In this document: positions 1 to 64,000 of the stretch, piece by piece
Layout of the letters: every line of letters starts with the position of its first letter
Position numbering within the stretch: position 1 is the stretch's first letter
Source of the DNA: a virus
Lineage: Duplodnaviria > Caudoviricetes
IMG/VR virus record: IMGVR_UViG_3300027899_000800
Span: 1,796-65,795 of that record
Length of the DNA: 64,000 nt
Direction: 5' to 3' (one strand)
Notes under the pieces: model-generated
Seen by the model: the letters and a program-made list of their open reading frames with translations, nothing else
What the model was told of the DNA's origin: nothing
Databases searched by the model: none
Position numbers and translations under genes: made by a program

Positions 1-1
1 T

Positions 2-748
2 CTAGGAGCAGCTGCTGTACAAGCTGGTTTTAATGTTAACCATTATACACTTGAATTAAGTGAAGCCTATGTTGGTAAAAGATATGATGCTTGTTTCACT
101 AACATATCAGTTAATACGATTCAAGAACATAGAAAAGCCGTTGAATCGGTTATTACTAATTTACCTGGTAGGTTGGTAATTAAAGAATATCCGATGGGTA
201 AAGCGACTGTAAGTACTATTGAATCACATATTCAAAAGTGTAGAGATTTAGATCAATCACCTGATTTAATTCTTATAGATTATATTGATTTATTACGTGC
301 TGATAGAGTAAGTAAAGAACGTAAAGAAGAAATTGACGATGTATATGTAGCTACTAAAGGTTTAGCACGTGAATTAAATTTACCAATTTGGTCTGTTAGC
401 CAAGTTAATAGAGCTGGCGCTAACGATAATATTATTGAAGGTGATAAAGCAGCAGGTTCATATAATAAAATGATGATTACTGATTTTGCATTATCACTAT
501 CACGTCGACGTCAGGATAAAGCAGGCGGTACAGGTAGATTCCATGTTATGAAAAATAGATATGGAATGGATGGAGTAACATATTCAGCTGTCATAGACAC
601 ATCTACAGGTCATATACATATTGATAATAATGAACTAGATGAAGAAACACTTGAACGTGAAAAACCAACTAAACTAAATGAAAATTTTGACTCATTAGAT
701 CGTGACATCTTGAAGAAAAAGTTTTTCGAACTTAACAATAATAGCTAA
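2..748 (+). CDS. DnaB-like replicative helicase, C-terminal part (5' truncated by window edge)
   Basis: Frame open from position 2 (LGAAAVQAGFNVNHYTLELSE); SF4 motifs LILIDYIDL, SVSQVNR, KNRYG. Confidence 0.9.
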   Translation, partial: LGAAAVQAGFNVNHYTLELSEAYVGKRYDACFTNISVNTIQEHRKAVESVITNLPGRLVIKEYPMGKATVSTIESHIQKCRDLDQSPDLILIDYIDLLRADRVSKERKEEIDDVYVATKGLARELNLPIWSVSQVNRAGANDNIIEGDKAAGSYNKMMITDFALSLSRRRQDKAGGTGRFHVMKNRYGMDGVTYSAVIDTSTGHIHIDNNELDEETLEREKPTKLNENFDSLDRDILKKKFFELNNNS

Positions 749-767
749 TCCAATCATATTTATACCC

Positions 768-1256
768 ATGAGTACAGTTGTATTAGTTTCATGTTCTGCC
801 GGTAAAGAAGAAAAATCAATGCCCGCTGAAAAACTATATAATTCTGATTTGTTTAAAAAACAATTAGAGTATGCTAAAAAATTAGCACCTTCAAATAACA
901 TATATATTATATCTGCTAAATATCATTTAGTACCACTAAATAAAACCATAGCACCTTATAATCTAACATTAAAAGACATGCCAGCACCTGATCGTGAAGC
1001 ATGGTCAGAAATTGTTAAAAAACAATTAGAACAAAAAGGTTATAATCTCCAAAAAGACAAGTTTGTTTTTTTAGCAGGAAAAGCCTATCGTCAATATTTA
1101 GAACCCCAAATGAAAAATGTTAGTGTTCCATTTGAGGGATTACGTATAGGACAACAAAAGAAAGCTTTGTTACAAAAGCTTAAAGAAGCAGTTATAAAAT
1201 TAACAAGATATATAATCAAGGAAGTAAAAAAACTTTATAAAAATGGAGTTCTCTAA
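768..1256 (+). CDS. DUF6884-like protein (YaaA/DUF328-related fold suspected)
   Basis: VLVSCSAGK, A..LY.S.LF, IISAKY.L, I.PY..TL, FLAGKAY, GLRIGQQ pattern. Confidence 0.65.
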   Translation: MSTVVLVSCSAGKEEKSMPAEKLYNSDLFKKQLEYAKKLAPSNNIYIISAKYHLVPLNKTIAPYNLTLKDMPAPDREAWSEIVKKQLEQKGYNLQKDKFVFLAGKAYRQYLEPQMKNVSVPFEGLRIGQQKKALLQKLKEAVIKLTRYIIKEVKKLYKNGVL

Positions 1257-1506
1257 AAAACGTATTGAAGAATTAATGGACCAATATATTCAAGACAATG
1301 AAGATTTTGGTGACTATAATGAATCGCCTTTAATCAGTGAAGTGTTTAATAGTTTTAAACCAATACTTTTAGAGACAACAAGTAATAAAGTTTCAACTTT
1401 AATTCTTCAAGAACATATTAATGGACTACAAGGTATTTCAAAAGATATTTTTGAAGATTTTGTTTTGTATATCAACATGACTGAACTAGACAGTCGATTA
1501 CTTTAA
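1243..1506 (+). CDS. hypothetical protein
   Basis: 87 aa ORF overlapping the upstream stop, phage-like codon usage. Confidence 0.6.
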   Translation: MEFSKKRIEELMDQYIQDNEDFGDYNESPLISEVFNSFKPILLETTSNKVSTLILQEHINGLQGISKDIFEDFVLYINMTELDSRLL

Positions 1507-1582
1507 AGATTTATCATAAAAAAAGAATAGCCATTTAGGTGGCATGACATCATACACTTAACTATTAAACATATAACAAAAA

Positions 1583-3433
1583 ATGGACGTAACACAAAGT
1601 ATCCTATCAGAAATTACTACTTACATGAAATATGCTAAGTATGTTCCTGAGAAGAAAAGAAGAGAAACATGGGAAGAGTTAGTAACTCGAAATAAAGAAA
1701 TGCATCAATTGAAATTCCCACAATTGAAAGATGAAATTGAAAACGCTTATAAATTAGTATATGATAAAAAAGTTTTACCATCAATGCGTTCGTTACAGTT
1801 CGCAGGTAAACCCATTGAGCTTAATAATGCTCGTATATTTAACTGTTCTTTTCTTCCTTTGGATGATTGGAGAGCATTTAGTGAAATAATGTTCTTGTTA
1901 CTAAGTGGTTGTGGAGTAGGATATAGTGTACAAATACATCATATAGAACAATTACCTGAGATTAAAATACCAACTAAACATAAAAGATATTTAGTAGGTG
2001 ATAGTATTGAAGGATGGGCTGATGCTGTTAGAATGCTTTGTAAAGCTTACTTTACAGGAGCTGCTTTACCTACATTTGATTTTAGAGACATCAGAGCTAA
2101 AGGAGCTCAGTTAATCACTGTAGGTGGAAAAGCACCTGGTCCAGAACCATTAAAAGAGTGTTTATTTAATCTACAAAAAGTATTTGAACGTAAGAAAAAT
2201 GGTGATAAACTAACATCAGTAGAAGCTCATGATATGGCTTGCCATATTGCCGATGCTGTATTATCAGGTGGTATTAGAAGAGCAGCATTAATTTCATTAT
2301 TTAATCTTGATGATGAAGATATGTTGACTTGTAAGTTTGGAACTTGGTGGGAAGAAAATCCACAACGTGGTCGTGCTAATAATTCTGCCGTTGTATTACG
2401 TCACAAGATCACAGAAGAAGAATTCCGTAAACTATGGAAGAAAATTGAATTAAGCGGCAGTGGTGAACCCGGTATTTATTTTAGCAATGACAAAGAATGG
2501 GGGACAAATCCATGTTGTGAAATTGCTTTACGTCCTTTCCAATTCTGTAATTTATGTGAAGTAAATGTTTCAAACATTGAATCACAAGAAGACTTAAACG
2601 AAAGAGTACGTGTAGGTGCTTTTATAGGTACACTACAAGCAGCATATACTGATTTTCATTATTTAAGAGATGTATGGCAGAAAACAACTGAAAAAGAAGC
2701 TCTATTAGGAGTAGGAATGACAGGTATTGGCTCTGGAGTTATTTTAAATTATGATTTAAAGAAAGCAGCTGACTTAGCCAAAGAAGAAAATACTCGTGTT
2801 GCTGATATTATTAAAGTAAATAAAGCATCTCGTGTAACTACAGTTAAACCATCCGGTACTAGTTCATTAGTATTAGGAACGGCATCCGGAATTCATGCTT
2901 GGCATAATGACTACTATATTCGTAGAATTAGAGTAGGTAAAAACGAAGCAATATATTCTTACCTTGCAATCAATCATCCTGAATTAGTAGAAGATGATTT
3001 CTTCAAACCAACAATTCAAGCTGTAATTTCAGTACCTCAAAGAGCACCAGAAGGATCTATTTTAAGAACTGAAAATGTAATTGATATGCTCGAACGTACT
3101 AAGAGATTTAATGTACAGTGGGTTAAAAAAGGTCATCGTAAAGGAGCTAATACAAATAACGTATCAGCTACAGTATCAATTCAAGAAGGTGAGTGGGAAG
3201 CAGTAGGTAATTGGATGTGGGAAAATAAAGAAACATTTAATGGCCTATCAGTATTACCTTATTTTGGAGGTAGTTATACTCAAGCTCCATTTGAAGACAT
3301 TACTAAAGAACAATTCGATGAAATGGCTACTCATTTGCATAATATTGATTTAAGTCAAATTATTGAATTTAGTGATGATACTGCATTAATGGATCAAGCA
3401 GCATGTGCCGGAGGTGCCTGTGAAATAGTATAA
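1583..3433 (+). CDS. nrdJ: class II (adenosylcobalamin-dependent) ribonucleotide reductase
   Basis: RETWEE, LPSMRSLQF, FNCSF, GGIRRAA, TNPCCEI, TTVKPSGT, C-terminal ACAGGACEI redox pair. Confidence 0.92.
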   Translation: MDVTQSILSEITTYMKYAKYVPEKKRRETWEELVTRNKEMHQLKFPQLKDEIENAYKLVYDKKVLPSMRSLQFAGKPIELNNARIFNCSFLPLDDWRAFSEIMFLLLSGCGVGYSVQIHHIEQLPEIKIPTKHKRYLVGDSIEGWADAVRMLCKAYFTGAALPTFDFRDIRAKGAQLITVGGKAPGPEPLKECLFNLQKVFERKKNGDKLTSVEAHDMACHIADAVLSGGIRRAALISLFNLDDEDMLTCKFGTWWEENPQRGRANNSAVVLRHKITEEEFRKLWKKIELSGSGEPGIYFSNDKEWGTNPCCEIALRPFQFCNLCEVNVSNIESQEDLNERVRVGAFIGTLQAAYTDFHYLRDVWQKTTEKEALLGVGMTGIGSGVILNYDLKKAADLAKEENTRVADIIKVNKASRVTTVKPSGTSSLVLGTASGIHAWHNDYYIRRIRVGKNEAIYSYLAINHPELVEDDFFKPTIQAVISVPQRAPEGSILRTENVIDMLERTKRFNVQWVKKGHRKGANTNNVSATVSIQEGEWEAVGNWMWENKETFNGLSVLPYFGGSYTQAPFEDITKEQFDEMATHLHNIDLSQIIEFSDDTALMDQAACAGGACEIV

Positions 3434-3434
3434 T

Positions 3435-3620
3435 ATGAAACATGAATTTATTAAGAATATCCATTATTATGTAGAGGGTACTAAAGTAATATTCACTGAA
3501 GCATATCATATTCAAAGAGGAGAATGCTGTGGAAATAAATGTTTACACTGTCCATTTATTCCTAAACACCAAAAAGACAGTACACAAATAGATGAAAAAT
3601 TTTTGACCAAAACAGATTAA
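3435..3620 (+). CDS. small Cys-rich protein (DUF5522-like)
   Basis: H.QRGECCGNKCLHCPF motif. Confidence 0.65.
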   Translation: MKHEFIKNIHYYVEGTKVIFTEAYHIQRGECCGNKCLHCPFIPKHQKDSTQIDEKFLTKTD

Positions 3621-3629
3621 TTATATTTA
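3603..3629 (+). promoter_or_regulatory. phage promoter TTGACC-N13-TATATTTA
   Basis: Same motif and spacing recur upstream of at least 8 genes in the window. Confidence 0.6.
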
Positions 3630-3645
3630 ATTATTAATAAAGGTT

Positions 3646-4128
3646 ATGATAAAACATTCCAAAGAAACGGTTAATAGGGAAATAGCTAAACTACAACCCC
3701 TCAAATATAACCAGTTTTTCTGGTGGAGAAAATTTAAAGAGAAGTCTCCATTATCATCCAAAGATGCTATGCACGCTAGGATTGATAATGGGGACTTCGA
3801 TTTTTCTTCTTATTATTGGCAGGCACAATACGCAATCCATGAAATGGAAGAAAAAACAAATCATATTGATGATCCTGCTAATAGACATGAGGCTCAAACT
3901 ATATATAGAGAACGTTGGAGACGATTAATGAATGATTTTGAAAAAGATGAACCTCAACGTTTAGAAAATTATGTTAAGTCTATAACTAGTATATTTGAAA
4001 TAGAAAAAGAAGAATTAGAAAGAAAAATGGAAGATTTCGAGGGTACCTTAAAAGAATTATATACCTTAATAAAATCAAATTATGGTTTTAGAACCAAACA
4101 AAAACGTGGAAGACCTAAAAAAATATAA
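3646..4128 (+). CDS. hypothetical phage protein
   Basis: 160 aa ORF after a promoter motif and aaggttATG leader. Confidence 0.7.
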   Translation: MIKHSKETVNREIAKLQPLKYNQFFWWRKFKEKSPLSSKDAMHARIDNGDFDFSSYYWQAQYAIHEMEEKTNHIDDPANRHEAQTIYRERWRRLMNDFEKDEPQRLENYVKSITSIFEIEKEELERKMEDFEGTLKELYTLIKSNYGFRTKQKRGRPKKI

Positions 4129-4131
4129 TAT

Positions 4132-4593
4132 ATGAGTAAGTTTCAATCAACAAAACTATTTGACGGATTTAGCTGTGTGTTTCGTCAATGGAAAGCAGAA
4201 GGTACACACTGTAAATTTTTACACGGTTATGGAGTATCGTTTAGAGTATGGTTTGAAGGTGAATTAGATGAAAAAAATTGGGTTTGGGATTTTGGAGGTA
4301 TGAAACGTGCTAAAGGTACTATTGATGGTAAGAATCCTAAAGAATGGATGGACTATATGTTTGATCACACTACAATCATTGCAGAAGATGATCCTGGATT
4401 AGCTGGATTCAAAACAATGAACCAACTAGAAATAATCCAACTTAGAGTAATCCCAGCTGTTGGAGCGGAGCAATTTGCTAAGTACATTTTCGAAAAATTA
4501 AATACATTTATTCAAGAAGAAACAAGCGGTAGAGTTAAAGTTGTGAGAGTAGAATTTATGGAACACAACAAAAATACTGCTATATATGAGTAA
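4132..4593 (+). CDS. queD: 6-carboxytetrahydropterin synthase (QueD/PTPS)
   Basis: HCKFLHGY, WVWDFG, FDHT, C-terminal VEFMEH..N.A.Y; located in the Que cluster. Confidence 0.9.
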   Translation: MSKFQSTKLFDGFSCVFRQWKAEGTHCKFLHGYGVSFRVWFEGELDEKNWVWDFGGMKRAKGTIDGKNPKEWMDYMFDHTTIIAEDDPGLAGFKTMNQLEIIQLRVIPAVGAEQFAKYIFEKLNTFIQEETSGRVKVVRVEFMEHNKNTAIYE

Positions 4594-4780
4594 AAATAAA
4601 AAACTAAAAAAGAATATTGTTTCTAAAAAAGAAGAATTAATTGAACCACCTACATATACTGAAGGACACTGGGAAGACGAATTTGATTATTGGTATAATT
4701 ATCCACCATCAAGTAATACAGGTAAATGGTGGATTGCTATTCAGTTAGAAAAATTAAAGAAAAAATTAAAGATTAATTAA
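4586..4780 (+). CDS. hypothetical protein
   Basis: 64 aa ORF translationally coupled on both sides. Confidence 0.5.
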   Translation: MSKNKKLKKNIVSKKEELIEPPTYTEGHWEDEFDYWYNYPPSSNTGKWWIAIQLEKLKKKLKIN

Positions 4781-5574
4781 TGAAAGTATCACATGAATTG
4801 CCTCTTAGTTTAATGCAATATGCTTATAAATGGAATGATTATGATTATTGTCTTCCTCACTTAATAGATGAATCAACACGTTATAAATTATTTTTTCAAA
4901 AAGCTAGAGTAGATAATAGATTCATTATTATGGATAATGGACTATTTGAAGGAGTAGATCATACAATAGCAGATTTATTAGAAAAAATTAATCTTATTCG
5001 TCCTAACATATTCATTGTCCCTGATGCTTGGAATGACTCAACTACAACTGTCAGAAGTGCAAAGCATTGGATGATGAATTATAGTGATAAATTAAGTGAA
5101 ATTGATGTTAATTTAATGGCGGTATGTCAAGGAGAAACAATAGGTGAATTAATAGTTACATATCAAATGTTAGTTGATTTAGGTTATAAACATATAGCAT
5201 TTAATCATTCTAGTATTGCTTATCAAAAAGAATATGAAGATAATAATTTATCACCATTAAAATCATCAATGTATGGTAGAATGGAATTAATTAGAAAATT
5301 AGTACAATCTAATACTATTAGAGAATCATATTATCATCACTTATTAGGATGTTCTTTACCTCAAGAATTTATGGCTTATGATGATTGGAAATTTATTAAA
5401 TCAGTAGATACATCGAATCCAATTTTAGTTGGAGCTGAAGGGGTAAGATATAGTGATAGTGGTATAAATTGGAAACCTAAAGAAAAATTAGCTTATTACT
5501 TTGAAAAAGACTTAACTGACCGATTTGAAGATATTAAGTTTAACGTAGATAAATTTAAACAATATATAAAATGA
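4780..5574 (+). CDS. dpdA: TGT-fold DNA 7-deazaguanine transglycosylase (DpdA-like)
   Basis: TGT-barrel motifs in order: IMDNG, VPD, AVCQG, HLLG, SVDTS; lies between queD and queC. Confidence 0.7.
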   Translation: MKVSHELPLSLMQYAYKWNDYDYCLPHLIDESTRYKLFFQKARVDNRFIIMDNGLFEGVDHTIADLLEKINLIRPNIFIVPDAWNDSTTTVRSAKHWMMNYSDKLSEIDVNLMAVCQGETIGELIVTYQMLVDLGYKHIAFNHSSIAYQKEYEDNNLSPLKSSMYGRMELIRKLVQSNTIRESYYHHLLGCSLPQEFMAYDDWKFIKSVDTSNPILVGAEGVRYSDSGINWKPKEKLAYYFEKDLTDRFEDIKFNVDKFKQYIK

Positions 5575-6413
5575 AAAAACAAGCAGTATTAAGTCTATCC
5601 GGTGGAATGGATAGCAGTTCATTATTGCTTCATCTACTTGCCAATGGCTATGAAGTAACAGCTCTAGGATTCGATTATGGTCAAAAACATAAAGTAGAAT
5701 TAGAACGAGCTAAATCATTAGTAGAATATTTAAATTCTAAAGGACAAAAAGTTACTCATCAAATTATTAAATTAGATGGTTTATCAAAACTACTTAATTC
5801 AGCGTTAGTTGAAGGAGGTTGGGACGTACCTGAAGGGCATTATGAACAAGACAACATGAAAGATACTGTTGTTCCTAATCGTAATAAGATTTTTGCTTCA
5901 ATTATTCAAGCAGTAGCACTTTCAATTGCAACTAAACCTATTACAGATGATTGTAGTATAGGTCAAGAAGTAGTTATTGCAATGGGAATTCATGCTGGTG
6001 ATCATGCAATTTATCCTGATTGTAGACAAGAATTTAGAGATGCTGATTTTGAAGCATTCAAACAAGGTAATTGGAATTCAGGATTAGTAACAATGTATAC
6101 TCCATATCTTGAAGTAAATAAATTTGATATTCTGGAGGATGGATTGAAATGCTGTGAAGTATTAGGTTTAGATTTTGATGAAGTATATAAGCGTACAAAT
6201 ACATCTTATAAACCAATAGGAATAATAGGAGCACTTGATACCGAAATTACTTGGTATTCAGATTATAAATCAGCAGCATCAGTAGAACGTATTGAAGCAT
6301 TTATTAAACTAGGTCGTCCTGATCCTGTAGCATATGCTGATGAAAATGGACCTGTAAGTTGGGAAGTAGCTAAATCAGCTGTAGAAAAAGTATTGAACGA
6401 ATATAATAAATAA
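5571..6413 (+). CDS. queC: 7-cyano-7-deazaguanine synthase
   Basis: LSGGMDSS PP-loop, FDYGQKH, VPNRN, GIHAGDH..YPDCR.EF. Confidence 0.93.
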   Translation: MKKQAVLSLSGGMDSSSLLLHLLANGYEVTALGFDYGQKHKVELERAKSLVEYLNSKGQKVTHQIIKLDGLSKLLNSALVEGGWDVPEGHYEQDNMKDTVVPNRNKIFASIIQAVALSIATKPITDDCSIGQEVVIAMGIHAGDHAIYPDCRQEFRDADFEAFKQGNWNSGLVTMYTPYLEVNKFDILEDGLKCCEVLGLDFDEVYKRTNTSYKPIGIIGALDTEITWYSDYKSAASVERIEAFIKLGRPDPVAYADENGPVSWEVAKSAVEKVLNEYNK

Positions 6414-6418
6414 AAACA

Positions 6419-6673
6419 ATGCAAACCAGTTATATATTAAGTTTTATAGGTGTTATGATAGCTATGATAATAGCTGATATTTGTTGGACTTATTACTTTA
6501 TTAAAGTAGAAGAACGTAAACCTTTAGCGGCTGGTATGTGGTCATCTTTAATTATAGTAGCTAGTGCTTTTACAACTACTAGTTATGTTCAAGATAGATC
6601 ATTAATATTAGCAGCTATATTAGGTGCATTTATTGGTACAGCAAGTACTGTTTATTTTAAATACAAAAAATGA
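6419..6673 (+). CDS. small membrane protein (about 3 TM)
   Basis: Three hydrophobic segments, basic C-terminus. Confidence 0.7.
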   Translation: MQTSYILSFIGVMIAMIIADICWTYYFIKVEERKPLAAGMWSSLIIVASAFTTTSYVQDRSLILAAILGAFIGTASTVYFKYKK

Positions 6674-6801
6674 TTCATGATTTTCAACATATATTAGGAT
6701 TATGTGCTGATTCAAAAACACATTTAAACATATTGGGGTTTCTTTTGGAACCCCAACTTTTTCAAACTATATTTAATTACATAAAAACATGGAGGATTTA
6801 A
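6670..6801 (+). CDS. small hypothetical protein, 43 aa (MIHDFQHILGLCADSKTHL...), not in the ORF track
   Basis: ATGA overlap with the upstream stop; fills the gap before 6805. Confidence 0.5.
   Translation: MIHDFQHILGLCADSKTHLNILGFLLEPQLFQTIFNYIKTWRI
6744..6775 (+). promoter_or_regulatory. Bacteroidota-type promoter TTTG-N20-TATATTTA, overlapping a GC hairpin (TTGGGGTTTC...GGAACCCCAA)
   Basis: TTTG at 6744-6747, 20-nt spacer, TATATTTA at 6768-6775. Confidence 0.55.
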
Positions 6802-6804
6802 CCA

Positions 6805-7005
6805 ATGAAGTGTCTTAAAAATCTAAAAACAGGAACCATTATTCGTATTGATGATTTTAAAGCGAATAATATGGTAGGTAAAGAATGGGCTTTCACATCG
6901 AAAGAAGAGTGGAAAAAAACAATTAATAAACCTGAGCCCATAGTAGAAACTAAAGTAGAAGAAACTACTATTTCTGAAAAACAATTAAAACGTAAGAAAA
7001 AATGA
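6805..7005 (+). CDS. hypothetical protein
   Basis: 66 aa ORF coupled to queE. Confidence 0.65.
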   Translation: MKCLKNLKTGTIIRIDDFKANNMVGKEWAFTSKEEWKKTINKPEPIVETKVEETTISEKQLKRKKK

Positions 7006-7838
7006 GTAAAATAGATCCTAAAAAACTATTAATAAGCTCTGACTTCTACTCTGTCCAAGGTGAGGGTATTTCATCAGGAGTACCTTCATACTTTGTTCGT
7101 TTAGGTATTTGTAATCTAACTTGTGGTATGAGTAGAGCATTTGCAAATCAATTAGCTAAAGATAAAACATTAGAAGACGGTGATATATTCATTGGTGATC
7201 TTGTATTAGAAGGTAAAGCAACTTGGACTTGTGATTCAACAACTCAATGGTTATGGAGAGGAGTAGATCAAGAATTTGATTATCTTATTAAACGTTGGAA
7301 AGATGAAGGTGTTTATGATGATATTTTAAAAGGTGATATTCACGTTATTTGGACAGGTGGTGAACCTACAATTAAAGGTCATCAACAAGCAATTGTTAAC
7401 TTCACTAATTATTGGTTAAGTAAACATCTTGATCATACTGTTAGTCCATTTTATGAAATAGAAACAAATGGTACTGTTGTAATTGATGAACCATTATTTA
7501 AAATGCTTGATCAAATTAACTGCTCACCTAAATTGTCTAATTCAGGTATGGACGCTAAGCAACGTATTATACCTGCGGCTATTAAGCGTATCATGGAACA
7601 TAAAAATTATCAATTTAAATTTGTTATATCCAATGAAGAAGATGTTCAAGAATTATTTCGTGACTTTGTTGTACCATTTAGCATACCACTTAAAAATGTA
7701 GTTTGTATGCCTGGTCTAGATGATGTTAAGGATTTTGAAGAACGTACTCAGTTTTGTTTAGAGATGGCTAAGAAATATAGGTTTAGAGGATTAACTAGAC
7801 TACATATTGCAGCTTGGAATAAAACACTAAATGTATAA
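7002..7838 (+). CDS. queE: 7-carboxy-7-deazaguanine synthase (radical SAM)
   Basis: FYSVQGEG, FVRL..CNLTC, WTCDS, TGGEP, EIETNGT, CSPKL, FKFVI, RLHI..W. Confidence 0.9.
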   Translation: MSKIDPKKLLISSDFYSVQGEGISSGVPSYFVRLGICNLTCGMSRAFANQLAKDKTLEDGDIFIGDLVLEGKATWTCDSTTQWLWRGVDQEFDYLIKRWKDEGVYDDILKGDIHVIWTGGEPTIKGHQQAIVNFTNYWLSKHLDHTVSPFYEIETNGTVVIDEPLFKMLDQINCSPKLSNSGMDAKQRIIPAAIKRIMEHKNYQFKFVISNEEDVQELFRDFVVPFSIPLKNVVCMPGLDDVKDFEERTQFCLEMAKKYRFRGLTRLHIAAWNKTLNV

Positions 7839-8082
7839 TATGAAAAGAATACCGACATTAATCGTAAAATGGCTTGCTAATAAACTAGGGTATAAAGTTG
7901 TAATGCTCAAAGCAGCAAAGGGAATAACAACAATTGAAGGTGATAAAGAATTACTTCAATATGTAGACGTAACTGGTTATTTCTTTAAAAAAGAACCACT
8001 TAGAAGAACATTTCCTAAAGTTGTAGAACCTGAACCTATTAAGCCATTAACACCTGAGCAACTTAAAGAATTAGGACTATAA
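7831..8082 (+). CDS. hypothetical protein
   Basis: 83 aa ORF in operon order. Confidence 0.6.
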   Translation: MYNMKRIPTLIVKWLANKLGYKVVMLKAAKGITTIEGDKELLQYVDVTGYFFKKEPLRRTFPKVVEPEPIKPLTPEQLKELGL

Positions 8083-8094
8083 AACATTAAATGT

Positions 8095-8202
8095 ATGATG
8101 ATAATTAATTTAATATTAGGTTTAATAGTAGCGGCAGGAGTACCATTAGGTTTATTATGGTTAGCTATTAAGTTTGCTGATAGGCAAGATAAAAAACAAT
8201 AA
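8095..8202 (+). CDS. 35 aa single-TM peptide (MMIINLILGLIVAAGVPLGLLWLAIKFADRQDKKQ), not in the ORF track
   Basis: Fills the intergenic gap; hydrophobic helix plus charged tail. Confidence 0.5.
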   Translation: MMIINLILGLIVAAGVPLGLLWLAIKFADRQDKKQ

Positions 8203-8203
8203 A

Positions 8204-8422
8204 ATGAATATAACAATAACTCCTGATCATGTATATACAGTTGTAGCTTTATTGCTTATGGGACTGCAAGTTTATCAATATAGACAATTAGAAAAATCAA
8301 AAAGAGAAATACAACAACTATGGGATCAAATATCTACATTTAATACTATGGTTGCTTTAAAACTTTTGGAAACTCAGCAAGAAATTATTAACTTAAAAGA
8401 AAATAATAATGATGGAAAATAA
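8204..8422 (+). CDS. TM plus coiled-coil protein (ATG start at 8204)
   Basis: N-terminal hydrophobic stretch followed by a heptad-like region. Confidence 0.65.
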   Translation: MNITITPDHVYTVVALLLMGLQVYQYRQLEKSKREIQQLWDQISTFNTMVALKLLETQQEIINLKENNNDGK

Positions 8423-9140
8423 AAGAAGAACAATAGCTGATATTGAAGCACTAGAAACAGCTAAAGCTGGTTTTGCTAATGGTATATCATTACAATTAAA
8501 ATCACGTATTGAGGATGGTTATCATCGTTCGCTTACTGATGAAGAAAAATGGTTTATTGTAGGTGAAGCTGAGAAAGCATATGGTAGCTTTCTTGATGCC
8601 TTAGGTGTTGATTGGAGAAATGATCCAAACAGTATGGAAACACCTCGTCGTGTAGCTAAAGCATATGTATTTGATTTATGGAAGGGTAGATATGAATTAC
8701 CAACTGATATTACATCATTTCCAAGTGATGGATATGAAGGAATTGTATTAGAAAGAGATATACCAATTGTTAGTATGTGTTCACACCATCATCAAGCTAT
8801 TCTAGGTAAAGCACACGTTGCTTATATACCAGGTAAAGAAGGTAAAGTAGTTGGTTTAAGTAAATTAAATCGTATTGTAGAACATTTTGCTCGTAGAGGT
8901 GCTATTCAGGAACAACTTACAGTTGCTATTCATAATGCTGTTGATACAGTTTGTGAAGATAATGTTGGTGTGATGGTATTAGTACATTCATTTCATAATT
9001 GTGTTAGTTGTAGAGGTGTTAAACACTTTGGCGCTAGTATGGTTACAAGTGAAGTAAGTGGAGTATTTGCTGACCATACAAGAACAGCTAAAGCTGAAGT
9101 ATTAGAAATGCTTAAATTAGGAATGGAAGGATATAGATAA
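8409..9140 (+). CDS. folE: GTP cyclohydrolase I
   Basis: ETPRRVAK, SMCSHH, VVGLSKLNRIV, IQEQLT, HNCVSCRGV. Confidence 0.95.
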   Translation: MMENKRRTIADIEALETAKAGFANGISLQLKSRIEDGYHRSLTDEEKWFIVGEAEKAYGSFLDALGVDWRNDPNSMETPRRVAKAYVFDLWKGRYELPTDITSFPSDGYEGIVLERDIPIVSMCSHHHQAILGKAHVAYIPGKEGKVVGLSKLNRIVEHFARRGAIQEQLTVAIHNAVDTVCEDNVGVMVLVHSFHNCVSCRGVKHFGASMVTSEVSGVFADHTRTAKAEVLEMLKLGMEGYR

Positions 9141-9565
9141 TGGAAAAAATATATTTAACTTGGAAAGATATTGAGGATGCTATTGAGAGTCTAGCTTATC
9201 AAATTAAAAATAGTGATGAATCTTTAGAGGCAATAACTGGATTACCTAGAGGAGGACTCATCCCAGCAGTATTACTTTCTCATAAACTCAATTTACCATA
9301 TGTTAACATAACAGATGACTGTGAAAAATATGATAGTATTTTAGTTATAGATGATATATGTGACTCAGGAGAAACTCTTAAACAATATCATCAATTATTT
9401 TCTACAGCTACTATTCATTATAAACAATTAGCTTTAGTTAAACCTGATTTTTATTATAGTTTAGCTCCCGATGATAAATGGATAGTTTATCCATGGGAAC
9501 AAAAAGACTCACAAACAATACCAGATTATGCAACAAAAAGAATCAAAAACAAATTGGCATTTTAA
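9140..9565 (+). CDS. purine phosphoribosyltransferase (Gpt/XGPRT-like)
   Basis: GLPRGGLIPA, PRPP-binding ILVIDDICDSGET, WIVYPWE. Confidence 0.88.
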   Translation: MEKIYLTWKDIEDAIESLAYQIKNSDESLEAITGLPRGGLIPAVLLSHKLNLPYVNITDDCEKYDSILVIDDICDSGETLKQYHQLFSTATIHYKQLALVKPDFYYSLAPDDKWIVYPWEQKDSQTIPDYATKRIKNKLAF

Positions 9566-9689
9566 TATTAGCTTACTAAAATCATGCCTTCGAATAGTAG
9601 CAGGTGTTGCTATGATTAAAGGTGAATTTACACCAGCCGGAGTAGTGCTTATATTAGCAGAAATACTTGGAGTTATAGAAGAATTTTAA
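9528..9689 (+). CDS. 53 aa membrane peptide (MQQKESKTNWHF...LILAEILGVIEEF), not in the ORF track
   Basis: Open frame filling the gap between the PRTase and dUTPase genes; two hydrophobic segments. Confidence 0.55.
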   Translation: MQQKESKTNWHFNISLLKSCLRIVAGVAMIKGEFTPAGVVLILAEILGVIEEF

Positions 9690-9701
9690 TAAATTTAATA
9701 T

Positions 9702-10238
9702 ATGTTAAACGCAAAACAAATAGTAGATGAAGGTTTACTTCTTCTAGAATATACAAAAGGCAAACCAGCACAAGTTGGTTATGATTTATCTCTTAAAGCA
9801 GTACAACGGATAGGTATTAGTGTTGAGGGTATGGCTAATGCTACTTATTCTGATAATAAAATTGGTAAAGTTTTAAAAGATAAAACTGAATTAACTACTT
9901 ATACTTCTATTGATCCTATTAATTTAGATGGAGCTAGAGGTTGGTTATTATATGAAGGTGTATATGATATTACCTTTAATGAAGGATGTAATATACCTGA
10001 TAATAGAGTAGCGTTTATTAAACAACGTTCATCATTATATCGCAACGGTGCTATAATTAATAGTCCTGTATTTGATCCTGGATTTAAAACAGATAATATG
10101 GGTACATTGCTCTATGTACATGAAACAATATTCATTGAACAAGATGCTAGAGTAGCACAAATCTATTTTCATGAATGTGTATCTGCTGAAATGTATGATG
10201 GACAGTGGCAAGGTGATAAACAACGTAGTTCTCTTTAA
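9702..10238 (+). CDS. trimeric dUTPase / dCTP deaminase family protein
   Basis: GYDLSL, RSSL.RNG, FDPGF, RVAQI, YDGQWQG. Confidence 0.85.
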   Translation: MLNAKQIVDEGLLLLEYTKGKPAQVGYDLSLKAVQRIGISVEGMANATYSDNKIGKVLKDKTELTTYTSIDPINLDGARGWLLYEGVYDITFNEGCNIPDNRVAFIKQRSSLYRNGAIINSPVFDPGFKTDNMGTLLYVHETIFIEQDARVAQIYFHECVSAEMYDGQWQGDKQRSSL

Positions 10239-10271
10239 TTTGTATATATTTATATAAAACATATATTTATT

Positions 10272-10595
10272 ATGGAAGGATTTGATCCAAAACAAGAATC
10301 TAAAGGTGTAGGCGACACAATAGCTAAAGTAACTAATTTTTTAGGTATTGATAAATTAGCGGATGCTGTGGCTAAATTAGCAGGAGCTGAAGGATGTGGA
10401 TGTAATGAACGTAGACAAATGCTAAATGAGTTATTTTCTTATGAAGGAAAAACTAGAAAAGTTAAAGTATTACAACAATTTAATTGGCATGGTACTGAAT
10501 ATTTTGAAGGACAAGTTGTAGAAGTAAATAAAACACATCCATTAGTTAGTGGTATAATAGTTTTAGCTAAAGATAAAATGTTAGAAGAGTTATGA
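10272..10595 (+). CDS. conserved phage hypothetical protein
   Basis: SKGVGDTIAKVT..LGI and GCGCNERR..LN pattern. Confidence 0.7.
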   Translation: MEGFDPKQESKGVGDTIAKVTNFLGIDKLADAVAKLAGAEGCGCNERRQMLNELFSYEGKTRKVKVLQQFNWHGTEYFEGQVVEVNKTHPLVSGIIVLAKDKMLEEL

Positions 10596-11644
10596 AATTA
10601 GATAAATTTTTTAAACTTAAAAATGATTTAGAAACGTTTAACTTTGAGAAAAATTTCAATCCTCTAAGTAAGACACTTTACTATTTTTCATTTTTAGGAA
10701 ACATATTTTTAATTCTATTTAGTTACTTTTTCATTAAAAATGTAACAGATAGCATTCCTCAACTATTCCCAGGACAAGGAGTATTTTTTTCTATATTTGT
10801 TATCTTGTTTATGACAGGATATGAATTGTTTAAACGGTTTGCTTTTGAACAACTTACATCTACTATTTTACGTGTTCGTAAACTAACAATTAATATAGTA
10901 TTAGGTATATTAGTATCTTTAGCTCTAGTAACAGGTTCATTTTATTTATCACTTAATGGCGCTCATAGATTAATTGATACTAGTGAAGTAATTGAAAATA
11001 AATTAGATACAACAGTAAGTAATGTATCTGATTCTATATCGAATATCTACCAACAAAGAATCGCTTTAAAAGAACAACAAATACAAGCCATCAATACTAA
11101 CGATGATGATGGAGTGTTAAGTAAACGTCAGTTAAATACTATTAAAGCGTTAGAAGCTGATGTTAAAACATATGAAACCGAAAGAGATAATCGTATAACT
11201 CAATTTGAAGAAAAAACAGGTAAAAAATTAAATAAACAAGAAGACAGAATACAACAGAATAGTTTCGCATTCGCTATAATGGTTCTTTTTCTTGAGTTTA
11301 TTATATTAATAGGAGTAGCATTTGATGCTTATTATACTTGGACTTCATTTTCTGAAATGAAAAGTTTATTAGCAACACCTAAATTTAAACAATTAGAAAC
11401 AAATTTAAGATTGTTAAAATTATATTTCCAAAACGGAAGAAAAAAAGAACAAGATTTAGTTATATCTCGTTCTAAATTAACTAGTTTAGCTTTTTCTTCT
11501 AATCTATCATGTAATCAAAAAGATATTCAAGCTTTTATAGTATTATGTTCTGAACTTGAAGTTACAATTGGAGATAGAAGAAAAAAAGTTTATAATATGA
11601 GCTATGAAAAAGCTAAAAATTTAATTGAAACCCAAGAAATTTAA
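10592..11644 (+). CDS. multi-TM membrane protein with a coiled-coil loop
   Basis: Three N-terminal TM segments, long coiled coil, fourth TM. Confidence 0.75.
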   Translation: MKLDKFFKLKNDLETFNFEKNFNPLSKTLYYFSFLGNIFLILFSYFFIKNVTDSIPQLFPGQGVFFSIFVILFMTGYELFKRFAFEQLTSTILRVRKLTINIVLGILVSLALVTGSFYLSLNGAHRLIDTSEVIENKLDTTVSNVSDSISNIYQQRIALKEQQIQAINTNDDDGVLSKRQLNTIKALEADVKTYETERDNRITQFEEKTGKKLNKQEDRIQQNSFAFAIMVLFLEFIILIGVAFDAYYTWTSFSEMKSLLATPKFKQLETNLRLLKLYFQNGRKKEQDLVISRSKLTSLAFSSNLSCNQKDIQAFIVLCSELEVTIGDRRKKVYNMSYEKAKNLIETQEI

Positions 11645-11663
11645 GTTATATTTAAAATAAGTT

Positions 11664-12920
11664 ATGGAAACAATTTTTATATCGATAGCGAGTTATCGCG
11701 ATCCTGAGTTATTACCTACATTAAGAGACTGTATAGCAAACGCTAAACAAGCGGAAAGAATCACATTTGGAATATGTAGACAATTCCATCCAGATGATAA
11801 ATTTGACGTCTTAGATGAATTTAAAGACGATCCTAGATTTAAAGTTATTAATGTACCATTTGAACATTCTAAAGGTACCTGTTGGGCTAGAAATATGATT
11901 CAAGAATTATGGGATGGTGAAACATATTATATGCAATTAGATTCACATCATCGTTTTTCTAAACACTGGGATGTTACTCTAGTTAAAATGTTTAAACAAT
12001 TAAAAAAATTAGGCCATAAAAAACCACTATTAACAGCTTATCTACCTAGTTTCTTCCCAGATAATGATCCAGGAGGCAGAATGGAAGATTGCTGGAATTT
12101 AGAGTTTGATAGATTTTTACCTGAAGGACCTATTTTTATTAAACCACATTCTATTGAGAATTGGAAAGAACTTAAATCACCACTTCCTGCTAGATTTTTA
12201 TCTGGTCATTTTATTTTTACTTTAGGAAAATGGGCTAAAGAAGTAAAATATGATCCATATTATTATTTCCATGGTGAAGAACCATCATTAGCGGTTAGAT
12301 CATTTACATACGGATATGATTTATTTCAACCACATATACCAGTTATATGGCATGAGTACACTAGAAATGGTAAAGTAAAACAATGGGATGATGATAAAGA
12401 TTGGAATGCTAAAAATAAAACATCATATTCTAGATATAGAGCTTTACATGGAATGGGAAATGTAATTGAAGATACACTTATTGATTTAGAAAAATATGGA
12501 TTTGGAAAAACACGTACTTTAGAAGAATATGAACGATATATAGGAGTAAAATTTTCAACAAGACAAGTACATAGACATACATCTGAATATAAATTACTTC
12601 CTGTACCACAAGAAAATTTTGAAGAAAATTTAGTTAGTAGAATTAAAGTTTGTATTGATATTTGGAAAGGAGCTTTAACTGAAACTGATTATCAATTTGT
12701 AGTTTTAGCTACACTAGATGAAAATGGAAATGACTTATTTAGACAAGATGCTGATGGTAATGAAATCTATTCTCTCATAAACTCAGATCCACAAGATCAG
12801 TTTATTCATATTTGGAGAGAATATGATGATAATAAATTACCAGCACAATGGAGAGCATGGCCGTATAGTGAATCAAAAGGATGGATGGAAAGAATAGATC
12901 AAATTATACAATATGAATAA
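11664..12920 (+). CDS. GlcNAc-transferase family (GT60/Gnt1-like) glycosyltransferase, paralog 1
   Basis: IFISIASYRDPEL, G.CWARN, YMQLDSHHRF..WD, FHGEE..L.VR.FT.GYD. Confidence 0.8.
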   Translation: METIFISIASYRDPELLPTLRDCIANAKQAERITFGICRQFHPDDKFDVLDEFKDDPRFKVINVPFEHSKGTCWARNMIQELWDGETYYMQLDSHHRFSKHWDVTLVKMFKQLKKLGHKKPLLTAYLPSFFPDNDPGGRMEDCWNLEFDRFLPEGPIFIKPHSIENWKELKSPLPARFLSGHFIFTLGKWAKEVKYDPYYYFHGEEPSLAVRSFTYGYDLFQPHIPVIWHEYTRNGKVKQWDDDKDWNAKNKTSYSRYRALHGMGNVIEDTLIDLEKYGFGKTRTLEEYERYIGVKFSTRQVHRHTSEYKLLPVPQENFEENLVSRIKVCIDIWKGALTETDYQFVVLATLDENGNDLFRQDADGNEIYSLINSDPQDQFIHIWREYDDNKLPAQWRAWPYSESKGWMERIDQIIQYE

Positions 12921-14166
12921 AAAAGAAACAATACTGGTACATCTACCAGCTTATAGAGATCCGGAATTAATCCCAACAATTAAAGATGCTTTAGATAAAG
13001 CTAAATATCCTAAACGTATCCACTTTGGAATATGTAGACAATTCCATCCAGAAGATGGTTTTGATAATTTGGATGAATTTAGGAAAGATAAACGTTTTCA
13101 TATTATGGATGTTCCATATGATAAAGCAGAAGGTTTACCTTGGGCTAGAGCTCAAATAAATGAAAAATTATTAACAAATCAAGATTATATTTGTCAATTA
13201 GATTCACATCATAGATTTGCTCAAGATTGGGATGTTACTTTAATTGATATGCATAATGGGTTAGAGAAAAAAGGTTATAAACCAATTTTAGCCGCTTATT
13301 TACCTCTATATGATCCATTTAACGACCCAGCAGGAAGAGCTGATGTACCTTGGCAACAACAGTTTGTTTGTTTTTATCCACATGGTACTATATTTATTCG
13401 TCCAGGATTACTTACAGGATGGCAAAATATGACTGAACCTCCATTTAGTAGATTCTTATCAGGACATTTTTGTTTCGCTCGTTCATCATGGGCTAAAGAA
13501 ATTAGACATGATCCAGATATTTACTTTAGTGGTGAAGAAATTAACTTAACAGTTAGATCTTATACACATGGATATGATTTATTCCATCCTCATAAAATGG
13601 TAGTTTGGCACTCAACAATGAGAGAAGAAAGAGCAGGTATGTTAAAGTGGGATGATGATGCTAAATTAGGAGTAGATTGGTGGAATAAACAAGATTACGC
13701 TCGTAAAAAAATTAGAACATTATTTAGAGTAGAAGACAATCCAGAAATTGATTTAACAGGATATGATTTAGGAACTGTTAGAACAATAGCTGATTATGAA
13801 GCATATGCTGGCGTTGATTTTAAAACTAAATCTGTACAAAAATATACTATTGAAAATGGATATCCACCTACACCTGTTGATAGTCCATGGTCTAAATCAT
13901 TTTATCATTTAGTTACAGTTTATAGACGTGATTTACCTGAAAGTGATTATGATTCAATACTGATAGCATTTGATGATAAAGACGGAATTGGAATTCATTC
14001 TAAATTTATTGAAGGTTCTGAATTAGAAAATTTCTTAAAAGATAATGGACCTATTCATTATGAAGAATATTTCCAGTATTTTGATAAAGAACCAACTAGA
14101 ATGGTAGCTTGGGCCCATAGTAAAGAAAGAGGATGGGTTGAAAGAATTGAACACAGTATTGATTAA
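12913..14166 (+). CDS. GlcNAc-transferase family (GT60/Gnt1-like) glycosyltransferase, paralog 2
   Basis: AYRDPEL, WARA, QLDSHHRF..WD, FSGEE..L.VR.YT.GYD; tandem with paralog 1. Confidence 0.8.
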   Translation: MNKKETILVHLPAYRDPELIPTIKDALDKAKYPKRIHFGICRQFHPEDGFDNLDEFRKDKRFHIMDVPYDKAEGLPWARAQINEKLLTNQDYICQLDSHHRFAQDWDVTLIDMHNGLEKKGYKPILAAYLPLYDPFNDPAGRADVPWQQQFVCFYPHGTIFIRPGLLTGWQNMTEPPFSRFLSGHFCFARSSWAKEIRHDPDIYFSGEEINLTVRSYTHGYDLFHPHKMVVWHSTMREERAGMLKWDDDAKLGVDWWNKQDYARKKIRTLFRVEDNPEIDLTGYDLGTVRTIADYEAYAGVDFKTKSVQKYTIENGYPPTPVDSPWSKSFYHLVTVYRRDLPESDYDSILIAFDDKDGIGIHSKFIEGSELENFLKDNGPIHYEEYFQYFDKEPTRMVAWAHSKERGWVERIEHSID

Positions 14167-14171
14167 AAATT

Positions 14172-15140
14172 ATGAAAAAGAGAGCATTAATTACAGGTAT
14201 AACAGGACAAGATGGTTCATATTTAACTGAATTTTTATTGTCAAAAGATTATGAAGTATTTGGAGCTATTAGAAGACATTCTTCTAATGATTTAGATAAA
14301 TCAAGAATAGGTCATTTATTAAATGATATTAATTTAGAATACGCTGATTTAACTGATTTAAGTTCACTTCAAAAAATTATACTTGATAGTAAACCTCATG
14401 AAATATATAATTTAGGAGCTCAATCTCATGTTAAAGTAAGTTATGAGAATCCTATTTATACAGCTAATGTTGTAGCTATTGGAGTTTTAAATCTACTTGA
14501 AGCAGCTAGAAACTATAGTCCATACTCAAAAATATATCAAGCCGGTACATCAGAAATGTTTGGTAATTCTATAGATAAAGACGGTTTCCAAAGAGAAACA
14601 ACCATATTCAAACCAGCTAATCCTTACGCTGTAGCTAAAGTATTTGCTCATCAAATATGTTCTAATTATAGAAATGCTTATAAAATGCATATTAGTAATG
14701 GAATATTATTTAATCATGAGTCACCTAGAAGAGGAGAGACATTTGTAACAGCTAAAGTAGTAAAAGGAGCAGTTAAGATTTATAAAGGATTAGAAAATGA
14801 ATTAAAATTAGGTACATTAGATACTTATAGAGATTGGGGACATGCTAAAGATTATACTAGAGCTATGTGGATGATATTACAAGAAAATGAACCTGATGAT
14901 TATATTTGCTCCACTGGAGTTACTAAAAGTATTAAAGATTTATGTGAGTATGTATTTAATAAATTAGAATTAGACTACACTAAACATGTTATTATAGATC
15001 CTAATTTTGTTAGACCAGAAGAAACATTACATCTTAAAGGAGACTCATCCAAATTAAAAAACAAAACAGGATGGACTCCAGAGTATAGTTTTGAAACATT
15101 AATGGATGAAATGATTGAATACTATTTAAATAAAATATAA
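14172..15140 (+). CDS. gmd: GDP-mannose 4,6-dehydratase
   Basis: ALITGITGQDGSYL, NLGAQSHV, QAGTSEMFG, PYAVAK, LFNHESPRRGETFV, RDWGHAKDY. Confidence 0.95.
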   Translation: MKKRALITGITGQDGSYLTEFLLSKDYEVFGAIRRHSSNDLDKSRIGHLLNDINLEYADLTDLSSLQKIILDSKPHEIYNLGAQSHVKVSYENPIYTANVVAIGVLNLLEAARNYSPYSKIYQAGTSEMFGNSIDKDGFQRETTIFKPANPYAVAKVFAHQICSNYRNAYKMHISNGILFNHESPRRGETFVTAKVVKGAVKIYKGLENELKLGTLDTYRDWGHAKDYTRAMWMILQENEPDDYICSTGVTKSIKDLCEYVFNKLELDYTKHVIIDPNFVRPEETLHLKGDSSKLKNKTGWTPEYSFETLMDEMIEYYLNKI

Positions 15141-15142
15141 TA

Positions 15143-16135
15143 ATGTCTGGGAAAATTTTTAATATACATTTAGGACCAATCACTCCAAAAACAAGATTTT
15201 TACCTTTTTTAGAAACACATGCTTCTACTTTAGATAGATATGTTCATGTAGTTGACAATTATGAATTTTTTGAACCTTATAAAGATAAAACTATAATAAT
15301 TGATATAAATAAGTATCGAGAAAACCATCCATGGAGTAAAGATAAAGAAATATTATATAGTGAAAAAGATCCACTTTTATTCGTTAAGAATTTTAGAGAA
15401 TTTTGTTTTGATGAAAAAAATTATTATCCTTTAGATTTAATGAGAGCGGCGTTTTTGCATTTTTATGAAAATGATATTTTAAATTTTGCTTTTATAGCCA
15501 CTAATGCTGTTATGACAAATGATAATACACTTCTTGATGAATATTTTGATAAAAAACCTCCAGGGTCATTTTATTTACTTAACTTTAATGATTCACCAAG
15601 ACCATTTCAATTAGACCAATTTATACGTAAAGGAATAAAAGAAAAATATCCATTTTTAAAATTAACTGGTCAGTACAATTATTTTGATGGATGGAATATC
15701 TCTTTTCATTTTAAAAATAAAGAAGATTTACTTTTATTTTATAATATATGGGATGATGTTTTACGATTATATTATAATAGTCCTGATGCAAAACATCTGT
15801 TAGGAACTACCGCTGGTTATACTCAATACGAAGCTGTAATAGGATATGTGATTAAAATATTTAATGACACTTTTAATTATGAAATAGGTAGTATTCTAGA
15901 TCAGTGGTCAAATGGTACAACAGGAAAATATATTTGTAGAATTCATGATACTTTTTTATGGCATGGTGGTGGAACAGTTAGGTTTGCTGATCGATATGGA
16001 TTTATAAATAATAAAGATATAAACACAGTAGAAGATTTTATAAAAATTAATAAAGAAGCTCTTACAAAATTTTATTACGAATCTAATCTTGATTTTAAAA
16101 TAACAGATGAAACAGTATTTTTAAAACTTAAATAA
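15143..16135 (+). CDS. hypothetical protein in glycan island (possibly a divergent transferase)
   Basis: 330 aa ORF, no recognised motif; call rests on context only. Confidence 0.6.
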   Translation: MSGKIFNIHLGPITPKTRFLPFLETHASTLDRYVHVVDNYEFFEPYKDKTIIIDINKYRENHPWSKDKEILYSEKDPLLFVKNFREFCFDEKNYYPLDLMRAAFLHFYENDILNFAFIATNAVMTNDNTLLDEYFDKKPPGSFYLLNFNDSPRPFQLDQFIRKGIKEKYPFLKLTGQYNYFDGWNISFHFKNKEDLLLFYNIWDDVLRLYYNSPDAKHLLGTTAGYTQYEAVIGYVIKIFNDTFNYEIGSILDQWSNGTTGKYICRIHDTFLWHGGGTVRFADRYGFINNKDINTVEDFIKINKEALTKFYYESNLDFKITDETVFLKLK

Positions 16136-16140
16136 ATAAT

Positions 16141-16881
16141 ATGATAAACGTTTTTAGACTTTATGATCCTATTTTACAAAAAGTAAGAATAGGAAACAAT
16201 TGGGATGGTGGATATGTTGTTGCTCTTCAATCTTTAGGTAGAAGTAGTGCTCTATTTAGTTATGGAGTTGGTACAGATATTTCTTTTGAAAAAGCATATG
16301 TTGATGCTACTAATAGAGAAGCATTTTGTTTTGATCACACTATTGAAAATTTTGTAGTTGATGAACCATACCAAAATAAAATAACATACCTTAAAGAAGG
16401 CATTTCAGGAATAAAAACAGATGTTACAAACAACTTTATAGAACATTATAAAGAAAGAGGAATGACAGAAAGAGTTTTATTTAAAGCAGATGTGGAAGGT
16501 GCCGAAATAGAATTTATATTAAATACAGATATAAGTGAATTAGCTCGTATAACAACTGGTCTTGTATTTGAATTTCATTATTTACAAGATCCAACACGAC
16601 GAGAAGAAACATTTGAGTGTTTAAAAAAACTTAATGAGCACTTCTTATTATGTCATGTACATGGAAATAATTATGCTAATAACTTTGTCTATGATGAGGT
16701 ACAACCAAATAACTATATTAAATCATACTCAGTTCCAGAAGTGATAGAATTAACTTTTGTGAATAAAGATTTAGTTCCATATGTTAAAGTAGATACTAAA
16801 CCATATCCTAGTGAATTTCTAGATAGAAAAAATGAATTATCAAAACCAGAATTAGATTTAAGTTTTTTAAAATTAATATAA
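16141..16881 (+). CDS. FkbM/Methyltransf_22-like SAM methyltransferase
   Basis: RIG..WDGGY, SYGVG.DISFE, FKADVEGAE, FEFH, HVHGNN. Confidence 0.75.
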   Translation: MINVFRLYDPILQKVRIGNNWDGGYVVALQSLGRSSALFSYGVGTDISFEKAYVDATNREAFCFDHTIENFVVDEPYQNKITYLKEGISGIKTDVTNNFIEHYKERGMTERVLFKADVEGAEIEFILNTDISELARITTGLVFEFHYLQDPTRREETFECLKKLNEHFLLCHVHGNNYANNFVYDEVQPNNYIKSYSVPEVIELTFVNKDLVPYVKVDTKPYPSEFLDRKNELSKPELDLSFLKLI

Positions 16882-16882
16882 A

Positions 16883-17740
16883 ATGATTTATATATCATTA
16901 ACAACTGTTCCTGATAGGATGAATTTTGAATATTCATCTAGAATAAATTTATTATCTTTATTAAATCAAAAAACAGATAAAGAATATAAAGTATTATATA
17001 ATGTTCCTTCAATTTATAGAGTGAAAGGAGAAGAAATTATCATACCAGAATGGGTAATAGAATTACAAAGTCAAAATGATAAACTTATAATCAACAGAAC
17101 AAAAGATTATGGTCCTGTAACAAAAATAGTGGGTTGCTTATTATATACAGCAGATCCAGATGATGTGTTGATTGTAGTTGACGATGATCATGAGTACCAT
17201 GAAGAAATGTTAGAATATCATTTATATAAATTAAATCAATATCCAAACAGTGCTATTGCTTTTAGAGGTGATAGACTTTGTGAAAAAAGAGAATGGACTG
17301 AAGACGGAATTCAGAAATATAATTTTGTCCAAGCTGTTGATAATTTTCCTGTAAAACATGATTTAAATTTAGCTATAACAGGACATTGGCATTCTGTAGG
17401 TTATAAAAGATCATTTTTTAAAGATGATTTTTTAGATGAAAGTTTTCTATTAGATAATCACTGGTCAGATGATATTATAATAGCGTATTATGTAGCTAAA
17501 AATAAGTTAGAAATAAAATGTGCAGCGTGGGATAAAGAAACAGATTGGAGACTAGTAAATTATGATGGTAGACCTTGTAATTCATTTCCAGTAGTTAATA
17601 CTTTACCTTTTAATAATGCGGGATGTTTTGTTTTAAGAAATATAACCGGTACACATATTAACGATCAAGCAACTTACCCTCAAGATTGGGTTAATTGTAT
17701 ACTTGATTATTACTCAGGAAAAATTCACACAAATGGCTAA
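16883..17740 (+). CDS. GT-A fold glycosyltransferase
   Basis: ISLTTVP.R, DYGP.TK, VVDDD, SDDI. Confidence 0.75.
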   Translation: MIYISLTTVPDRMNFEYSSRINLLSLLNQKTDKEYKVLYNVPSIYRVKGEEIIIPEWVIELQSQNDKLIINRTKDYGPVTKIVGCLLYTADPDDVLIVVDDDHEYHEEMLEYHLYKLNQYPNSAIAFRGDRLCEKREWTEDGIQKYNFVQAVDNFPVKHDLNLAITGHWHSVGYKRSFFKDDFLDESFLLDNHWSDDIIIAYYVAKNKLEIKCAAWDKETDWRLVNYDGRPCNSFPVVNTLPFNNAGCFVLRNITGTHINDQATYPQDWVNCILDYYSGKIHTNG

Positions 17741-19385
17741 TATATCGTTTTACGGATCACACAATGCGGCGTTAGTAATAGAAGACAATGGAGAAATACT
17801 TTGTGTTTTAGAAACTGAAAGATTTACCAATTCAAAAAATGGAGGAATAGCTCAGTATAAAACAGTAAAAGATATTCATTTAACTATGGAAAATATAGTT
17901 GACTGGATACAAAGAACATACAATATAAAAGAATTTGAAAACTGTATAGTCAATTCAGTTACAGTTAATATGTGGGGTGAAACATATGATTTACATAAAA
18001 TGATACCCCATAAAAATACTGTTTTAGTTAACCATCATGAAGCCCATGCCGCGGGAGCTTTTTATCAATCACCTTTTGAAGAAGCATTAATATTTTCTTT
18101 TGATGGAGGAGGAAATGATGGAAAATTTAATATATATAAAGCCACTAGAGAAGAAGGACCTATATTATTAGAAAGTGTATCAAATCCTCAACTCAAAAAT
18201 GATCATATTAAATATGATTTAGGTTTTCCTTATGCTACATTTGGTGATTTTTTTGAAGACATCGGAAAAGAACCAATAGTAGATGGTAATTTAGTATACC
18301 CAGGAAAAATAATGGGACTATGTTCTTATGGAACTGTCCATGAAGATTGGATTCCGTATTTTATAGACTATTATAAAGAAAACGCTGCCTCAGGAGAATA
18401 TATGGAGGCTATACAACGATTAATAGGAGATAAAATAGGTGTTAAATTTGATATCAACAATAGATTAACAGGTCAAATAGCATATGATGTAGCAGCTACA
18501 ACTCAGAGAGCATTTGAAGAATGTTTTTTTGAAATAGCTAATCCATATTTAGAAAAATATCCAAATTTACCTATATGTGTAGCTGGAGGATGTGGTTTAA
18601 ATATTATATTAAATACAAGGATAAAAAAAGAAACAAATAGAGAAGTATTTGTAGGACCAAATCCTAACGATTGCGGTCTAGCATCAGGATTACTTTTACA
18701 ATTCTTAAAACCAAAAACACCTGTTGACTTGACCTATAAAGGGATACCTATTTTAGATTATAATAGTTTAGCTGAATATTTCTTTTTTGGATGTGGTAAT
18801 TTAATTAGAAAAATTTCTGATCATGTTCCTGATGATTATCATTTTAGTTCCTTTATAACTGTAAAAGAGGTTATAACAGAACTCAAAGAAGGAAAAATCA
18901 TAGGTGTAGTTAGAGGAGGAGCAGAACATGGACCTAGAGCTTTAGGTAATAGAAGTATTATATGTAATCCATCTATTCCTAATATGAAAGATATATTAAA
19001 CTCAAAAGTAAAAAACAGAGAATGGTATCGCCCGTTCGCACCAGTGGTTAGATTAGAAGATGTGTCTAAATACTTTGAATGGGAAGGTGAATCTAGATGG
19101 ATGAGTTTTTGCCCTGTAGTTAGAGAAGAATGGAGAGAAAAATTAGCTGCTGTAACACATGTTGATAACACAGCTAGAGTACAAACGGTAACTAGAGAAC
19201 AAAATGAGTGGTTATATGATTTAATTACAGAATTTGAAAAAGAAACAGGAATAGGTGTTTTATTAAATACATCTTTTAACGTTAATGGTAAACCTATATT
19301 ATCAACATTAAAAGACGCATTTCATATATTTCATAATACTCAATTGGACAGATTGATAATAGAAAATTATTACTTTATTAAATAA
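17733..19385 (+). CDS. carbamoyltransferase (NodU/CmcH/TobZ family), ATG start at 17733
   Basis: GSHN, HHEAHA, SFDGGG, GKIMGL, AGGCGLN, PNDCG, GPRALGNRS, REWYRPFAP, THVDNTARVQTV, LLNTSFN. Confidence 0.92.
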   Translation: MANISFYGSHNAALVIEDNGEILCVLETERFTNSKNGGIAQYKTVKDIHLTMENIVDWIQRTYNIKEFENCIVNSVTVNMWGETYDLHKMIPHKNTVLVNHHEAHAAGAFYQSPFEEALIFSFDGGGNDGKFNIYKATREEGPILLESVSNPQLKNDHIKYDLGFPYATFGDFFEDIGKEPIVDGNLVYPGKIMGLCSYGTVHEDWIPYFIDYYKENAASGEYMEAIQRLIGDKIGVKFDINNRLTGQIAYDVAATTQRAFEECFFEIANPYLEKYPNLPICVAGGCGLNIILNTRIKKETNREVFVGPNPNDCGLASGLLLQFLKPKTPVDLTYKGIPILDYNSLAEYFFFGCGNLIRKISDHVPDDYHFSSFITVKEVITELKEGKIIGVVRGGAEHGPRALGNRSIICNPSIPNMKDILNSKVKNREWYRPFAPVVRLEDVSKYFEWEGESRWMSFCPVVREEWREKLAAVTHVDNTARVQTVTREQNEWLYDLITEFEKETGIGVLLNTSFNVNGKPILSTLKDAFHIFHNTQLDRLIIENYYFIK

Positions 19386-19391
19386 ATAAAA

Positions 19392-22300
19392 ATGTATTCT
19401 AACAAAGAAACAGTTATAGCAATTTATGGTTCTCATAACGCCACAGTTAGTTTAGCTATAGACGGTGAAATCAAAGAAGTTATAGAAATAGAAAGATTAG
19501 TAGGTAAGAAAAATGCGTCATTATTTTTCTACCCACCAACATTAATAAAAAATCCAGAGTCTACTCTTAATTGGATACAAAATTATTTTAATAAAAAATA
19601 TAATGTAACTAATTATGATTATTGTTACATTGATGTTGTTGATTTAGATATGATTAAAAGAGTATTTCCTTCTAAAGAATATATTCAAACTCAACATCAT
19701 GTTAATCATGCTAATAGTTCATTTTATCAATCTAACCATAAAGAAGCATTAATTTTATCTTTTGATGGTGGAGGAAATGATGGATGGTTTGTTCTATTCC
19801 ATGCTAAAAGAGGTGAAACTCCTAAAGTTTTACATAATGAAAATGTTAACTTTGGAGTTTGTTACTCAATGGTAGGCCATTATATAAATGAATTAAAACA
19901 TGAAAAAGATTATTTAATTGGTAATTTAGTTTACGCTGGTAAATTAATGGGTTTAGCAGGGTATGGAAAGATTAGACATGAGTGGTTAGATGAGTTTGAA
20001 AAGTGGTATGATTTGCCTACAGGTCTTGATCATATAAATTTAATAAAAGATATGTTTGATCGTTTAGGTATTAAACTAGAAGAAAATGGTTTAGCATCTA
20101 AAGAAGATAGTAGAGATTTAGCTGCTACTAATCAATATGCTTTTGAACAAAACACAATTAAACGAATTCAATCTTATCTTGATCAATATCCTCATTTACC
20201 TCTTCATATTACTGGAGGAGGAGGTTTAAATATATTATTTAATACTCGTTTAGGAAATGAAAGAGAAGTTTTTGTATCTCCTAATCCAAGCGATTGTGGC
20301 TTATCAGTTGGTATGTTATGTGGTCATATTAAACCAGAAAATGCAATTGATATAACATACGCTGGACCTGAAGTATTTGATAAAGATTCTCTATTAGATT
20401 ATATTGAGCCTTATGAAACAACAAGAGATATTGATGTTATAATTAATGATTTAAATAAAGGAAAAATTATAGGTGTAGTTAGAGGTGGAGCAGAACATGG
20501 ACCTAGAGCTTTAGGTAATAGAAGCATCATTTGTAACCCATCATTTCCAGAAATAAAAGATATTCTTAACGCTAAAGTAAAACACAGAGAATGGTATCGT
20601 CCATTTGCTCCTGTAGTTAGATTAGAAGACGTTAATGAGTATTTTGAGCTCGATAAAGAAAGCAGATGGATGAATTACTGTCCTAAAGTAAAACCAGAAT
20701 ATAAAGAAAAACTATCCGCTATAACTCATATAGATGGAACAGCTAGAGTACAAACAGTAACTAGGGAACAAAATGAGTGGTTATATGATTTATTAACTAA
20801 ATTTAAAGAAAAAACAGGTATTGGAGTACTTTTAAATACATCATTCAATATAGATGGTAAACCAATATTAAATACTTATAAAGACGCTTTTTTAGTTTTT
20901 AACACAAGTGATATGGATGGATTAATATTAGATGGTAATTATATCAATAAAGCTAATTCTATTGAAAAACCCAAATTAGATTCTAAACTAACAGTTGTAA
21001 CTGGATTATGGGATTTGAACAGACCAGGTAGAGATTTTAATGCTTATTTAGAACAATTTGAAAAATTATTAGATATAGATTGTAATTTATATATCTACAT
21101 TCAAAAAGAATATGAACATATAGTTTGGAAAAAAAGACAAAAACATAATACTGCTGTTAGAGTATATGAATTAAGTGATATAAAGGATATGTATGGTAGT
21201 TTTTGGGATAAAACTCAAGAAATAAGAACTAATCCTGAATGGTATAATAAAACTGGTGAAAATGGATGGTTGAAAAATAGTCCTCAAGCTACACTTGAGT
21301 ATTATAATCCTATAGTAATGTCTAAATTTTCTATGCTTCATAATGTAACTATATGGGACCCATTTGAATCAGATTATTTCGTATGGTTAGATGCAGGAAT
21401 TACATTTAGTGTTTATGAAAAGTATTTTACAGAACATAAAGTACTAGATAAAATGATTCCTCATTTAGATTCATTTTTATTTTTAAGCTACCCATATGAT
21501 GCTACAGATGAAATTCATGGATTTGATTATCAAGCTATGAATAGATTAGCTGGTGAAACTGTAAAATATGTTTGTAGAGGAGGATTATTTGGTGGACGTA
21601 AAGATATTATAAAACAAGGAAATAATACTTATTGGCACTTAGTTAATAATACCTTAAATCAAGGGTATATGGGTACTGAAGAAAGTATATTTACTCTTAT
21701 GGCTTATAATGAGCCTGAAATATATAGAAGATATGTTTTAGACGGTAATGGATTAATTGTAAAATTCACCCAAGCATTATGTGATAATCAAATAGAGTTA
21801 GAACCTATCCCTGAGCAACGTATATCTTTTATACCTAAAAACTTAGACACATCTAAATTAAAAACATCATTGTATATGCTTACCTTTAACTTCCCAGAAC
21901 AGGTAAGACATACTTTAGAAACATATAAACAACATCCAGGCTGGTTAGATAAAACAAGAAAAATATTAATTGATAATTCTAATAAACCTGAAGCTATAGA
22001 AGGTAATAAACTCATATGTGAAGAATATGGAATGGAACATATTATAACAGGTGAAAATTTAGGTATCAATAGAGGTAGATTATTAGCAGCTGAACATTTT
22101 CAAGAATCAGATAGTGATTATTATATCTTTTTAGAAGATGATATGGGGATATATGAATCTAATAATGAGTTTTGCAGAAATGGATTTAGAAAATACATAC
22201 CTGATCTATTTACAAAAATTCATAAAGTAATGTTAAAAGAAGAATTTGATTTTCTTAAATTATCTTTTACAGAAGTATACATGGATAATCAAATTCAATG

Positions 22301-22664
22301 TTCTTGGTATAATGTGCCTCAAACTACTAGAAATGAAGTATGGCCTAATTATAATAAATTACCTAAAACTGGTTTAGATCCAAATTGCCCTAGAACTAAA
22401 TTTAATAAAATAGATACTCTTGAAGATATATCATATATTGATGGTGAAGTATATTATTGTAATTGGCCTATGATAGTTAGTAAAGCAGGTAACCAAAAAA
22501 TGTTTTTAAATACAAAATGGGACAATCCTTATGAACAAACATGGATGAGTTATATGTTTATGGAAACAATAAAAAATAATCTAAAACCAGCTGTATTATT
22601 ATTATCTCCTGTAAATCATAATAGAATAAATCATTACAATGCTAATGAACGCAGAGAGAATTAA
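19392..22664 (+). CDS. fusion protein: carbamoyltransferase + HtrL/WlaTC-like glycosyltransferase + GT-A-like domain
   Basis: Full NodU motif set in about aa 1-520; TVVTGLWDLNR, WLDAG, GGLFGG, GTEESI in the middle; YIFLEDD near the C-terminus. Confidence 0.85.
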   Translation: MYSNKETVIAIYGSHNATVSLAIDGEIKEVIEIERLVGKKNASLFFYPPTLIKNPESTLNWIQNYFNKKYNVTNYDYCYIDVVDLDMIKRVFPSKEYIQTQHHVNHANSSFYQSNHKEALILSFDGGGNDGWFVLFHAKRGETPKVLHNENVNFGVCYSMVGHYINELKHEKDYLIGNLVYAGKLMGLAGYGKIRHEWLDEFEKWYDLPTGLDHINLIKDMFDRLGIKLEENGLASKEDSRDLAATNQYAFEQNTIKRIQSYLDQYPHLPLHITGGGGLNILFNTRLGNEREVFVSPNPSDCGLSVGMLCGHIKPENAIDITYAGPEVFDKDSLLDYIEPYETTRDIDVIINDLNKGKIIGVVRGGAEHGPRALGNRSIICNPSFPEIKDILNAKVKHREWYRPFAPVVRLEDVNEYFELDKESRWMNYCPKVKPEYKEKLSAITHIDGTARVQTVTREQNEWLYDLLTKFKEKTGIGVLLNTSFNIDGKPILNTYKDAFLVFNTSDMDGLILDGNYINKANSIEKPKLDSKLTVVTGLWDLNRPGRDFNAYLEQFEKLLDIDCNLYIYIQKEYEHIVWKKRQKHNTAVRVYELSDIKDMYGSFWDKTQEIRTNPEWYNKTGENGWLKNSPQATLEYYNPIVMSKFSMLHNVTIWDPFESDYFVWLDAGITFSVYEKYFTEHKVLDKMIPHLDSFLFLSYPYDATDEIHGFDYQAMNRLAGETVKYVCRGGLFGGRKDIIKQGNNTYWHLVNNTLNQGYMGTEESIFTLMAYNEPEIYRRYVLDGNGLIVKFTQALCDNQIELEPIPEQRISFIPKNLDTSKLKTSLYMLTFNFPEQVRHTLETYKQHPGWLDKTRKILIDNSNKPEAIEGNKLICEEYGMEHIITGENLGINRGRLLAAEHFQESDSDYYIFLEDDMGIYESNNEFCRNGFRKYIPDLFTKIHKVMLKEEFDFLKLSFTEVYMDNQIQCSWYNVPQTTRNEVWPNYNKLPKTGLDPNCPRTKFNKIDTLEDISYIDGEVYYCNWPMIVSKAGNQKMFLNTKWDNPYEQTWMSYMFMETIKNNLKPAVLLLSPVNHNRINHYNANERREN

Positions 22665-22695
22665 TATTTATTAACATAATAAATACAATAATTTT

Positions 22696-23895
22696 ATGCC
22701 TATTACTAGACGTTTATATGAAAAAGCTAACTCAAGAATAAGTATTTCCAACCAACCTGAATTTCCAATCCAGCAAGCTTATACAGCTACTGTGAGAAAC
22801 GCGTATCCTAGCGCTTCTTTAACAGAAGCTTGGGGAACTTATACTGCTAATTATATTAAATCAAAAGGATATAATCCTAAAAATACACTTTATGCTTTAG
22901 GAATTTGCGCGGATGATGTAGATGCTTTCACAAATAATGGAAACATTGGACAATTTCCTTCATCTATGCAATCTTTTCTTGGACCATTTATGTCAGGTGG
23001 TTTAGCTGGTTATCCATTTGTTGGAAGTATTGGATTTGGTGCTTTTGCAAGTCATATTACAGACACAGGAACTTTATTTATTTCAAGCACACCACACATT
23101 GGTATTACATCTGATGGTCAAATTGGTAGACAATATAGAAGAGGTCAATCAAGTACAACAGCCAGTACCAACTGTGGAGCAGTTCATGGCGCTGTAGGAT
23201 TAGTATCATCAAATCCAAATTCTCCATCACAATCAAATGCACCATATAATAATGGAAATTATGAATTATGGAAATTAGCTAATATAGTTTATAATTATTC
23301 ATCTTCATTTAATGGTTCAGAAGGTAGAAATATATTAACAGCAACAACGTATATCCAAGATGAGGGATTAAATTATATTTTTAATAACTCTTCCTCATTT
23401 CATGATGCTGCTACTGGTAGTGATGTATTCTTATTGGGTGGAGTTTTTATTAATACAGATGATAAATATCAATCATATATTGATGTAGATTATTTTGCCA
23501 AATACACAGCAATTGGATCAGGGAGTTGGGAAGATTTAACCACAGAATATCGTGATGGTTTACTTGCCCTACGTGATAATTCAGTAAAGGTTTCAAGAGC
23601 TTATAGTCAAGAATTATCATTTCCTATTAGTAATACAAGCTTACATATAAGATTTGAAGATACTGTTAATAATAATGGAATACAAACTTTAAATACACAA
23701 TATACAAGTACTACAGTACATAATATTGATCAATTAGTGAATTTATTTAATAACAATGCTAGTTTTAACCAATACGGTGTTTATTCAAAAAGTGATCGTA
23801 ATAATAAATTAGTATTAACTATGACAGATTCTTATAGGTATACATATTTAGAAGGTAATATCGGATTATTATCATTAAATGTTTTTAATGATTAA
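22696..23895 (+). CDS. LCIB/LCIC-type (theta-class) carbonic anhydrase domain protein
   Basis: ICADD, F.SGGLAGYPFVG..GFGAFASH, PHIGI...G..G...RRGQ, CGA (Cys/His/Cys Zn ligands); Ser/Asn-rich C-terminal extension. Confidence 0.72.
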   Translation: MPITRRLYEKANSRISISNQPEFPIQQAYTATVRNAYPSASLTEAWGTYTANYIKSKGYNPKNTLYALGICADDVDAFTNNGNIGQFPSSMQSFLGPFMSGGLAGYPFVGSIGFGAFASHITDTGTLFISSTPHIGITSDGQIGRQYRRGQSSTTASTNCGAVHGAVGLVSSNPNSPSQSNAPYNNGNYELWKLANIVYNYSSSFNGSEGRNILTATTYIQDEGLNYIFNNSSSFHDAATGSDVFLLGGVFINTDDKYQSYIDVDYFAKYTAIGSGSWEDLTTEYRDGLLALRDNSVKVSRAYSQELSFPISNTSLHIRFEDTVNNNGIQTLNTQYTSTTVHNIDQLVNLFNNNASFNQYGVYSKSDRNNKLVLTMTDSYRYTYLEGNIGLLSLNVFND

Positions 23896-23921
23896 ATGTA
23901 AAAATAATATATAAATTTAAG

Positions 23922-23953
23922 TTTGGCGTCCTCGGACGCCTTACTTATTTTTA
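23922..23953 (+). promoter_or_regulatory. promoter TTTG-N20-TATTTTTA with the hairpin GGCGTCC-TC-GGACGCC in its spacer, upstream of polB
   Basis: Exact 20-nt spacing; perfect 7-bp inverted repeat at 23925-23940. Confidence 0.55.
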
Positions 23954-23957
23954 ATAT

Positions 23958-26546
23958 ATGTTTCAAGCTATACACTACGACTTTAAAAATAAAACATGTC
24001 ATTTAAGAGATGATAAACAAGGATGGATGAGTTTTGAATACTATCCAACTTACTATAAACTTGATCCTAACGGAAAATATGAAACGTTAGATGGTAAACG
24101 AGTATCTCCTACTCAAAAATGTGACAAAAATGAACCACTAACATATTATGAAATAGATATACCTATGGAAACTAGGGTATTAGTTGACGCTTATAAAGAT
24201 TTAGATGAAGCGCCTCAATACCATAACACAGTGTTTCTAGATATCGAGTGTGAAATTGGAGGAGCACTAACAACTGATTATATTAAATCAGCTCCAATGA
24301 AAATAACATCTATAGCTTTATATGATGTTACACTTAAAAAATATTATTGTTTAGTTTTAGATGAGAAAAAACAATTAAATGATATTAAAGAAAATAACAA
24401 AGAAATTATTTCCTGTTCTACAGAATTTGATCTATTATCTAAATTCATCAGTATATGGCTTGATTCTGATCCTACTATTGTCAGTGGCTGGAATAGTGAG
24501 TTTTTTGATATACCTTATCTTTATCATAGGATTTGCAGGGTATTGGGTGAAGAGAAAGCTAAGGAATTATCACCGTTAGGTATTGTTTATGTAAAAGATT
24601 TCTTTAATAAGAGTGCTCAATCAACAGAATCCACAGTTAATATAGCAGGTGTTAACCATCTTGACTATATGTTGTTGCATAAGAAGTATATTATGAAACA
24701 AGAGTCATCTTATAAATTAGGTGATATAGGAGAGAAATATGTTAAGTTAGGTAAAATAGAATATGAAGGATCACTTGATAAATTATTTAAAGATGATGTT
24801 CATAAATTTATAGAATATAATTTACGTGATGTTGAGATATTAATTGAATTAGATAAAAAATTACAGTTTATAGATTTAACAGTTAATATATGTCATTTAT
24901 GTCATGTACCATATGAAAACATATATTACTCAACAGCATTAAATGAGGGAGCTATTTTAACCTATCTAAAAAGAAAAGATATAGTTTCACCTAACAAACC
25001 AACTACATATAACCCAGCATTAAAAGAAGCTAATGAAGAATATGCTGGTGGTTATCTTAAAGACCCAGTACCTGGTTTATATGAATGGGTATCTGACTTA
25101 GACTTTACTTCACTATATCCATCTATTATTCGTAATTTAAATATGGGTTTAGAAACATTAGTTGGTAGAATACAAAATAGAAATAAGTATGATAACCAAT
25201 GGGGATTAGGTGATTTAAAAGCAATGGATGGAGAAGAAGAAATACCTATCGAAAAAGTAACACCAGAGAGAAGAGTTAAATTAACTTATATAAAAGTAAA
25301 AGATTTAATAGCATTAGTTGAAAATAATAAATTAATAATATCTGCTAATGGTACTCTATTTAGAAAAGATAAATCAAGTATTGTAGTGGAAATATTAAAC
25401 GATTGGTTTAATAAAAGAAAACAATATAAAGACCTAATGAAAACCGCTTTTAAGGCAGGTGATATAGCTAAAGGAGAACATTATAATCGCTTACAACATA
25501 CCTTTAAAATTAAATTAAACGATGTATACGGAGTATTTGCTCAGAATGGATGGAGATATAGTGACGGTAATTTATTTATTAGTAAAGCAATCACCCTCAC
25601 AGGTCAACGTTTGGACCAGGAATCAATTAACTTTGTCAATAGAGAAGTTAGCACAGAGTTAGGAGTAGAAAAAGATTATGTGATAACAGCAGACACAGAT
25701 AGTTTATTCTTTGAATTAAAAGATTTAATATTAAAACGAAAACCAGATATTAATATTAATAATAGAGAAGAAGTAGTACCTATTGCTCTTGAAATAACTA
25801 AAGATTATCAAGATAAAACAAAACCATTCTTACAAAATTTATGTAAAGATTTATTTAATATTGATAATGAATATTTTGAATTAAAACAAGAGGTTGTTCT
25901 TGAACGAGGTTACTTTGCAGGTAAAAGAAGATACGCTCAATTTATTGTTAATAAAGAAGGTGTACCAACTGAAGAATTAGATATTAAAGGAATGGATGTA
26001 ATGAAATCAAATATGAATCCATTATATAGAAAGTTTGGTGAAGGTATTTTATTAGATATAATGTATGGTAAAACTAAAAATGAAATTGATAAGAAAATTA
26101 TTGACTTTAAAAAGTCATTAGATGCTGTACCTATTAAAAATATAGCCAAACCAACTGGAGTTAGAAACATTAAAAAATATATAGCCTCACCTCCACAATC
26201 AGGACAAATATTTTCTAAATTAGAACTTAAATGTCCTATTAATACTAAAGCGGCTATATGGTATAATGATTTATTACGTTTTAAAAAACTAGATAAAAAG
26301 TATTCATGTTTTACTGAAGGTGATAAAATGTATTATGTCCAATTAAAGGATAATCCATATAAAATAGAAGTATTAGGATTTACAGGTAACGACCCAGAGT
26401 TTATAACTGAGTTTATTACTAAATTTATTGATAAAGAAGAAGGATTTAATTCAACACTATTAAATAAATTACAAGGCATATATGGAGATTTGAAATGGTC
26501 ATTTCCAAGTTTAAATGCTTATGTAAATAAGTTTTTTAGTTTTTAA
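23958..26546 (+). CDS. family B DNA polymerase
   Basis: Exonuclease motifs LDIEC, GWNSEFFDIPY, YNLRDV; polymerase motifs DFTSLYPSII, K..LN..YG, DTDS, KRRY. Confidence 0.95.
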   Translation: MFQAIHYDFKNKTCHLRDDKQGWMSFEYYPTYYKLDPNGKYETLDGKRVSPTQKCDKNEPLTYYEIDIPMETRVLVDAYKDLDEAPQYHNTVFLDIECEIGGALTTDYIKSAPMKITSIALYDVTLKKYYCLVLDEKKQLNDIKENNKEIISCSTEFDLLSKFISIWLDSDPTIVSGWNSEFFDIPYLYHRICRVLGEEKAKELSPLGIVYVKDFFNKSAQSTESTVNIAGVNHLDYMLLHKKYIMKQESSYKLGDIGEKYVKLGKIEYEGSLDKLFKDDVHKFIEYNLRDVEILIELDKKLQFIDLTVNICHLCHVPYENIYYSTALNEGAILTYLKRKDIVSPNKPTTYNPALKEANEEYAGGYLKDPVPGLYEWVSDLDFTSLYPSIIRNLNMGLETLVGRIQNRNKYDNQWGLGDLKAMDGEEEIPIEKVTPERRVKLTYIKVKDLIALVENNKLIISANGTLFRKDKSSIVVEILNDWFNKRKQYKDLMKTAFKAGDIAKGEHYNRLQHTFKIKLNDVYGVFAQNGWRYSDGNLFISKAITLTGQRLDQESINFVNREVSTELGVEKDYVITADTDSLFFELKDLILKRKPDININNREEVVPIALEITKDYQDKTKPFLQNLCKDLFNIDNEYFELKQEVVLERGYFAGKRRYAQFIVNKEGVPTEELDIKGMDVMKSNMNPLYRKFGEGILLDIMYGKTKNEIDKKIIDFKKSLDAVPIKNIAKPTGVRNIKKYIASPPQSGQIFSKLELKCPINTKAAIWYNDLLRFKKLDKKYSCFTEGDKMYYVQLKDNPYKIEVLGFTGNDPEFITEFITKFIDKEEGFNSTLLNKLQGIYGDLKWSFPSLNAYVNKFFSF

Positions 26547-26576
26547 TAACCCAAATAAAGATATTATATTAATTAT

Positions 26577-26915
26577 ATGTATTTAATAAAAGGTTTTATA
26601 TTTGGTTTATTAGCTCAAATTATTACATTTCTTCAATTACAAGGACAAATGAAATATGAATTTTTAAAAAATAACATACTGCTCACAGCAGCAATGGGTA
26701 TTCCTATCTCATTATTATTTATGTTTTCAGTCCGCAATCTAGTAACAGCTTATAATGGTGAGATATGGCCATCACGATTAATAGGATTTGGAATTGGAGT
26801 AATAACATTTGCTCTTATGTCTCATTACTTATTTAAAGAACCATTAACAACTAAAACACTTATTTGTTTAAGCCTAGGAGTTATTATAATTTTAATTCAA
26901 ATATTTTGGAAATAA
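26577..26915 (+). CDS. 4-TM small membrane protein (DMT-like)
   Basis: Four hydrophobic helices, FKEPLT.K motif. Confidence 0.65.
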   Translation: MYLIKGFIFGLLAQIITFLQLQGQMKYEFLKNNILLTAAMGIPISLLFMFSVRNLVTAYNGEIWPSRLIGFGIGVITFALMSHYLFKEPLTTKTLICLSLGVIIILIQIFWK

Positions 26916-26916
26916 T

Positions 26917-27651
26917 ATGAACAAACAAACTTTAGTATCAACTATCGACAAGTATTATCTAAATGGAACTGTAGAGTCAGTTAAATGGGTTATTAAAGAT
27001 AAAAACATGACTGTTGATTTTATCACTCCATTTAAAAATTTAGTAGGTAAAGTAATCAGCCCTAATATTGATTTAGAAGACAGTGAAATAGGAATATATA
27101 ATACTAGTCAATTTTATAAGTTAGTCAAGATAATGGATAATTATATAGTTTTAAAACTAAATAAAAGCGAACGTGGTACACCACTTGAACTAACTATAGC
27201 AGATAATCAATATGACTTAAATTATTACTTATCAGATCTTAATTTAATCGAAACTATACCTACCATTAATGAACCAGAAACATATGATGCTAGTTTAAAT
27301 ATTGATTCTAGTTTTATAACTACATTTGCTAATGCTAAAAAAGCATTAGGTGATGTAAAACAATTTACTGTTAAATCTGAATATGATAAAGAAAATGGAA
27401 CTGGTTTATTAATAACCATAGGTGAAGGAAATGGTTATGCTAATAAAATCAAATTTAAAACACCATGTGAGTCATTACTTGGTCTAAATGAAATGCCATT
27501 TCCGGCTGATGTTATGAATGAAGTATTAAAAGCTAATGAAGAAGCAAATAGCGGCACTATAGAAATTAGTCAAGAGGGATTAATGAAATTAACATTTAAA
27601 GAAGATTCTATAGAATCTACTTATTATCTAGTTCGTCTTTCTACAAACTAA
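26917..27651 (+). CDS. putative sliding clamp (gp45-like)
   Basis: 244 aa, next to polB, GIY...F pattern, C-terminal GLMKLTF....STYYLV as in clamps. Confidence 0.6.
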   Translation: MNKQTLVSTIDKYYLNGTVESVKWVIKDKNMTVDFITPFKNLVGKVISPNIDLEDSEIGIYNTSQFYKLVKIMDNYIVLKLNKSERGTPLELTIADNQYDLNYYLSDLNLIETIPTINEPETYDASLNIDSSFITTFANAKKALGDVKQFTVKSEYDKENGTGLLITIGEGNGYANKIKFKTPCESLLGLNEMPFPADVMNEVLKANEEANSGTIEISQEGLMKLTFKEDSIESTYYLVRLSTN

Positions 27652-27667
27652 TATATTTATAAACACA

Positions 27668-27749
27668 AGCAGAGGCACGGTAGGTCTCTTAGTTATGAAT
27701 AATTAATAACCGCTCACCTTCGGGGAGCATAAAACACAGGAGGTTTAAA
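27668..27749 (+). promoter_or_regulatory. structured 5' leader of hsp20 with a C(UUCG)G hairpin and a full AGGAGG Shine-Dalgarno site
   Basis: GCTCACC-TTCG-GGGAGC at 27712-27728; AGGAGG at 27738-27743; GGTAGGTCTC at 27679-27688 complementary to 28201-28210. Confidence 0.65.
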
Positions 27750-28193
27750 ATGACACATTTATCTCATTGGACAACAGATCCAATCGACATCTTTTGGAAG
27801 AATTTTTTCGACCAAAACAGCAAATTTCAAAATACAATTGATACTAAAATCAACTATCCAGTTGATATTTACGAAACAGAAAACGGGTTACGATTTGAGC
27901 TCGCAGTAGTTGGTCTAGACAAAGAAGATCTAGATATACAAACAGAATCAGATACATTAAGGATTAAACACGAAAAAAAGGAAAGTGATATTTCACCTGA
28001 GGCTTACTATCAAAAAGGTATAGCTAGGCGTTCATTTGACTTAGCGTGGAAGATATCTTCAAAACTTGATTTAAGCAAATTAGATGCTTCATTAGATAAA
28101 GGATTATTAGTTATTGATATTCCTTATTCAGCTGATAAAGCACCTAAAAAAGTTGAAATCAAAATCAATTCCAAAACCTTATTACAAGGATAA
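27750..28193 (+). CDS. small heat-shock protein (Hsp20/IbpA family)
   Basis: YPVDIYE, ELAVVG..KEDL.I, KGIARRSF...W, A.LDKGLL.I.IP. Confidence 0.92.
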   Translation: MTHLSHWTTDPIDIFWKNFFDQNSKFQNTIDTKINYPVDIYETENGLRFELAVVGLDKEDLDIQTESDTLRIKHEKKESDISPEAYYQKGIARRSFDLAWKISSKLDLSKLDASLDKGLLVIDIPYSADKAPKKVEIKINSKTLLQG

Positions 28194-28221
28194 ATAAAAC
28201 GAGACCTACCAAAACTCTGTT

Positions 28222-28431
28222 ATGCCAATACCAACTCAGTTTATTTCATTTCAAGATAAACTTTTTATTTTAAAACGTCGTGTTATAGACGATCCTAAAT
28301 ACACAGGCGAACCATTAGATATTATGATGAAATGGTTAGGATCAAATAAAGTTTTAAGAAAAGATGGTTATTTATTTTTTCTAGAAGAAATAGAAGAAGC
28401 TGAAGTGCTTGGCTACTATACAAAAAATTAG
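28222..28431 (+). CDS. hypothetical protein
   Basis: 69 aa ORF in operon order. Confidence 0.6.
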   Translation: MPIPTQFISFQDKLFILKRRVIDDPKYTGEPLDIMMKWLGSNKVLRKDGYLFFLEEIEEAEVLGYYTKN

Positions 28432-28454
28432 TATATTAATTAAAATAAAGTATT

Positions 28455-28745
28455 ATGAGTAATTTAAAACCATTAAATGGAAACATTGTTATTAAGCCAT
28501 TAGAAGAACAAGAAATGACTTATGGCAATATCGTAATTCCCGATATGGGAAAAGAAAAACCAGAAGTAGGACAGATAATTTCAGTGAGTGATACTTACAA
28601 TTGGCATACAGGTGAGTATGTTAAAAGTAAACTCAAACCTGGACAAACAGTATTGATACCTAAAATGGGAGCAGTATCATTTGGATTAGACGGAGAAGAT
28701 TATTATATAACTAAAGAATCAGAAATATTAGCAGTTTATGAGTAA
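28455..28745 (+). CDS. groES: co-chaperonin GroES
   Basis: LKPLNGNIVIKP, GNIVIPD..KEKP, E.EILAV. Confidence 0.93.
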   Translation: MSNLKPLNGNIVIKPLEEQEMTYGNIVIPDMGKEKPEVGQIISVSDTYNWHTGEYVKSKLKPGQTVLIPKMGAVSFGLDGEDYYITKESEILAVYE

Positions 28746-30408
28746 AATAATAGAATATAACCAAGACGCAAGACAAAAATTAGCTGATGGAGCTAAAAAA
28801 TTATCCGACGCTGTTTCATCAACATTAGGTCCATTTGGTCGTAATGTTATTATTGAGAAAACAAATGAGTTACCTCAATCAACTAAGGATGGAGTTACTG
28901 TAGCTAAATCAATTACTTTAAAAGATCCAATTGAAAATATTGGCGCTGAAATTGTTAAACAAGCAGCTATTAAAGCAGCGAATACAGCTGGTGATGGTAC
29001 AACAACTACTACTTTATTAGCTTATAATTTAATAAATGAAGGTTTAAGTAGTGTTAGAGCAGGTTCAAACGCTGTTGAAATTAAAAAAGGTATTGATGCT
29101 GCTGTTAAACAAGTAGTTAGTGCTTTAAAAGAAAATAGTAAAGATATCTCATCTGAAGACCAATTAAAACAAGTAGCTACAATCTCAGCTAATAATGATG
29201 AATCAACAGGTGAATTAATAGCTACTGCTATTGAGAAAGTAGGTAGAGAAGGAGTTGTTGCTATTGAGGAAAGTAAAACAGGTGAAACATCACTTGAAGT
29301 AGTTGAAGGTATACAATTTGATAAAGGTTATAAATCACCTTATTTTGTTACTAACAATAATACAATGCAATCTGTATTAGAAGATCCATTTATATTAATT
29401 TATGATGGTCGTATAACAACAGCAGCTGAGTTATTAAATGTACTTCAAAAAGTAAATAGTGAAAATAAATCATTACTTATTGTAGCAGATGATATTGATG
29501 GTGAAGCATTAGCAACTCTTATTGTTAATAAAATGAGAGGTATTGTTAAAGTATGTGCTGTTAAAGCACCTGACTTTGGTGAACGTAAAACATTGTTATT
29601 AGAAGATTTAGCCATCATAACAGGTGGTCAAGTTATATCTAAAGATAAAGGTTTAAAACTAGATAAAATGACTGTAGCTCAGTTATCATCTTATTTAGGT
29701 ATAGCTAGAACAGCAACCATAAGTAAAGAAAAAACAACTATTGTTGATGGTAAAGGAACTGAAGAAGATATATTAACAAGAGCAGAGGAAATTAAAGTAC
29801 AAATTGATAATGCTCAATCATTCTTTGAAAAAGAAAAATTACAAGAACGTTTAGGTAAATTAATTGGTGGAGTAGCTATTATCAATGTAGGTGGCAATAA
29901 TGATATTGAATTAAAAGAATATAAAGATAGAGTTGAAGATGCTTTATTCGCTACACGTGCCGCTGTTGAGGAAGGAATACTACCAGGTGGAGGTGCTGCT
30001 TTATTATATGCTAGAGAAGGTATTAGTTACACTAAAACAGATAGTGATGATTTTAATACTGGTAAAAAAATAGTATATAAAGCATTATCTGCTCCGTTTA
30101 TAAAAATATTATTAAACGCAGGTTATGATAATCCAAGTTGGTATATATATGAATTAGGTAGGACATCATTAGATTTAAATACTGACATATATGATAATAC
30201 GTGGTTAGGATATGATTTAAAGTCTGAAACAATTATTAATATGCTTGATGCTGGTATATTAGATCCAACTAAAGTAGTTCGTTTAGCGGTTGAAAACGCG
30301 GCTGCAGTAGCAGGTACTATATTAACAACTGAAACTGTGATATATGAAGAACCAACCAAAGAAAAGAAAGAAGAGGATGGGATGGGTAATATGATGGGAA
30401 TGATGTAA
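28738..30408 (+). CDS. groEL: chaperonin GroEL
   Basis: TLGPFGRNV, TKDGVTVAK, AGDGTTT, KAPDFG, GILDPTKVVR, GM-rich tail. Confidence 0.97.
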   Translation: MSKIIEYNQDARQKLADGAKKLSDAVSSTLGPFGRNVIIEKTNELPQSTKDGVTVAKSITLKDPIENIGAEIVKQAAIKAANTAGDGTTTTTLLAYNLINEGLSSVRAGSNAVEIKKGIDAAVKQVVSALKENSKDISSEDQLKQVATISANNDESTGELIATAIEKVGREGVVAIEESKTGETSLEVVEGIQFDKGYKSPYFVTNNNTMQSVLEDPFILIYDGRITTAAELLNVLQKVNSENKSLLIVADDIDGEALATLIVNKMRGIVKVCAVKAPDFGERKTLLLEDLAIITGGQVISKDKGLKLDKMTVAQLSSYLGIARTATISKEKTTIVDGKGTEEDILTRAEEIKVQIDNAQSFFEKEKLQERLGKLIGGVAIINVGGNNDIELKEYKDRVEDALFATRAAVEEGILPGGGAALLYAREGISYTKTDSDDFNTGKKIVYKALSAPFIKILLNAGYDNPSWYIYELGRTSLDLNTDIYDNTWLGYDLKSETIINMLDAGILDPTKVVRLAVENAAAVAGTILTTETVIYEEPTKEKKEEDGMGNMMGMM

Positions 30409-30409
30409 T

Positions 30410-30438
30410 AAAAAAAGGATCAGTGAAAACTGATCCTT
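30410..30438. terminator. terminator between groEL and the convergent small gene
   Basis: AAGGATCAGT-GAAA-ACTGATCCTT perfect 10-bp stem; the upstream A-run gives a U-tail on the minus strand. Confidence 0.8.
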
Positions 30439-30462
30439 AATCATTTTTATAAAATGATTTAC

Positions 30463-30627
30463 TTAAGCTTTCTTTTTAGAAGCTACAGACCATACAGCGC
30501 CAACTAGTGTCATAACTCCACCAAGAATTTCTTGGAATAATACGTCACTAACAAGTCCTTTCGCGATGATAATACCACCGATAAAGGTTAAGGCGTGTCT
30601 GATAAGACCTAAAGTTTGCTCTTTCAT
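30463..30627 (-). CDS. 54 aa two-TM putative holin-like protein (MKEQTLGLIRHALTFIGG...GAVWSVASKKKA), not in the ORF track
   Basis: G.IRH.LT..GG...G..WS pattern of small phage holin-like proteins; own upstream ATATTTAT motif and downstream terminator. Confidence 0.75.
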   Translation of the reverse strand: MKEQTLGLIRHALTFIGGIIIAKGLVSDVLFQEILGGVMTLVGAVWSVASKKKA

Positions 30628-30698
30628 GTTTTTTAAATTTTAGTTAACAATAAGTGTGTTTGTTTACACTGATATAAATATTGTGAGAAAACAACTTA

Positions 30699-30725
30699 TT
30701 GACCTAGAAATAAAACTTATATTTA
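30699..30725 (+). promoter_or_regulatory. phage promoter TTGACC-N13-TATATTTA
   Basis: Recurrent motif upstream of the RNA-gene cluster. Confidence 0.6.
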
Positions 30726-30742
30726 ATTATAAATAAAATATT

Positions 30743-30967
30743 ATGGTTTGGTATATTTACATTGTTAGTATTGTATATTGTATATGGAGAATGGCTAAAG
30801 GATACAAAAAATCATTTGGCGAAGGAAATCCAATAGGTCCAACACCAGGACTAGAAACAATATTTATCTTTATTTTTGCTCCTGTATTAGCTCCGGTAGA
30901 TATTGTTCTAACTTGGATTAGAAGAATTAAGGAAAGTAATGAGGATAGAAGAAATAAAATATTTTAA
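30743..30967 (+). CDS. small membrane protein
   Basis: Two hydrophobic segments, follows a promoter. Confidence 0.65.
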   Translation: MVWYIYIVSIVYCIWRMAKGYKKSFGEGNPIGPTPGLETIFIFIFAPVLAPVDIVLTWIRRIKESNEDRRNKIF

Positions 30968-30971
30968 TAAT

Positions 30972-31128
30972 TGTCAGGTGGTGAAAGGATGTATACATCG
31001 GTAGACACACCCACTCGTCTCGTGGGCGCAGAATTTGAAATAGGTAGATGGATATGGGTTGACCACAAAGCCGGCTATTTTGTTCACTACTGAATCACTG
31101 CGTGGAGGTTCGACTCCTTCCCTGACAG
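30972..31128 (+). ncRNA. 157-nt tRNA-like RNA with an expanded D-loop and a ~76-nt variable region (pseudo-anticodon GTC)
   Basis: Acceptor TGTCAGG/CCTGACA; T-arm GGAGG-TTCGACT-CCTTC; CCCAC-TCGTCTC-GTGGG stem-loop; CGCAG/CTGCG closes the insert. Confidence 0.7.
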
Positions 31129-31188
31129 CAACCCGTCGGAAGCTCATCATGGCCTGAGTGAGATGAAAACGCGGATATCGGGCCTTAT

Positions 31189-31272
31189 GCCTGGATGTTG
31201 GAATGGTATACAAGTTTGACTTAAAATCAAATGAGCTGAAAGCTCGTGTGGGTTCGAGTCCCACTCCAGGTA
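31189..31272 (+). tRNA. tRNA-Leu(UAA)
   Basis: Acceptor GCCTGGA/TCCAGGT, anticodon arm TTTGA-CTTAAAA-TCAAA, long variable arm GAGC-TGAAA-GCTC, T-arm GTGGG-TTCGAGT-CCCAC. Confidence 0.95.
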
Positions 31273-31319
31273 CATATGAAAGATTAGTAGTCTTTAGTAT
31301 CTATCAAATATTTATTGAT

Positions 31320-31736
31320 ATGAATAAAGATATAACTAAACAACAGTTCATTGAAATATGTAATAGAAATTTAACTATGGCTAAAGCAGCTGCTGAGTTA
31401 GGATTACATTTCAATACATTCAAAAAATATGCTATTGAATATAAATGTTATAAACCTAATCAGTCAGGTAAAGGAATAAAGAAAAACATTCCTGAGAGAA
31501 TTTCTAATCTTAATGATTACTCTTCACGATCTAGTGTTCGTAAAGTAGTAATAAATAAGAATCTTATTCCATATGAGTGTAATAATTGTGGAATCACAGA
31601 ATGGGAAGGTCAGAAATTATCTTTACATTTAGATCATATTGATGGTAACAATTGGAATCATGATTTATCTAATTTAAGATTTCTTTGTCCTAATTGCCAT
31701 TCACTGACTGAAACATATACTGGGAGAAATAAATAA
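31320..31736 (+). CDS. free-standing HNH homing endonuclease with N-terminal HTH (true start 31320)
   Basis: CNNC...LHLDHIDGNNWNHDLSNLRFLCPNCHS; inserted between tRNA-Leu and tmRNA. Confidence 0.88.
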   Translation: MNKDITKQQFIEICNRNLTMAKAAAELGLHFNTFKKYAIEYKCYKPNQSGKGIKKNIPERISNLNDYSSRSSVRKVVINKNLIPYECNNCGITEWEGQKLSLHLDHIDGNNWNHDLSNLRFLCPNCHSLTETYTGRNK

Positions 31737-31766
31737 TATATTTATATATGTAGTTCTTTAATTTAC

Positions 31767-32170
31767 GGGGGTAACTGGAATCGATTCATAATCGGAGGGT
31801 AGTATCACATGCAGAGGGAAGGCGTTTAAACCTCTTTAATATCCATGCTAAACAATAACTGACGAAATGTCAACAATGACCTTCGATGACTTGATGTCAT
31901 TCGTAGGCGCCGACTACGCTTTAGCAGCCTAGTCCGCATCGGGTGGTAGAGAACCTAGGAACAGAACACAACAGCGAGTCGTACGCTAAAGAGACGGCAT
32001 CCGGACGCATATTGCGAGCCGTAGTTTTCTCTGTAGTCATAAAACAGAGTGGTGGATTCGGACCATAATCGGTCAGCCCTTACTGATCAAAAGTAATTTA
32101 GATCTAAGCATGTGAGACGTTGGTATTATTGTTCATTATGAAGACGTGGGTTCGAATCCCACTACCTCCA
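31767..32170 (+). ncRNA. ssrA: tmRNA
   Basis: 5' GGGGGTA pairs with 3' TACCTCC(A), including a G3-U70 Ala wobble; T-arm GTGGG-TTCGAAT-CCCAC; tag frame 31861-31932 after ATAACT ends in YALAA*. Confidence 0.93.
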
Positions 32171-32185
32171 CTAAAACACTAAATT

Positions 32186-32482
32186 ATGAAAAATTTAATT
32201 TTAATTCTGTTATTAACTTTAGCATCATGTGAAACAGCTTACAAAACTACAACTACCTATACTACAGATAGTTTAGGAAATAAGGTAAAGACTATAAAAA
32301 AGGAATATAAGGAACATACTAATAATTCTTATATAGAAATAACTCCTTATGCTCCTTACAGGTACACAGATCCATTTTATAATCCATTTTATAGGCCATA
32401 TTATAGACCGTTTTATTATAGACCATATTATAGACCCTATTACGGGCCACATTATGTTCCTAAAACTAATCCAAGACATTAA
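32186..32482 (+). CDS. lipoprotein with Tyr/Pro-rich YYRP repeats
   Basis: Lipobox LASC; repeated (F/Y)YRP units. Confidence 0.7.
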   Translation: MKNLILILLLTLASCETAYKTTTTYTTDSLGNKVKTIKKEYKEHTNNSYIEITPYAPYRYTDPFYNPFYRPYYRPFYYRPYYRPYYGPHYVPKTNPRH

Positions 32483-32504
32483 TATTATCAATTAAATTAT
32501 ATTT

Positions 32505-32594
32505 ATGACTACAACTGATATAGCAGCTATAGCAACCGTGTTAGTATGGGCTATAGTTTTTTCTATAGGTTTTTACTTATCAAAAAGAAAGTAA
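32505..32594 (+). CDS. 29 aa single-TM peptide (MTTTDIAAIATVLVWAIVFSIGFYLSKRK), not in the ORF track
   Basis: tatatttATG leader; hydrophobic helix plus basic tail. Confidence 0.5.
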   Translation: MTTTDIAAIATVLVWAIVFSIGFYLSKRK

Positions 32595-32651
32595 CAGTAC
32601 TTAGCACAGTTCTCAGAAGTTTTACTGTCCCAGGCTAAGTCTTTTATCTAT

Positions 32652-32678
32652 GGCGACCAGTAATGGTTGCCTTTTTTT
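32652..32678 (+). terminator. intrinsic terminator
   Basis: GGCGACCA-GTAA-TGGTTGCC followed by T7. Confidence 0.85.
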
Positions 32679-32709
32679 ATCGTTTTAATATTTATATGTG
32701 TGATAAATT

Positions 32710-32741
32710 AGGTTGTATATTAATATATACAGCCTTTTTTT
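32710..32741 (+). terminator. terminator-like hairpin
   Basis: AGGTTGTATAT-TAAT-ATATACAGCCT followed by a T-run. Confidence 0.7.
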
Positions 32742-32761
32742 ATTAAATAAAAATTAAAAGT

Positions 32762-33001
32762 ATGAAAAAATTCTTCTCTCAGTTGTTTAATGACAACAAC
32801 TCAATCAATGAAAAAGCGGTTATTGGATTTTTAGCATTTATGATGATGTGTGTTTTTGCAATTGCTGATATTGTTACAGGTGCATTAGGTAAGGAATTAG
32901 TAATTCAAGAATTTATTTTTGACGCATTTAAAATATTAACAATAGCTTGCTTTGGTATAGCTTCTGTTGACAAATTTATAAATAAAAAAGACAATAACTA
33001 A
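32762..33001 (+). CDS. small 2-TM membrane protein (holin-like)
   Basis: Two hydrophobic helices, charged C-terminus. Confidence 0.65.
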   Translation: MKKFFSQLFNDNNSINEKAVIGFLAFMMMCVFAIADIVTGALGKELVIQEFIFDAFKILTIACFGIASVDKFINKKDNN

Positions 33002-33013
33002 AAAATAAAAATT

Positions 33014-33283
33014 ATGGAAAAGATCCCAACTAAAAAAGCAGCATCTTTAATTAGCGCCTTGAAAGGTAAAAAACCAGTTGTTATTATTATTTGTGTAGTA
33101 ATATTCATTGCAGGTATATTCGCCGCTAAAAAAGGATATATCTCTGAAGATTTACTAGACATTAACACAATTGTAGGATTTGTTGATAATGCATTTGCAA
33201 GTGACTCAGCTCAAGTTGTAGTTGATACTGCTACTCATGTAGTGGATAGTGTCAGTAATGTAGTAGATAGCTTATCTAAATAA
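33014..33283 (+). CDS. membrane-anchored hypothetical protein
   Basis: One TM; VVDS/VVDT repeats in the tail. Confidence 0.65.
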   Translation: MEKIPTKKAASLISALKGKKPVVIIICVVIFIAGIFAAKKGYISEDLLDINTIVGFVDNAFASDSAQVVVDTATHVVDSVSNVVDSLSK

Positions 33284-33306
33284 TTAAAGTTAAATTATAA
33301 CACCCT

Positions 33307-33624
33307 ATGACACCTAAACAGTTAAATGATTCAACTGGCGTTAGTCTTAATATTAAATGGTTAATTCAAATAGTTGTTGTTGTTGCTATGGCAGTATGGG
33401 GATATTCTGAAATTAGCAGTAGATTATCTAATTTAGAACATAATTATGATATGTTAAAAGATAAATTAGATAGAACCAATGCAGCTATAGAAGAAAGTGC
33501 TAACGGACATAATGCATGGCCAATGGATGTTGAGCAATCAACCAAAATTCAAAAATTAGAAGATGGTTTAAAACGTATGGAAGATTTTTATCTTCAAAAT
33601 CAAATAATAAAAAATAAAAATTAA
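33307..33624 (+). CDS. TM plus coiled-coil protein
   Basis: TM at about aa 15-33 followed by heptads. Confidence 0.65.
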   Translation: MTPKQLNDSTGVSLNIKWLIQIVVVVAMAVWGYSEISSRLSNLEHNYDMLKDKLDRTNAAIEESANGHNAWPMDVEQSTKIQKLEDGLKRMEDFYLQNQIIKNKN

Positions 33625-33632
33625 AATAGCAT

Positions 33633-34223
33633 ATGAAAAAATTCTTGTTATTAATAATTATATTTCTTTCAGTTTCAGCATTTTCTCAAAAAGACATAAA
33701 AATAAAAAATAATGTATTTGAAGTTATATACTCAGAAAGTCTTGAACAACCAACTTGGTTAAAATATCGTTCAACTAATAGGCCAACTAATGTTAATAGA
33801 GGGTCTATGGATTTTTATACTGAAAAAAATATCAAAACATCTGACGCTGCTGATTACACTCATAACATTTATGATAAAGGACATTTAGCCCCAGCAGCTT
33901 CGTTTTCAGATAATATGGAAAATTTAAAACAAACATTTTCATATTTAAATTGCATGTTGCAAGATCAATATTTAAATAGAGGAGAATGGAGATTTTTAGA
34001 AGAACAAGAAAGAAAATGGGATGATATTGAACCATTAACTGTTATTATTAAAGTATTTTTTAATAAACCAGCTAAACGTGTCCTAACAAATGCTGCTATT
34101 CCATCACATATAGAGAAACATATTTATTTTGAGAAATCTAAAAAATGGAAGTGTTATGATTTTATAAATGAAAAACCTAAACACGATTGGATTAAATCAG
34201 AAATTGTTTGCAACAAACATTAA
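33633..34223 (+). CDS. secreted DNA/RNA non-specific endonuclease
   Basis: Signal peptide; YDKGHLAPAA, TF.YLN..LQ...LNRG.W..LE. Confidence 0.9.
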   Translation: MKKFLLLIIIFLSVSAFSQKDIKIKNNVFEVIYSESLEQPTWLKYRSTNRPTNVNRGSMDFYTEKNIKTSDAADYTHNIYDKGHLAPAASFSDNMENLKQTFSYLNCMLQDQYLNRGEWRFLEEQERKWDDIEPLTVIIKVFFNKPAKRVLTNAAIPSHIEKHIYFEKSKKWKCYDFINEKPKHDWIKSEIVCNKH

Positions 34224-34255
34224 TTTGGTTTGACCCGGATAAGATGTTATATTTA
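34224..34255 (+). promoter_or_regulatory. promoter TTTG-N20-TATATTTA containing TTGACC
   Basis: TTTG at 34224-34227, TATATTTA at 34248-34255. Confidence 0.6.
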
Positions 34256-34281
34256 TTATAATAAAAAAATAAATTATATTT

Positions 34282-34518
34282 ATGAAAAAAATCGCGATTA
34301 TGTTTACTGCAGCTATTATGTTTGCTGCTTGTAATGGTGGATCAAATGGATCTACAACCACTGACAGTGTAGCTGTTGATAGCGTTAATGTTGTTGACTC
34401 GTCAATTATTGTAACTGACTCAACTACATCTCAAATCCCAGCTGACTCAACTGCTCCTAAGCCATCAGGTCATGGAGGTGGTGGTGGTAATGGATCACAA
34501 ATTATTCATGTTAAGTAA
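34282..34518 (+). CDS. Bacteroidota-style small lipoprotein
   Basis: MKK...FAAC lipobox, D/S/T-rich low-complexity body. Confidence 0.75.
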   Translation: MKKIAIMFTAAIMFAACNGGSNGSTTTDSVAVDSVNVVDSSIIVTDSTTSQIPADSTAPKPSGHGGGGGNGSQIIHVK

Positions 34519-34523
34519 TTTAA

Positions 34524-34551
34524 GGGGGCTCATTTAGAGCCCCCACTTTTT
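34524..34551 (+). terminator. intrinsic terminator
   Basis: GGGGGCTC-ATTTA-GAGCCCCC then ACTTTTT. Confidence 0.85.
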
Positions 34552-34557
34552 AAATTT

Positions 34558-34926
34558 ATGGTTATGTGGAGAATAAGACAATTTAAAAGAAGACTAACTA
34601 ATTTATTTCGCTGGCTTCCAATTATATGGAAAGATGAACAGTGGGATCATCATTATATCTTTGAGATACTCAAGTATAAACTTATATTCATGTCTAAGAG
34701 CATTCGTGAAAAAGGTAATCATACTCTAGCCGAATATGATGCTAATAGAATGATGTTGGCTGTTAGGTTAATAGATAAAGTTCAAAATGAAGATTATCTA
34801 ATGGAATTTATAAACGATGATAATATTACTAGAGAAAAAATTGAATTAGGAGAATTAAAGCATAATAAAGCAAAACGTATTTTATTTAAATTACTTGAAA
34901 ATTATATAGAAAGATGGTGGGATTAA
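34558..34926 (+). CDS. conserved phage hypothetical protein
   Basis: W.P.IWKD..WD...I..IL..KL and a C-terminal WWD. Confidence 0.7.
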   Translation: MVMWRIRQFKRRLTNLFRWLPIIWKDEQWDHHYIFEILKYKLIFMSKSIREKGNHTLAEYDANRMMLAVRLIDKVQNEDYLMEFINDDNITREKIELGELKHNKAKRILFKLLENYIERWWD

Positions 34927-35072
34927 TTATATTAGCAATAGCTATATTAGGATCTCTATCCTGGCTTTGGGCTGGTGGTATTGAATATATGCATAAGAAT
35001 CACAAGGATTATAAAGGTGAAGATTTTTTGAATTGGAAAGCAGATGAGGAGGATAAGAATCAAATATCTTGA
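34914..35072 (+). CDS. 52 aa TM peptide (MVGLIILAIA...GIEYMHKNHKDYKGEDF), not in the ORF track
   Basis: Overlaps the upstream stop and fills the gap. Confidence 0.55.
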   Translation: MVGLIILAIAILGSLSWLWAGGIEYMHKNHKDYKGEDFLNWKADEEDKNQIS

Positions 35073-35099
35073 CCTTGATATATTTTTTAAATTAAGGTT

Positions 35100-35300
35100 A
35101 TGAGAACAGAAGCAGAACGTTTAGCAAGTTATAGAGCAGCATTTTTAGAAAAAGTTAAGAAATGGAATTGGACTGACTATGATGATAAACCTAGGAAGCC
35201 TAGAGGTAGAAAAGCTAAAGTACAAGAAAAACCATCCGCTAAACCTAGAACTAAAGGTGAACAAGAAGTAGCAAATAAGTTTTTCACTTATAATAAATAA
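35100..35300 (+). CDS. basic hypothetical protein
   Basis: 66 aa, RKPRGRK, preceded by a TTGACC promoter motif at 35069. Confidence 0.65.
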   Translation: MRTEAERLASYRAAFLEKVKKWNWTDYDDKPRKPRGRKAKVQEKPSAKPRTKGEQEVANKFFTYNK

Positions 35301-35304
35301 AGGT

Positions 35305-36108
35305 ATGAATATAGTTTATGATATTGATTCAGAAACAGGTAAATTAAAACTTAAGTTTAAACAAAATGTTCTTGATGGGTTAGATAAGGATTCTAAAGAA
35401 GCATTTAATAAGTATATTTTACCTATGTTAACAATGAATAATAAATTTGTTTTAACAGGTAGTTTATCTCTTAGATTATTAGGTCTTGAACCTATGAGTC
35501 CTATAGGTGATTTTGATTTTGGTTTAAGAGAAGAATTTACTGAAGAAGATTATAATAATATAAAAAATTTCTTTGATTTAAATGATAGTAAAGATGGATA
35601 TGGATGGGATGGAGCTGGTGAAAAAATAAAAACACCATATAAATTTAATCCTAAAGAACATATGTGGCAGTTTTCAAAAACATGGAAAGAATCTCAAAAC
35701 GATGTTTTAGGTGTTGATCTAGATTTACATAAATATTTCAAAATGGATATCTTTAATGATGAAATACTTAGAAAAAAAGATATCATAACTGTATATTATG
35801 ATGATTTTGAACTTCGTCTTATACATCCTAGTATTACTTATAGTTACAGAATGAGATATGCTTTAGACCCTAGATCATCAACTGCTTTTAAGTATTGGGA
35901 ACGTATGATGAGCTTTATAAAAGATGCTAAACCTTATTATAACACAATCAGAGCTTTATACAATATGATAGCTCGTGTTAATGAACACAATATTAATATT
36001 GAAGGTGATAAAAATAGAATTGATTATATTAGAGGATTAGTTATAAAAAGAGAATACAATATAGATGAGTTCTTTAAAAAAGTTTGGGAAGAACCTAAAT
36101 TAGTATAA
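35305..36108 (+). CDS. putative nucleotidyltransferase (Pol-beta superfamily-like)
   Basis: FVLTGSLSL.L.G...PIGDFDF (GS plus DxD) and a later MDIF. Confidence 0.55.
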   Translation: MNIVYDIDSETGKLKLKFKQNVLDGLDKDSKEAFNKYILPMLTMNNKFVLTGSLSLRLLGLEPMSPIGDFDFGLREEFTEEDYNNIKNFFDLNDSKDGYGWDGAGEKIKTPYKFNPKEHMWQFSKTWKESQNDVLGVDLDLHKYFKMDIFNDEILRKKDIITVYYDDFELRLIHPSITYSYRMRYALDPRSSTAFKYWERMMSFIKDAKPYYNTIRALYNMIARVNEHNINIEGDKNRIDYIRGLVIKREYNIDEFFKKVWEEPKLV

Positions 36109-36120
36109 TATATTCATAAT

Positions 36121-36858
36121 ATGAAAACAATAGTACTAGGTGACACACACGGCCGCTCAAATTGGAAATTAGCAATACATCAAGACAAACCTGATAGAGT
36201 TATCTTTATAGGTGACTACTTTGACTCATTTGAAATATCAGGTGTAGATCAAATTCATAATTTTAAGGAAATAATTCATTACAAAGAATCAAACCCACAA
36301 GTTGAGGTTATATTGTTGATTGGTAATCATGATCATCATTACTTCCCTGAAATTGGTTATAATGGGACTAGTGGATTTCAATCAGGGATATATCCATCTA
36401 TTACTCAGGCTATAGATGAAAATAGACATCATCTACAAATGGCTTATGGTTTTGAAGAATATCTATTTACTCATGCTGGAGTTAGTCCTGTGTTTATGGA
36501 CGAAGTATTTGGTCCTAATGGTTGGAGTAAAGAAAATGTAGTAGTAGATTTAAATGAATTATTTAAATATAAACCTAAAGCGTTTGAATTTAATGGTTTT
36601 GATCCATATGGAGACAATACAACACAAACACCAATATGGATTAGACCAGGATCATTAATGTCTATAAATAAGAAACATGAGAAAGGTTTAAAGAAAGACT
36701 ATATTCAAATTGTAGGACATACTCAAATGAAAAAATTAGATCTTAAAGGTAGTGATAAATTTACAGGTGGTAGATATTATTTTATAGATACTATGGATAC
36801 TACAGGACAGTATTTAATCATTGAAAACAATTATATAACAACAAATTCAGTTAAATAA
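36121..36858 (+). CDS. calcineurin-like metallophosphoesterase
   Basis: GDTHG, IGDYFD, GNHD, THAG, VGHT. Confidence 0.92.
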   Translation: MKTIVLGDTHGRSNWKLAIHQDKPDRVIFIGDYFDSFEISGVDQIHNFKEIIHYKESNPQVEVILLIGNHDHHYFPEIGYNGTSGFQSGIYPSITQAIDENRHHLQMAYGFEEYLFTHAGVSPVFMDEVFGPNGWSKENVVVDLNELFKYKPKAFEFNGFDPYGDNTTQTPIWIRPGSLMSINKKHEKGLKKDYIQIVGHTQMKKLDLKGSDKFTGGRYYFIDTMDTTGQYLIIENNYITTNSVK

Positions 36859-37079
36859 TGGGTAGAAAAAAGAAACAACAGAATAAACCATTAGACTATA
36901 TTCAGCCTGAATTTATTGTTTATAGCGATTTAGGTTATTATAGTGGCATGGCGTTTGGAGGAGAATTTCAATGGTCAAAACATGAAAAAGATGCTAAACC
37001 ATTGAATAACATTAGTAAGTTTAAAACTATAAAATATTTGGCGCCTCAAAATATTGAAGTTATATTTGAATATATATGA
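36858..37079 (+). CDS. hypothetical protein
   Basis: 73 aa coupled ORF. Confidence 0.6.
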   Translation: MGRKKKQQNKPLDYIQPEFIVYSDLGYYSGMAFGGEFQWSKHEKDAKPLNNISKFKTIKYLAPQNIEVIFEYI

Positions 37080-37960
37080 GTAAACATACATTATGGGTTG
37101 AAAAATATAGACCCGATACATTAGAAGGTTATTTAGGTAATGAAGCATTTGTTGGTGGATTAAAAGAATGGATTGATAAAAATAACTTTCCTAACCTACT
37201 ATTGTTTGGTTCACCAGGTACAGGTAAAACAACTGCTGCTAAATTAGTAGTTAAGAATATTAATTGTGATTTTATTTATCTAAACTGTAGTGATGAAAAC
37301 GGTATTGATGTAATTAGAGATAAAGTAAAACAATTTGCTTCTGGTGCTACATTTAAGCCACTTAAAGTAGTTATATTAGATGAAGCTGATTTTTTAACTA
37401 TAAATGCTCAAGCAGCGCTTAGGAATGTTATTGAGTCATTTAGTTTAAATACTAGATTTATTTTTACTTGTAATTATGTTGAACGCATTATTGATGCTTT
37501 ACAATCACGATTGACTTGCTTTCATTTAGCATCATCTGATATTAAAGATGTAGCTAAACATTTAGTTAATATACTTGATAATGAAAATATTGAATATAGT
37601 AAACAAGATATAGTTACTATTGTTAAAAAAACTTATCCTGATTTAAGACGAGCAATTAATATACTACAAAGTAATTCAGTTAAAGGTAAATTAACATTAA
37701 CTGAAGTAATAGATAGTAATTATATTGAACAGGTTATTGATGAACTTAAATCAAAAAAGAAAACAACATTTAATAATATCAGACAAATTATAGCTGATAA
37801 TAATATTAATGACTTTACTGGGTTGTATAAATCATTTTATGATTGTTATTCATCTCCAGAGTCAACTATAATAATAGAAGAATACTTATTTCATTCAACT
37901 ACTATACCTGATAAAGAAATATGTTTTATGGGGTGTGTAGCTAAACTTTTAAATATATAA
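37076..37960 (+). CDS. clamp loader AAA+ subunit (RFC/gp44-like)
   Basis: LWVEKYRP, GSPGTGKTT, VILDEAD, AQAALR, LQSR, DLRRAIN.LQ. Confidence 0.93.
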   Translation: MSKHTLWVEKYRPDTLEGYLGNEAFVGGLKEWIDKNNFPNLLLFGSPGTGKTTAAKLVVKNINCDFIYLNCSDENGIDVIRDKVKQFASGATFKPLKVVILDEADFLTINAQAALRNVIESFSLNTRFIFTCNYVERIIDALQSRLTCFHLASSDIKDVAKHLVNILDNENIEYSKQDIVTIVKKTYPDLRRAINILQSNSVKGKLTLTEVIDSNYIEQVIDELKSKKKTTFNNIRQIIADNNINDFTGLYKSFYDCYSSPESTIIIEEYLFHSTTIPDKEICFMGCVAKLLNI

Positions 37961-37961
37961 T

Positions 37962-38207
37962 ATGAGTCAACAAGAACAAATTAAATTAAACATCGATTTA
38001 AACAAAACAACTCCTGTTGTTTGTGATGAATGTAATCACAATGTGTTTCAAGAAGGTCTTATGCTTAGAAAAGCGAACAAGTTTTTAACAGGTACAGCTC
38101 AAGATGCTCTTATTCCATTACCTATTTTTAGTTGTGCTAAATGTGGTCATGTAAATGAATCATTTCTGCCTGAACCATTAAAAAATTTAGGTAGTGAATC
38201 TATTTGA
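37962..38207 (+). CDS. small zinc-ribbon protein
   Basis: CDEC...CAKCGH. Confidence 0.7.
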   Translation: MSQQEQIKLNIDLNKTTPVVCDECNHNVFQEGLMLRKANKFLTGTAQDALIPLPIFSCAKCGHVNESFLPEPLKNLGSESI

Positions 38208-38601
38208 TTGGATAAATCAAATAACATATAATAAACAACCGTGGGACACATTTGCGGATGATGAAAAGTCTGAATTTAACACTTATATGATTCATCGTTT
38301 TATAAGCATGAATCCAGATTATGTTGATGTTGTTAATACAATTCAAAAATATCCTAATTGTCCCACTAGGTTAGTTTATAAATTTTATTGTGATTTATTA
38401 CCTAAAAAGAAATCGTTTTTTAGATACATTAAAGCAAATGTTAAAAATGATTTAGAGACAGTAAAATCAATAGCTGAGTATTATCAATGTAGTACTCGTG
38501 AGGCTAAAGATTATATAAACTTAATTGATACTCAAGTAGTCAAAAATACTCTTAACTTGGGGACGCCAAGTACAAAACAAAAAAGGAGAAAAAAACAATG
38601 A
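38194..38601 (+). CDS. clamp loader small subunit (gp62-like), GTG start
   Basis: LFDWINQI...K, F..YMIHRFISM, KK.FFRYIK, IAEYYQCS.REAKDY. Confidence 0.75.
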   Translation: MNLFDWINQITYNKQPWDTFADDEKSEFNTYMIHRFISMNPDYVDVVNTIQKYPNCPTRLVYKFYCDLLPKKKSFFRYIKANVKNDLETVKSIAEYYQCSTREAKDYINLIDTQVVKNTLNLGTPSTKQKRRKKQ

Positions 38602-38935
38602 TTACATTTTTATTAGGTGTTTCAGCTACAGTTGTGGTTGGGATACTGGTTTGGCTTACTATTGGTGCTGTTAAGGTATCAAAAAAGGTCAAGTCATTAG
38701 ATGAAGAAATGAGAAACGTCTGGATGGATATTGAATCTAGATATAATTCAATTGAACGTGATCGACACACATTGCAAGAAGCTACTGATCGCAGAATTGA
38801 TAGTGTTATTAGTTATACCGATTCACGATTGGATAAACTTATTAATGACATTAACAATAAGTTTGTTAGCAAAAAAGATAAATTCGATAATACAGTAAAT
38901 TATTAATAATTAATCACTTGGCGTCCCAAGTTAAG
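38551..38935. repeat. 20-bp long-range inverted repeat (38551-38571 and 38916-38935) bracketing ORF 38598-38906
   Basis: CTTAACTTGGGGACGCCAAGT versus ACTTGGCGTCCCAAGTTAAG: reverse complements apart from one extra G. Confidence 0.85.
38598..38906 (+). CDS. N-terminal TM plus coiled-coil protein
   Basis: Hydrophobic aa 1-25; RRID....YTDSRLDKL. Confidence 0.72.
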   Translation: MITFLLGVSATVVVGILVWLTIGAVKVSKKVKSLDEEMRNVWMDIESRYNSIERDRHTLQEATDRRIDSVISYTDSRLDKLINDINNKFVSKKDKFDNTVNY

Positions 38936-38967
38936 TTAATTAAATTTAAATTATAAATATTCGCTAT

Positions 38968-39243
38968 ATGAATACAATAGAACGTCCACAAGATAATATT
39001 ACATGGTCAGTGATGGAAGATTTAAGGTTAAGAGCAGATGTAGGTTTAAAAAAATATAACACAACATTAGATGAAAATAATCATCAAAATATGCTTCAAC
39101 ATGCCTATGAGGAAGCACTTGATTTAGCTCAGTATTTAAAAAAAGAAATAACTACATTAAACACAATTCAAGATTTAGTTAAACAATATCCTAATGATAT
39201 GGAGCTGGGAGAACAAATAAGAATGAAATATGGCAAAAAATAA
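38968..39243 (+). CDS. conserved phage protein, possibly all-alpha NTP pyrophosphatase-like
   Basis: R..VG.KKY.TTL, LQHAYEEALD.A.YL. Confidence 0.5.
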   Translation: MNTIERPQDNITWSVMEDLRLRADVGLKKYNTTLDENNHQNMLQHAYEEALDLAQYLKKEITTLNTIQDLVKQYPNDMELGEQIRMKYGKK

Positions 39244-40171
39244 ATTAACTGAAGTTGAATTAAAAATAAAAAATACTGCTCCTAAAGAAATAGATTATAG
39301 ATTTCAAACTACAGTATCTTATTCTCAATATTCTATATATCGTAGATGTCCTCATCAGTGGTATTTGAATTATGTTAAAGGTTTAGCTTCATACCAAGCA
39401 TCAATTCATACTATATTTGGTACTTCAATTCATGAAACAGTACAACATTATTTAAAAGTAATGTATGAGGAAAGTGGGGCGGCGGCTGATAGGGTAGATA
39501 TAATAACTATGTTTAATGAGCGTTTTAGAGCCATATATAAAGAAGAATTTGAAAGAAGTAAACAACATTTCTCTAACCCAGACGAAATGAAAGAATTTTT
39601 TGAAGATGGAGTTAATGTATTAACATGGTTTAAAAAACATCGTAATCAATTTTTCTCAACTCGTAATGTAGTATTATTAGGTATTGAAATGCCTTTAATG
39701 GTTAATTTGTCTAAAAATTTATTTTTAAAAGGTTATATTGATTTTGTATTGTATGATAAAGATTTAGATAAAGTTTATATATATGATATTAAAACATCAA
39801 GACAAGGATGGAATGACAAAGCTAAAAAAGATGAAATAAAAATATCTCAAATATTACTTTATAAAGAATATTTTTCAAAACAATATAATATTGATATTGA
39901 GAAAATTGAAGTTGAGTTCTTTATAATGAAAAGAAAAATTTGGGAGAATGATGCTTTTGCTATACCTTATATCTCATCATTTAAACCAGCTAGTGGTAAG
40001 ACAAAACGTAAACAAGCAATGGAAAAATTTAATGTGTTCTTAGCTGAATGTTTTGATAGTGAAGGTAAAATGGTAGATAAAGAATATTCTAAAATAGTAA
40101 GTAAAGATAGTTGCACTTATTGTCCGTTTAATAATGATAAAACACTTTGCAATAAAAATGTCGCTTCTTAA
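39230..40171 (+). CDS. Cas4-like / PD-(D/E)XK exonuclease
   Basis: SYSQ....RCP..W, FGT.IHE, LKGYID, IYDIKT, C.YCPF...LC. Confidence 0.85.
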   Translation: MAKNKLTEVELKIKNTAPKEIDYRFQTTVSYSQYSIYRRCPHQWYLNYVKGLASYQASIHTIFGTSIHETVQHYLKVMYEESGAAADRVDIITMFNERFRAIYKEEFERSKQHFSNPDEMKEFFEDGVNVLTWFKKHRNQFFSTRNVVLLGIEMPLMVNLSKNLFLKGYIDFVLYDKDLDKVYIYDIKTSRQGWNDKAKKDEIKISQILLYKEYFSKQYNIDIEKIEVEFFIMKRKIWENDAFAIPYISSFKPASGKTKRKQAMEKFNVFLAECFDSEGKMVDKEYSKIVSKDSCTYCPFNNDKTLCNKNVAS

Positions 40172-40208
40172 TTTTTGTATATATTTATATATGTAAAATA
40201 TATATTAT

Positions 40209-40403
40209 ATGGGAGACAATAAATTAACAAGTGTTAAAGTTAGTGAAGAGTTATTTGAAGAATTTAAAGTATTATGTGTACGTACAAAATTCTCACTTCA
40301 AAAATTAGTAGATAGAAGTATTCATATGTACTTAACCAGTGATGACTTTAGAAAAGAAATGCATAGCCATACTAATTTATCATTATCAGGTAGTCAAGTT
40401 TAA
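40209..40403 (+). CDS. ribbon-helix-helix-like DNA-binding protein
   Basis: LTSVKV beta-strand followed by two helices. Confidence 0.6.
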   Translation: MGDNKLTSVKVSEELFEEFKVLCVRTKFSLQKLVDRSIHMYLTSDDFRKEMHSHTNLSLSGSQV

Positions 40404-40421
40404 AAATAATTAAAACACGTT

Positions 40422-41864
40422 ATGAAAGAAGGTTACATTCCAAAAGAACAAAGGAAAAAAATTTTATTATTGTGTGATGATATCAGATTTACATCTGGTA
40501 TAGCAACAATGGCTAGAGAAATTGTAGTAGGAACATCTCATGCTTTTAATTGGGTTAATCTAGGAGGTGCTATTGACCATCCAGAAAAAGGAAAACGATT
40601 TGATTTAAGTCAAGATACAAATACACATAATGGCATAGATGATGCTAGTGTTTTTGTATACCCAACTTCAGGTTATGGTGATCCAAATTTAGTTAGAACA
40701 TTGATAGATTTAGAAAAACCAGATGTTATTATGTTTTTCACAGATCCTAGATATTGGATTTGGTTATTCCAAATGGAAGGAGAAATAAGAAAGAAAATAC
40801 CAATGGTATATCTAAACATATGGGATGATTACCCAGCACCATTATATAATGAAGCTTATTATGAGTCATGTGATGGATTAATGTCTATATCAAAACAAAC
40901 ACTTAATATAAATAAATTAGTATTAGGTGAAAAAGCTAAAAATAAAATATTGAGTTATGTACCACACGGTATAAATGATAATATATTTTATCCAATTGAT
41001 GATAAACATAAAGATTATCCTAGATTATTAGAAGTTAAAAAGTCATTTTTTAAAGATAAAAATTATGACTTTACTTTAATGTTTAACTCTAGAAACATCA
41101 GACGTAAATCAGTACCTGATGCGTTAGCTGCTTTTAAATTATTTTTAGATAAATTACCAAAAGAAAAAGCTGATAAATGTGCTTTCATGTTACATACTCA
41201 GCCTGTTGATGATAATGGTACAGATTTATATGCTGTAAGGGATATGTTATTTAACGCTGACCAATGTTCTCAAATATATTTCTCAGATCAAAGATTACCA
41301 TCATATGATGTTAATTTGTTGTACAATTTATCTGATGCTGTTATATTATTAAGTTCAAATGAAGGATGGGGTTTATCATTAACTGAAGGAATGATGGTTG
41401 GAAAAATGATTATAGCCAATGTAACAGGTGGAATGCAAGATCAAATGAGATTTGAAAATGAAAATGGAGAGTGGATTGATTTTGATAGTGAATTCTGTTC
41501 TAATCATATGGGTAAATATAAAAAATGTGGAGATTGGGCTATACCAGTATTTCCAAGTAATATAAGTTTACAAGGTTCTGTACCTACACCTTATATATTT
41601 GATGATAGAGCTGATTTTAGAGATGCTGCTGATGCTATAATGAAGATTTATGAGTTAGGAGATGAAGAAAGAAAACGTAGAGGTAAATTAGCTCATGAAT
41701 GGGTCACATCAAATGAATCTATGATGTCTGCTTCAAATATGTGTAAAAATGTTATTAACCATATTGATACAGTAATACTTAATTGGAAACCAAAACCAAA
41801 ATTTGAGTTAATTAAAACTCAACCATTAAAAAGAAAACATATTCGTCACAAGTTAATTTATTAA
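40422..41864 (+). CDS. GT-B (GT4-like) glycosyltransferase
   Basis: SGIAT, VPHG, NSRNIRRK, SSNEGWGLSLTEG, NVTGG.QD. Confidence 0.88.
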   Translation: MKEGYIPKEQRKKILLLCDDIRFTSGIATMAREIVVGTSHAFNWVNLGGAIDHPEKGKRFDLSQDTNTHNGIDDASVFVYPTSGYGDPNLVRTLIDLEKPDVIMFFTDPRYWIWLFQMEGEIRKKIPMVYLNIWDDYPAPLYNEAYYESCDGLMSISKQTLNINKLVLGEKAKNKILSYVPHGINDNIFYPIDDKHKDYPRLLEVKKSFFKDKNYDFTLMFNSRNIRRKSVPDALAAFKLFLDKLPKEKADKCAFMLHTQPVDDNGTDLYAVRDMLFNADQCSQIYFSDQRLPSYDVNLLYNLSDAVILLSSNEGWGLSLTEGMMVGKMIIANVTGGMQDQMRFENENGEWIDFDSEFCSNHMGKYKKCGDWAIPVFPSNISLQGSVPTPYIFDDRADFRDAADAIMKIYELGDEERKRRGKLAHEWVTSNESMMSASNMCKNVINHIDTVILNWKPKPKFELIKTQPLKRKHIRHKLIY

Positions 41865-41869
41865 TAGTT

Positions 41870-43168
41870 ATGAAACCATTATTAGTTATAAGCTGCCCTG
41901 TAGATACAGTATCAGGGTATGGAGCTAGAAGTAGAGATATAGTTAAAGCAATTCTAAAATACGATAAATATGATGTCCGAATCATATCTCAACGTTGGGG
42001 AAATACATCATATGGAGCTTTAAATCCAGATAATGAAGAGGAAAAAAATATTTTAGATTTGATATGGAAACAACCTCAATTACCTAAACAACCTGATGTT
42101 TGGATTCAAATCACAGTACCAAATGAATTTCAACCAATAGGAAAATTTAATATTGGTATAACCGCTGGTATTGAAACTACATTATGTGATCCAAGCTGGA
42201 TTGAAGGAGTTAATAGAATGAATTTAACCTTAGTATCTTCAAACCATGCTAAAAAAGTATTCGAATTATCTTCATTTGAGAAAAAAGATCCTAATACTGA
42301 TCAAGTTGTATCAATAGTAAAATTAGAAAAACCAATAGAAGTTTTATTTGAAGGAGCTGATTTATCTAAATATTTTTATATACCAAATGATGATTTAGAA
42401 GAAACAGAATTAGTTAGTTCATTAGATGATATAGAAGATAATTTTTGCTTTTTATTTGTAGGACATTGGTTGCAAGGACAGATAGGTGAGGATAGAAAAA
42501 ATGTAGGTTACATGATTAAAGCATTTTTAGAAATATTTAAAAATAAAACTAATCAACCAGCTTTAATTTTAAAAACATCTCAAGTAACTTCTTCTGTAAT
42601 AGATAGAGAAGATGTATTAAAAAAGATAGATGCTATTAAACAAACAGTTAAAGGAAATTTACCTAACATTTATTTACTACATGGTGAATTAGATGATAAA
42701 GATATAAATGATTTATATAATCATGAGAAAGTAAAAGCTATGGTATCATTAACTAAAGGAGAAGGTTTTGGTAGACCATTACTTGAATTTAGTTTATCTA
42801 AAAAACCTATCATAACTACTAATTATAGTGGACATACAGATTTTTTACATCCTGATTATAATTTATTAATAGATGGAACATTGACTAATGTACATCCATC
42901 AGCTGTCTCTCAAAATATGGTACTAGCTGAATCACAATGGTTTACTCCTAATGATAATAGTGTGGCTGATGCTTTTAAAAATGTATTTAGTAATTATGAA
43001 AAATATAGTGAGTTAGCTAAAAGACAAACTCATTATTCTAAAACTAATTTCTCATTTGATAAAATGGCTGAAGTATTAGATAATATATTGGAAACTAAAG
43101 TTCCTAAACAAATAGAACTTAAACTTCCTCAATTAAAGAAAATTGGATTAAATAAAGTTGATAAATAA
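41870..43168 (+). CDS. GT-B (GT4-like) glycosyltransferase
   Basis: SGYG, FLFVG.W, DRKN, KGEGFGRPLLE, YSGHTDF. Confidence 0.88.
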   Translation: MKPLLVISCPVDTVSGYGARSRDIVKAILKYDKYDVRIISQRWGNTSYGALNPDNEEEKNILDLIWKQPQLPKQPDVWIQITVPNEFQPIGKFNIGITAGIETTLCDPSWIEGVNRMNLTLVSSNHAKKVFELSSFEKKDPNTDQVVSIVKLEKPIEVLFEGADLSKYFYIPNDDLEETELVSSLDDIEDNFCFLFVGHWLQGQIGEDRKNVGYMIKAFLEIFKNKTNQPALILKTSQVTSSVIDREDVLKKIDAIKQTVKGNLPNIYLLHGELDDKDINDLYNHEKVKAMVSLTKGEGFGRPLLEFSLSKKPIITTNYSGHTDFLHPDYNLLIDGTLTNVHPSAVSQNMVLAESQWFTPNDNSVADAFKNVFSNYEKYSELAKRQTHYSKTNFSFDKMAEVLDNILETKVPKQIELKLPQLKKIGLNKVDK

Positions 43169-43773
43169 TGAAAATATTTACTTTTGGTGACAGTCATGGA
43201 TCTTGTGGAGGGTGGGATACAGCTTATATAACCGCAGTGTATCATGGTCCGTTATTATGTTATACAATAGGTAAAAAAGTATTAGAAGTAATGAATATTT
43301 CATTATATGATGTTCAAGAAGGAGATGCTATTATATTTTGTTTTGGAGAAATAGATTGTAGATGTCATATCAAAAAACATATAACTGAAGAAATATCATA
43401 TCAGAATATTATAGATGATATAATTTATAATTATTTTGAAGCTATAAAAACTAATATTAATATATTAGATAAGAAAGTAAAACCATATGTTTTTAATGTT
43501 GTTCCTCCAGTAGAAAGTGAAACCATAATTCAAAATCCAGATTTCCCAACTGTTGGATCAGATGAAGAGAGAAAATCATATGTTATTTATTTTAATAAAA
43601 AAATAAAAGAATATTGTGAAAAATATGATTATGGTTTTTTTGATGTGTATGATAAATACACTAATGAAAATGGTATGTTGAAGAAAGAATTATCCGATAA
43701 TAATGTTCATATAGCAGAAAATAAATATATTACTGAATTTATAATTGAAAATATTTTAAATAATGACAAGTAA
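43168..43773 (+). CDS. SGNH/GDSL-like hydrolase
   Basis: FGDSH, FGEIDCR.H, SD.NVH. Confidence 0.7.
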   Translation: MKIFTFGDSHGSCGGWDTAYITAVYHGPLLCYTIGKKVLEVMNISLYDVQEGDAIIFCFGEIDCRCHIKKHITEEISYQNIIDDIIYNYFEAIKTNINILDKKVKPYVFNVVPPVESETIIQNPDFPTVGSDEERKSYVIYFNKKIKEYCEKYDYGFFDVYDKYTNENGMLKKELSDNNVHIAENKYITEFIIENILNNDK

Positions 43774-44014
43774 AGAATTTGTTGTATGGATGAAAGGATT
43801 TATGGAAGCATGTAATGACTTTACAGCTACACCTAAACAATGGGATGAAATTAAAAATACTTTAGATAAAATAAATGATAATAAAACATCATCCAACCAC
43901 ACCACCGCTGTATGGAATGACCAAATGGGATGTTGGCATTATATAAACTACCCAGAAGGATTTGGATATTATACAAACAATACATCAGAAAATAAAAAGA
44001 AAGAAAATGAATGA
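43763..44014 (+). CDS. conserved phage hypothetical protein
   Basis: F..W.KGF.EA.....TPKQW..IK..L. Confidence 0.65.
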   Translation: MTSKEFVVWMKGFMEACNDFTATPKQWDEIKNTLDKINDNKTSSNHTTAVWNDQMGCWHYINYPEGFGYYTNNTSENKKKENE

Positions 44015-44438
44015 TAAACTAGTAATATGTTCTCGTTGCAGCTCAGATGCCTGTTATGAACATGAAAGTGTAGATAAAATTACTATATGGAATTGTATGA
44101 GTTGTGGATTTACAACTAACGAAGTTATGATTGAAGGAAGTGAATTAGCAACTCAAACAGAAGAAATAATACCTGAGCTATATAAGGATATTAAATTTGT
44201 AGATGATAAAAAACGAATATGGTATCCAACTGTACTTAATATAGAAGATAAAGGTACTGTATTTGCAAATGGTACTAATGAAAATAATTGGGGTTGGGCA
44301 GGTATTAAAGTTATAGAGACTACAAATGAAGAAAAAGAAAAACTTAAAGGCGCTAAATATAAATCAAATCCATCAACATTAAGAACATTTAGAGAAGATC
44401 AGTTTGATGAAGCTTGCGCTTATATTGGATTAATTTAA
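44007..44438 (+). CDS. zinc-finger hypothetical protein (ATG start at 44007)
   Basis: CSRC...CMSCGF. Confidence 0.65.
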   Translation: MNDKLVICSRCSSDACYEHESVDKITIWNCMSCGFTTNEVMIEGSELATQTEEIIPELYKDIKFVDDKKRIWYPTVLNIEDKGTVFANGTNENNWGWAGIKVIETTNEEKEKLKGAKYKSNPSTLRTFREDQFDEACAYIGLI

Positions 44439-44448
44439 AATTTAAGTT

Positions 44449-45078
44449 ATGGAAACTATTAGTTTTGCTGTTACTGCTTGTAACGAATATGAAGAATTAG
44501 ATAGACTTTTAAATCAACTTCATACCCATATTAATGATGGAGATGAAATTATACTCCAGTTAGATAAAAGTGCTACTAAAAATGTTAGGGACATAGCTAA
44601 AAGTTATGAAACAAGAGGAACAAGATATGAATATGAAGTCATAGAATATCCTTTAAATAATGATTTTTCTTCTTTTAAAAATAATCTTAAAGATAAATGT
44701 TATAAAGATTGGATTTTCTTTATTGATGCTGATGAGTATTTAAGTGATGGATTATTAGATAATATTCATGATATACTTAATATTAATAAAGGATTAGTAG
44801 ATGTTATATCTGTTCCTAGAATTAATACAGTAGCAGGTTTAACTAGAGAACATATTGATAAATGGAGGTGGTTTGTTGATGAAAATAATTATATTAATTA
44901 TCCTGACTACCAAACTCGTATATGCATTAATAAACCTAATATAACATGGGTAAATAAAGTCCATGAAAGATTATCAGGTTGGAAAACAATAGCTAATTTA
45001 CCTCATGGATATGATTTAGTTCATCCTAAAACTATTGAAAGACAAGAACGTCAAAATAATTTTTATAATAATTTATAA
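44449..45078 (+). CDS. GT2 family glycosyltransferase
   Basis: ISFAVT.CNE, DF..FKN, WIFFIDADE, PDYQ.R, VHE. Confidence 0.85.
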   Translation: METISFAVTACNEYEELDRLLNQLHTHINDGDEIILQLDKSATKNVRDIAKSYETRGTRYEYEVIEYPLNNDFSSFKNNLKDKCYKDWIFFIDADEYLSDGLLDNIHDILNINKGLVDVISVPRINTVAGLTREHIDKWRWFVDENNYINYPDYQTRICINKPNITWVNKVHERLSGWKTIANLPHGYDLVHPKTIERQERQNNFYNNL

Positions 45079-45079
45079 C

Positions 45080-45709
45080 ATGGATCAATTAACACAATTA
45101 GGACTTAAATACGGTACTGATAAAGCTACTGAACATAATTTTACTCCATTTTATGATAGTTTTTTAAACCAATATAGAGAAACATTTTCTAATATTTTAG
45201 AAATAGGAGTTCAATATGGACCAAGTATTAGAATGTGGTCTAATTATTTTCCAAATGCTAATATATATGGAGCTGATATTAAATTATTAGTTAAAAATGA
45301 AGAAGATAGAATATTTTTATTTGATAAAATAGATCAATCTAATAGAGAAGATTTAGCTAAAGTATTAGATCAATCAACTTATGAGTTTGATATGATTATT
45401 GATGACGGTGGTCATACAATGAAACAACAGCAAGTTAGTCTAGGTTATTTATTTCCTTTTGTTAAGCCAGGAGGATTTTATATATTAGAAGATATACATA
45501 CTTCATTCCAAGAACGTTTTAATGATTATGAATGTCATGTTAACACATATCATATGCTAGCAAATATAATCCATTATGATAAATTATATTCTAATTATAT
45601 GACTAAAGAAGAAATAAATTATATAAATAATAATATTAGTAGTTTTGAATTTTATACTAACTCACCTAATTTAAGCCACAGTGTGACTTGTATTATACAA
45701 AAAAAATAA
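45080..45709 (+). CDS. class I SAM sugar O-methyltransferase (MycE-like), ATG start at 45080
   Basis: YGTDK, LEIGV..G.S..MW, DQS, IIDDGGH, GGFYILED. Confidence 0.8.
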   Translation: MDQLTQLGLKYGTDKATEHNFTPFYDSFLNQYRETFSNILEIGVQYGPSIRMWSNYFPNANIYGADIKLLVKNEEDRIFLFDKIDQSNREDLAKVLDQSTYEFDMIIDDGGHTMKQQQVSLGYLFPFVKPGGFYILEDIHTSFQERFNDYECHVNTYHMLANIIHYDKLYSNYMTKEEINYINNNISSFEFYTNSPNLSHSVTCIIQKK

Positions 45710-45715
45710 ACCTAA

Positions 45716-47002
45716 ATGATTAAAATAGAAAACATTCAGTCTCTAATTAATAATCATGTATCACCTTATATATATAATGCTAAAGCATTTAAACCAGGTG
45801 AAACACCTATTTATTATTCAGGTCCATATTGGGATGAAAAAGAAACTGAAGCAGCTATTGATTCATTCTTGAATGGCAAATGGATTACAGCTGGAGAAAG
45901 AGTATATAAATTCGAGAATAAATTTAGTAAACGATTTAATACAAGACATTCTCATATGGTCAACTCAGGCAGTTCAGCTAATTTAATTTTAATAGCTGCC
46001 TTAAAGAAAAGATTTAAATGGGAAGATGGAGATGAAATTATAGTTTCACCTGTTGGTTTCGCTACTACAATATCAGTTCTATATCAGAATAGATTAAAAC
46101 CAGTGTTTATAGATATTGAGTGGGATACTTTAAATTTTGATATTAATCAAATTGAATCTAAAATAACATCTAAAACTAAAGGTATATTTGTATCACCAGT
46201 ATTAGGTAATCCTCCTGATATAGATAAACTAATTAGATTATGCATCAAATACAATATAAAATTAATAGGAGATAATTGTGATAGTTTAGGAAGTAAATGG
46301 GATGGAAAATACCTAAACGAATACTATGTAGCATATGCTAATTCTTTTTACCCAGCACACCATATTAGTACAGGTGAAGGAGGAATGTGTTGCACAGATG
46401 ATGATGAATTAAAAAAATTATTTGTAAGTTTAAGTTGGTGGGGTAGAGATTGTTATTGTATTGGTTCTGCTAATTTATTACCATGTGGTACTTGTGGAAA
46501 TAGATTTGATAAATGGTTAGAAAACTATGATGGAGTTATAGATCATAAGTATGTGTTTAGTGAAATGGGATATAATTTAAAGCCACTTGATTTACAAGGC
46601 GCTATTGGTTTAGTTCAACTTGATAAATTAGATGAAATTGAAACTAATAGAAGAATTTCTAAAAATACACTTAGTAAAATTTTTACTGATAATATACCTG
46701 GATTAAGAATACCTAATGTATTACCTAAAGCTGATCCATGTTGGTTTGGTACTCCATTTATATGTGATGAACCAGGTCTAAAACATAGATTGGTAGAATA
46801 CTTAGAAGCAAATAAAATACAAACTAGAAATTATTTTGCAGGTAATATCTTATTACATCCAGGATATTCTGAGCTTGATGATTATAAATTATATCCTGAA
46901 GCTAATAAAGTACTTGATAAAGTATTTTTTATAGGAGCAGCTCCACATTATACAGAACCGGTATTTAATTATATCAATGATGTTATAACTAAATTTAAAT
47001 GA
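45716..47002 (+). CDS. rfbH: DegT family, CDP-6-deoxy-4-ketohexose 3-dehydrase (E1, RfbH/DdhC-like)
   Basis: VNSGSSANL, DNCDSLGS, SFYPAHH (His in place of the Schiff-base Lys), WGRDCYC...TCG.RF Fe-S motif, DHKY, GYNLKP. Confidence 0.85.
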   Translation: MIKIENIQSLINNHVSPYIYNAKAFKPGETPIYYSGPYWDEKETEAAIDSFLNGKWITAGERVYKFENKFSKRFNTRHSHMVNSGSSANLILIAALKKRFKWEDGDEIIVSPVGFATTISVLYQNRLKPVFIDIEWDTLNFDINQIESKITSKTKGIFVSPVLGNPPDIDKLIRLCIKYNIKLIGDNCDSLGSKWDGKYLNEYYVAYANSFYPAHHISTGEGGMCCTDDDELKKLFVSLSWWGRDCYCIGSANLLPCGTCGNRFDKWLENYDGVIDHKYVFSEMGYNLKPLDLQGAIGLVQLDKLDEIETNRRISKNTLSKIFTDNIPGLRIPNVLPKADPCWFGTPFICDEPGLKHRLVEYLEANKIQTRNYFAGNILLHPGYSELDDYKLYPEANKVLDKVFFIGAAPHYTEPVFNYINDVITKFK

Positions 47003-47676
47003 AATTATTAGTATTAGGAGATGGATTATTAGGAAGTGAAATTGTAAGACAAACTGGTTGGGATTACATCTCTAGAAAGAAAAATAATATTGATTTTATT
47101 AATGATCCATTGTCTCATTATCTTGGAGACTATGATACTATACTAAATTGTATAGCGAATACAAATACTTATTCTACTGATAAAGAAAGTATATATTCTA
47201 TCAATTATCATTTTGTAATTAAATTATCTAATATTTGTAAAATGTTAGGTAAAAAATTAATTCATATATCATCAGATTATGTTTATGCTGACTCAATTCC
47301 ATTTGCTACTGAAAATGATTTAGCAGTTCCATCTTCTAATTGGTATACATTTTCAAAATTATTAGCTGATGAATATATTATGTTTAATAATAAAAATTAT
47401 CTAATAACTAGATGCTCATTTAAACCAAAACCATTTCCTTATGATGCTGGTTGGCTTGATCAAACAGGAAATTTTGATTACGTTGATACTATATCTAATT
47501 TAATTATACAATTAATAAATAAAGATGCTAATGGAGTATATAATGTAGGTACTGAAGCGAAAACAATATATAAATTAGCTAAACAAACAAAACAAAATGT
47601 TAGAATAGATTTTAGGCCAAAATGTGCTCCGAGTGATATAACAATGAACTTAGATAAACTTAAATCAATATTATGA
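46999..47676 (+). CDS. RmlD-like NDP-sugar 4-keto reductase
   Basis: VLGDGLLG, HISSDYVY, Y..SK. Confidence 0.78.
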   Translation: MKLLVLGDGLLGSEIVRQTGWDYISRKKNNIDFINDPLSHYLGDYDTILNCIANTNTYSTDKESIYSINYHFVIKLSNICKMLGKKLIHISSDYVYADSIPFATENDLAVPSSNWYTFSKLLADEYIMFNNKNYLITRCSFKPKPFPYDAGWLDQTGNFDYVDTISNLIIQLINKDANGVYNVGTEAKTIYKLAKQTKQNVRIDFRPKCAPSDITMNLDKLKSIL

Positions 47677-48620
47677 ATGTAGTGTTTTTATCTCAAATGG
47701 GATTCATAGGTAAAATACCTAGAAATCATCCTAATATGAGAGTTGAATTTGCTCAAATGTGTGCTTTACAAACAGATCATTATCCTTTATTTAATATGGA
47801 GGCTATACAACAAAAATATGATATAGCAATACTATTAATACCCAAAACACCAGTGGACAGAGATAAATTATATAATATTGATGTTGTAGGTAACGCCCGT
47901 AAAATAGCAGATAAAGTGTTGTTTATGCAAGAAGGTCCTAATTGGATACATCAAGATTTACCTGTACATCAACAAATATGGCATTATAATTTATTAACTA
48001 GTGTTGATGGAATATTAACTGAAAATGAAACTGATATACAGTATTTCAAAGGTATTAATCCTAAAGTACCTATTCAAGATATACCTTCATTAATGATTGA
48101 AGATTATATTTTAGAATTTAAAGATATTAAACAACAGGATAAAGTTATTATCGGGGGTAATTTTACTAGATGGTATGGTGGATTTGATAGTTATGTTACA
48201 GCAACTGAATTTGATTTACCTATATGGGCGCCAAGTATGGGACGTCGACAACCAAATGAAGAACAATTAGTTACTCATTTACCTTATCTACAATGGGTTG
48301 ATTGGATTAAAGTATTAGCTGAATTCAAATATGCTGTACATTTAATGCCTACAATAGGAGCTGGTACGTTTGCTATGAATTGTGGTTTTTTAGGTATACC
48401 TTGTATTGGATATAAGGGAATTGATACTCAAAGACAAATTCATCCTTTATTAAGTGTTGATTTAGGAGATTTAGAATCTGCTAGAAATTTAGCTATTAAA
48501 CTAAAAAATGATAACTCTTTCTATATTGAATGTTGTGGTGACGCTAAACAAAATTATAGAACACATTTTAGTGAGGAACAATTTTTATATAAAATGAATA
48601 ACTATTTCAAATCACTATGA
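47673..48620 (+). CDS. putative GT-B-like glycosyltransferase
   Basis: C-terminal AGTF..NC..LGIPCIG; glycan-island context. Confidence 0.5.
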   Translation: MNVVFLSQMGFIGKIPRNHPNMRVEFAQMCALQTDHYPLFNMEAIQQKYDIAILLIPKTPVDRDKLYNIDVVGNARKIADKVLFMQEGPNWIHQDLPVHQQIWHYNLLTSVDGILTENETDIQYFKGINPKVPIQDIPSLMIEDYILEFKDIKQQDKVIIGGNFTRWYGGFDSYVTATEFDLPIWAPSMGRRQPNEEQLVTHLPYLQWVDWIKVLAEFKYAVHLMPTIGAGTFAMNCGFLGIPCIGYKGIDTQRQIHPLLSVDLGDLESARNLAIKLKNDNSFYIECCGDAKQNYRTHFSEEQFLYKMNNYFKSL

Positions 48621-49285
48621 ATATAATAGTAGCAATAGATGATACCCACCCAGAACAAAATTGGGGATGTGAAGGTGATCAATCAGTAGAGTATTTAAAA
48701 GAACTAAATAAGGAATTTGGATGTAAATTTGTTTTATTTACTCCTTCTAATTATCATAATAAGTATCCTTTATCACAGTATAAAGACTGGATTTATTATT
48801 GGCAACAATATAACTGGATTGAACTAGCAGGGCATGGACATTACCATAAACGAACAATTATAGATCCAGGTTGTCGTGAATGTGAGTTTATAGAATTAGA
48901 CTATAACCAAGCTAAAGATAGATTAATAGAATGTTTACATGAATGGGATTCAACGGGTTATTCACCTACAGGATGGAGAATGCCAGGTTGGTTAGCAACA
49001 CAAGGTAGTTTTGATGCTGTGAGTGAAGTATTTGATTATACAGCAATTCATACTCACCTTAATGATAATATGAAAGTAAATAATAAAATATTTAAAGGTG
49101 AAAGTTCAATTCATAATACAGAGTCAATAACAATGGTAGATGATACTATATATTTTCAATCTCATATATGGGGTGAATATAATAAAAACAATTGGACTGA
49201 AGATAATTATGAAAATTTTAGACATATACTTTTATATTTAAAAGATAATTTTGAGTTGAATTTTAAATTATTTAATGAGTTATGA
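48617..49285 (+). CDS. polysaccharide deacetylase-like (DUF2334) protein
   Basis: IDD.HP, ELAGHGHYH, GWRMPGW, QSH. Confidence 0.72.
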   Translation: MNIIVAIDDTHPEQNWGCEGDQSVEYLKELNKEFGCKFVLFTPSNYHNKYPLSQYKDWIYYWQQYNWIELAGHGHYHKRTIIDPGCRECEFIELDYNQAKDRLIECLHEWDSTGYSPTGWRMPGWLATQGSFDAVSEVFDYTAIHTHLNDNMKVNNKIFKGESSIHNTESITMVDDTIYFQSHIWGEYNKNNWTEDNYENFRHILLYLKDNFELNFKLFNEL

Positions 49286-49986
49286 AAATACAATTTATAA
49301 TTATAGGGTGGCATTATTTTCCTGATTATATAAATGATCTTATTGAGTTAAAAACCAACAATGATAATGTTAATGTGTTCTGGGTTTGTAGAAAAGAACC
49401 ACCTCAAATAGTTAAAGATAACTTTGATTGGAAAATATTTGATAATGTAGGTTTAGAATGGGGTGGTTATAATCAAGGAGCAAGTTACCTAACTTTAGAT
49501 GATGATGATGTTATATTTTTTACTCATGATGATATAATAATTAAGGATTGGAATTTTTTAAATATATGCTTATCAAATCTATCACAATTTAATATTATAG
49601 GTAATGGATTGAATTATGGATTTAATTTAGATCCAAACGCTATCATAACACCTAACAACACTGAGGAAATTATACCTTATGGTTCTATTAATACTTGGTT
49701 AGATGTAGCTACTACTAAAGAATTATTTGATATACCACTTCATTGTAGAACAATTAGGGGTAGTTTTATATGTACAACTTATTCTAGTTTCAAACGCATA
49801 AATGGATTTGATTATATTATTGATCCATATGATGGAAAGATGGTAGACTTACAATGGGCTAATATAATGGTTAATTTAAATGGATACAAATATACTAGGG
49901 TATTTGGTCACAATAAAATAGGATACTTATCTAATACTTATGCTGATTCAGATTTTATTTATGAGTTAGAAAGGGGAAAAATATGA
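49282..49986 (+). CDS. putative GT-A glycosyltransferase
   Basis: NVGLEWGGY, FFTHDD, RGSF. Confidence 0.55.
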   Translation: MKIQFIIIGWHYFPDYINDLIELKTNNDNVNVFWVCRKEPPQIVKDNFDWKIFDNVGLEWGGYNQGASYLTLDDDDVIFFTHDDIIIKDWNFLNICLSNLSQFNIIGNGLNYGFNLDPNAIITPNNTEEIIPYGSINTWLDVATTKELFDIPLHCRTIRGSFICTTYSSFKRINGFDYIIDPYDGKMVDLQWANIMVNLNGYKYTRVFGHNKIGYLSNTYADSDFIYELERGKI

Positions 49987-50657
49987 TTGATATAGTTTGT
50001 ACTTGTTATGATGTTAATGAATTTAAAACTCAAGCTGAATTCTATAATAAATTTAAGTTTGATTACCCAGTACATTTTATAACTAACTTTGAAGATGAAA
50101 ACCAAATCAAATCTATATCCCAAGAAACAGGCTTAAATATAAATTGGTTACAATACAACCCAGGTAAACATATGGGCGCTTTTGCTTTAGCTAGTTCAGC
50201 TAATGAATTATTAACCCATGATTATGTTTTACATTACCATGCTGATATGATGTTTAGAGATATAAATGATATAGATTGGATGGTTAAAGAATTTATTCAA
50301 TCAAATAAAAAATTAGCTGGCATACCTAGACAATGGATGTTTGATAATAATTATAATTTAATTGATAATAAAAGTTTACCAATTCGATCTGAGTTTTTCT
50401 TTATAACTAAAGATTTATATAATAAAATATTCAATTTAGATAACTATAATGATATAGCTGATAAATGTATTAATAATGGACATCCATCATTACATTTTGA
50501 GCCTTTAATATATGCTGGTTTAGAATTAAATAAGATTGGAGTAGCAAAAGAAATTCATTATCTTGAGGGTATAAAAGAATTAAAAGATAAATATAAAGAT
50601 AATTTAGTGTATTACAATACTATGTTTGAGAGAACAGGTATGTTACGTTTAAAATAA
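49983..50657 (+). CDS. putative GT-A glycosyltransferase
   Basis: NPGKH.G, DYVLHYHAD. Confidence 0.5.
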   Translation: MIDIVCTCYDVNEFKTQAEFYNKFKFDYPVHFITNFEDENQIKSISQETGLNINWLQYNPGKHMGAFALASSANELLTHDYVLHYHADMMFRDINDIDWMVKEFIQSNKKLAGIPRQWMFDNNYNLIDNKSLPIRSEFFFITKDLYNKIFNLDNYNDIADKCINNGHPSLHFEPLIYAGLELNKIGVAKEIHYLEGIKELKDKYKDNLVYYNTMFERTGMLRLK

Positions 50658-50662
50658 ATTTT

Positions 50663-51526
50663 ATGAATATATTAATTACAGGAGGTGCTGGGTTTGTAGG
50701 CACTAATTTAATTAAAGCTTTACTTAAACAAGGACATGATATTACTTCTGTAGACAATTACAACACAGGATTAGAATCAAACCATCAAGAAGGAGCCAAA
50801 TATATCAATTATGATATTAGGTATATTGATGATTATAGTTCATGGGGTAAATTTGATGTTGTATATCATTTAGCTGCTATAGCTAGGATACAACCATCAT
50901 TTAATAAACCAGAAGAATATTTTACTACTAATGCTAATGGTACTTTAAAATTAGCTAATTATTGTGTTAAAAATAATATACCAATTATATATGCTGGTAG
51001 TAGTTCTCATCATGCAGGTAAATTAACTAATCCTTATACGTTTAGTAAAGATATAGGAGAAGAAATACTTCAATTATTTGAAAATGTATATAAATTAAAA
51101 TCAACAATAGCTCGTTTCTATAATGTTTATGGGCCATACCAACTAAAAGAAGGTGGTTATACAACATTAATTGGTGCTTGGGAAAAGCAAATTGAAGAAG
51201 GAAAACCATTAGTAATTTATGGAGATGGAAAAAAACGTAGAGATTTTACTCATGTTGAAGATATAGTTGAAGCATTAATATTAATTCTAGAAAAACAAAA
51301 ATGGGGTTATATATTTGAACTAGGTAGAAATAAAAACCACTCAGTTAAAGAGATAGCTACTATGTTTGGGAAAGAAATTATATATGAAGATGATAAACCA
51401 GGAGAGGCGTTTGTAACATTATGTGAGGATAGATTAGCTAAAGAAATATTAAACTGGAATCCAAAACATAATATTGAAGATTATATAAAAAAATATCTAG
51501 ATGGAAAACAACCAGATATATTCTAA
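50663..51526 (+). CDS. NAD-dependent epimerase/dehydratase
   Basis: ITGGAGFVG, HLAA, PY..SK, RFYNVYGP, RDFTHV.D. Confidence 0.92.
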   Translation: MNILITGGAGFVGTNLIKALLKQGHDITSVDNYNTGLESNHQEGAKYINYDIRYIDDYSSWGKFDVVYHLAAIARIQPSFNKPEEYFTTNANGTLKLANYCVKNNIPIIYAGSSSHHAGKLTNPYTFSKDIGEEILQLFENVYKLKSTIARFYNVYGPYQLKEGGYTTLIGAWEKQIEEGKPLVIYGDGKKRRDFTHVEDIVEALILILEKQKWGYIFELGRNKNHSVKEIATMFGKEIIYEDDKPGEAFVTLCEDRLAKEILNWNPKHNIEDYIKKYLDGKQPDIF

Positions 51527-52145
51527 CGAATATAAATTTACAGAAACATGGTTTGACCATATGATCCCAGCATGGGAAAAGATATTCAATGATTATAAAA
51601 TTCCTATCCAATCAGTTTTAGAAATAGGATGTTATGAAGGTAGAGCTACAGTTTGGTTATGTGAAAATGTTTTAAATAATAATAATATAAATCATCATTA
51701 TGATGTTGTTGATACATTTGGTGGTTCATTAGATGAATCAGGAATGGAAAAGACTAAAAAATTATTAGAACAAGATAATTTTATTGAAAATAATTTTAAA
51801 CATAATATTAATGTTGTAGCTAAAAAATATAATATTAATTTTTATCTTTATAAAGGTAAATCTCAAACAATATTACCTTCTTTTGAACCTATAGAAAAAT
51901 ATGATTTTATTTATATAGATGCTTCTCACCGTGCTGATGATACTTTTGTAGATGCTTATTACGCTCACAAAATGTTAAAAAAAGGAGGTATAATAATATT
52001 TGATGATTATGGATGGGGAGATCCTAAAAATACTCATCAAGTAAATTCTCCAAAATTAGGAGTAGATGTTTTTAATTGGATGTATAATGACAAATATCAA
52101 ATTTTACTTGAAGGATATCAAGTTGGATTAATAAAAATAGAATAA
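51501..52145 (+). CDS. class I SAM methyltransferase (Methyltransf_24-like)
   Basis: LEIGCYEGR, DFIYIDASH, GGIIIFDDY.W. Confidence 0.85.
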   Translation: MENNQIYSNEYKFTETWFDHMIPAWEKIFNDYKIPIQSVLEIGCYEGRATVWLCENVLNNNNINHHYDVVDTFGGSLDESGMEKTKKLLEQDNFIENNFKHNINVVAKKYNINFYLYKGKSQTILPSFEPIEKYDFIYIDASHRADDTFVDAYYAHKMLKKGGIIIFDDYGWGDPKNTHQVNSPKLGVDVFNWMYNDKYQILLEGYQVGLIKIE

Positions 52146-53332
52146 TGGAAAAAATAACTTTTGTATTACCTAGTAGAAATAATTTAGAATTTCTTCAATT
52201 AGCATATAAATCAATTCGTAATTTATTAACTAAACATGAAATACTTATATTAGATGATGCTAGTGAAGATGGAACTCAAGAATGGATTAAATCAATAAAC
52301 GATGAAGACTTACTCACTTTTCGCAACCCAGGACCAGATCGTATTGGTATTGTCGGCATGTTCGATCGAGGTATCGAAATGGCTAGGACAGAAATTATAT
52401 TTGCTTTCCATGCAGATATGGTAGCTGGGCCTAATTTAGATGTTAATATACTAAAACATTTAAAACCAGGTACAGTAGTTAGTGCTACTAGAATTGAACC
52501 ACCATTACATCCACCCGGTCCAGAAAAAATAACTCAAGATTGGGGTGATGAAGTTGATCAATTTGATTTTAATGCCGCTATGAATGCTATAGGATTTTTT
52601 GAAAGACAAAATAAAGATAAAGTAACTGAAGGTATATTTGCTCCATGGTGTATGTATAAGGCAGATTATTTAGCTGTTGGAGGACATGATGAATTATTTG
52701 CTCCTCAATCAAAAGAGGATAGTGATTTATTTAATCGTTTTGTTTTAAAAGGATATAAAGTAATTCAATCATGGGATGGTTTAGTTTATCATTTCACTAG
52801 TAGAGGAAGTAGGTTTAATAAATATGCTGGAGGTGCTGCTGGTAAGAATAGTGAGGAATGGCTTTATACTACAACTAAAAATGCTAGAAATTTTATTCGC
52901 AAGTGGGGGCATTTTATTAAACATGATGCTTATATGAAACCAATTATACCTCATAAGTATGATATTGGTTTTGTAGTTGATAATTGTAATTTACAATTAA
53001 TGGCTGCTTTGGAACCATGGTGTAATATTTTATACACTGATGATGAATTAGGTATTAATGAAGTTGCTTATTATGAACAAGAACAACCACACACTAAAAT
53101 TGATCTTAAAAGTAAAATTAAAGTAATAAAACATACTGTACCTAATAATGATATTGTAGTTGAATTTAATGGTAAATTATTAACTCAAGAATCATTTAAT
53201 ATATTAACTCAACTACCAGAAATAATAGCTGAGTCAGGTGAAATAGGTACATTTGAATTAGATATATTTAAAATAACAATTAATAATTTAGAAACATACG
53301 AACATAATTTAATTCATATTTATAACAAATAG
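52145..53332 (+). CDS. GT2 family glycosyltransferase
   Basis: ILDDASEDGT, FHADM, GGHDE.F, EDSD, HFTSRG. Confidence 0.87.
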   Translation: MEKITFVLPSRNNLEFLQLAYKSIRNLLTKHEILILDDASEDGTQEWIKSINDEDLLTFRNPGPDRIGIVGMFDRGIEMARTEIIFAFHADMVAGPNLDVNILKHLKPGTVVSATRIEPPLHPPGPEKITQDWGDEVDQFDFNAAMNAIGFFERQNKDKVTEGIFAPWCMYKADYLAVGGHDELFAPQSKEDSDLFNRFVLKGYKVIQSWDGLVYHFTSRGSRFNKYAGGAAGKNSEEWLYTTTKNARNFIRKWGHFIKHDAYMKPIIPHKYDIGFVVDNCNLQLMAALEPWCNILYTDDELGINEVAYYEQEQPHTKIDLKSKIKVIKHTVPNNDIVVEFNGKLLTQESFNILTQLPEIIAESGEIGTFELDIFKITINNLETYEHNLIHIYNK

Positions 53333-53337
53333 ATCGT

Positions 53338-53658
53338 ATGGCTAAAAAATCAACTAGAACAGTACCTAAAATGGTATTGTCAATTATAGGTGAAGGAACA
53401 CCAGACGCTAAAGCATTATGTGATAATGAAATATTTTCTAGAGCTGTTTATGTTGAAGCAGTAGAAGGTATTAAAGATGCTATTAAGAATAGAGCTAAAA
53501 CAGCCATATTATTTGAATTAGGTAAAAGTGAATACTATGTTGAATTAGACAAATCAGAATGGAAACAAGCACTTCAATCATGTATGGATATGTATATTGA
53601 AAAAGAATTATATGAAAGATGTAGTGATATAAAAATACTAATTGATAAAATAAAGTAA
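53338..53658 (+). CDS. hypothetical protein with a UvrB/C-like helical C-terminus
   Basis: W..AL..C...Y.E.E.YE.C..I; similar to 57388-57711. Confidence 0.6.
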   Translation: MAKKSTRTVPKMVLSIIGEGTPDAKALCDNEIFSRAVYVEAVEGIKDAIKNRAKTAILFELGKSEYYVELDKSEWKQALQSCMDMYIEKELYERCSDIKILIDKIK

Positions 53659-53659
53659 T

Positions 53660-54067
53660 ATGAATGATAGTTATGATGATATTAAGAAAGCAGTTGATAG
53701 TATTCTTAAAATAAATTCAACAGTTAAAAGAAAGAAGAAAGCATATATTGAGAAACAAAAAGATTTATTTACTAGTATTATAATGGCATTACATGCTACT
53801 CAAGCTAGAACTAATCTAGCTAATGCTGAAATGAAACTTGATTTTAGTACTTATGATGAGTTATTCCTACAAATAATAGACTCACTTATACTACTCCATT
53901 TTGGAAAAGAAGGATATGAAGTAATTAGTTTTTACATGTATGAAAAACTTAACCCAGATGGTTCAGTGAATGAATTATTTGATGATGAAGATAAAGTAGT
54001 TCCATCTGATACACCTGAAGACATTTGGAACATATTAATGAAATTGAAATTAGACAATGAAAAATAA
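53660..54067 (+). CDS. hypothetical phage protein
   Basis: 135 aa ORF in operon order. Confidence 0.7.
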   Translation: MNDSYDDIKKAVDSILKINSTVKRKKKAYIEKQKDLFTSIIMALHATQARTNLANAEMKLDFSTYDELFLQIIDSLILLHFGKEGYEVISFYMYEKLNPDGSVNELFDDEDKVVPSDTPEDIWNILMKLKLDNEK

Positions 54068-54100
54068 AACAAAACAAAACAAAACAAAACAAAACAAAAC
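54066..54100 (+). repeat. (AAAAC)7 simple tandem repeat in the leader of the lipoprotein gene
   Basis: Seven exact AAAAC units ending 3 nt before the ATG at 54104. Confidence 0.95.
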
Positions 54101-54103
54101 AAA

Positions 54104-54796
54104 ATGAAAAAAATCACACTCATAGTAGTTAGTCTACTAACAATGTTATTTAGTTGTAACATAAAAACTGAAACAGTTGAAAGCATTAAATCTGACACAG
54201 CAGTAAAAATTCACCAAGGATCTTTTGCCTTCTGTGGCGCGTCAGCAGCAATTCCAACTGGAAAAAAGATTGTTGTTCAAGGAGTAGTATATGATGAAGG
54301 ATGTGCTATATGTCCTGTATTAACAGGACCATCTATTTCTAATTTAGCAATGAAAGGAGATAGTGGAACTTATGGAAGGTTTAATGTGAATGAAAATTTT
54401 CAAACACCTGATGGAACTGATAATACAGTTTGGTCTTTATTTTGGTATTATGATTCAACAACTACAGTACCACAATTTAATCCAGCATCTAAGGAGTGGG
54501 AATTATTACCACCTGTAAATCGTTCATTTATTATAAACTTTGACTCTCCAACCACAAGTGAAAGTAATATGTTTGCAATGCCTGGTATTATCTTTGATAC
54601 AACATCTACTGGTATTGTATTAGCAAAAGTATATGGGCCACTTAATGAAGCAGCAGTTCCATTACGTTTCGCTGCTCCAGTTAAGGAAGGAATGACATCT
54701 GTAACTGCGGCTAAAGAAGGATTTCCGTACCCTGTAGGAACACCAATTCCAGTTAGTGAATTAAGTAAGGAACTTCAAAAAGAAGAAAAAAAATAA
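54104..54796 (+). CDS. lipoprotein of unknown function
   Basis: MKK...LFSC lipobox; Cys-containing, beta-rich body. Confidence 0.75.
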   Translation: MKKITLIVVSLLTMLFSCNIKTETVESIKSDTAVKIHQGSFAFCGASAAIPTGKKIVVQGVVYDEGCAICPVLTGPSISNLAMKGDSGTYGRFNVNENFQTPDGTDNTVWSLFWYYDSTTTVPQFNPASKEWELLPPVNRSFIINFDSPTTSESNMFAMPGIIFDTTSTGIVLAKVYGPLNEAAVPLRFAAPVKEGMTSVTAAKEGFPYPVGTPIPVSELSKELQKEEKK

Positions 54797-55438
54797 ATGC
54801 TACCAAAACCATTATCTAAAGCTGATATAGAAAGATCAATGGCTATGACTAAATCAAATCGAGCCGGTGCTAGATATCTGCATGTTAGTTATATTCATTA
54901 TAAGAAATGGGCTAAGAATTATAAAACAGATGATAATGATCCTAACTCACTTACCTTATTTGACGCCCATAAAAATCAATCAGGTAAAGGTATAGCTAAA
55001 TTTCTAACTAATAAAGGTAAAGAACCAGCATTAAAAGATATTATTGAAGGTAGAGTACCTATTGATTCATATACGCCTGAGAAATTAAAAAATAGATTAA
55101 TACAAGAAAGTTATTTACAAGAATGTTGTGCCAAATGTCAATTCGCTGAGCGTAGGGTCGTTGATTATAAAGTACCTTTAGTACTTAATTTTAAGGACGG
55201 AAATAAGAAAAATTGGACATTGGATAATTTAGAGTTGTTATGTTACAATCATTATTTCTTATATGTTGGAAATATATTCACTGATAAACAAGTACAACAT
55301 TTAGAAGATTATAACCCATCAACATTTGAATCTAAAGTTGATTGGGAAATGGATGCCTATTATAAAGAACATTTACAACAATTAGGAGTAATTGAACATG
55401 ATGATGATTTAGGTAGTGAATTTATCTCTAAAATATGA
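54797..55438 (+). CDS. HNH-like protein with N-terminal HTH and a degenerate active site
   Basis: CAKC...LVLNFKDGNKKNWTLDNLELLCYNH; shares NQSGKGI with the HNH at 31320. Confidence 0.7.
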   Translation: MLPKPLSKADIERSMAMTKSNRAGARYLHVSYIHYKKWAKNYKTDDNDPNSLTLFDAHKNQSGKGIAKFLTNKGKEPALKDIIEGRVPIDSYTPEKLKNRLIQESYLQECCAKCQFAERRVVDYKVPLVLNFKDGNKKNWTLDNLELLCYNHYFLYVGNIFTDKQVQHLEDYNPSTFESKVDWEMDAYYKEHLQQLGVIEHDDDLGSEFISKI

Positions 55439-55461
55439 CCTAAATTAAGTCAGTATATTTA
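55436..55461 (+). promoter_or_regulatory. phage promoter TGACC-N13-TATATTTA
   Basis: Recurrent motif followed by the aaataaaaattaaggttATG leader. Confidence 0.6.
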
Positions 55462-55483
55462 GTTATAAATAAAAATTAAGGTT

Positions 55484-55915
55484 ATGTTATGGACAGTTAA
55501 AAAAATGTTCACGAATGGAACAGTCATAAATGAAATAGTTAGTTCAACAGAACCACTTGTTGTTTATCCTAAACGAGACGGAATCATGTCTAGTTATGCT
55601 AGTAGATTCAAATATGAAATTGAACATCATTTGCCTCCAACCATTTATAAATCAGATAAAGACAATAAAACATATCTAGTTCCAATGTGGATGGAAGTTC
55701 ATCCCGATACAACATTTGATGATGTAGTTTGGATTAGACCAAAACAGAAAAAAATAATTGAACATATTGAAGGTTCAGTTGGTAAGTATAAAACAACATA
55801 TGATCCAAATAAAAACACTTATAAATGTACATGTATGGGATTTTGGAGAAGTAAAGGTAATTGTAAACATGTTAAGGCATTAAGAGAGAAAAATTTGGTT
55901 ACTAAAGTTAAGTAA
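55484..55915 (+). CDS. SWIM zinc-finger protein
   Basis: CTCMGF....CKHV. Confidence 0.75.
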   Translation: MLWTVKKMFTNGTVINEIVSSTEPLVVYPKRDGIMSSYASRFKYEIEHHLPPTIYKSDKDNKTYLVPMWMEVHPDTTFDDVVWIRPKQKKIIEHIEGSVGKYKTTYDPNKNTYKCTCMGFWRSKGNCKHVKALREKNLVTKVK

Positions 55916-55929
55916 ACTATATTTAATAT

Positions 55930-56247
55930 ATGGCTAGAGTAAACAATAAACAAGGTCAATATCATATAGGAGCAGGACAACACCTTACTATTAAATCATC
56001 TTATATTGTTCAAATGAAAGATAATTTAATGTTGTTTACTGGGAATACAACTGATCCAGTGATAGAAGTATCTATTGATATTAAAGCTGATTTTGAAAAA
56101 ATACCTGTTGAATGGCATCAAACATTAATACAAATGATGATGGTTAGGTATGGAGGTGTTATTAGATGTGATGACAATACAAAACCATTTACTGTGCCGT
56201 TTAAAACAAAACGTAAATGGTATAACTTTTTAAAAATTTTTAGATAA
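55930..56247 (+). CDS. hypothetical protein
   Basis: 105 aa; upstream TTTG-N20-TATATTTA at 55894-55925. Confidence 0.65.
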   Translation: MARVNNKQGQYHIGAGQHLTIKSSYIVQMKDNLMLFTGNTTDPVIEVSIDIKADFEKIPVEWHQTLIQMMMVRYGGVIRCDDNTKPFTVPFKTKRKWYNFLKIFR

Positions 56248-56248
56248 T

Positions 56249-56506
56249 ATGTTAACAATTAAGTATTTTACAGCAACATGGTGTGGTCCATGTAAGATGT
56301 TTGGCCCAACATTTGACTCAGTGATGAATGAGACTGGAGTTAATTTTAATAAAATAGATGTAGACACTAATAAAGAATTAACTGCTAAATATATGGTATC
56401 AAGTGTTCCAACTATTATATTTGAAGTAGGTGAAAATGTTGTATATCGTCAATCTGGAGTAATGAGTCGTGGTCAATTGATTAGTACTATTCAGAAATTT
56501 AGCTAG
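56249..56506 (+). CDS. thioredoxin
   Basis: FTATWCGPCK, KIDVD, SVPT. Confidence 0.92.
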   Translation: MLTIKYFTATWCGPCKMFGPTFDSVMNETGVNFNKIDVDTNKELTAKYMVSSVPTIIFEVGENVVYRQSGVMSRGQLISTIQKFS

Positions 56507-56507
56507 T

Positions 56508-56534
56508 TTGACCTCGGTTTATACGTTAAATTTA
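56508..56534 (+). promoter_or_regulatory. phage promoter TTGACC-N13-TAAATTTA
   Basis: Recurrent motif. Confidence 0.6.
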
Positions 56535-56557
56535 TTGTATAATAAAAATTAAAAATT

Positions 56558-57346
56558 ATGAGTAACGTATTCACAGAATTGACCATGGAGCAGGTCAAAC
56601 AAGCAGCTCCGAGTATTTTTCAGACAAAACAGAAAGCTAACCTAAGTGAACATTACGTTCATATTCCGACCGACAGAGTAATAAATGATATGATGTCGTT
56701 GGGTTGGAAACCGTGCCAAGCGGTTGAGATTAAAGCTCGTAAAAAATCTACTAAAGGTTATCAACGACACATGATTAAGTTTTTTAATCCGGACATTGTA
56801 ATTGAAGGTGTTAATGGAGATGATGTATTTCCACAAATATTATTAACAAATAGTCATGATGGATTAAGCTCATTTAAGTTTCAAATTGGGTTATTTAGAT
56901 TAGTATGTTCAAATGGATTGGTAGTTATGGACACTAGTTATGGTGATTTTAAATTACGCCATATGGGATATACATTTGCTGAATTAACTGAAAAGATTAA
57001 TGAAGCAGTTGGATCGTTTCCAGGACTAGTTGAAAAAATTAACAAATTTCAAAATATTGAATTAAGTGATAAACAAGTAACTAAATTTGCTGAAAAAGCA
57101 TCTAAAGTTAGGTTTGGTGAAGGTGTTAAAGTTGATTTGAATGAATTACTAGTAGCTGAACGTAAAGCTGATGAGGGTAATAATTTATGGGTTGTGTTTA
57201 ATAGAGTGCAAGAAAAATTAATCAGCGGCGGCTGTAGTTATATGAATGGAGCTAAGACGCGTAAAGCTAGAGCGGTTAAGAATTTTAGCCAGGATTTGAA
57301 GATTAATGAGGCGTTATGGGAATTGGCTGAGGAGTTTGTTAAATAA
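56558..57346 (+). CDS. DUF932/DUF945 family protein
   Basis: APSIF, Y.HIPT, LTNSHDG.SSF, GLFRLVCSNGL, LWVVFNRVQE, N.ALW.LAE. Confidence 0.85.
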   Translation: MSNVFTELTMEQVKQAAPSIFQTKQKANLSEHYVHIPTDRVINDMMSLGWKPCQAVEIKARKKSTKGYQRHMIKFFNPDIVIEGVNGDDVFPQILLTNSHDGLSSFKFQIGLFRLVCSNGLVVMDTSYGDFKLRHMGYTFAELTEKINEAVGSFPGLVEKINKFQNIELSDKQVTKFAEKASKVRFGEGVKVDLNELLVAERKADEGNNLWVVFNRVQEKLISGGCSYMNGAKTRKARAVKNFSQDLKINEALWELAEEFVK

Positions 57347-57387
57347 ACACTCCGCTTCATCTGGTATATTTATATCAAATACTAACT

Positions 57388-57711
57388 ATGGTGTTTAAAT
57401 TTGATTCAATTGAGGAGTTTAAGAAACAAATAGAAAGTAAAGATATAAGTATATCAGTTGAGGTATATAATCAAATCAAAAAAGCGTTTAATGATAAACG
57501 CAAGCGTAGACAGGTAAAAGCATTTACGCTTCATATAAAAAAAGAAATGGTTGAGTTTATACTTAATCGTGATCAGTGGGTTGTGTCTCTTAATACTTGT
57601 TTAAATGTGTTTTCAGAAAATGATATGTTCGAAGAATGTATTGAAATTCAAAAAATGTTAAAAGAATTAAACAATGAACACGGTAGACATAAACAGGAAG
57701 AACGCAGTTAA
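57388..57711 (+). CDS. hypothetical protein, paralog-like to 53338-53658
   Basis: W..SL..C...F.E.D.FE.C..I. Confidence 0.6.
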   Translation: MVFKFDSIEEFKKQIESKDISISVEVYNQIKKAFNDKRKRRQVKAFTLHIKKEMVEFILNRDQWVVSLNTCLNVFSENDMFEECIEIQKMLKELNNEHGRHKQEERS

Positions 57712-58063
57712 GATTTTTGAATGGTGTAAAAAAACATTTGGTGCTAGCACTATAAATGGTACTTACCCTAAATTGATATTTCATAAGAAAGGTGAATGGG
57801 CAGGGTATTATGATGTTTATAAAAATGAAATTCATGTCTATAAGGGTAAACATAGAACATTTATGGGATTTATAGGTACTGTTATTCATGAATATACTCA
57901 TTACCATCAGAGTATAAAACGAAAATATAATAAGTTACAAGAAATGTATAGTTATAAAAACCATCCGATGGAACGTGAGGCTAATAGGATGGAGAGAAAA
58001 TATAAATGGATGTGTTATTATGAGGTATTTAGTCCTCATGATGTATTTAAAGACGATATTTAA
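57674..58063 (+). CDS. zincin-like (HExxH) metalloprotease-like protein
   Basis: G.Y.....I, TVIHEYTHYHQ, Y.NHP.E.EA. Confidence 0.7.
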   Translation: MNTVDINRKNAVKIFEWCKKTFGASTINGTYPKLIFHKKGEWAGYYDVYKNEIHVYKGKHRTFMGFIGTVIHEYTHYHQSIKRKYNKLQEMYSYKNHPMEREANRMERKYKWMCYYEVFSPHDVFKDDI

Positions 58064-58093
58064 CTTTGTGTTCATACTTTTAATTTTTATTTC

Positions 58094-58127
58094 GCCCCGG
58101 CTATTCTTAGTCAGGGGCTCTTTTTTT
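58094..58127 (+). terminator. intrinsic terminator
   Basis: GCCCCGGCTA-TTCT-TAGTCAGGGGC followed by TCTTTTTTT. Confidence 0.8.
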
Positions 58128-58179
58128 ATATTTATTGTAGACATTTATTCTTAATTAAATAACCCTTTATGTGTGACCG

Positions 58180-58533
58180 ATGCAAAAAAATCCATTTGAA
58201 AAACTCGCAGACAAACTTCTCAATCGAGATAAAAAGGGACAAGATCTCAAAAAATATAATATCAATCTAAATGGTATATTAGGTGATGATATTGATTATG
58301 ATGAACTTCAATATAATGAGCATCGTAAATTAATAGGCATAGCTAAAACTTGTTTAAGTAGTCAATTACATTTCTGGATAGCTAAAAGTGGTGATTTTAA
58401 ATCTCGAATAGACGATTTACAACGTGATATTAAACAAGCTGCTAACATATGTGAACGTATTACAAAAAAGTTACATACGTCTGATGATATTACAAAACTC
58501 CGTAATATATTAACTAAACACGGCTGTATTTGA
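58180..58533 (+). CDS. hypothetical protein
   Basis: 117 aa ORF after an ATATTTAT motif. Confidence 0.6.
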   Translation: MQKNPFEKLADKLLNRDKKGQDLKKYNINLNGILGDDIDYDELQYNEHRKLIGIAKTCLSSQLHFWIAKSGDFKSRIDDLQRDIKQAANICERITKKLHTSDDITKLRNILTKHGCI

Positions 58534-58560
58534 TTGACCGTGACTCATATGCTATATTTA
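58529..58560 (+). promoter_or_regulatory. promoter TTTG-A-TTGACC-N13-TATATTTA
   Basis: Fits both TTTG-N20-TAnnTTTA and TTGACC-N13. Confidence 0.65.
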
Positions 58561-58582
58561 ATTATAAATAAAAATTAAGTAT

Positions 58583-58768
58583 ATGACGTTAAAAGAGTTA
58601 ATGGATCTAGAATTTAAACTAACCAAGGTTTATATGGAGAATAAAACCGTTGACAATTGGAATAAATTAGTTGAAATTAGAGAATTAGGTCAAGTAATGG
58701 AGATGGAGCGTGAATATGAAATGGAGATGATAGGTAGAGAAGCAATTAATACCCAATGGGATTTTTAA
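58583..58768 (+). CDS. hypothetical protein
   Basis: 61 aa, own promoter. Confidence 0.6.
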   Translation: MTLKELMDLEFKLTKVYMENKTVDNWNKLVEIRELGQVMEMEREYEMEMIGREAINTQWDF

Positions 58769-58795
58769 TTGACCGGGATTAATTCACTATATTTA
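58769..58795 (+). promoter_or_regulatory. phage promoter TTGACC-N13-TATATTTA
   Basis: Followed by attataaataaaaattaag, identical to the sequence after the 58529 promoter. Confidence 0.65.
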
Positions 58796-58817
58796 ATTAT
58801 AAATAAAAATTAAGGTT

Positions 58818-59051
58818 ATGAGATTACATTTAGACACAATTAAGAAAATTGAAACTGAGTTTGGAGGATTTGATATATCACAAGTTATAGGTGGTGATAA
58901 TGATGTGTATTTAAGATTTGGTTATTGGCAATCAGTTAGTAAAGGTAAATTACAAGAAATTGTAGGACATGGTATTAAAGTAGTAGAAGATAGCATCTAT
59001 GATGATGATTGTGGTGAATTATATAGTTACAAACTTAAAAATCCATTTTAA
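58818..59051 (+). CDS. hypothetical protein
   Basis: 77 aa; LRFGYW, DDDCG..Y.Y. Confidence 0.65.
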   Translation: MRLHLDTIKKIETEFGGFDISQVIGGDNDVYLRFGYWQSVSKGKLQEIVGHGIKVVEDSIYDDDCGELYSYKLKNPF

Positions 59052-59052
59052 T

Positions 59053-59280
59053 ATGTTTACTAAAAACAATTTTCCACAATACGATGGTTTGTATTATGTA
59101 GGTAATATAGTTGATGTAGATGGGGATGGATGGGTTAATGAAGAGCAATTAGAATTGATTATTGAGGAGTTAAATAATGGTGTTGATGATGGACCTATAA
59201 TCATATTCAGACCTGAGTTAGCTTATGTATCATTTACAAGTAATCAAGACGATAAAATAAATTTTATACATTTAAATTAA
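59053..59280 (+). CDS. hypothetical protein (ATG start at 59053)
   Basis: Acidic 75 aa ORF. Confidence 0.55.
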   Translation: MFTKNNFPQYDGLYYVGNIVDVDGDGWVNEEQLELIIEELNNGVDDGPIIIFRPELAYVSFTSNQDDKINFIHLN

Positions 59281-59284
59281 AGTT

Positions 59285-60145
59285 ATGAACACCAAACAGT
59301 TTTTGTACGACACACTTAAATCTCAACTTGATATTAAAAAAAGTGAATGTGATAAATATGATAATGAAATTTACCAACCAGCACTAAATGAATTAACTAC
59401 TAAAGTTAATAGGTGGTTTGTTGATAATATAAAAGGAACATATGTGTCATTTGATTTTAAAGGTAGTGATATTGAAATTAGAACAAGTGACATTGATAGA
59501 TATGATTACACAATTACATTACAATATCAATCTAATTTTAGAAGATCCAATAATACTCCTGAATTAGCTGTTATTTATCGATCTAATAACATGTATGGAA
59601 GTAATAGTAATGAGGTTTTAAATCATTTAAATGTGTTAAATGGTATTGCTAATAAGTACTCAATCATTGGTGATTTAATAGCAAATGATTGGTCAAAAAA
59701 TTATAATGAGTTACAAACCAATAGAATTAAATCTCAAGAAGATTATAATACATTAGATAAAGCCTTAAATACTTTAAAGTATGAAATACAAGGTGATAAA
59801 ATAGCATCAATGTTAGAGATTGGTTTTGGAATAACTTCACTTAAAAAATCATTACATTGTAATTATGAAAATGAATTGGTTGAAAGAAATAAAAGTATAG
59901 AATTACAATATGGTCGTTCAAAATACGATACTACTTATGCTCATGGTTTTAAAGTGTTAAGTAAAAAAGGTAATAAATATAAAATAGTTGTATATTTTGA
60001 AGATGGAAGACAAAGAGAATATGATGTGTTAGAGAAAAAATTTAAAGACTTTGTTGATAAAGTTTATTCTTGGGAATATGAACAAGCTGATAGACATAAT
60101 GAAAATGAAACAAAACGTTATAAATCAAGATTAAAAACAGCTTAA
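59285..60145 (+). CDS. hypothetical protein
   Basis: 286 aa ORF with an aaagttATG leader. Confidence 0.75.
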   Translation: MNTKQFLYDTLKSQLDIKKSECDKYDNEIYQPALNELTTKVNRWFVDNIKGTYVSFDFKGSDIEIRTSDIDRYDYTITLQYQSNFRRSNNTPELAVIYRSNNMYGSNSNEVLNHLNVLNGIANKYSIIGDLIANDWSKNYNELQTNRIKSQEDYNTLDKALNTLKYEIQGDKIASMLEIGFGITSLKKSLHCNYENELVERNKSIELQYGRSKYDTTYAHGFKVLSKKGNKYKIVVYFEDGRQREYDVLEKKFKDFVDKVYSWEYEQADRHNENETKRYKSRLKTA

Positions 60146-60188
60146 GTGACCTAAATAAAGATTATAAATTAAAATAAAATAAAAAGTT

Positions 60189-60410
60189 ATGTCAAACAAA
60201 AAATTTATTATTGAGAAAGAAACTGAATGGAAAGATGGTGAGATTAAAAATTGGTACTATATTAAACTAATTGAGGGTACTCGCCAAACACTTATTCATT
60301 TAACAAGTGATGAAGATGAAGCTAATAAGTTATTTGAATCAGCTGTCACTAGTTACACTAAATCATCTAAAACAATAATTAGAGAACATGAGATCGAAGA
60401 GAGTAAATGA
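60189..60410 (+). CDS. hypothetical protein
   Basis: 73 aa, after TGACC-N13-TAAATTAA at 60147-60172. Confidence 0.65.
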   Translation: MSNKKFIIEKETEWKDGEIKNWYYIKLIEGTRQTLIHLTSDEDEANKLFESAVTSYTKSSKTIIREHEIEESK

Positions 60411-60663
60411 TGAACAATTGTTCAAAATGCTCATTGATGAAATGTTTATAATTGCTGGTCACACTGATATTCAATATGAGGACATTGTTGATAGAAAAGA
60501 TAATTGGTTTCAAGAATATACAATGACTGTTGAACAAAATGAACAGTGGAAAGAATCAGCAATTAAAATAATAATGAGAGAAAAACGTTGGCCTAAATAT
60601 AGAGCCAAACGTGAAATGGATTGGGTTAGTCTTTGTTATGGACTTAAATTAATAAACTATTAA
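60388..60663 (+). CDS. conserved phage hypothetical protein
   Basis: LI.EMF.IAGH....YEDI..RKD.WF..YTMT. Confidence 0.65.
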   Translation: MRSKRVNDEQLFKMLIDEMFIIAGHTDIQYEDIVDRKDNWFQEYTMTVEQNEQWKESAIKIIMREKRWPKYRAKREMDWVSLCYGLKLINY

Positions 60664-60666
60664 ATT

Positions 60667-61077
60667 ATGGCACGTTTTACATATCATACAGTAGGTTATG
60701 GTGTATTTAGTTTACTAGGTGAACGATACAGGATGGGCAGAATAGAAATATTTGATAATCAAAATGAAAGTGGTTATGCTGTTTCAGAAGGAGAGTATTG
60801 TATGCCGTTTGAAGCAGCTCATAAGTTTGAAGAGTTTATAGAAGCACTAACAACAGATCTACCAATACAAATCGGTATTGGTTCAGTTAAGTGGTGTATT
60901 AAGGAATGTGCTAATGAGTTAGGTATCGATCCTGAACTAATGCATGATGATGAGACTAAAAAAGCATATTGGAGAGAGAAAAATAATCAATGGGCTGTAG
61001 AACAAGGTTACAAAGATTGGGATGATTTAGTAGCCCATTCCGTATTTGCACCTAAAAATAAAGACAATAATAATTAA
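60667..61077 (+). CDS. hypothetical protein
   Basis: 136 aa ORF. Confidence 0.65.
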   Translation: MARFTYHTVGYGVFSLLGERYRMGRIEIFDNQNESGYAVSEGEYCMPFEAAHKFEEFIEALTTDLPIQIGIGSVKWCIKECANELGIDPELMHDDETKKAYWREKNNQWAVEQGYKDWDDLVAHSVFAPKNKDNNN

Positions 61078-61087
61078 ATTAAATAAT

Positions 61088-61163
61088 AGTCAGGTGGGCG
61101 TAATGAGGAACGGTTCCGAGTCCAGTAATGGTTGCTTATCCGGTTCGAGTCCGGCCCTGACTA
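61088..61163 (+). ncRNA. tRNA-like RNA without a canonical anticodon arm
   Basis: Acceptor AGTCAGG/CCTGACT plus ACA; T-arm CCGG-TTCGAGT-CCGG; GC-rich island in an AT-rich intergenic space. Confidence 0.65.
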
Positions 61164-61176
61164 CAAAAAATAAACT

Positions 61177-61374
61177 ATGGAACTAAAAGATGTATTGTAT
61201 AAAGATTTAAGTGAATTTATGCCAAAGAATATTAAAATGGTTGATAATAGTAATAATGATATACTACAACATATACTCACAATAAAAACAAGAGGTAATT
61301 TTTTATGGAGATTATGGTTTTTATTTTCTGCACCTATTATTTGGTTATATAAAGGGACAATAAAAATTAAATAG
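61177..61374 (+). CDS. hypothetical protein
   Basis: 65 aa ORF. Confidence 0.55.
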   Translation: MELKDVLYKDLSEFMPKNIKMVDNSNNDILQHILTIKTRGNFLWRLWFLFSAPIIWLYKGTIKIK

Positions 61375-61376
61375 CT

Positions 61377-61661
61377 ATGGAACAACAAACAGCAGTAGAA
61401 TACTTATTTGAGCAACTACCTATAAGAATGCAAAACTATCTACAAAAGGAGATAGAAGTAGCTAAAGAAATGGAAAAGGCTCAACGTATTAAGGATTATA
61501 ATGCGGGTTATGACGATGCGCAATGTAATCATATTAACGATGCAGAAAATTATATCAATGAATCCGATTATATAAACTCGGTGATTGAAAGTGAACCATT
61601 AACTGATATTGATCGTAAAGCTATTAGTGATTATATTAATAATGAAATAAAAAATAAGTAA
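61377..61661 (+). CDS. hypothetical protein (QTAVE-type small phage protein)
   Basis: QQTAVEYL...AKEMEK.Q....Y..G pattern. Confidence 0.65.
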   Translation: MEQQTAVEYLFEQLPIRMQNYLQKEIEVAKEMEKAQRIKDYNAGYDDAQCNHINDAENYINESDYINSVIESEPLTDIDRKAISDYINNEIKNK

Positions 61662-61876
61662 TGACAGTTAAAGAATTAATAGAAAAACTACAACAACTCG
61701 ATCCTGAACTGCATGTGTTTGTAGATGGATATGAGGGTGGATATGATGATGTAGCTATAAGTGAAGTTAAATTTATAGCATTAAATGTTCATAGTGATTG
61801 GTATTATGGTAAACATGACAATGCAGATGATGATAGATTTATTGACGCAACAGTTGTAAAAGGAGTTATATTATGA
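61661..61876 (+). CDS. hypothetical protein
   Basis: MTVKELIEKLQQLDPE..V.V.GYEGG. Confidence 0.7.
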   Translation: MTVKELIEKLQQLDPELHVFVDGYEGGYDDVAISEVKFIALNVHSDWYYGKHDNADDDRFIDATVVKGVIL

Positions 61877-62187
61877 TTACACACACCGGTAAGGGCAGGC
61901 CTAAAGAAATGCAGCTCGAAGACATGCCACGCAAATTCCTACGTATATACGAAGATGATGATACAACTGAGACATGGAAGTATGATTTAAATAAGTTTGA
62001 ACGTGGTCCAATTGAAGTAGACATTAAGTGGAAAAATGGCTTAGACAAGCCTAAGAATTGGAATAAAATGCAAAAGGAAGCTAAAAACGAACGCAGAAGC
62101 GATCGACAAATGAAAAAAATAAATGAAAAAGCAAACAACAAAAAAGGAAAGACCAAAACCAACACCACGATTAAAGATAGAAATTAA
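61873..62187 (+). CDS. hypothetical protein
   Basis: 104 aa; W.YDL.K..RGP..V. Confidence 0.6.
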   Translation: MITHTGKGRPKEMQLEDMPRKFLRIYEDDDTTETWKYDLNKFERGPIEVDIKWKNGLDKPKNWNKMQKEAKNERRSDRQMKKINEKANNKKGKTKTNTTIKDRN

Positions 62188-62362
62188 TCAGGGACATTAT
62201 ATTGAATTGTTGGATAGAACTCATGTAGCGTGTATGATGATTGATACACATTTAGTAAATCATCCTTTGGCTACTGTAGATCAAGATATTAAATTAATGT
62301 TAGAAAAAGCGTTAGAAAAATTATATGAGGCATATCAATTAATAGGAACTAAATCATTATAA
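62123..62362 (+). CDS. hypothetical protein
   Basis: HY.E.LDR.HV....ID.HL..HP. Confidence 0.6.
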   Translation: MKKQTTKKERPKPTPRLKIEINQGHYIELLDRTHVACMMIDTHLVNHPLATVDQDIKLMLEKALEKLYEAYQLIGTKSL

Positions 62363-62364
62363 CA

Positions 62365-62487
62365 ATGTATAATAAAAGGAATAGATTAAATAAATTAGAA
62401 GACATTGGGTTCTTTGTAGCGTTAATGTTTGCATCAATTGTAATTGGGTTTGAAATAATAAGGTTAATATCTAAATTTCTTATGTAA
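62365..62487 (+). CDS. 40 aa TM peptide, not in the ORF track
   Basis: MYNKRNRLNKLEDIGFFVALMFASIVIGFEIIRLISKFLM fills the gap; stop overlaps the next ATG. Confidence 0.5.
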   Translation: MYNKRNRLNKLEDIGFFVALMFASIVIGFEIIRLISKFLM

Positions 62488-62711
62488 TGATAGGAGCAAG
62501 ATATGGATGGTATAAAAATATAATAACAAGACATAAATCAAAATATAGTGAGTATGAACAAGACATGGCTACGATTGTTGGATTGGAATTAGAAATGACA
62601 CTAGCAATATCAGGTGGACATAAAGCATCGGATAGTGATAAATTTAAACAACATAGAGAAACATTAAAGCAATTGAGGGAAAAACATAATTTAAAACGAC
62701 GCGCACAATGA
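62487..62711 (+). CDS. hypothetical protein
   Basis: 74 aa coupled ORF. Confidence 0.55.
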   Translation: MIGARYGWYKNIITRHKSKYSEYEQDMATIVGLELEMTLAISGGHKASDSDKFKQHRETLKQLREKHNLKRRAQ

Positions 62712-62935
62712 GGTTTAAAGCATGCTATACATGTAATATTAAGTGGCCATTGTTTATGTTTAAAACAGACAGACGTAAATTTCAACTTAAAATAGCATTA
62801 GGTAAAGTTAGAAACTGTAAAATATGTTCACATAAGGAATCGAGGCATGAGGTAGTTAGGTATAACTTTAATATAAACAAGTTTGAGATAGTTAAACTAA
62901 CTTGGAAACAACGATTAAAAGAATTAATAAAATAA
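62708..62935 (+). CDS. small zinc-finger protein
   Basis: CYTC...CKIC. Confidence 0.6.
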   Translation: MRFKACYTCNIKWPLFMFKTDRRKFQLKIALGKVRNCKICSHKESRHEVVRYNFNINKFEIVKLTWKQRLKELIK

Positions 62936-62942
62936 ACCAATA

Positions 62943-63158
62943 ATGAAAAACAAAATCATCGCATTAATAATCATATTAACAATTAGCAGTTGCTCGTTGT
63001 TTAATAAATCATATACAACGTATAGCGGATGTCCGGTTAACACACCACGTTATTTCTTTAAGAAAAATGGGACGAGAATGACTTGGCAATATAAACAACA
63101 ATCAATAACACATGGTTATAGAGCATTAAATAGATATAAACGTAGAGTAAATAGATAA
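62943..63158 (+). CDS. small lipoprotein
   Basis: MKNK...ISSC lipobox. Confidence 0.6.
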   Translation: MKNKIIALIIILTISSCSLFNKSYTTYSGCPVNTPRYFFKKNGTRMTWQYKQQSITHGYRALNRYKRRVNR

Positions 63159-63161
63159 AAT

Positions 63162-63374
63162 ATGACACCACAAGAGAAAGCAAAAGGATTGGTTGATAGT
63201 ATCTACTTAATAATATCAAACAACGGACAGTACACAGGGGAACACTCCATTCCATTCAAGTTTGAAGAAGCAAAGAAGTGTTCATTAATAGCAGTGGATG
63301 AGATTTCAGAACATTGTTATCAAGTGATGAAACCATTTTGGTTAGAAGTAAAACAAGAAATAGAAAAACTATGA
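63162..63374 (+). CDS. hypothetical protein
   Basis: MTPQEKA..L...AK.C.LIAVDEI...W.EVKQEIEKL pattern. Confidence 0.7.
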   Translation: MTPQEKAKGLVDSIYLIISNNGQYTGEHSIPFKFEEAKKCSLIAVDEISEHCYQVMKPFWLEVKQEIEKL

Positions 63375-63583
63375 CAACAGAACAAATTAGAGCATTAGCT
63401 GAAAAAAGTTGGGAAGGATGTCATGGTTGTGATAATAGTGATAGAAACTTTTGGATTAATGGATTTATGATTGGCTATTTAAATGCTAGGATGGATAGGC
63501 TTGATAAAGACATACAAACGTCTAGAGATAAAATAACAACAATATTAATAAATGGGGATAATAGTAGCGTGCCTAATAATTAA
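63371..63583 (+). CDS. hypothetical protein (ATG start at 63371)
   Basis: ATGA overlap; LAE..WEGC.GC. Confidence 0.6.
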   Translation: MTTEQIRALAEKSWEGCHGCDNSDRNFWINGFMIGYLNARMDRLDKDIQTSRDKITTILINGDNSSVPNN

Positions 63584-63699
63584 TAGTTTGTTTCTATCGT
63601 TTATAATTACTCAAGTGTATCATGATAACGATATGACAGACTGGCCTATACCTAAATAATAAACTATAAAACAACAAACTATAAAACAAATCCAGGAAC

Positions 63700-63939
63700 A
63701 TGAGCAACACATTAATTAAGTTAACGGACGCGGCTAACAATACGGTGTACGTCAATACAGAATATATCGAGGCAATATACGTGCCGGATAAAAATAAAAA
63801 CGCTACGTGTATCAAAATGGCTATGGGCGGATATGAGTATACGGTGATAAAGACGATGGACGAGGTAATAGGAGCCATAAATAAAACCACGAGAGCATCG
63901 CTTAAATTGGCTAGTATAAAGGGTGACACACAGTTATAG
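63700..63939 (+). CDS. FlbD-like small protein
   Basis: LIKLT......VYVN...IEAI, V..TM.EV...I; visibly higher GC than neighbours. Confidence 0.5.
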   Translation: MSNTLIKLTDAANNTVYVNTEYIEAIYVPDKNKNATCIKMAMGGYEYTVIKTMDEVIGAINKTTRASLKLASIKGDTQL

Positions 63940-64000
63940 TAGGTGACAGACGGGTGGGTTAAACGTTGGTATGTGGCGTATAGGGTATGTTAGGTGCGTA

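Follow-up and report, generated by a model that had tools for sequence, protein, structure and literature searches.

Class II tRNAs (Leu, Ser and bacterial Tyr) have a variable arm of about 13-21 nt. Not all RNAs of tRNA shape serve translation. Besides the tRNA-Other of Bacillus cereus, further non-proteinogenic tRNAs exist, for example the cell-wall tRNA-Gly, and we know of no phage-encoded copies of tRNA-Other-type RNAs. Phage T4 encodes the species 1 RNA, whose function, to our knowledge, has been unknown since the 1970s.

Two enzymes are relevant to the RNA described below. As set out in the part of PMC9976931 that concerns tRNA identity, aspartate identity resides in G73, G34, U35, C36 and C38, with a minor contribution of G2-C71, and with E. 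coli AspRS the pair G1-C72 helps to place the acceptor end. The sections of PMC1635274 on substrate choice report that bacterial GatCAB amidates Asp on tRNA with U1-A72 and is blocked by G1-C72, that an enlarged D-loop (extra nucleotide U20A) hinders it, and that a tRNA-Asn with C36 is amidated only two-fold less. The RNA family presented here contains the aspartate determinants G73, G34, U35, C36, C38 and G2-C71. The G1-C72 pair of bacterial tRNA-Asp is absent; in its place the family has U1-A72, the GatCAB determinant.

A tRNA-shaped RNA gene in a phage tRNA cluster

The window, by which we mean the whole 64,000-nucleotide stretch of phage DNA analysed, covers most of a 65.8-kb IMG/VR virus record with an estimated completeness of 39%. 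Its phage encodes a family B DNA polymerase of the T4 type (best match 36% identity). At 30972-31128 on the plus strand lies the gene for a tRNA-shaped RNA, a class-II-type cloverleaf with a D-loop hairpin and a 76-nt variable arm (Table 1). Genes for GroES and GroEL are located immediately upstream. The real tRNA-Leu that a sequence-only reading of the window had placed just downstream is a tRNA-Leu(UAA) at 31189-31273, and a tmRNA, the only one called, lies at about 31767-32173; both were found by ARAGORN and by Rfam 15. The element sits in a phage tRNA cluster, with a homing-endonuclease gene adjoining.

Most of the anatomy proposed in the sequence-only reading could be corroborated. The acceptor stem TGTCAGG/CCTGACA, the start of the D arm and the T arm are read directly in the window, as is U8-G9, and the stems covary among homologues. 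The D-loop palindrome is likewise present in the DNA, as a perfect 12-nt GATGTATACATC. The loop TCGTCTC does lack U33 and a purine at 37, the window having C33 and U37. The variable region of 76 nt is closed by CGCAG/CTGCG, a stem that covaries, and the proposed GTAG/CTAC pairing turned out to belong to a covarying helix of 8-9 bp. The proposed GAAATAG/CTATTTT pairing found no support, with 57.5% of cells paired against 58.1% in shuffles. CCA is not encoded, as the bases after G73 are CAA.

Table 1. Parts of the tRNA-shaped RNA and their coordinates in the window; pairing and covariation refer to the phage alignment.
Feature	Position	Strand	Description
Acceptor stem, 5' strand UGUCAGG	30972-30978	+	U1 pairs with A72; 7/7 pairs covary, 99.8% paired
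U8-G9 and D arm	30979-31008	+	3-bp stem GUG/CAC (99.2% paired, 2/3 pairs covary, 87 phage sequences); 22-nt loop with A14, A15 and G18G19, the last within GGTAGA; A26 follows before the anticodon-like arm
D-loop insert GAUGUAUACAUC	30988-30999	+	Perfect 12-nt palindrome/hairpin; phage-lineage addition
Anticodon-like arm	31010-31026	+	Stem CCCAC/GUGGG; 5/5 pairs covary, 99.5% paired
Anticodon-position loop UCGUCUC	31015-31021	+	7 nt; C33, G34 U35 C36, U37, C38
Variable-arm closing stem, 5' strand CGCAG	31027-31031	+	Pairs with 31098-31102; helix 4, 3/5 pairs covary
Variable-arm internal loop, 5' side AAUUUGAAAUAG	31032-31043	+	Conserved columns; opposite 31091-31097; family types GAAAUAG / AUAAA
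Variable-arm long helix, 5' strand GUAG-A-UGGA	31044-31054	+	Pairs with 31081-31090; helix 5, 7/7 pairs covary; U.G and A-U pairs on top invariant (86/86 phage members)
Hairpin A, U-G-GG-UUGA-CC-(A)-C-A	31055-31067	+	Conserved motif GGGUWGACCAC
Palindrome AGCCGGCU	31069-31076	+	Tip of the variable arm
Variable-arm 3' strands	31083-31102	+	Long helix UUCACUAC, internal loop UGAAUCA, closing stem CUGCG
U48 and T arm GGAGG-UUCGACU-CCUUC	31103-31120	+	T stem 100% paired, 4/5 pairs covary
Acceptor stem, 3' strand CCUGACA, and discriminator G73	31121-31128	+	G73 is 31128

Standard annotation does not see this gene. ARAGORN found only the tRNA-Leu(UAA) and the tmRNA and made no call at the coordinates of the element, where Rfam 15 likewise has no hit, neither at the gathering score nor at E ≤ 10; this includes group I and II introns and ribozyme families. 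A BLAST search against cultured phages matched the neighbouring tRNA-Leu and an HNH gene, and nothing in the element. Membership of the tmRNAs was rejected on account of the anticodon-like arm. When folded as a single sequence, the element scores close to chance (MFE -48.5 kcal/mol, z -1.40, 23 of 200 shuffles equally good). Such a fold is uninformative; proof of the structure comes from homologues.

Homologues and conserved nucleotides

The first homologues were 8 nhmmer matches in phage loci with GroEL synteny. A pattern derived from the most conserved stretch retrieved at least 120 further IMG/VR stretches, out of which 77 distinct elements were cut, and 24 of the phage elements were used to build a covariance model, R1. 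Among 78 sources, R1 scores 169.6 bits on the window and at least 80 bits on 9 other members. In 100 pattern loci it finds 86 matches at E ≤ 1e-12, and in a non-redundant set of 93 sources 90 matches, which yielded alignment A3 with 87 distinct rows. Complete jumbo phages of 238-321 kb are among the carriers, with a single copy each.

In A3, 94.3% of cells are paired, a value reached by 0 of 500 shuffles, while slid controls give 46-55%. Compensatory changes affect 28 of the 32 pairs. All tRNA helices covary, each of the four helices of the cloverleaf being at least 99% paired, as do the closing stem and the long helix of the variable arm.

The family also occurs in bacteria. A pattern scan of a genome collection returned three true members among the 120 matches listed, all on Bacteroidota MAG contigs, with Chitinophagales and Cytophagales represented; the other 117 are chance matches in high-GC genomes. 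Within a single order, the Chitinophagales, 61 of 151 genomes contain R1 matches at E ≤ 1e-8. Many of these copies lie on Mb-size contigs away from tRNA genes, and tandem arrays of 2-6 copies are frequent. A phylum-wide sample gave R1 matches in 15 of 151 genomes, 11 of which are genomes of the Chitinophagales sample; one of the 15 matches has ordinary tRNA size. The bacterial alignment comprises 75 matches, 73 of them distinct, with 95.0% of cells paired and both sides changing in 21 of 32 pairs; the four cloverleaf helices are kept by compensatory changes here too, and the distinct homologues add up to 160. In one metatranscriptome, contigs span relatives of stretches of the element (85-95% likeness) and of the spacer that follows it; this is only a weak hint of expression, because the library may contain DNA and the contigs show no ends.

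The RNA family is real and conserved, and not a decayed pseudogene. There is no Rfam hit, removal of the insert does not produce a normal tRNA, and conservation is strong, so that none of the outcomes that would have spoken against the sequence-only reading was observed. The family, common to many large phages and Chitinophagales bacteria, appears to be undescribed: Rfam holds no such family, and full-text searching of the main text of openly accessible articles found no paper describing it. Since tRNA finders and Rfam 15 miss it, hundreds of phage and bacterial genomes carry it without annotation.

Conservation is concentrated in the tRNA body, the acceptor end and the GUC loop. U1-A72 is found in 86/87 phage and 73/73 bacterial members, G2-C71 in 83/87 and 73/73, and G73 in every member (87/87 and 73/73). 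G34-U35-C36 and a pyrimidine at 37 are each present in 87/87 phage and 71/73 bacterial members, and C38 in all but 5 of the 87 phage loops and in 73/73 bacterial ones. Position 33 may be U, C, A or G. The core tertiary nucleotides U8, A14, G18G19 and T-loop U54 U55 C56 R57 A58 are invariant; G10 is unconserved, and 71/73 bacterial members have A10-U25.

That this RNA cannot read codons, as the sequence-only reading proposed, is supported: position 33 is free and 37 a pyrimidine throughout the family, and canonical tRNA-Asp(GUC) genes with the loop CUGUCAC co-exist with it (15 genes in the phage loci; 5/5 carrier bacterial genomes tested). A decoding tRNA was rejected for the absence of U33 and purine 37 and of any ARAGORN or Rfam score.

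The variable arm is conserved chiefly at its base, where phages and bacteria share the closing stem and an internal loop of the type RRAUAAA/CUAAY or GAAAUAG/UGAAUC. In bacteria its distal part ranges from about 30 to about 130 nt, and the members measure 109-212 nt in all. The hairpin A motif GGGUWGACCAC, with tetraloop UWGA and a bulged A in the phage members, occurs in 86/87 of them, where the search pattern demanded it, and in 25/73 bacterial members. Its stem is invariant and thus carries no covariation information; only the flanking pair varies (G-C in 49 and U-A in 30 of 86 phage members). Some bacterial copies have a plain UUCG hairpin in the distal arm. A kissing interaction of the GUC loop with the GAC in hairpin A was considered and dropped, as both are invariant and bacteria lacking hairpin A keep GUC.

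Conservation is lowest in the two inserted modules, which are hence lineage-specific decorations; going by the alignments, the D-loop insert and the palindromic arm tip are additions of the phage lineage. The 87 phage members fall into three equal classes, with no D-loop insert (29), a short one (29) or a long one (29), the long inserts of other phage members containing a second UGUCUC loop; the bacterial consensus has none. Perfect palindromes of at least 8 nt make up 16 of the 29 short inserts, against 4% in shuffles. A perfect palindrome also follows 3' of hairpin A in 86/86 phage members (15 kinds; 30% in shuffles; 6/25 in bacteria), a count somewhat inflated by the GC..GC fixed in the phage search pattern; by eye, it is also present in all 7 members that came from GroEL synteny. 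Self-complementarity of the loop is not required for a hairpin, and its presence suggests either intermolecular pairing or an insertion process that makes palindromes. The idea of a tRNA scaffold that presents or releases cargo RNA, put forward from the window alone, does not agree with this distribution.

Candidate functions and their rivals

The bacterial loci provide further clues. In 41 of 60 loci the immediate divergent neighbour is one Lrp/AsnC-family gene, while other flanks differ. The best NCBIfam model for this regulator is AsnC, at 150-168 bits against an AsnC cut-off of 227, and the next family scores at most 83. In E. coli, asnC and asnA form a classical divergent pair; here the AsnC-like regulator adjoins asnA in 0 of 9 asnA loci. 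Aminoacyl-tRNA synthetase genes as neighbours were discarded as support, aspS and lysS each occurring in 1/60 loci, no more than chance. The record of the window's phage yielded no AsnC-family gene and no class IIb synthetase gene, and of three complete jumbo phages none has a class IIb synthetase and one has an Asn-synthase domain.

Among the 151 genomes of the order, 120 encode GatB, 145-147 AsnRS, 76-77 GlnRS, 9 AsnA and 137 an AsnB-type enzyme. All 61 RNA-positive genomes have GatB, and the RNA is found in 0 of the 31 genomes without GatB (raw counts, kinship ignored); three further RNA-positive genomes are all GatB-positive. By the same raw counts, which ignore kinship, the RNA is present in 42/49 genomes with both GatB and GlnRS and in 19/71 with GatB and no GlnRS. 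Because AsnRS is present in 145-147 of the 151 genomes, GatCAB has no obvious translational job in the class with GatB and GlnRS. A replacement of asparagine synthetase by the RNA was rejected: the distribution of the RNA does not follow a lack of AsnA or AsnB, and with an AsnB-type enzyme in 137/151 genomes the bacteria do not depend on the RNA alone for Asn.

Our best reading, to which we assign a probability of about 0.4, is that the family is a non-decoding acceptor RNA that is charged by AspRS and probably amidated by GatCAB. The phage gene would be transcribed along with its tRNA cluster, and the RNA would be trimmed by RNase P and 3' enzymes and receive CCA like a tRNA, as expected from its full core (U8, A14, G18G19, U48, T-loop UUCGA and a 7-bp acceptor stem). 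Host AspRS would then charge it with Asp, since G73, G34-U35-C36, C38 and G2-C71 are the aspartate identity set. More tentatively, GatCAB may convert Asp to Asn on the RNA outside translation; Asn is the likeliest product given the invariant U1-A72 and the tolerance of GatCAB for a GUC anticodon. Pyrimidine 37, the free position 33 and the 76-nt arm would exclude the RNA from the ribosome; a GUC tRNA charged with Asn would presumably be harmful there. The bacterial gene would be under the control of the divergent, amino-acid-sensing AsnC-like regulator, and phages would supply their own copy as an auxiliary gene within the tRNA cluster, one each. In the phage form, the D-loop hairpin and the palindromic arm tip might allow the RNA to pair with itself.

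Judged by its identity nucleotides, the family resembles a natural tRNA-Asn(C36) rendered unfit for decoding. Against amidation, the main structural argument is the enlarged D-loop, above all for the window copy: it measures 22 nt there and 11-12 nt in members lacking an insert, and the GatCAB rule, derived from class I tRNAs, may not carry over directly. With a D-loop of class II size and 12 extra bases in the window copy, amidation of the phage form is doubtful. The class-II shape together with G73 could also suit SerRS.

A more specific proposal, which we regard as rather unlikely, is that of a cofactor tRNA, an Asp/Asn hybrid charged by AspRS and amidated by GatCAB that would make Asn, or serve as an Asn/Asp donor, off the ribosome. 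If this were true, the Chitinophagales would switch the RNA through their AsnC-like regulator; in T4-like and jumbo phages its gene would be an auxiliary metabolic one, and the phage versions of the RNA might self-pair via their two palindromes. It would also offer a reason why bacteria that already have GlnRS and AsnRS retain an 'orphan' GatCAB.

The marks that suggest charging may instead serve binding. A tRNA-mimic regulator or sponge would use the aspartate identity nucleotides to bind AspRS or another tRNA-binding protein with no carrier role, and in phages the palindromes could create a two-fold symmetric RNA dimer fitting a dimeric synthetase. We consider this possible but doubtful. The family-wide conservation of those nucleotides agrees with it, as do the bacterial tandem arrays of 2-6 copies, which suit a titrating RNA, and palindromes that exceed the need of a hairpin by having self-complementary tetraloops (86/86 arm tips, 16/29 short inserts). 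The palindromes, however, are phage-only (bacteria, at 6/25, are near chance level) and cannot be the core function, their count is somewhat inflated by the fixed GC..GC, and use of the 3' end is suggested by an acceptor end that is open and invariant, with G73 and U1-A72. The earlier suggestion of a host-protein sponge is retained as a rival in this form, AspRS being the obvious target. Less probable still, and in our view unlikely, is that the variable arm is the functional part, binding a protein or a target RNA, and the tRNA body only provides processing and stability. An arm base conserved in phages and bacteria and a hairpin A invariant in phage members would fit, and a stable RNA framed as a tRNA and encoded in a tRNA cluster has a precedent in the T4 species 1 RNA. 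Yet no part varies more than the distal arm (bacterial members measure 109-212 nt), only 25/73 bacterial members have hairpin A, some having a plain UUCG hairpin, and the invariant GUC, G73 and U1-A72 would be left unexplained.

The anticodon-nuclease decoy of the sequence-only reading survives as a rival that we hold to be very unlikely. Such an RNA would titrate a host nuclease directed against tRNA-Asp or G34-U35 tRNAs, or would replace the cleaved tRNA. It would account for the position in a phage tRNA cluster, for a GUC loop that differs from that of tRNA-Asp chiefly at 33 and 37, and for the second UGUCUC loop in the long D-loop inserts of other phages. It fits poorly with homologues in 61/151 genomes, on Mb-size chromosomal contigs beside an AsnC-like regulator, which suggest that the RNA does housekeeping or metabolic work for the host itself; moreover, the RNA is unable to replace tRNA-Asp in decoding, and no nuclease is known to us or was found in this analysis. 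There is next to no chance that the element is a pseudo-tRNA in decay or a tRNA gene split by an intron or an insertion. Tools for tRNA finding do pass it over, and its single-sequence fold is poor (z -1.40), but 160 distinct homologues show compensatory changes in every helix, including the variable arm. An intron-containing tRNA was rejected because members that lack an insert still have a non-canonical loop, because the variable arm covaries in the mature fold, and because at E ≤ 10 neither group I/II introns nor ribozyme families match.

Comparison with known RNAs

In overall architecture the element resembles the class II tRNAs, with which it shares the 7-bp acceptor stem, the 3-bp D stem, the 5-bp anticodon stem with a 7-nt loop, a canonical T arm, the nucleotides U8, A14, G18G19 and U48, and a helical variable arm with the same point of exit from the core. 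The D-loop is Leu-like (UGGUGAAA..GGUAGACAC). However, its variable arm of 76 nt (about 30-130 in the family) sets it apart from class II tRNAs, as does the lack of U33 and of a purine at 37. Whereas tRNA-Leu, including the neighbouring one, has A as discriminator, the element has G.

On the level of identity nucleotides the similarity is with tRNA-Asp and tRNA-Asn. In the portions of PMC9976931 and PMC1635274 that deal with these tRNAs, tRNA-Asp likewise has G73, G34-U35, C36 and C38, and in the latter source U1-A72 is the pair of tRNA-Asn in GatCAB-using bacteria. The element thus looks like a natural counterpart of the engineered tRNA-Asn(C36) or tRNA-Asp(U1-A72) substrates described there. 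In contrast to the tRNA-Asp/Asn pair as portrayed in those passages, it is non-decoding, has a class II shape and possesses an enlarged D-loop, an antideterminant in the system tested.

The T4 species 1 RNA (rnaC) is likewise encoded by a stable-RNA gene in a phage tRNA cluster beside a homing-endonuclease gene, and at about 140 nt it has a canonical T arm and paired ends like the element. Unlike the element, rnaC has no recognisable D arm or anticodon arm. Homology to T4 rnaC/rnaD was rejected, as R1 gives rnaC 16.6 bits (E 0.064, 92/139 nt covered).

The bacterial Y RNA YrlA has a tRNA-like domain with D/T-loop contacts and is handled by tRNA enzymes, according to the part of PMC4201824 that treats its structure. 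In the same part its 'acceptor' is a closed stem-loop and its ends form the Ro60-binding helix, whereas the acceptor end of the element is open. Membership of YrlA was rejected because the ends of the element form the acceptor stem and no Rfam match was found.

Non-decoding tRNA look-alikes are few, and most are without a function. This family comes with synthetase and amidotransferase marks, a regulator next door, an association with GatCAB and independent carriage by many large phages; given these clues, its function is directly testable by standard tRNA biochemistry. Should the carrier reading be true, the list of phage auxiliary metabolic genes would gain an RNA. A functional parallel would then be tRNA-Other of B. 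cereus, an RNA mentioned in PMC5389517. Like other non-proteinogenic tRNAs, it is aminoacylated with little or no use in translation. Compared by description, tRNA-Other and the cell-wall tRNA-Gly differ from the element in having another amino-acid identity, normal size and no giant arm.

A shared tRNA frame around unrelated middle parts

Relatives of the window's GroEL occur at 76 IMG/VR loci, with identities of 42–88%, and the GroEL-syntenic relatives of the window's phage encode further tRNA-framed RNAs of 99–143 nt (phage loci L004, L005, L065 and L040; see table). In all of them the acceptor stem is AGUCAGG/CCUGACU, the discriminator is A, the D arm resembles that of tRNA-Leu and the T arm is normal; ARAGORN made no call on any. 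The middle part is different and unrelated in each. This combination of a common frame with unrelated middles suggests that tRNA-scaffolded RNAs are a wider habit of the window's phage and its GroEL-syntenic relatives.

Among the 492 tRNA genes that ARAGORN did call in phage loci L003–L198 are several long-armed tRNA-Asn(GUU) of 86–90 nt. Two of the 492 carry the anticodon CUA and are labelled tRNA-Pyl; it is possible that they are amber suppressors.

Features of the window and of related loci
Feature	Location	Strand	Remarks
GroES/GroEL pair, phage-encoded	window 28455-30408	+	directly upstream of element
G+C-rich spacer, 56 nt	window 31130-31185	+	element to tRNA-Leu; ACCCGUCGGAAGCUCAUCAUGG...GGAUAUCGGGCC
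Spacer counterpart	L111:1348-1410
Spacer counterpart	L157:8722-8783
HNH homing-endonuclease-like ORF	window 31203-31736	+	between tRNA-Leu and tmRNA
tmRNA, phage-encoded	window 31767-32173	+	81 bits; tag DEMSTMTFDDLMSFVGADYALAA
tRNA-framed RNAs	L004:8143-8285, L004:8420-8520
tRNA-framed RNAs	L005:8342-8457, L065:7612-7719
tRNA-framed RNAs	L040:7606-7704, L040:7782-7905
Long-class D-loop insert repeating anticodon-like loop	L080, L083, L089, L096, L125, L185 and others; D-loop region
Tandem bacterial element-family copies	L322:1501-1622, L322:1264-1413	-	genome G001, contig C233

D-loop inserts of phage members and distal arms of bacterial copies

Long-class D-loop inserts of the phage members form a hairpin of 6–7 bp whose loop echoes the anticodon-like loop motif (UGUCUCAGUUAUG), so that these RNAs display UGUCUC twice. 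The two bacterial copies are separated by 88 nt. One carries a GGGGUUGACCACC hairpin and the palindrome GCGCGCGC; the distal arm of the other consists entirely of a simple UUCG-loop hairpin, and this copy still has the GGUCUC loop, U1-A72 and G73.

Spacer and downstream genes

The spacer downstream of the element is matched nearly base for base in L111 and L157, where it likewise separates a tRNA-like 3′ end from the tRNA that follows. It had no Rfam match and is covered by RNA-library contigs (DNA can be present in such libraries). One possibility is that the spacer makes another small structured RNA, another that it is a processing signal.

Related phages (L005, L006) also encode tmRNAs, whose tags resemble that of the window's tmRNA. 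Since the listed start of the HNH-like ORF overlaps tRNA-Leu, its real start probably lies further downstream. Over part of its length this ORF matches HNH genes from T4-like coliphages at ~73% DNA identity.
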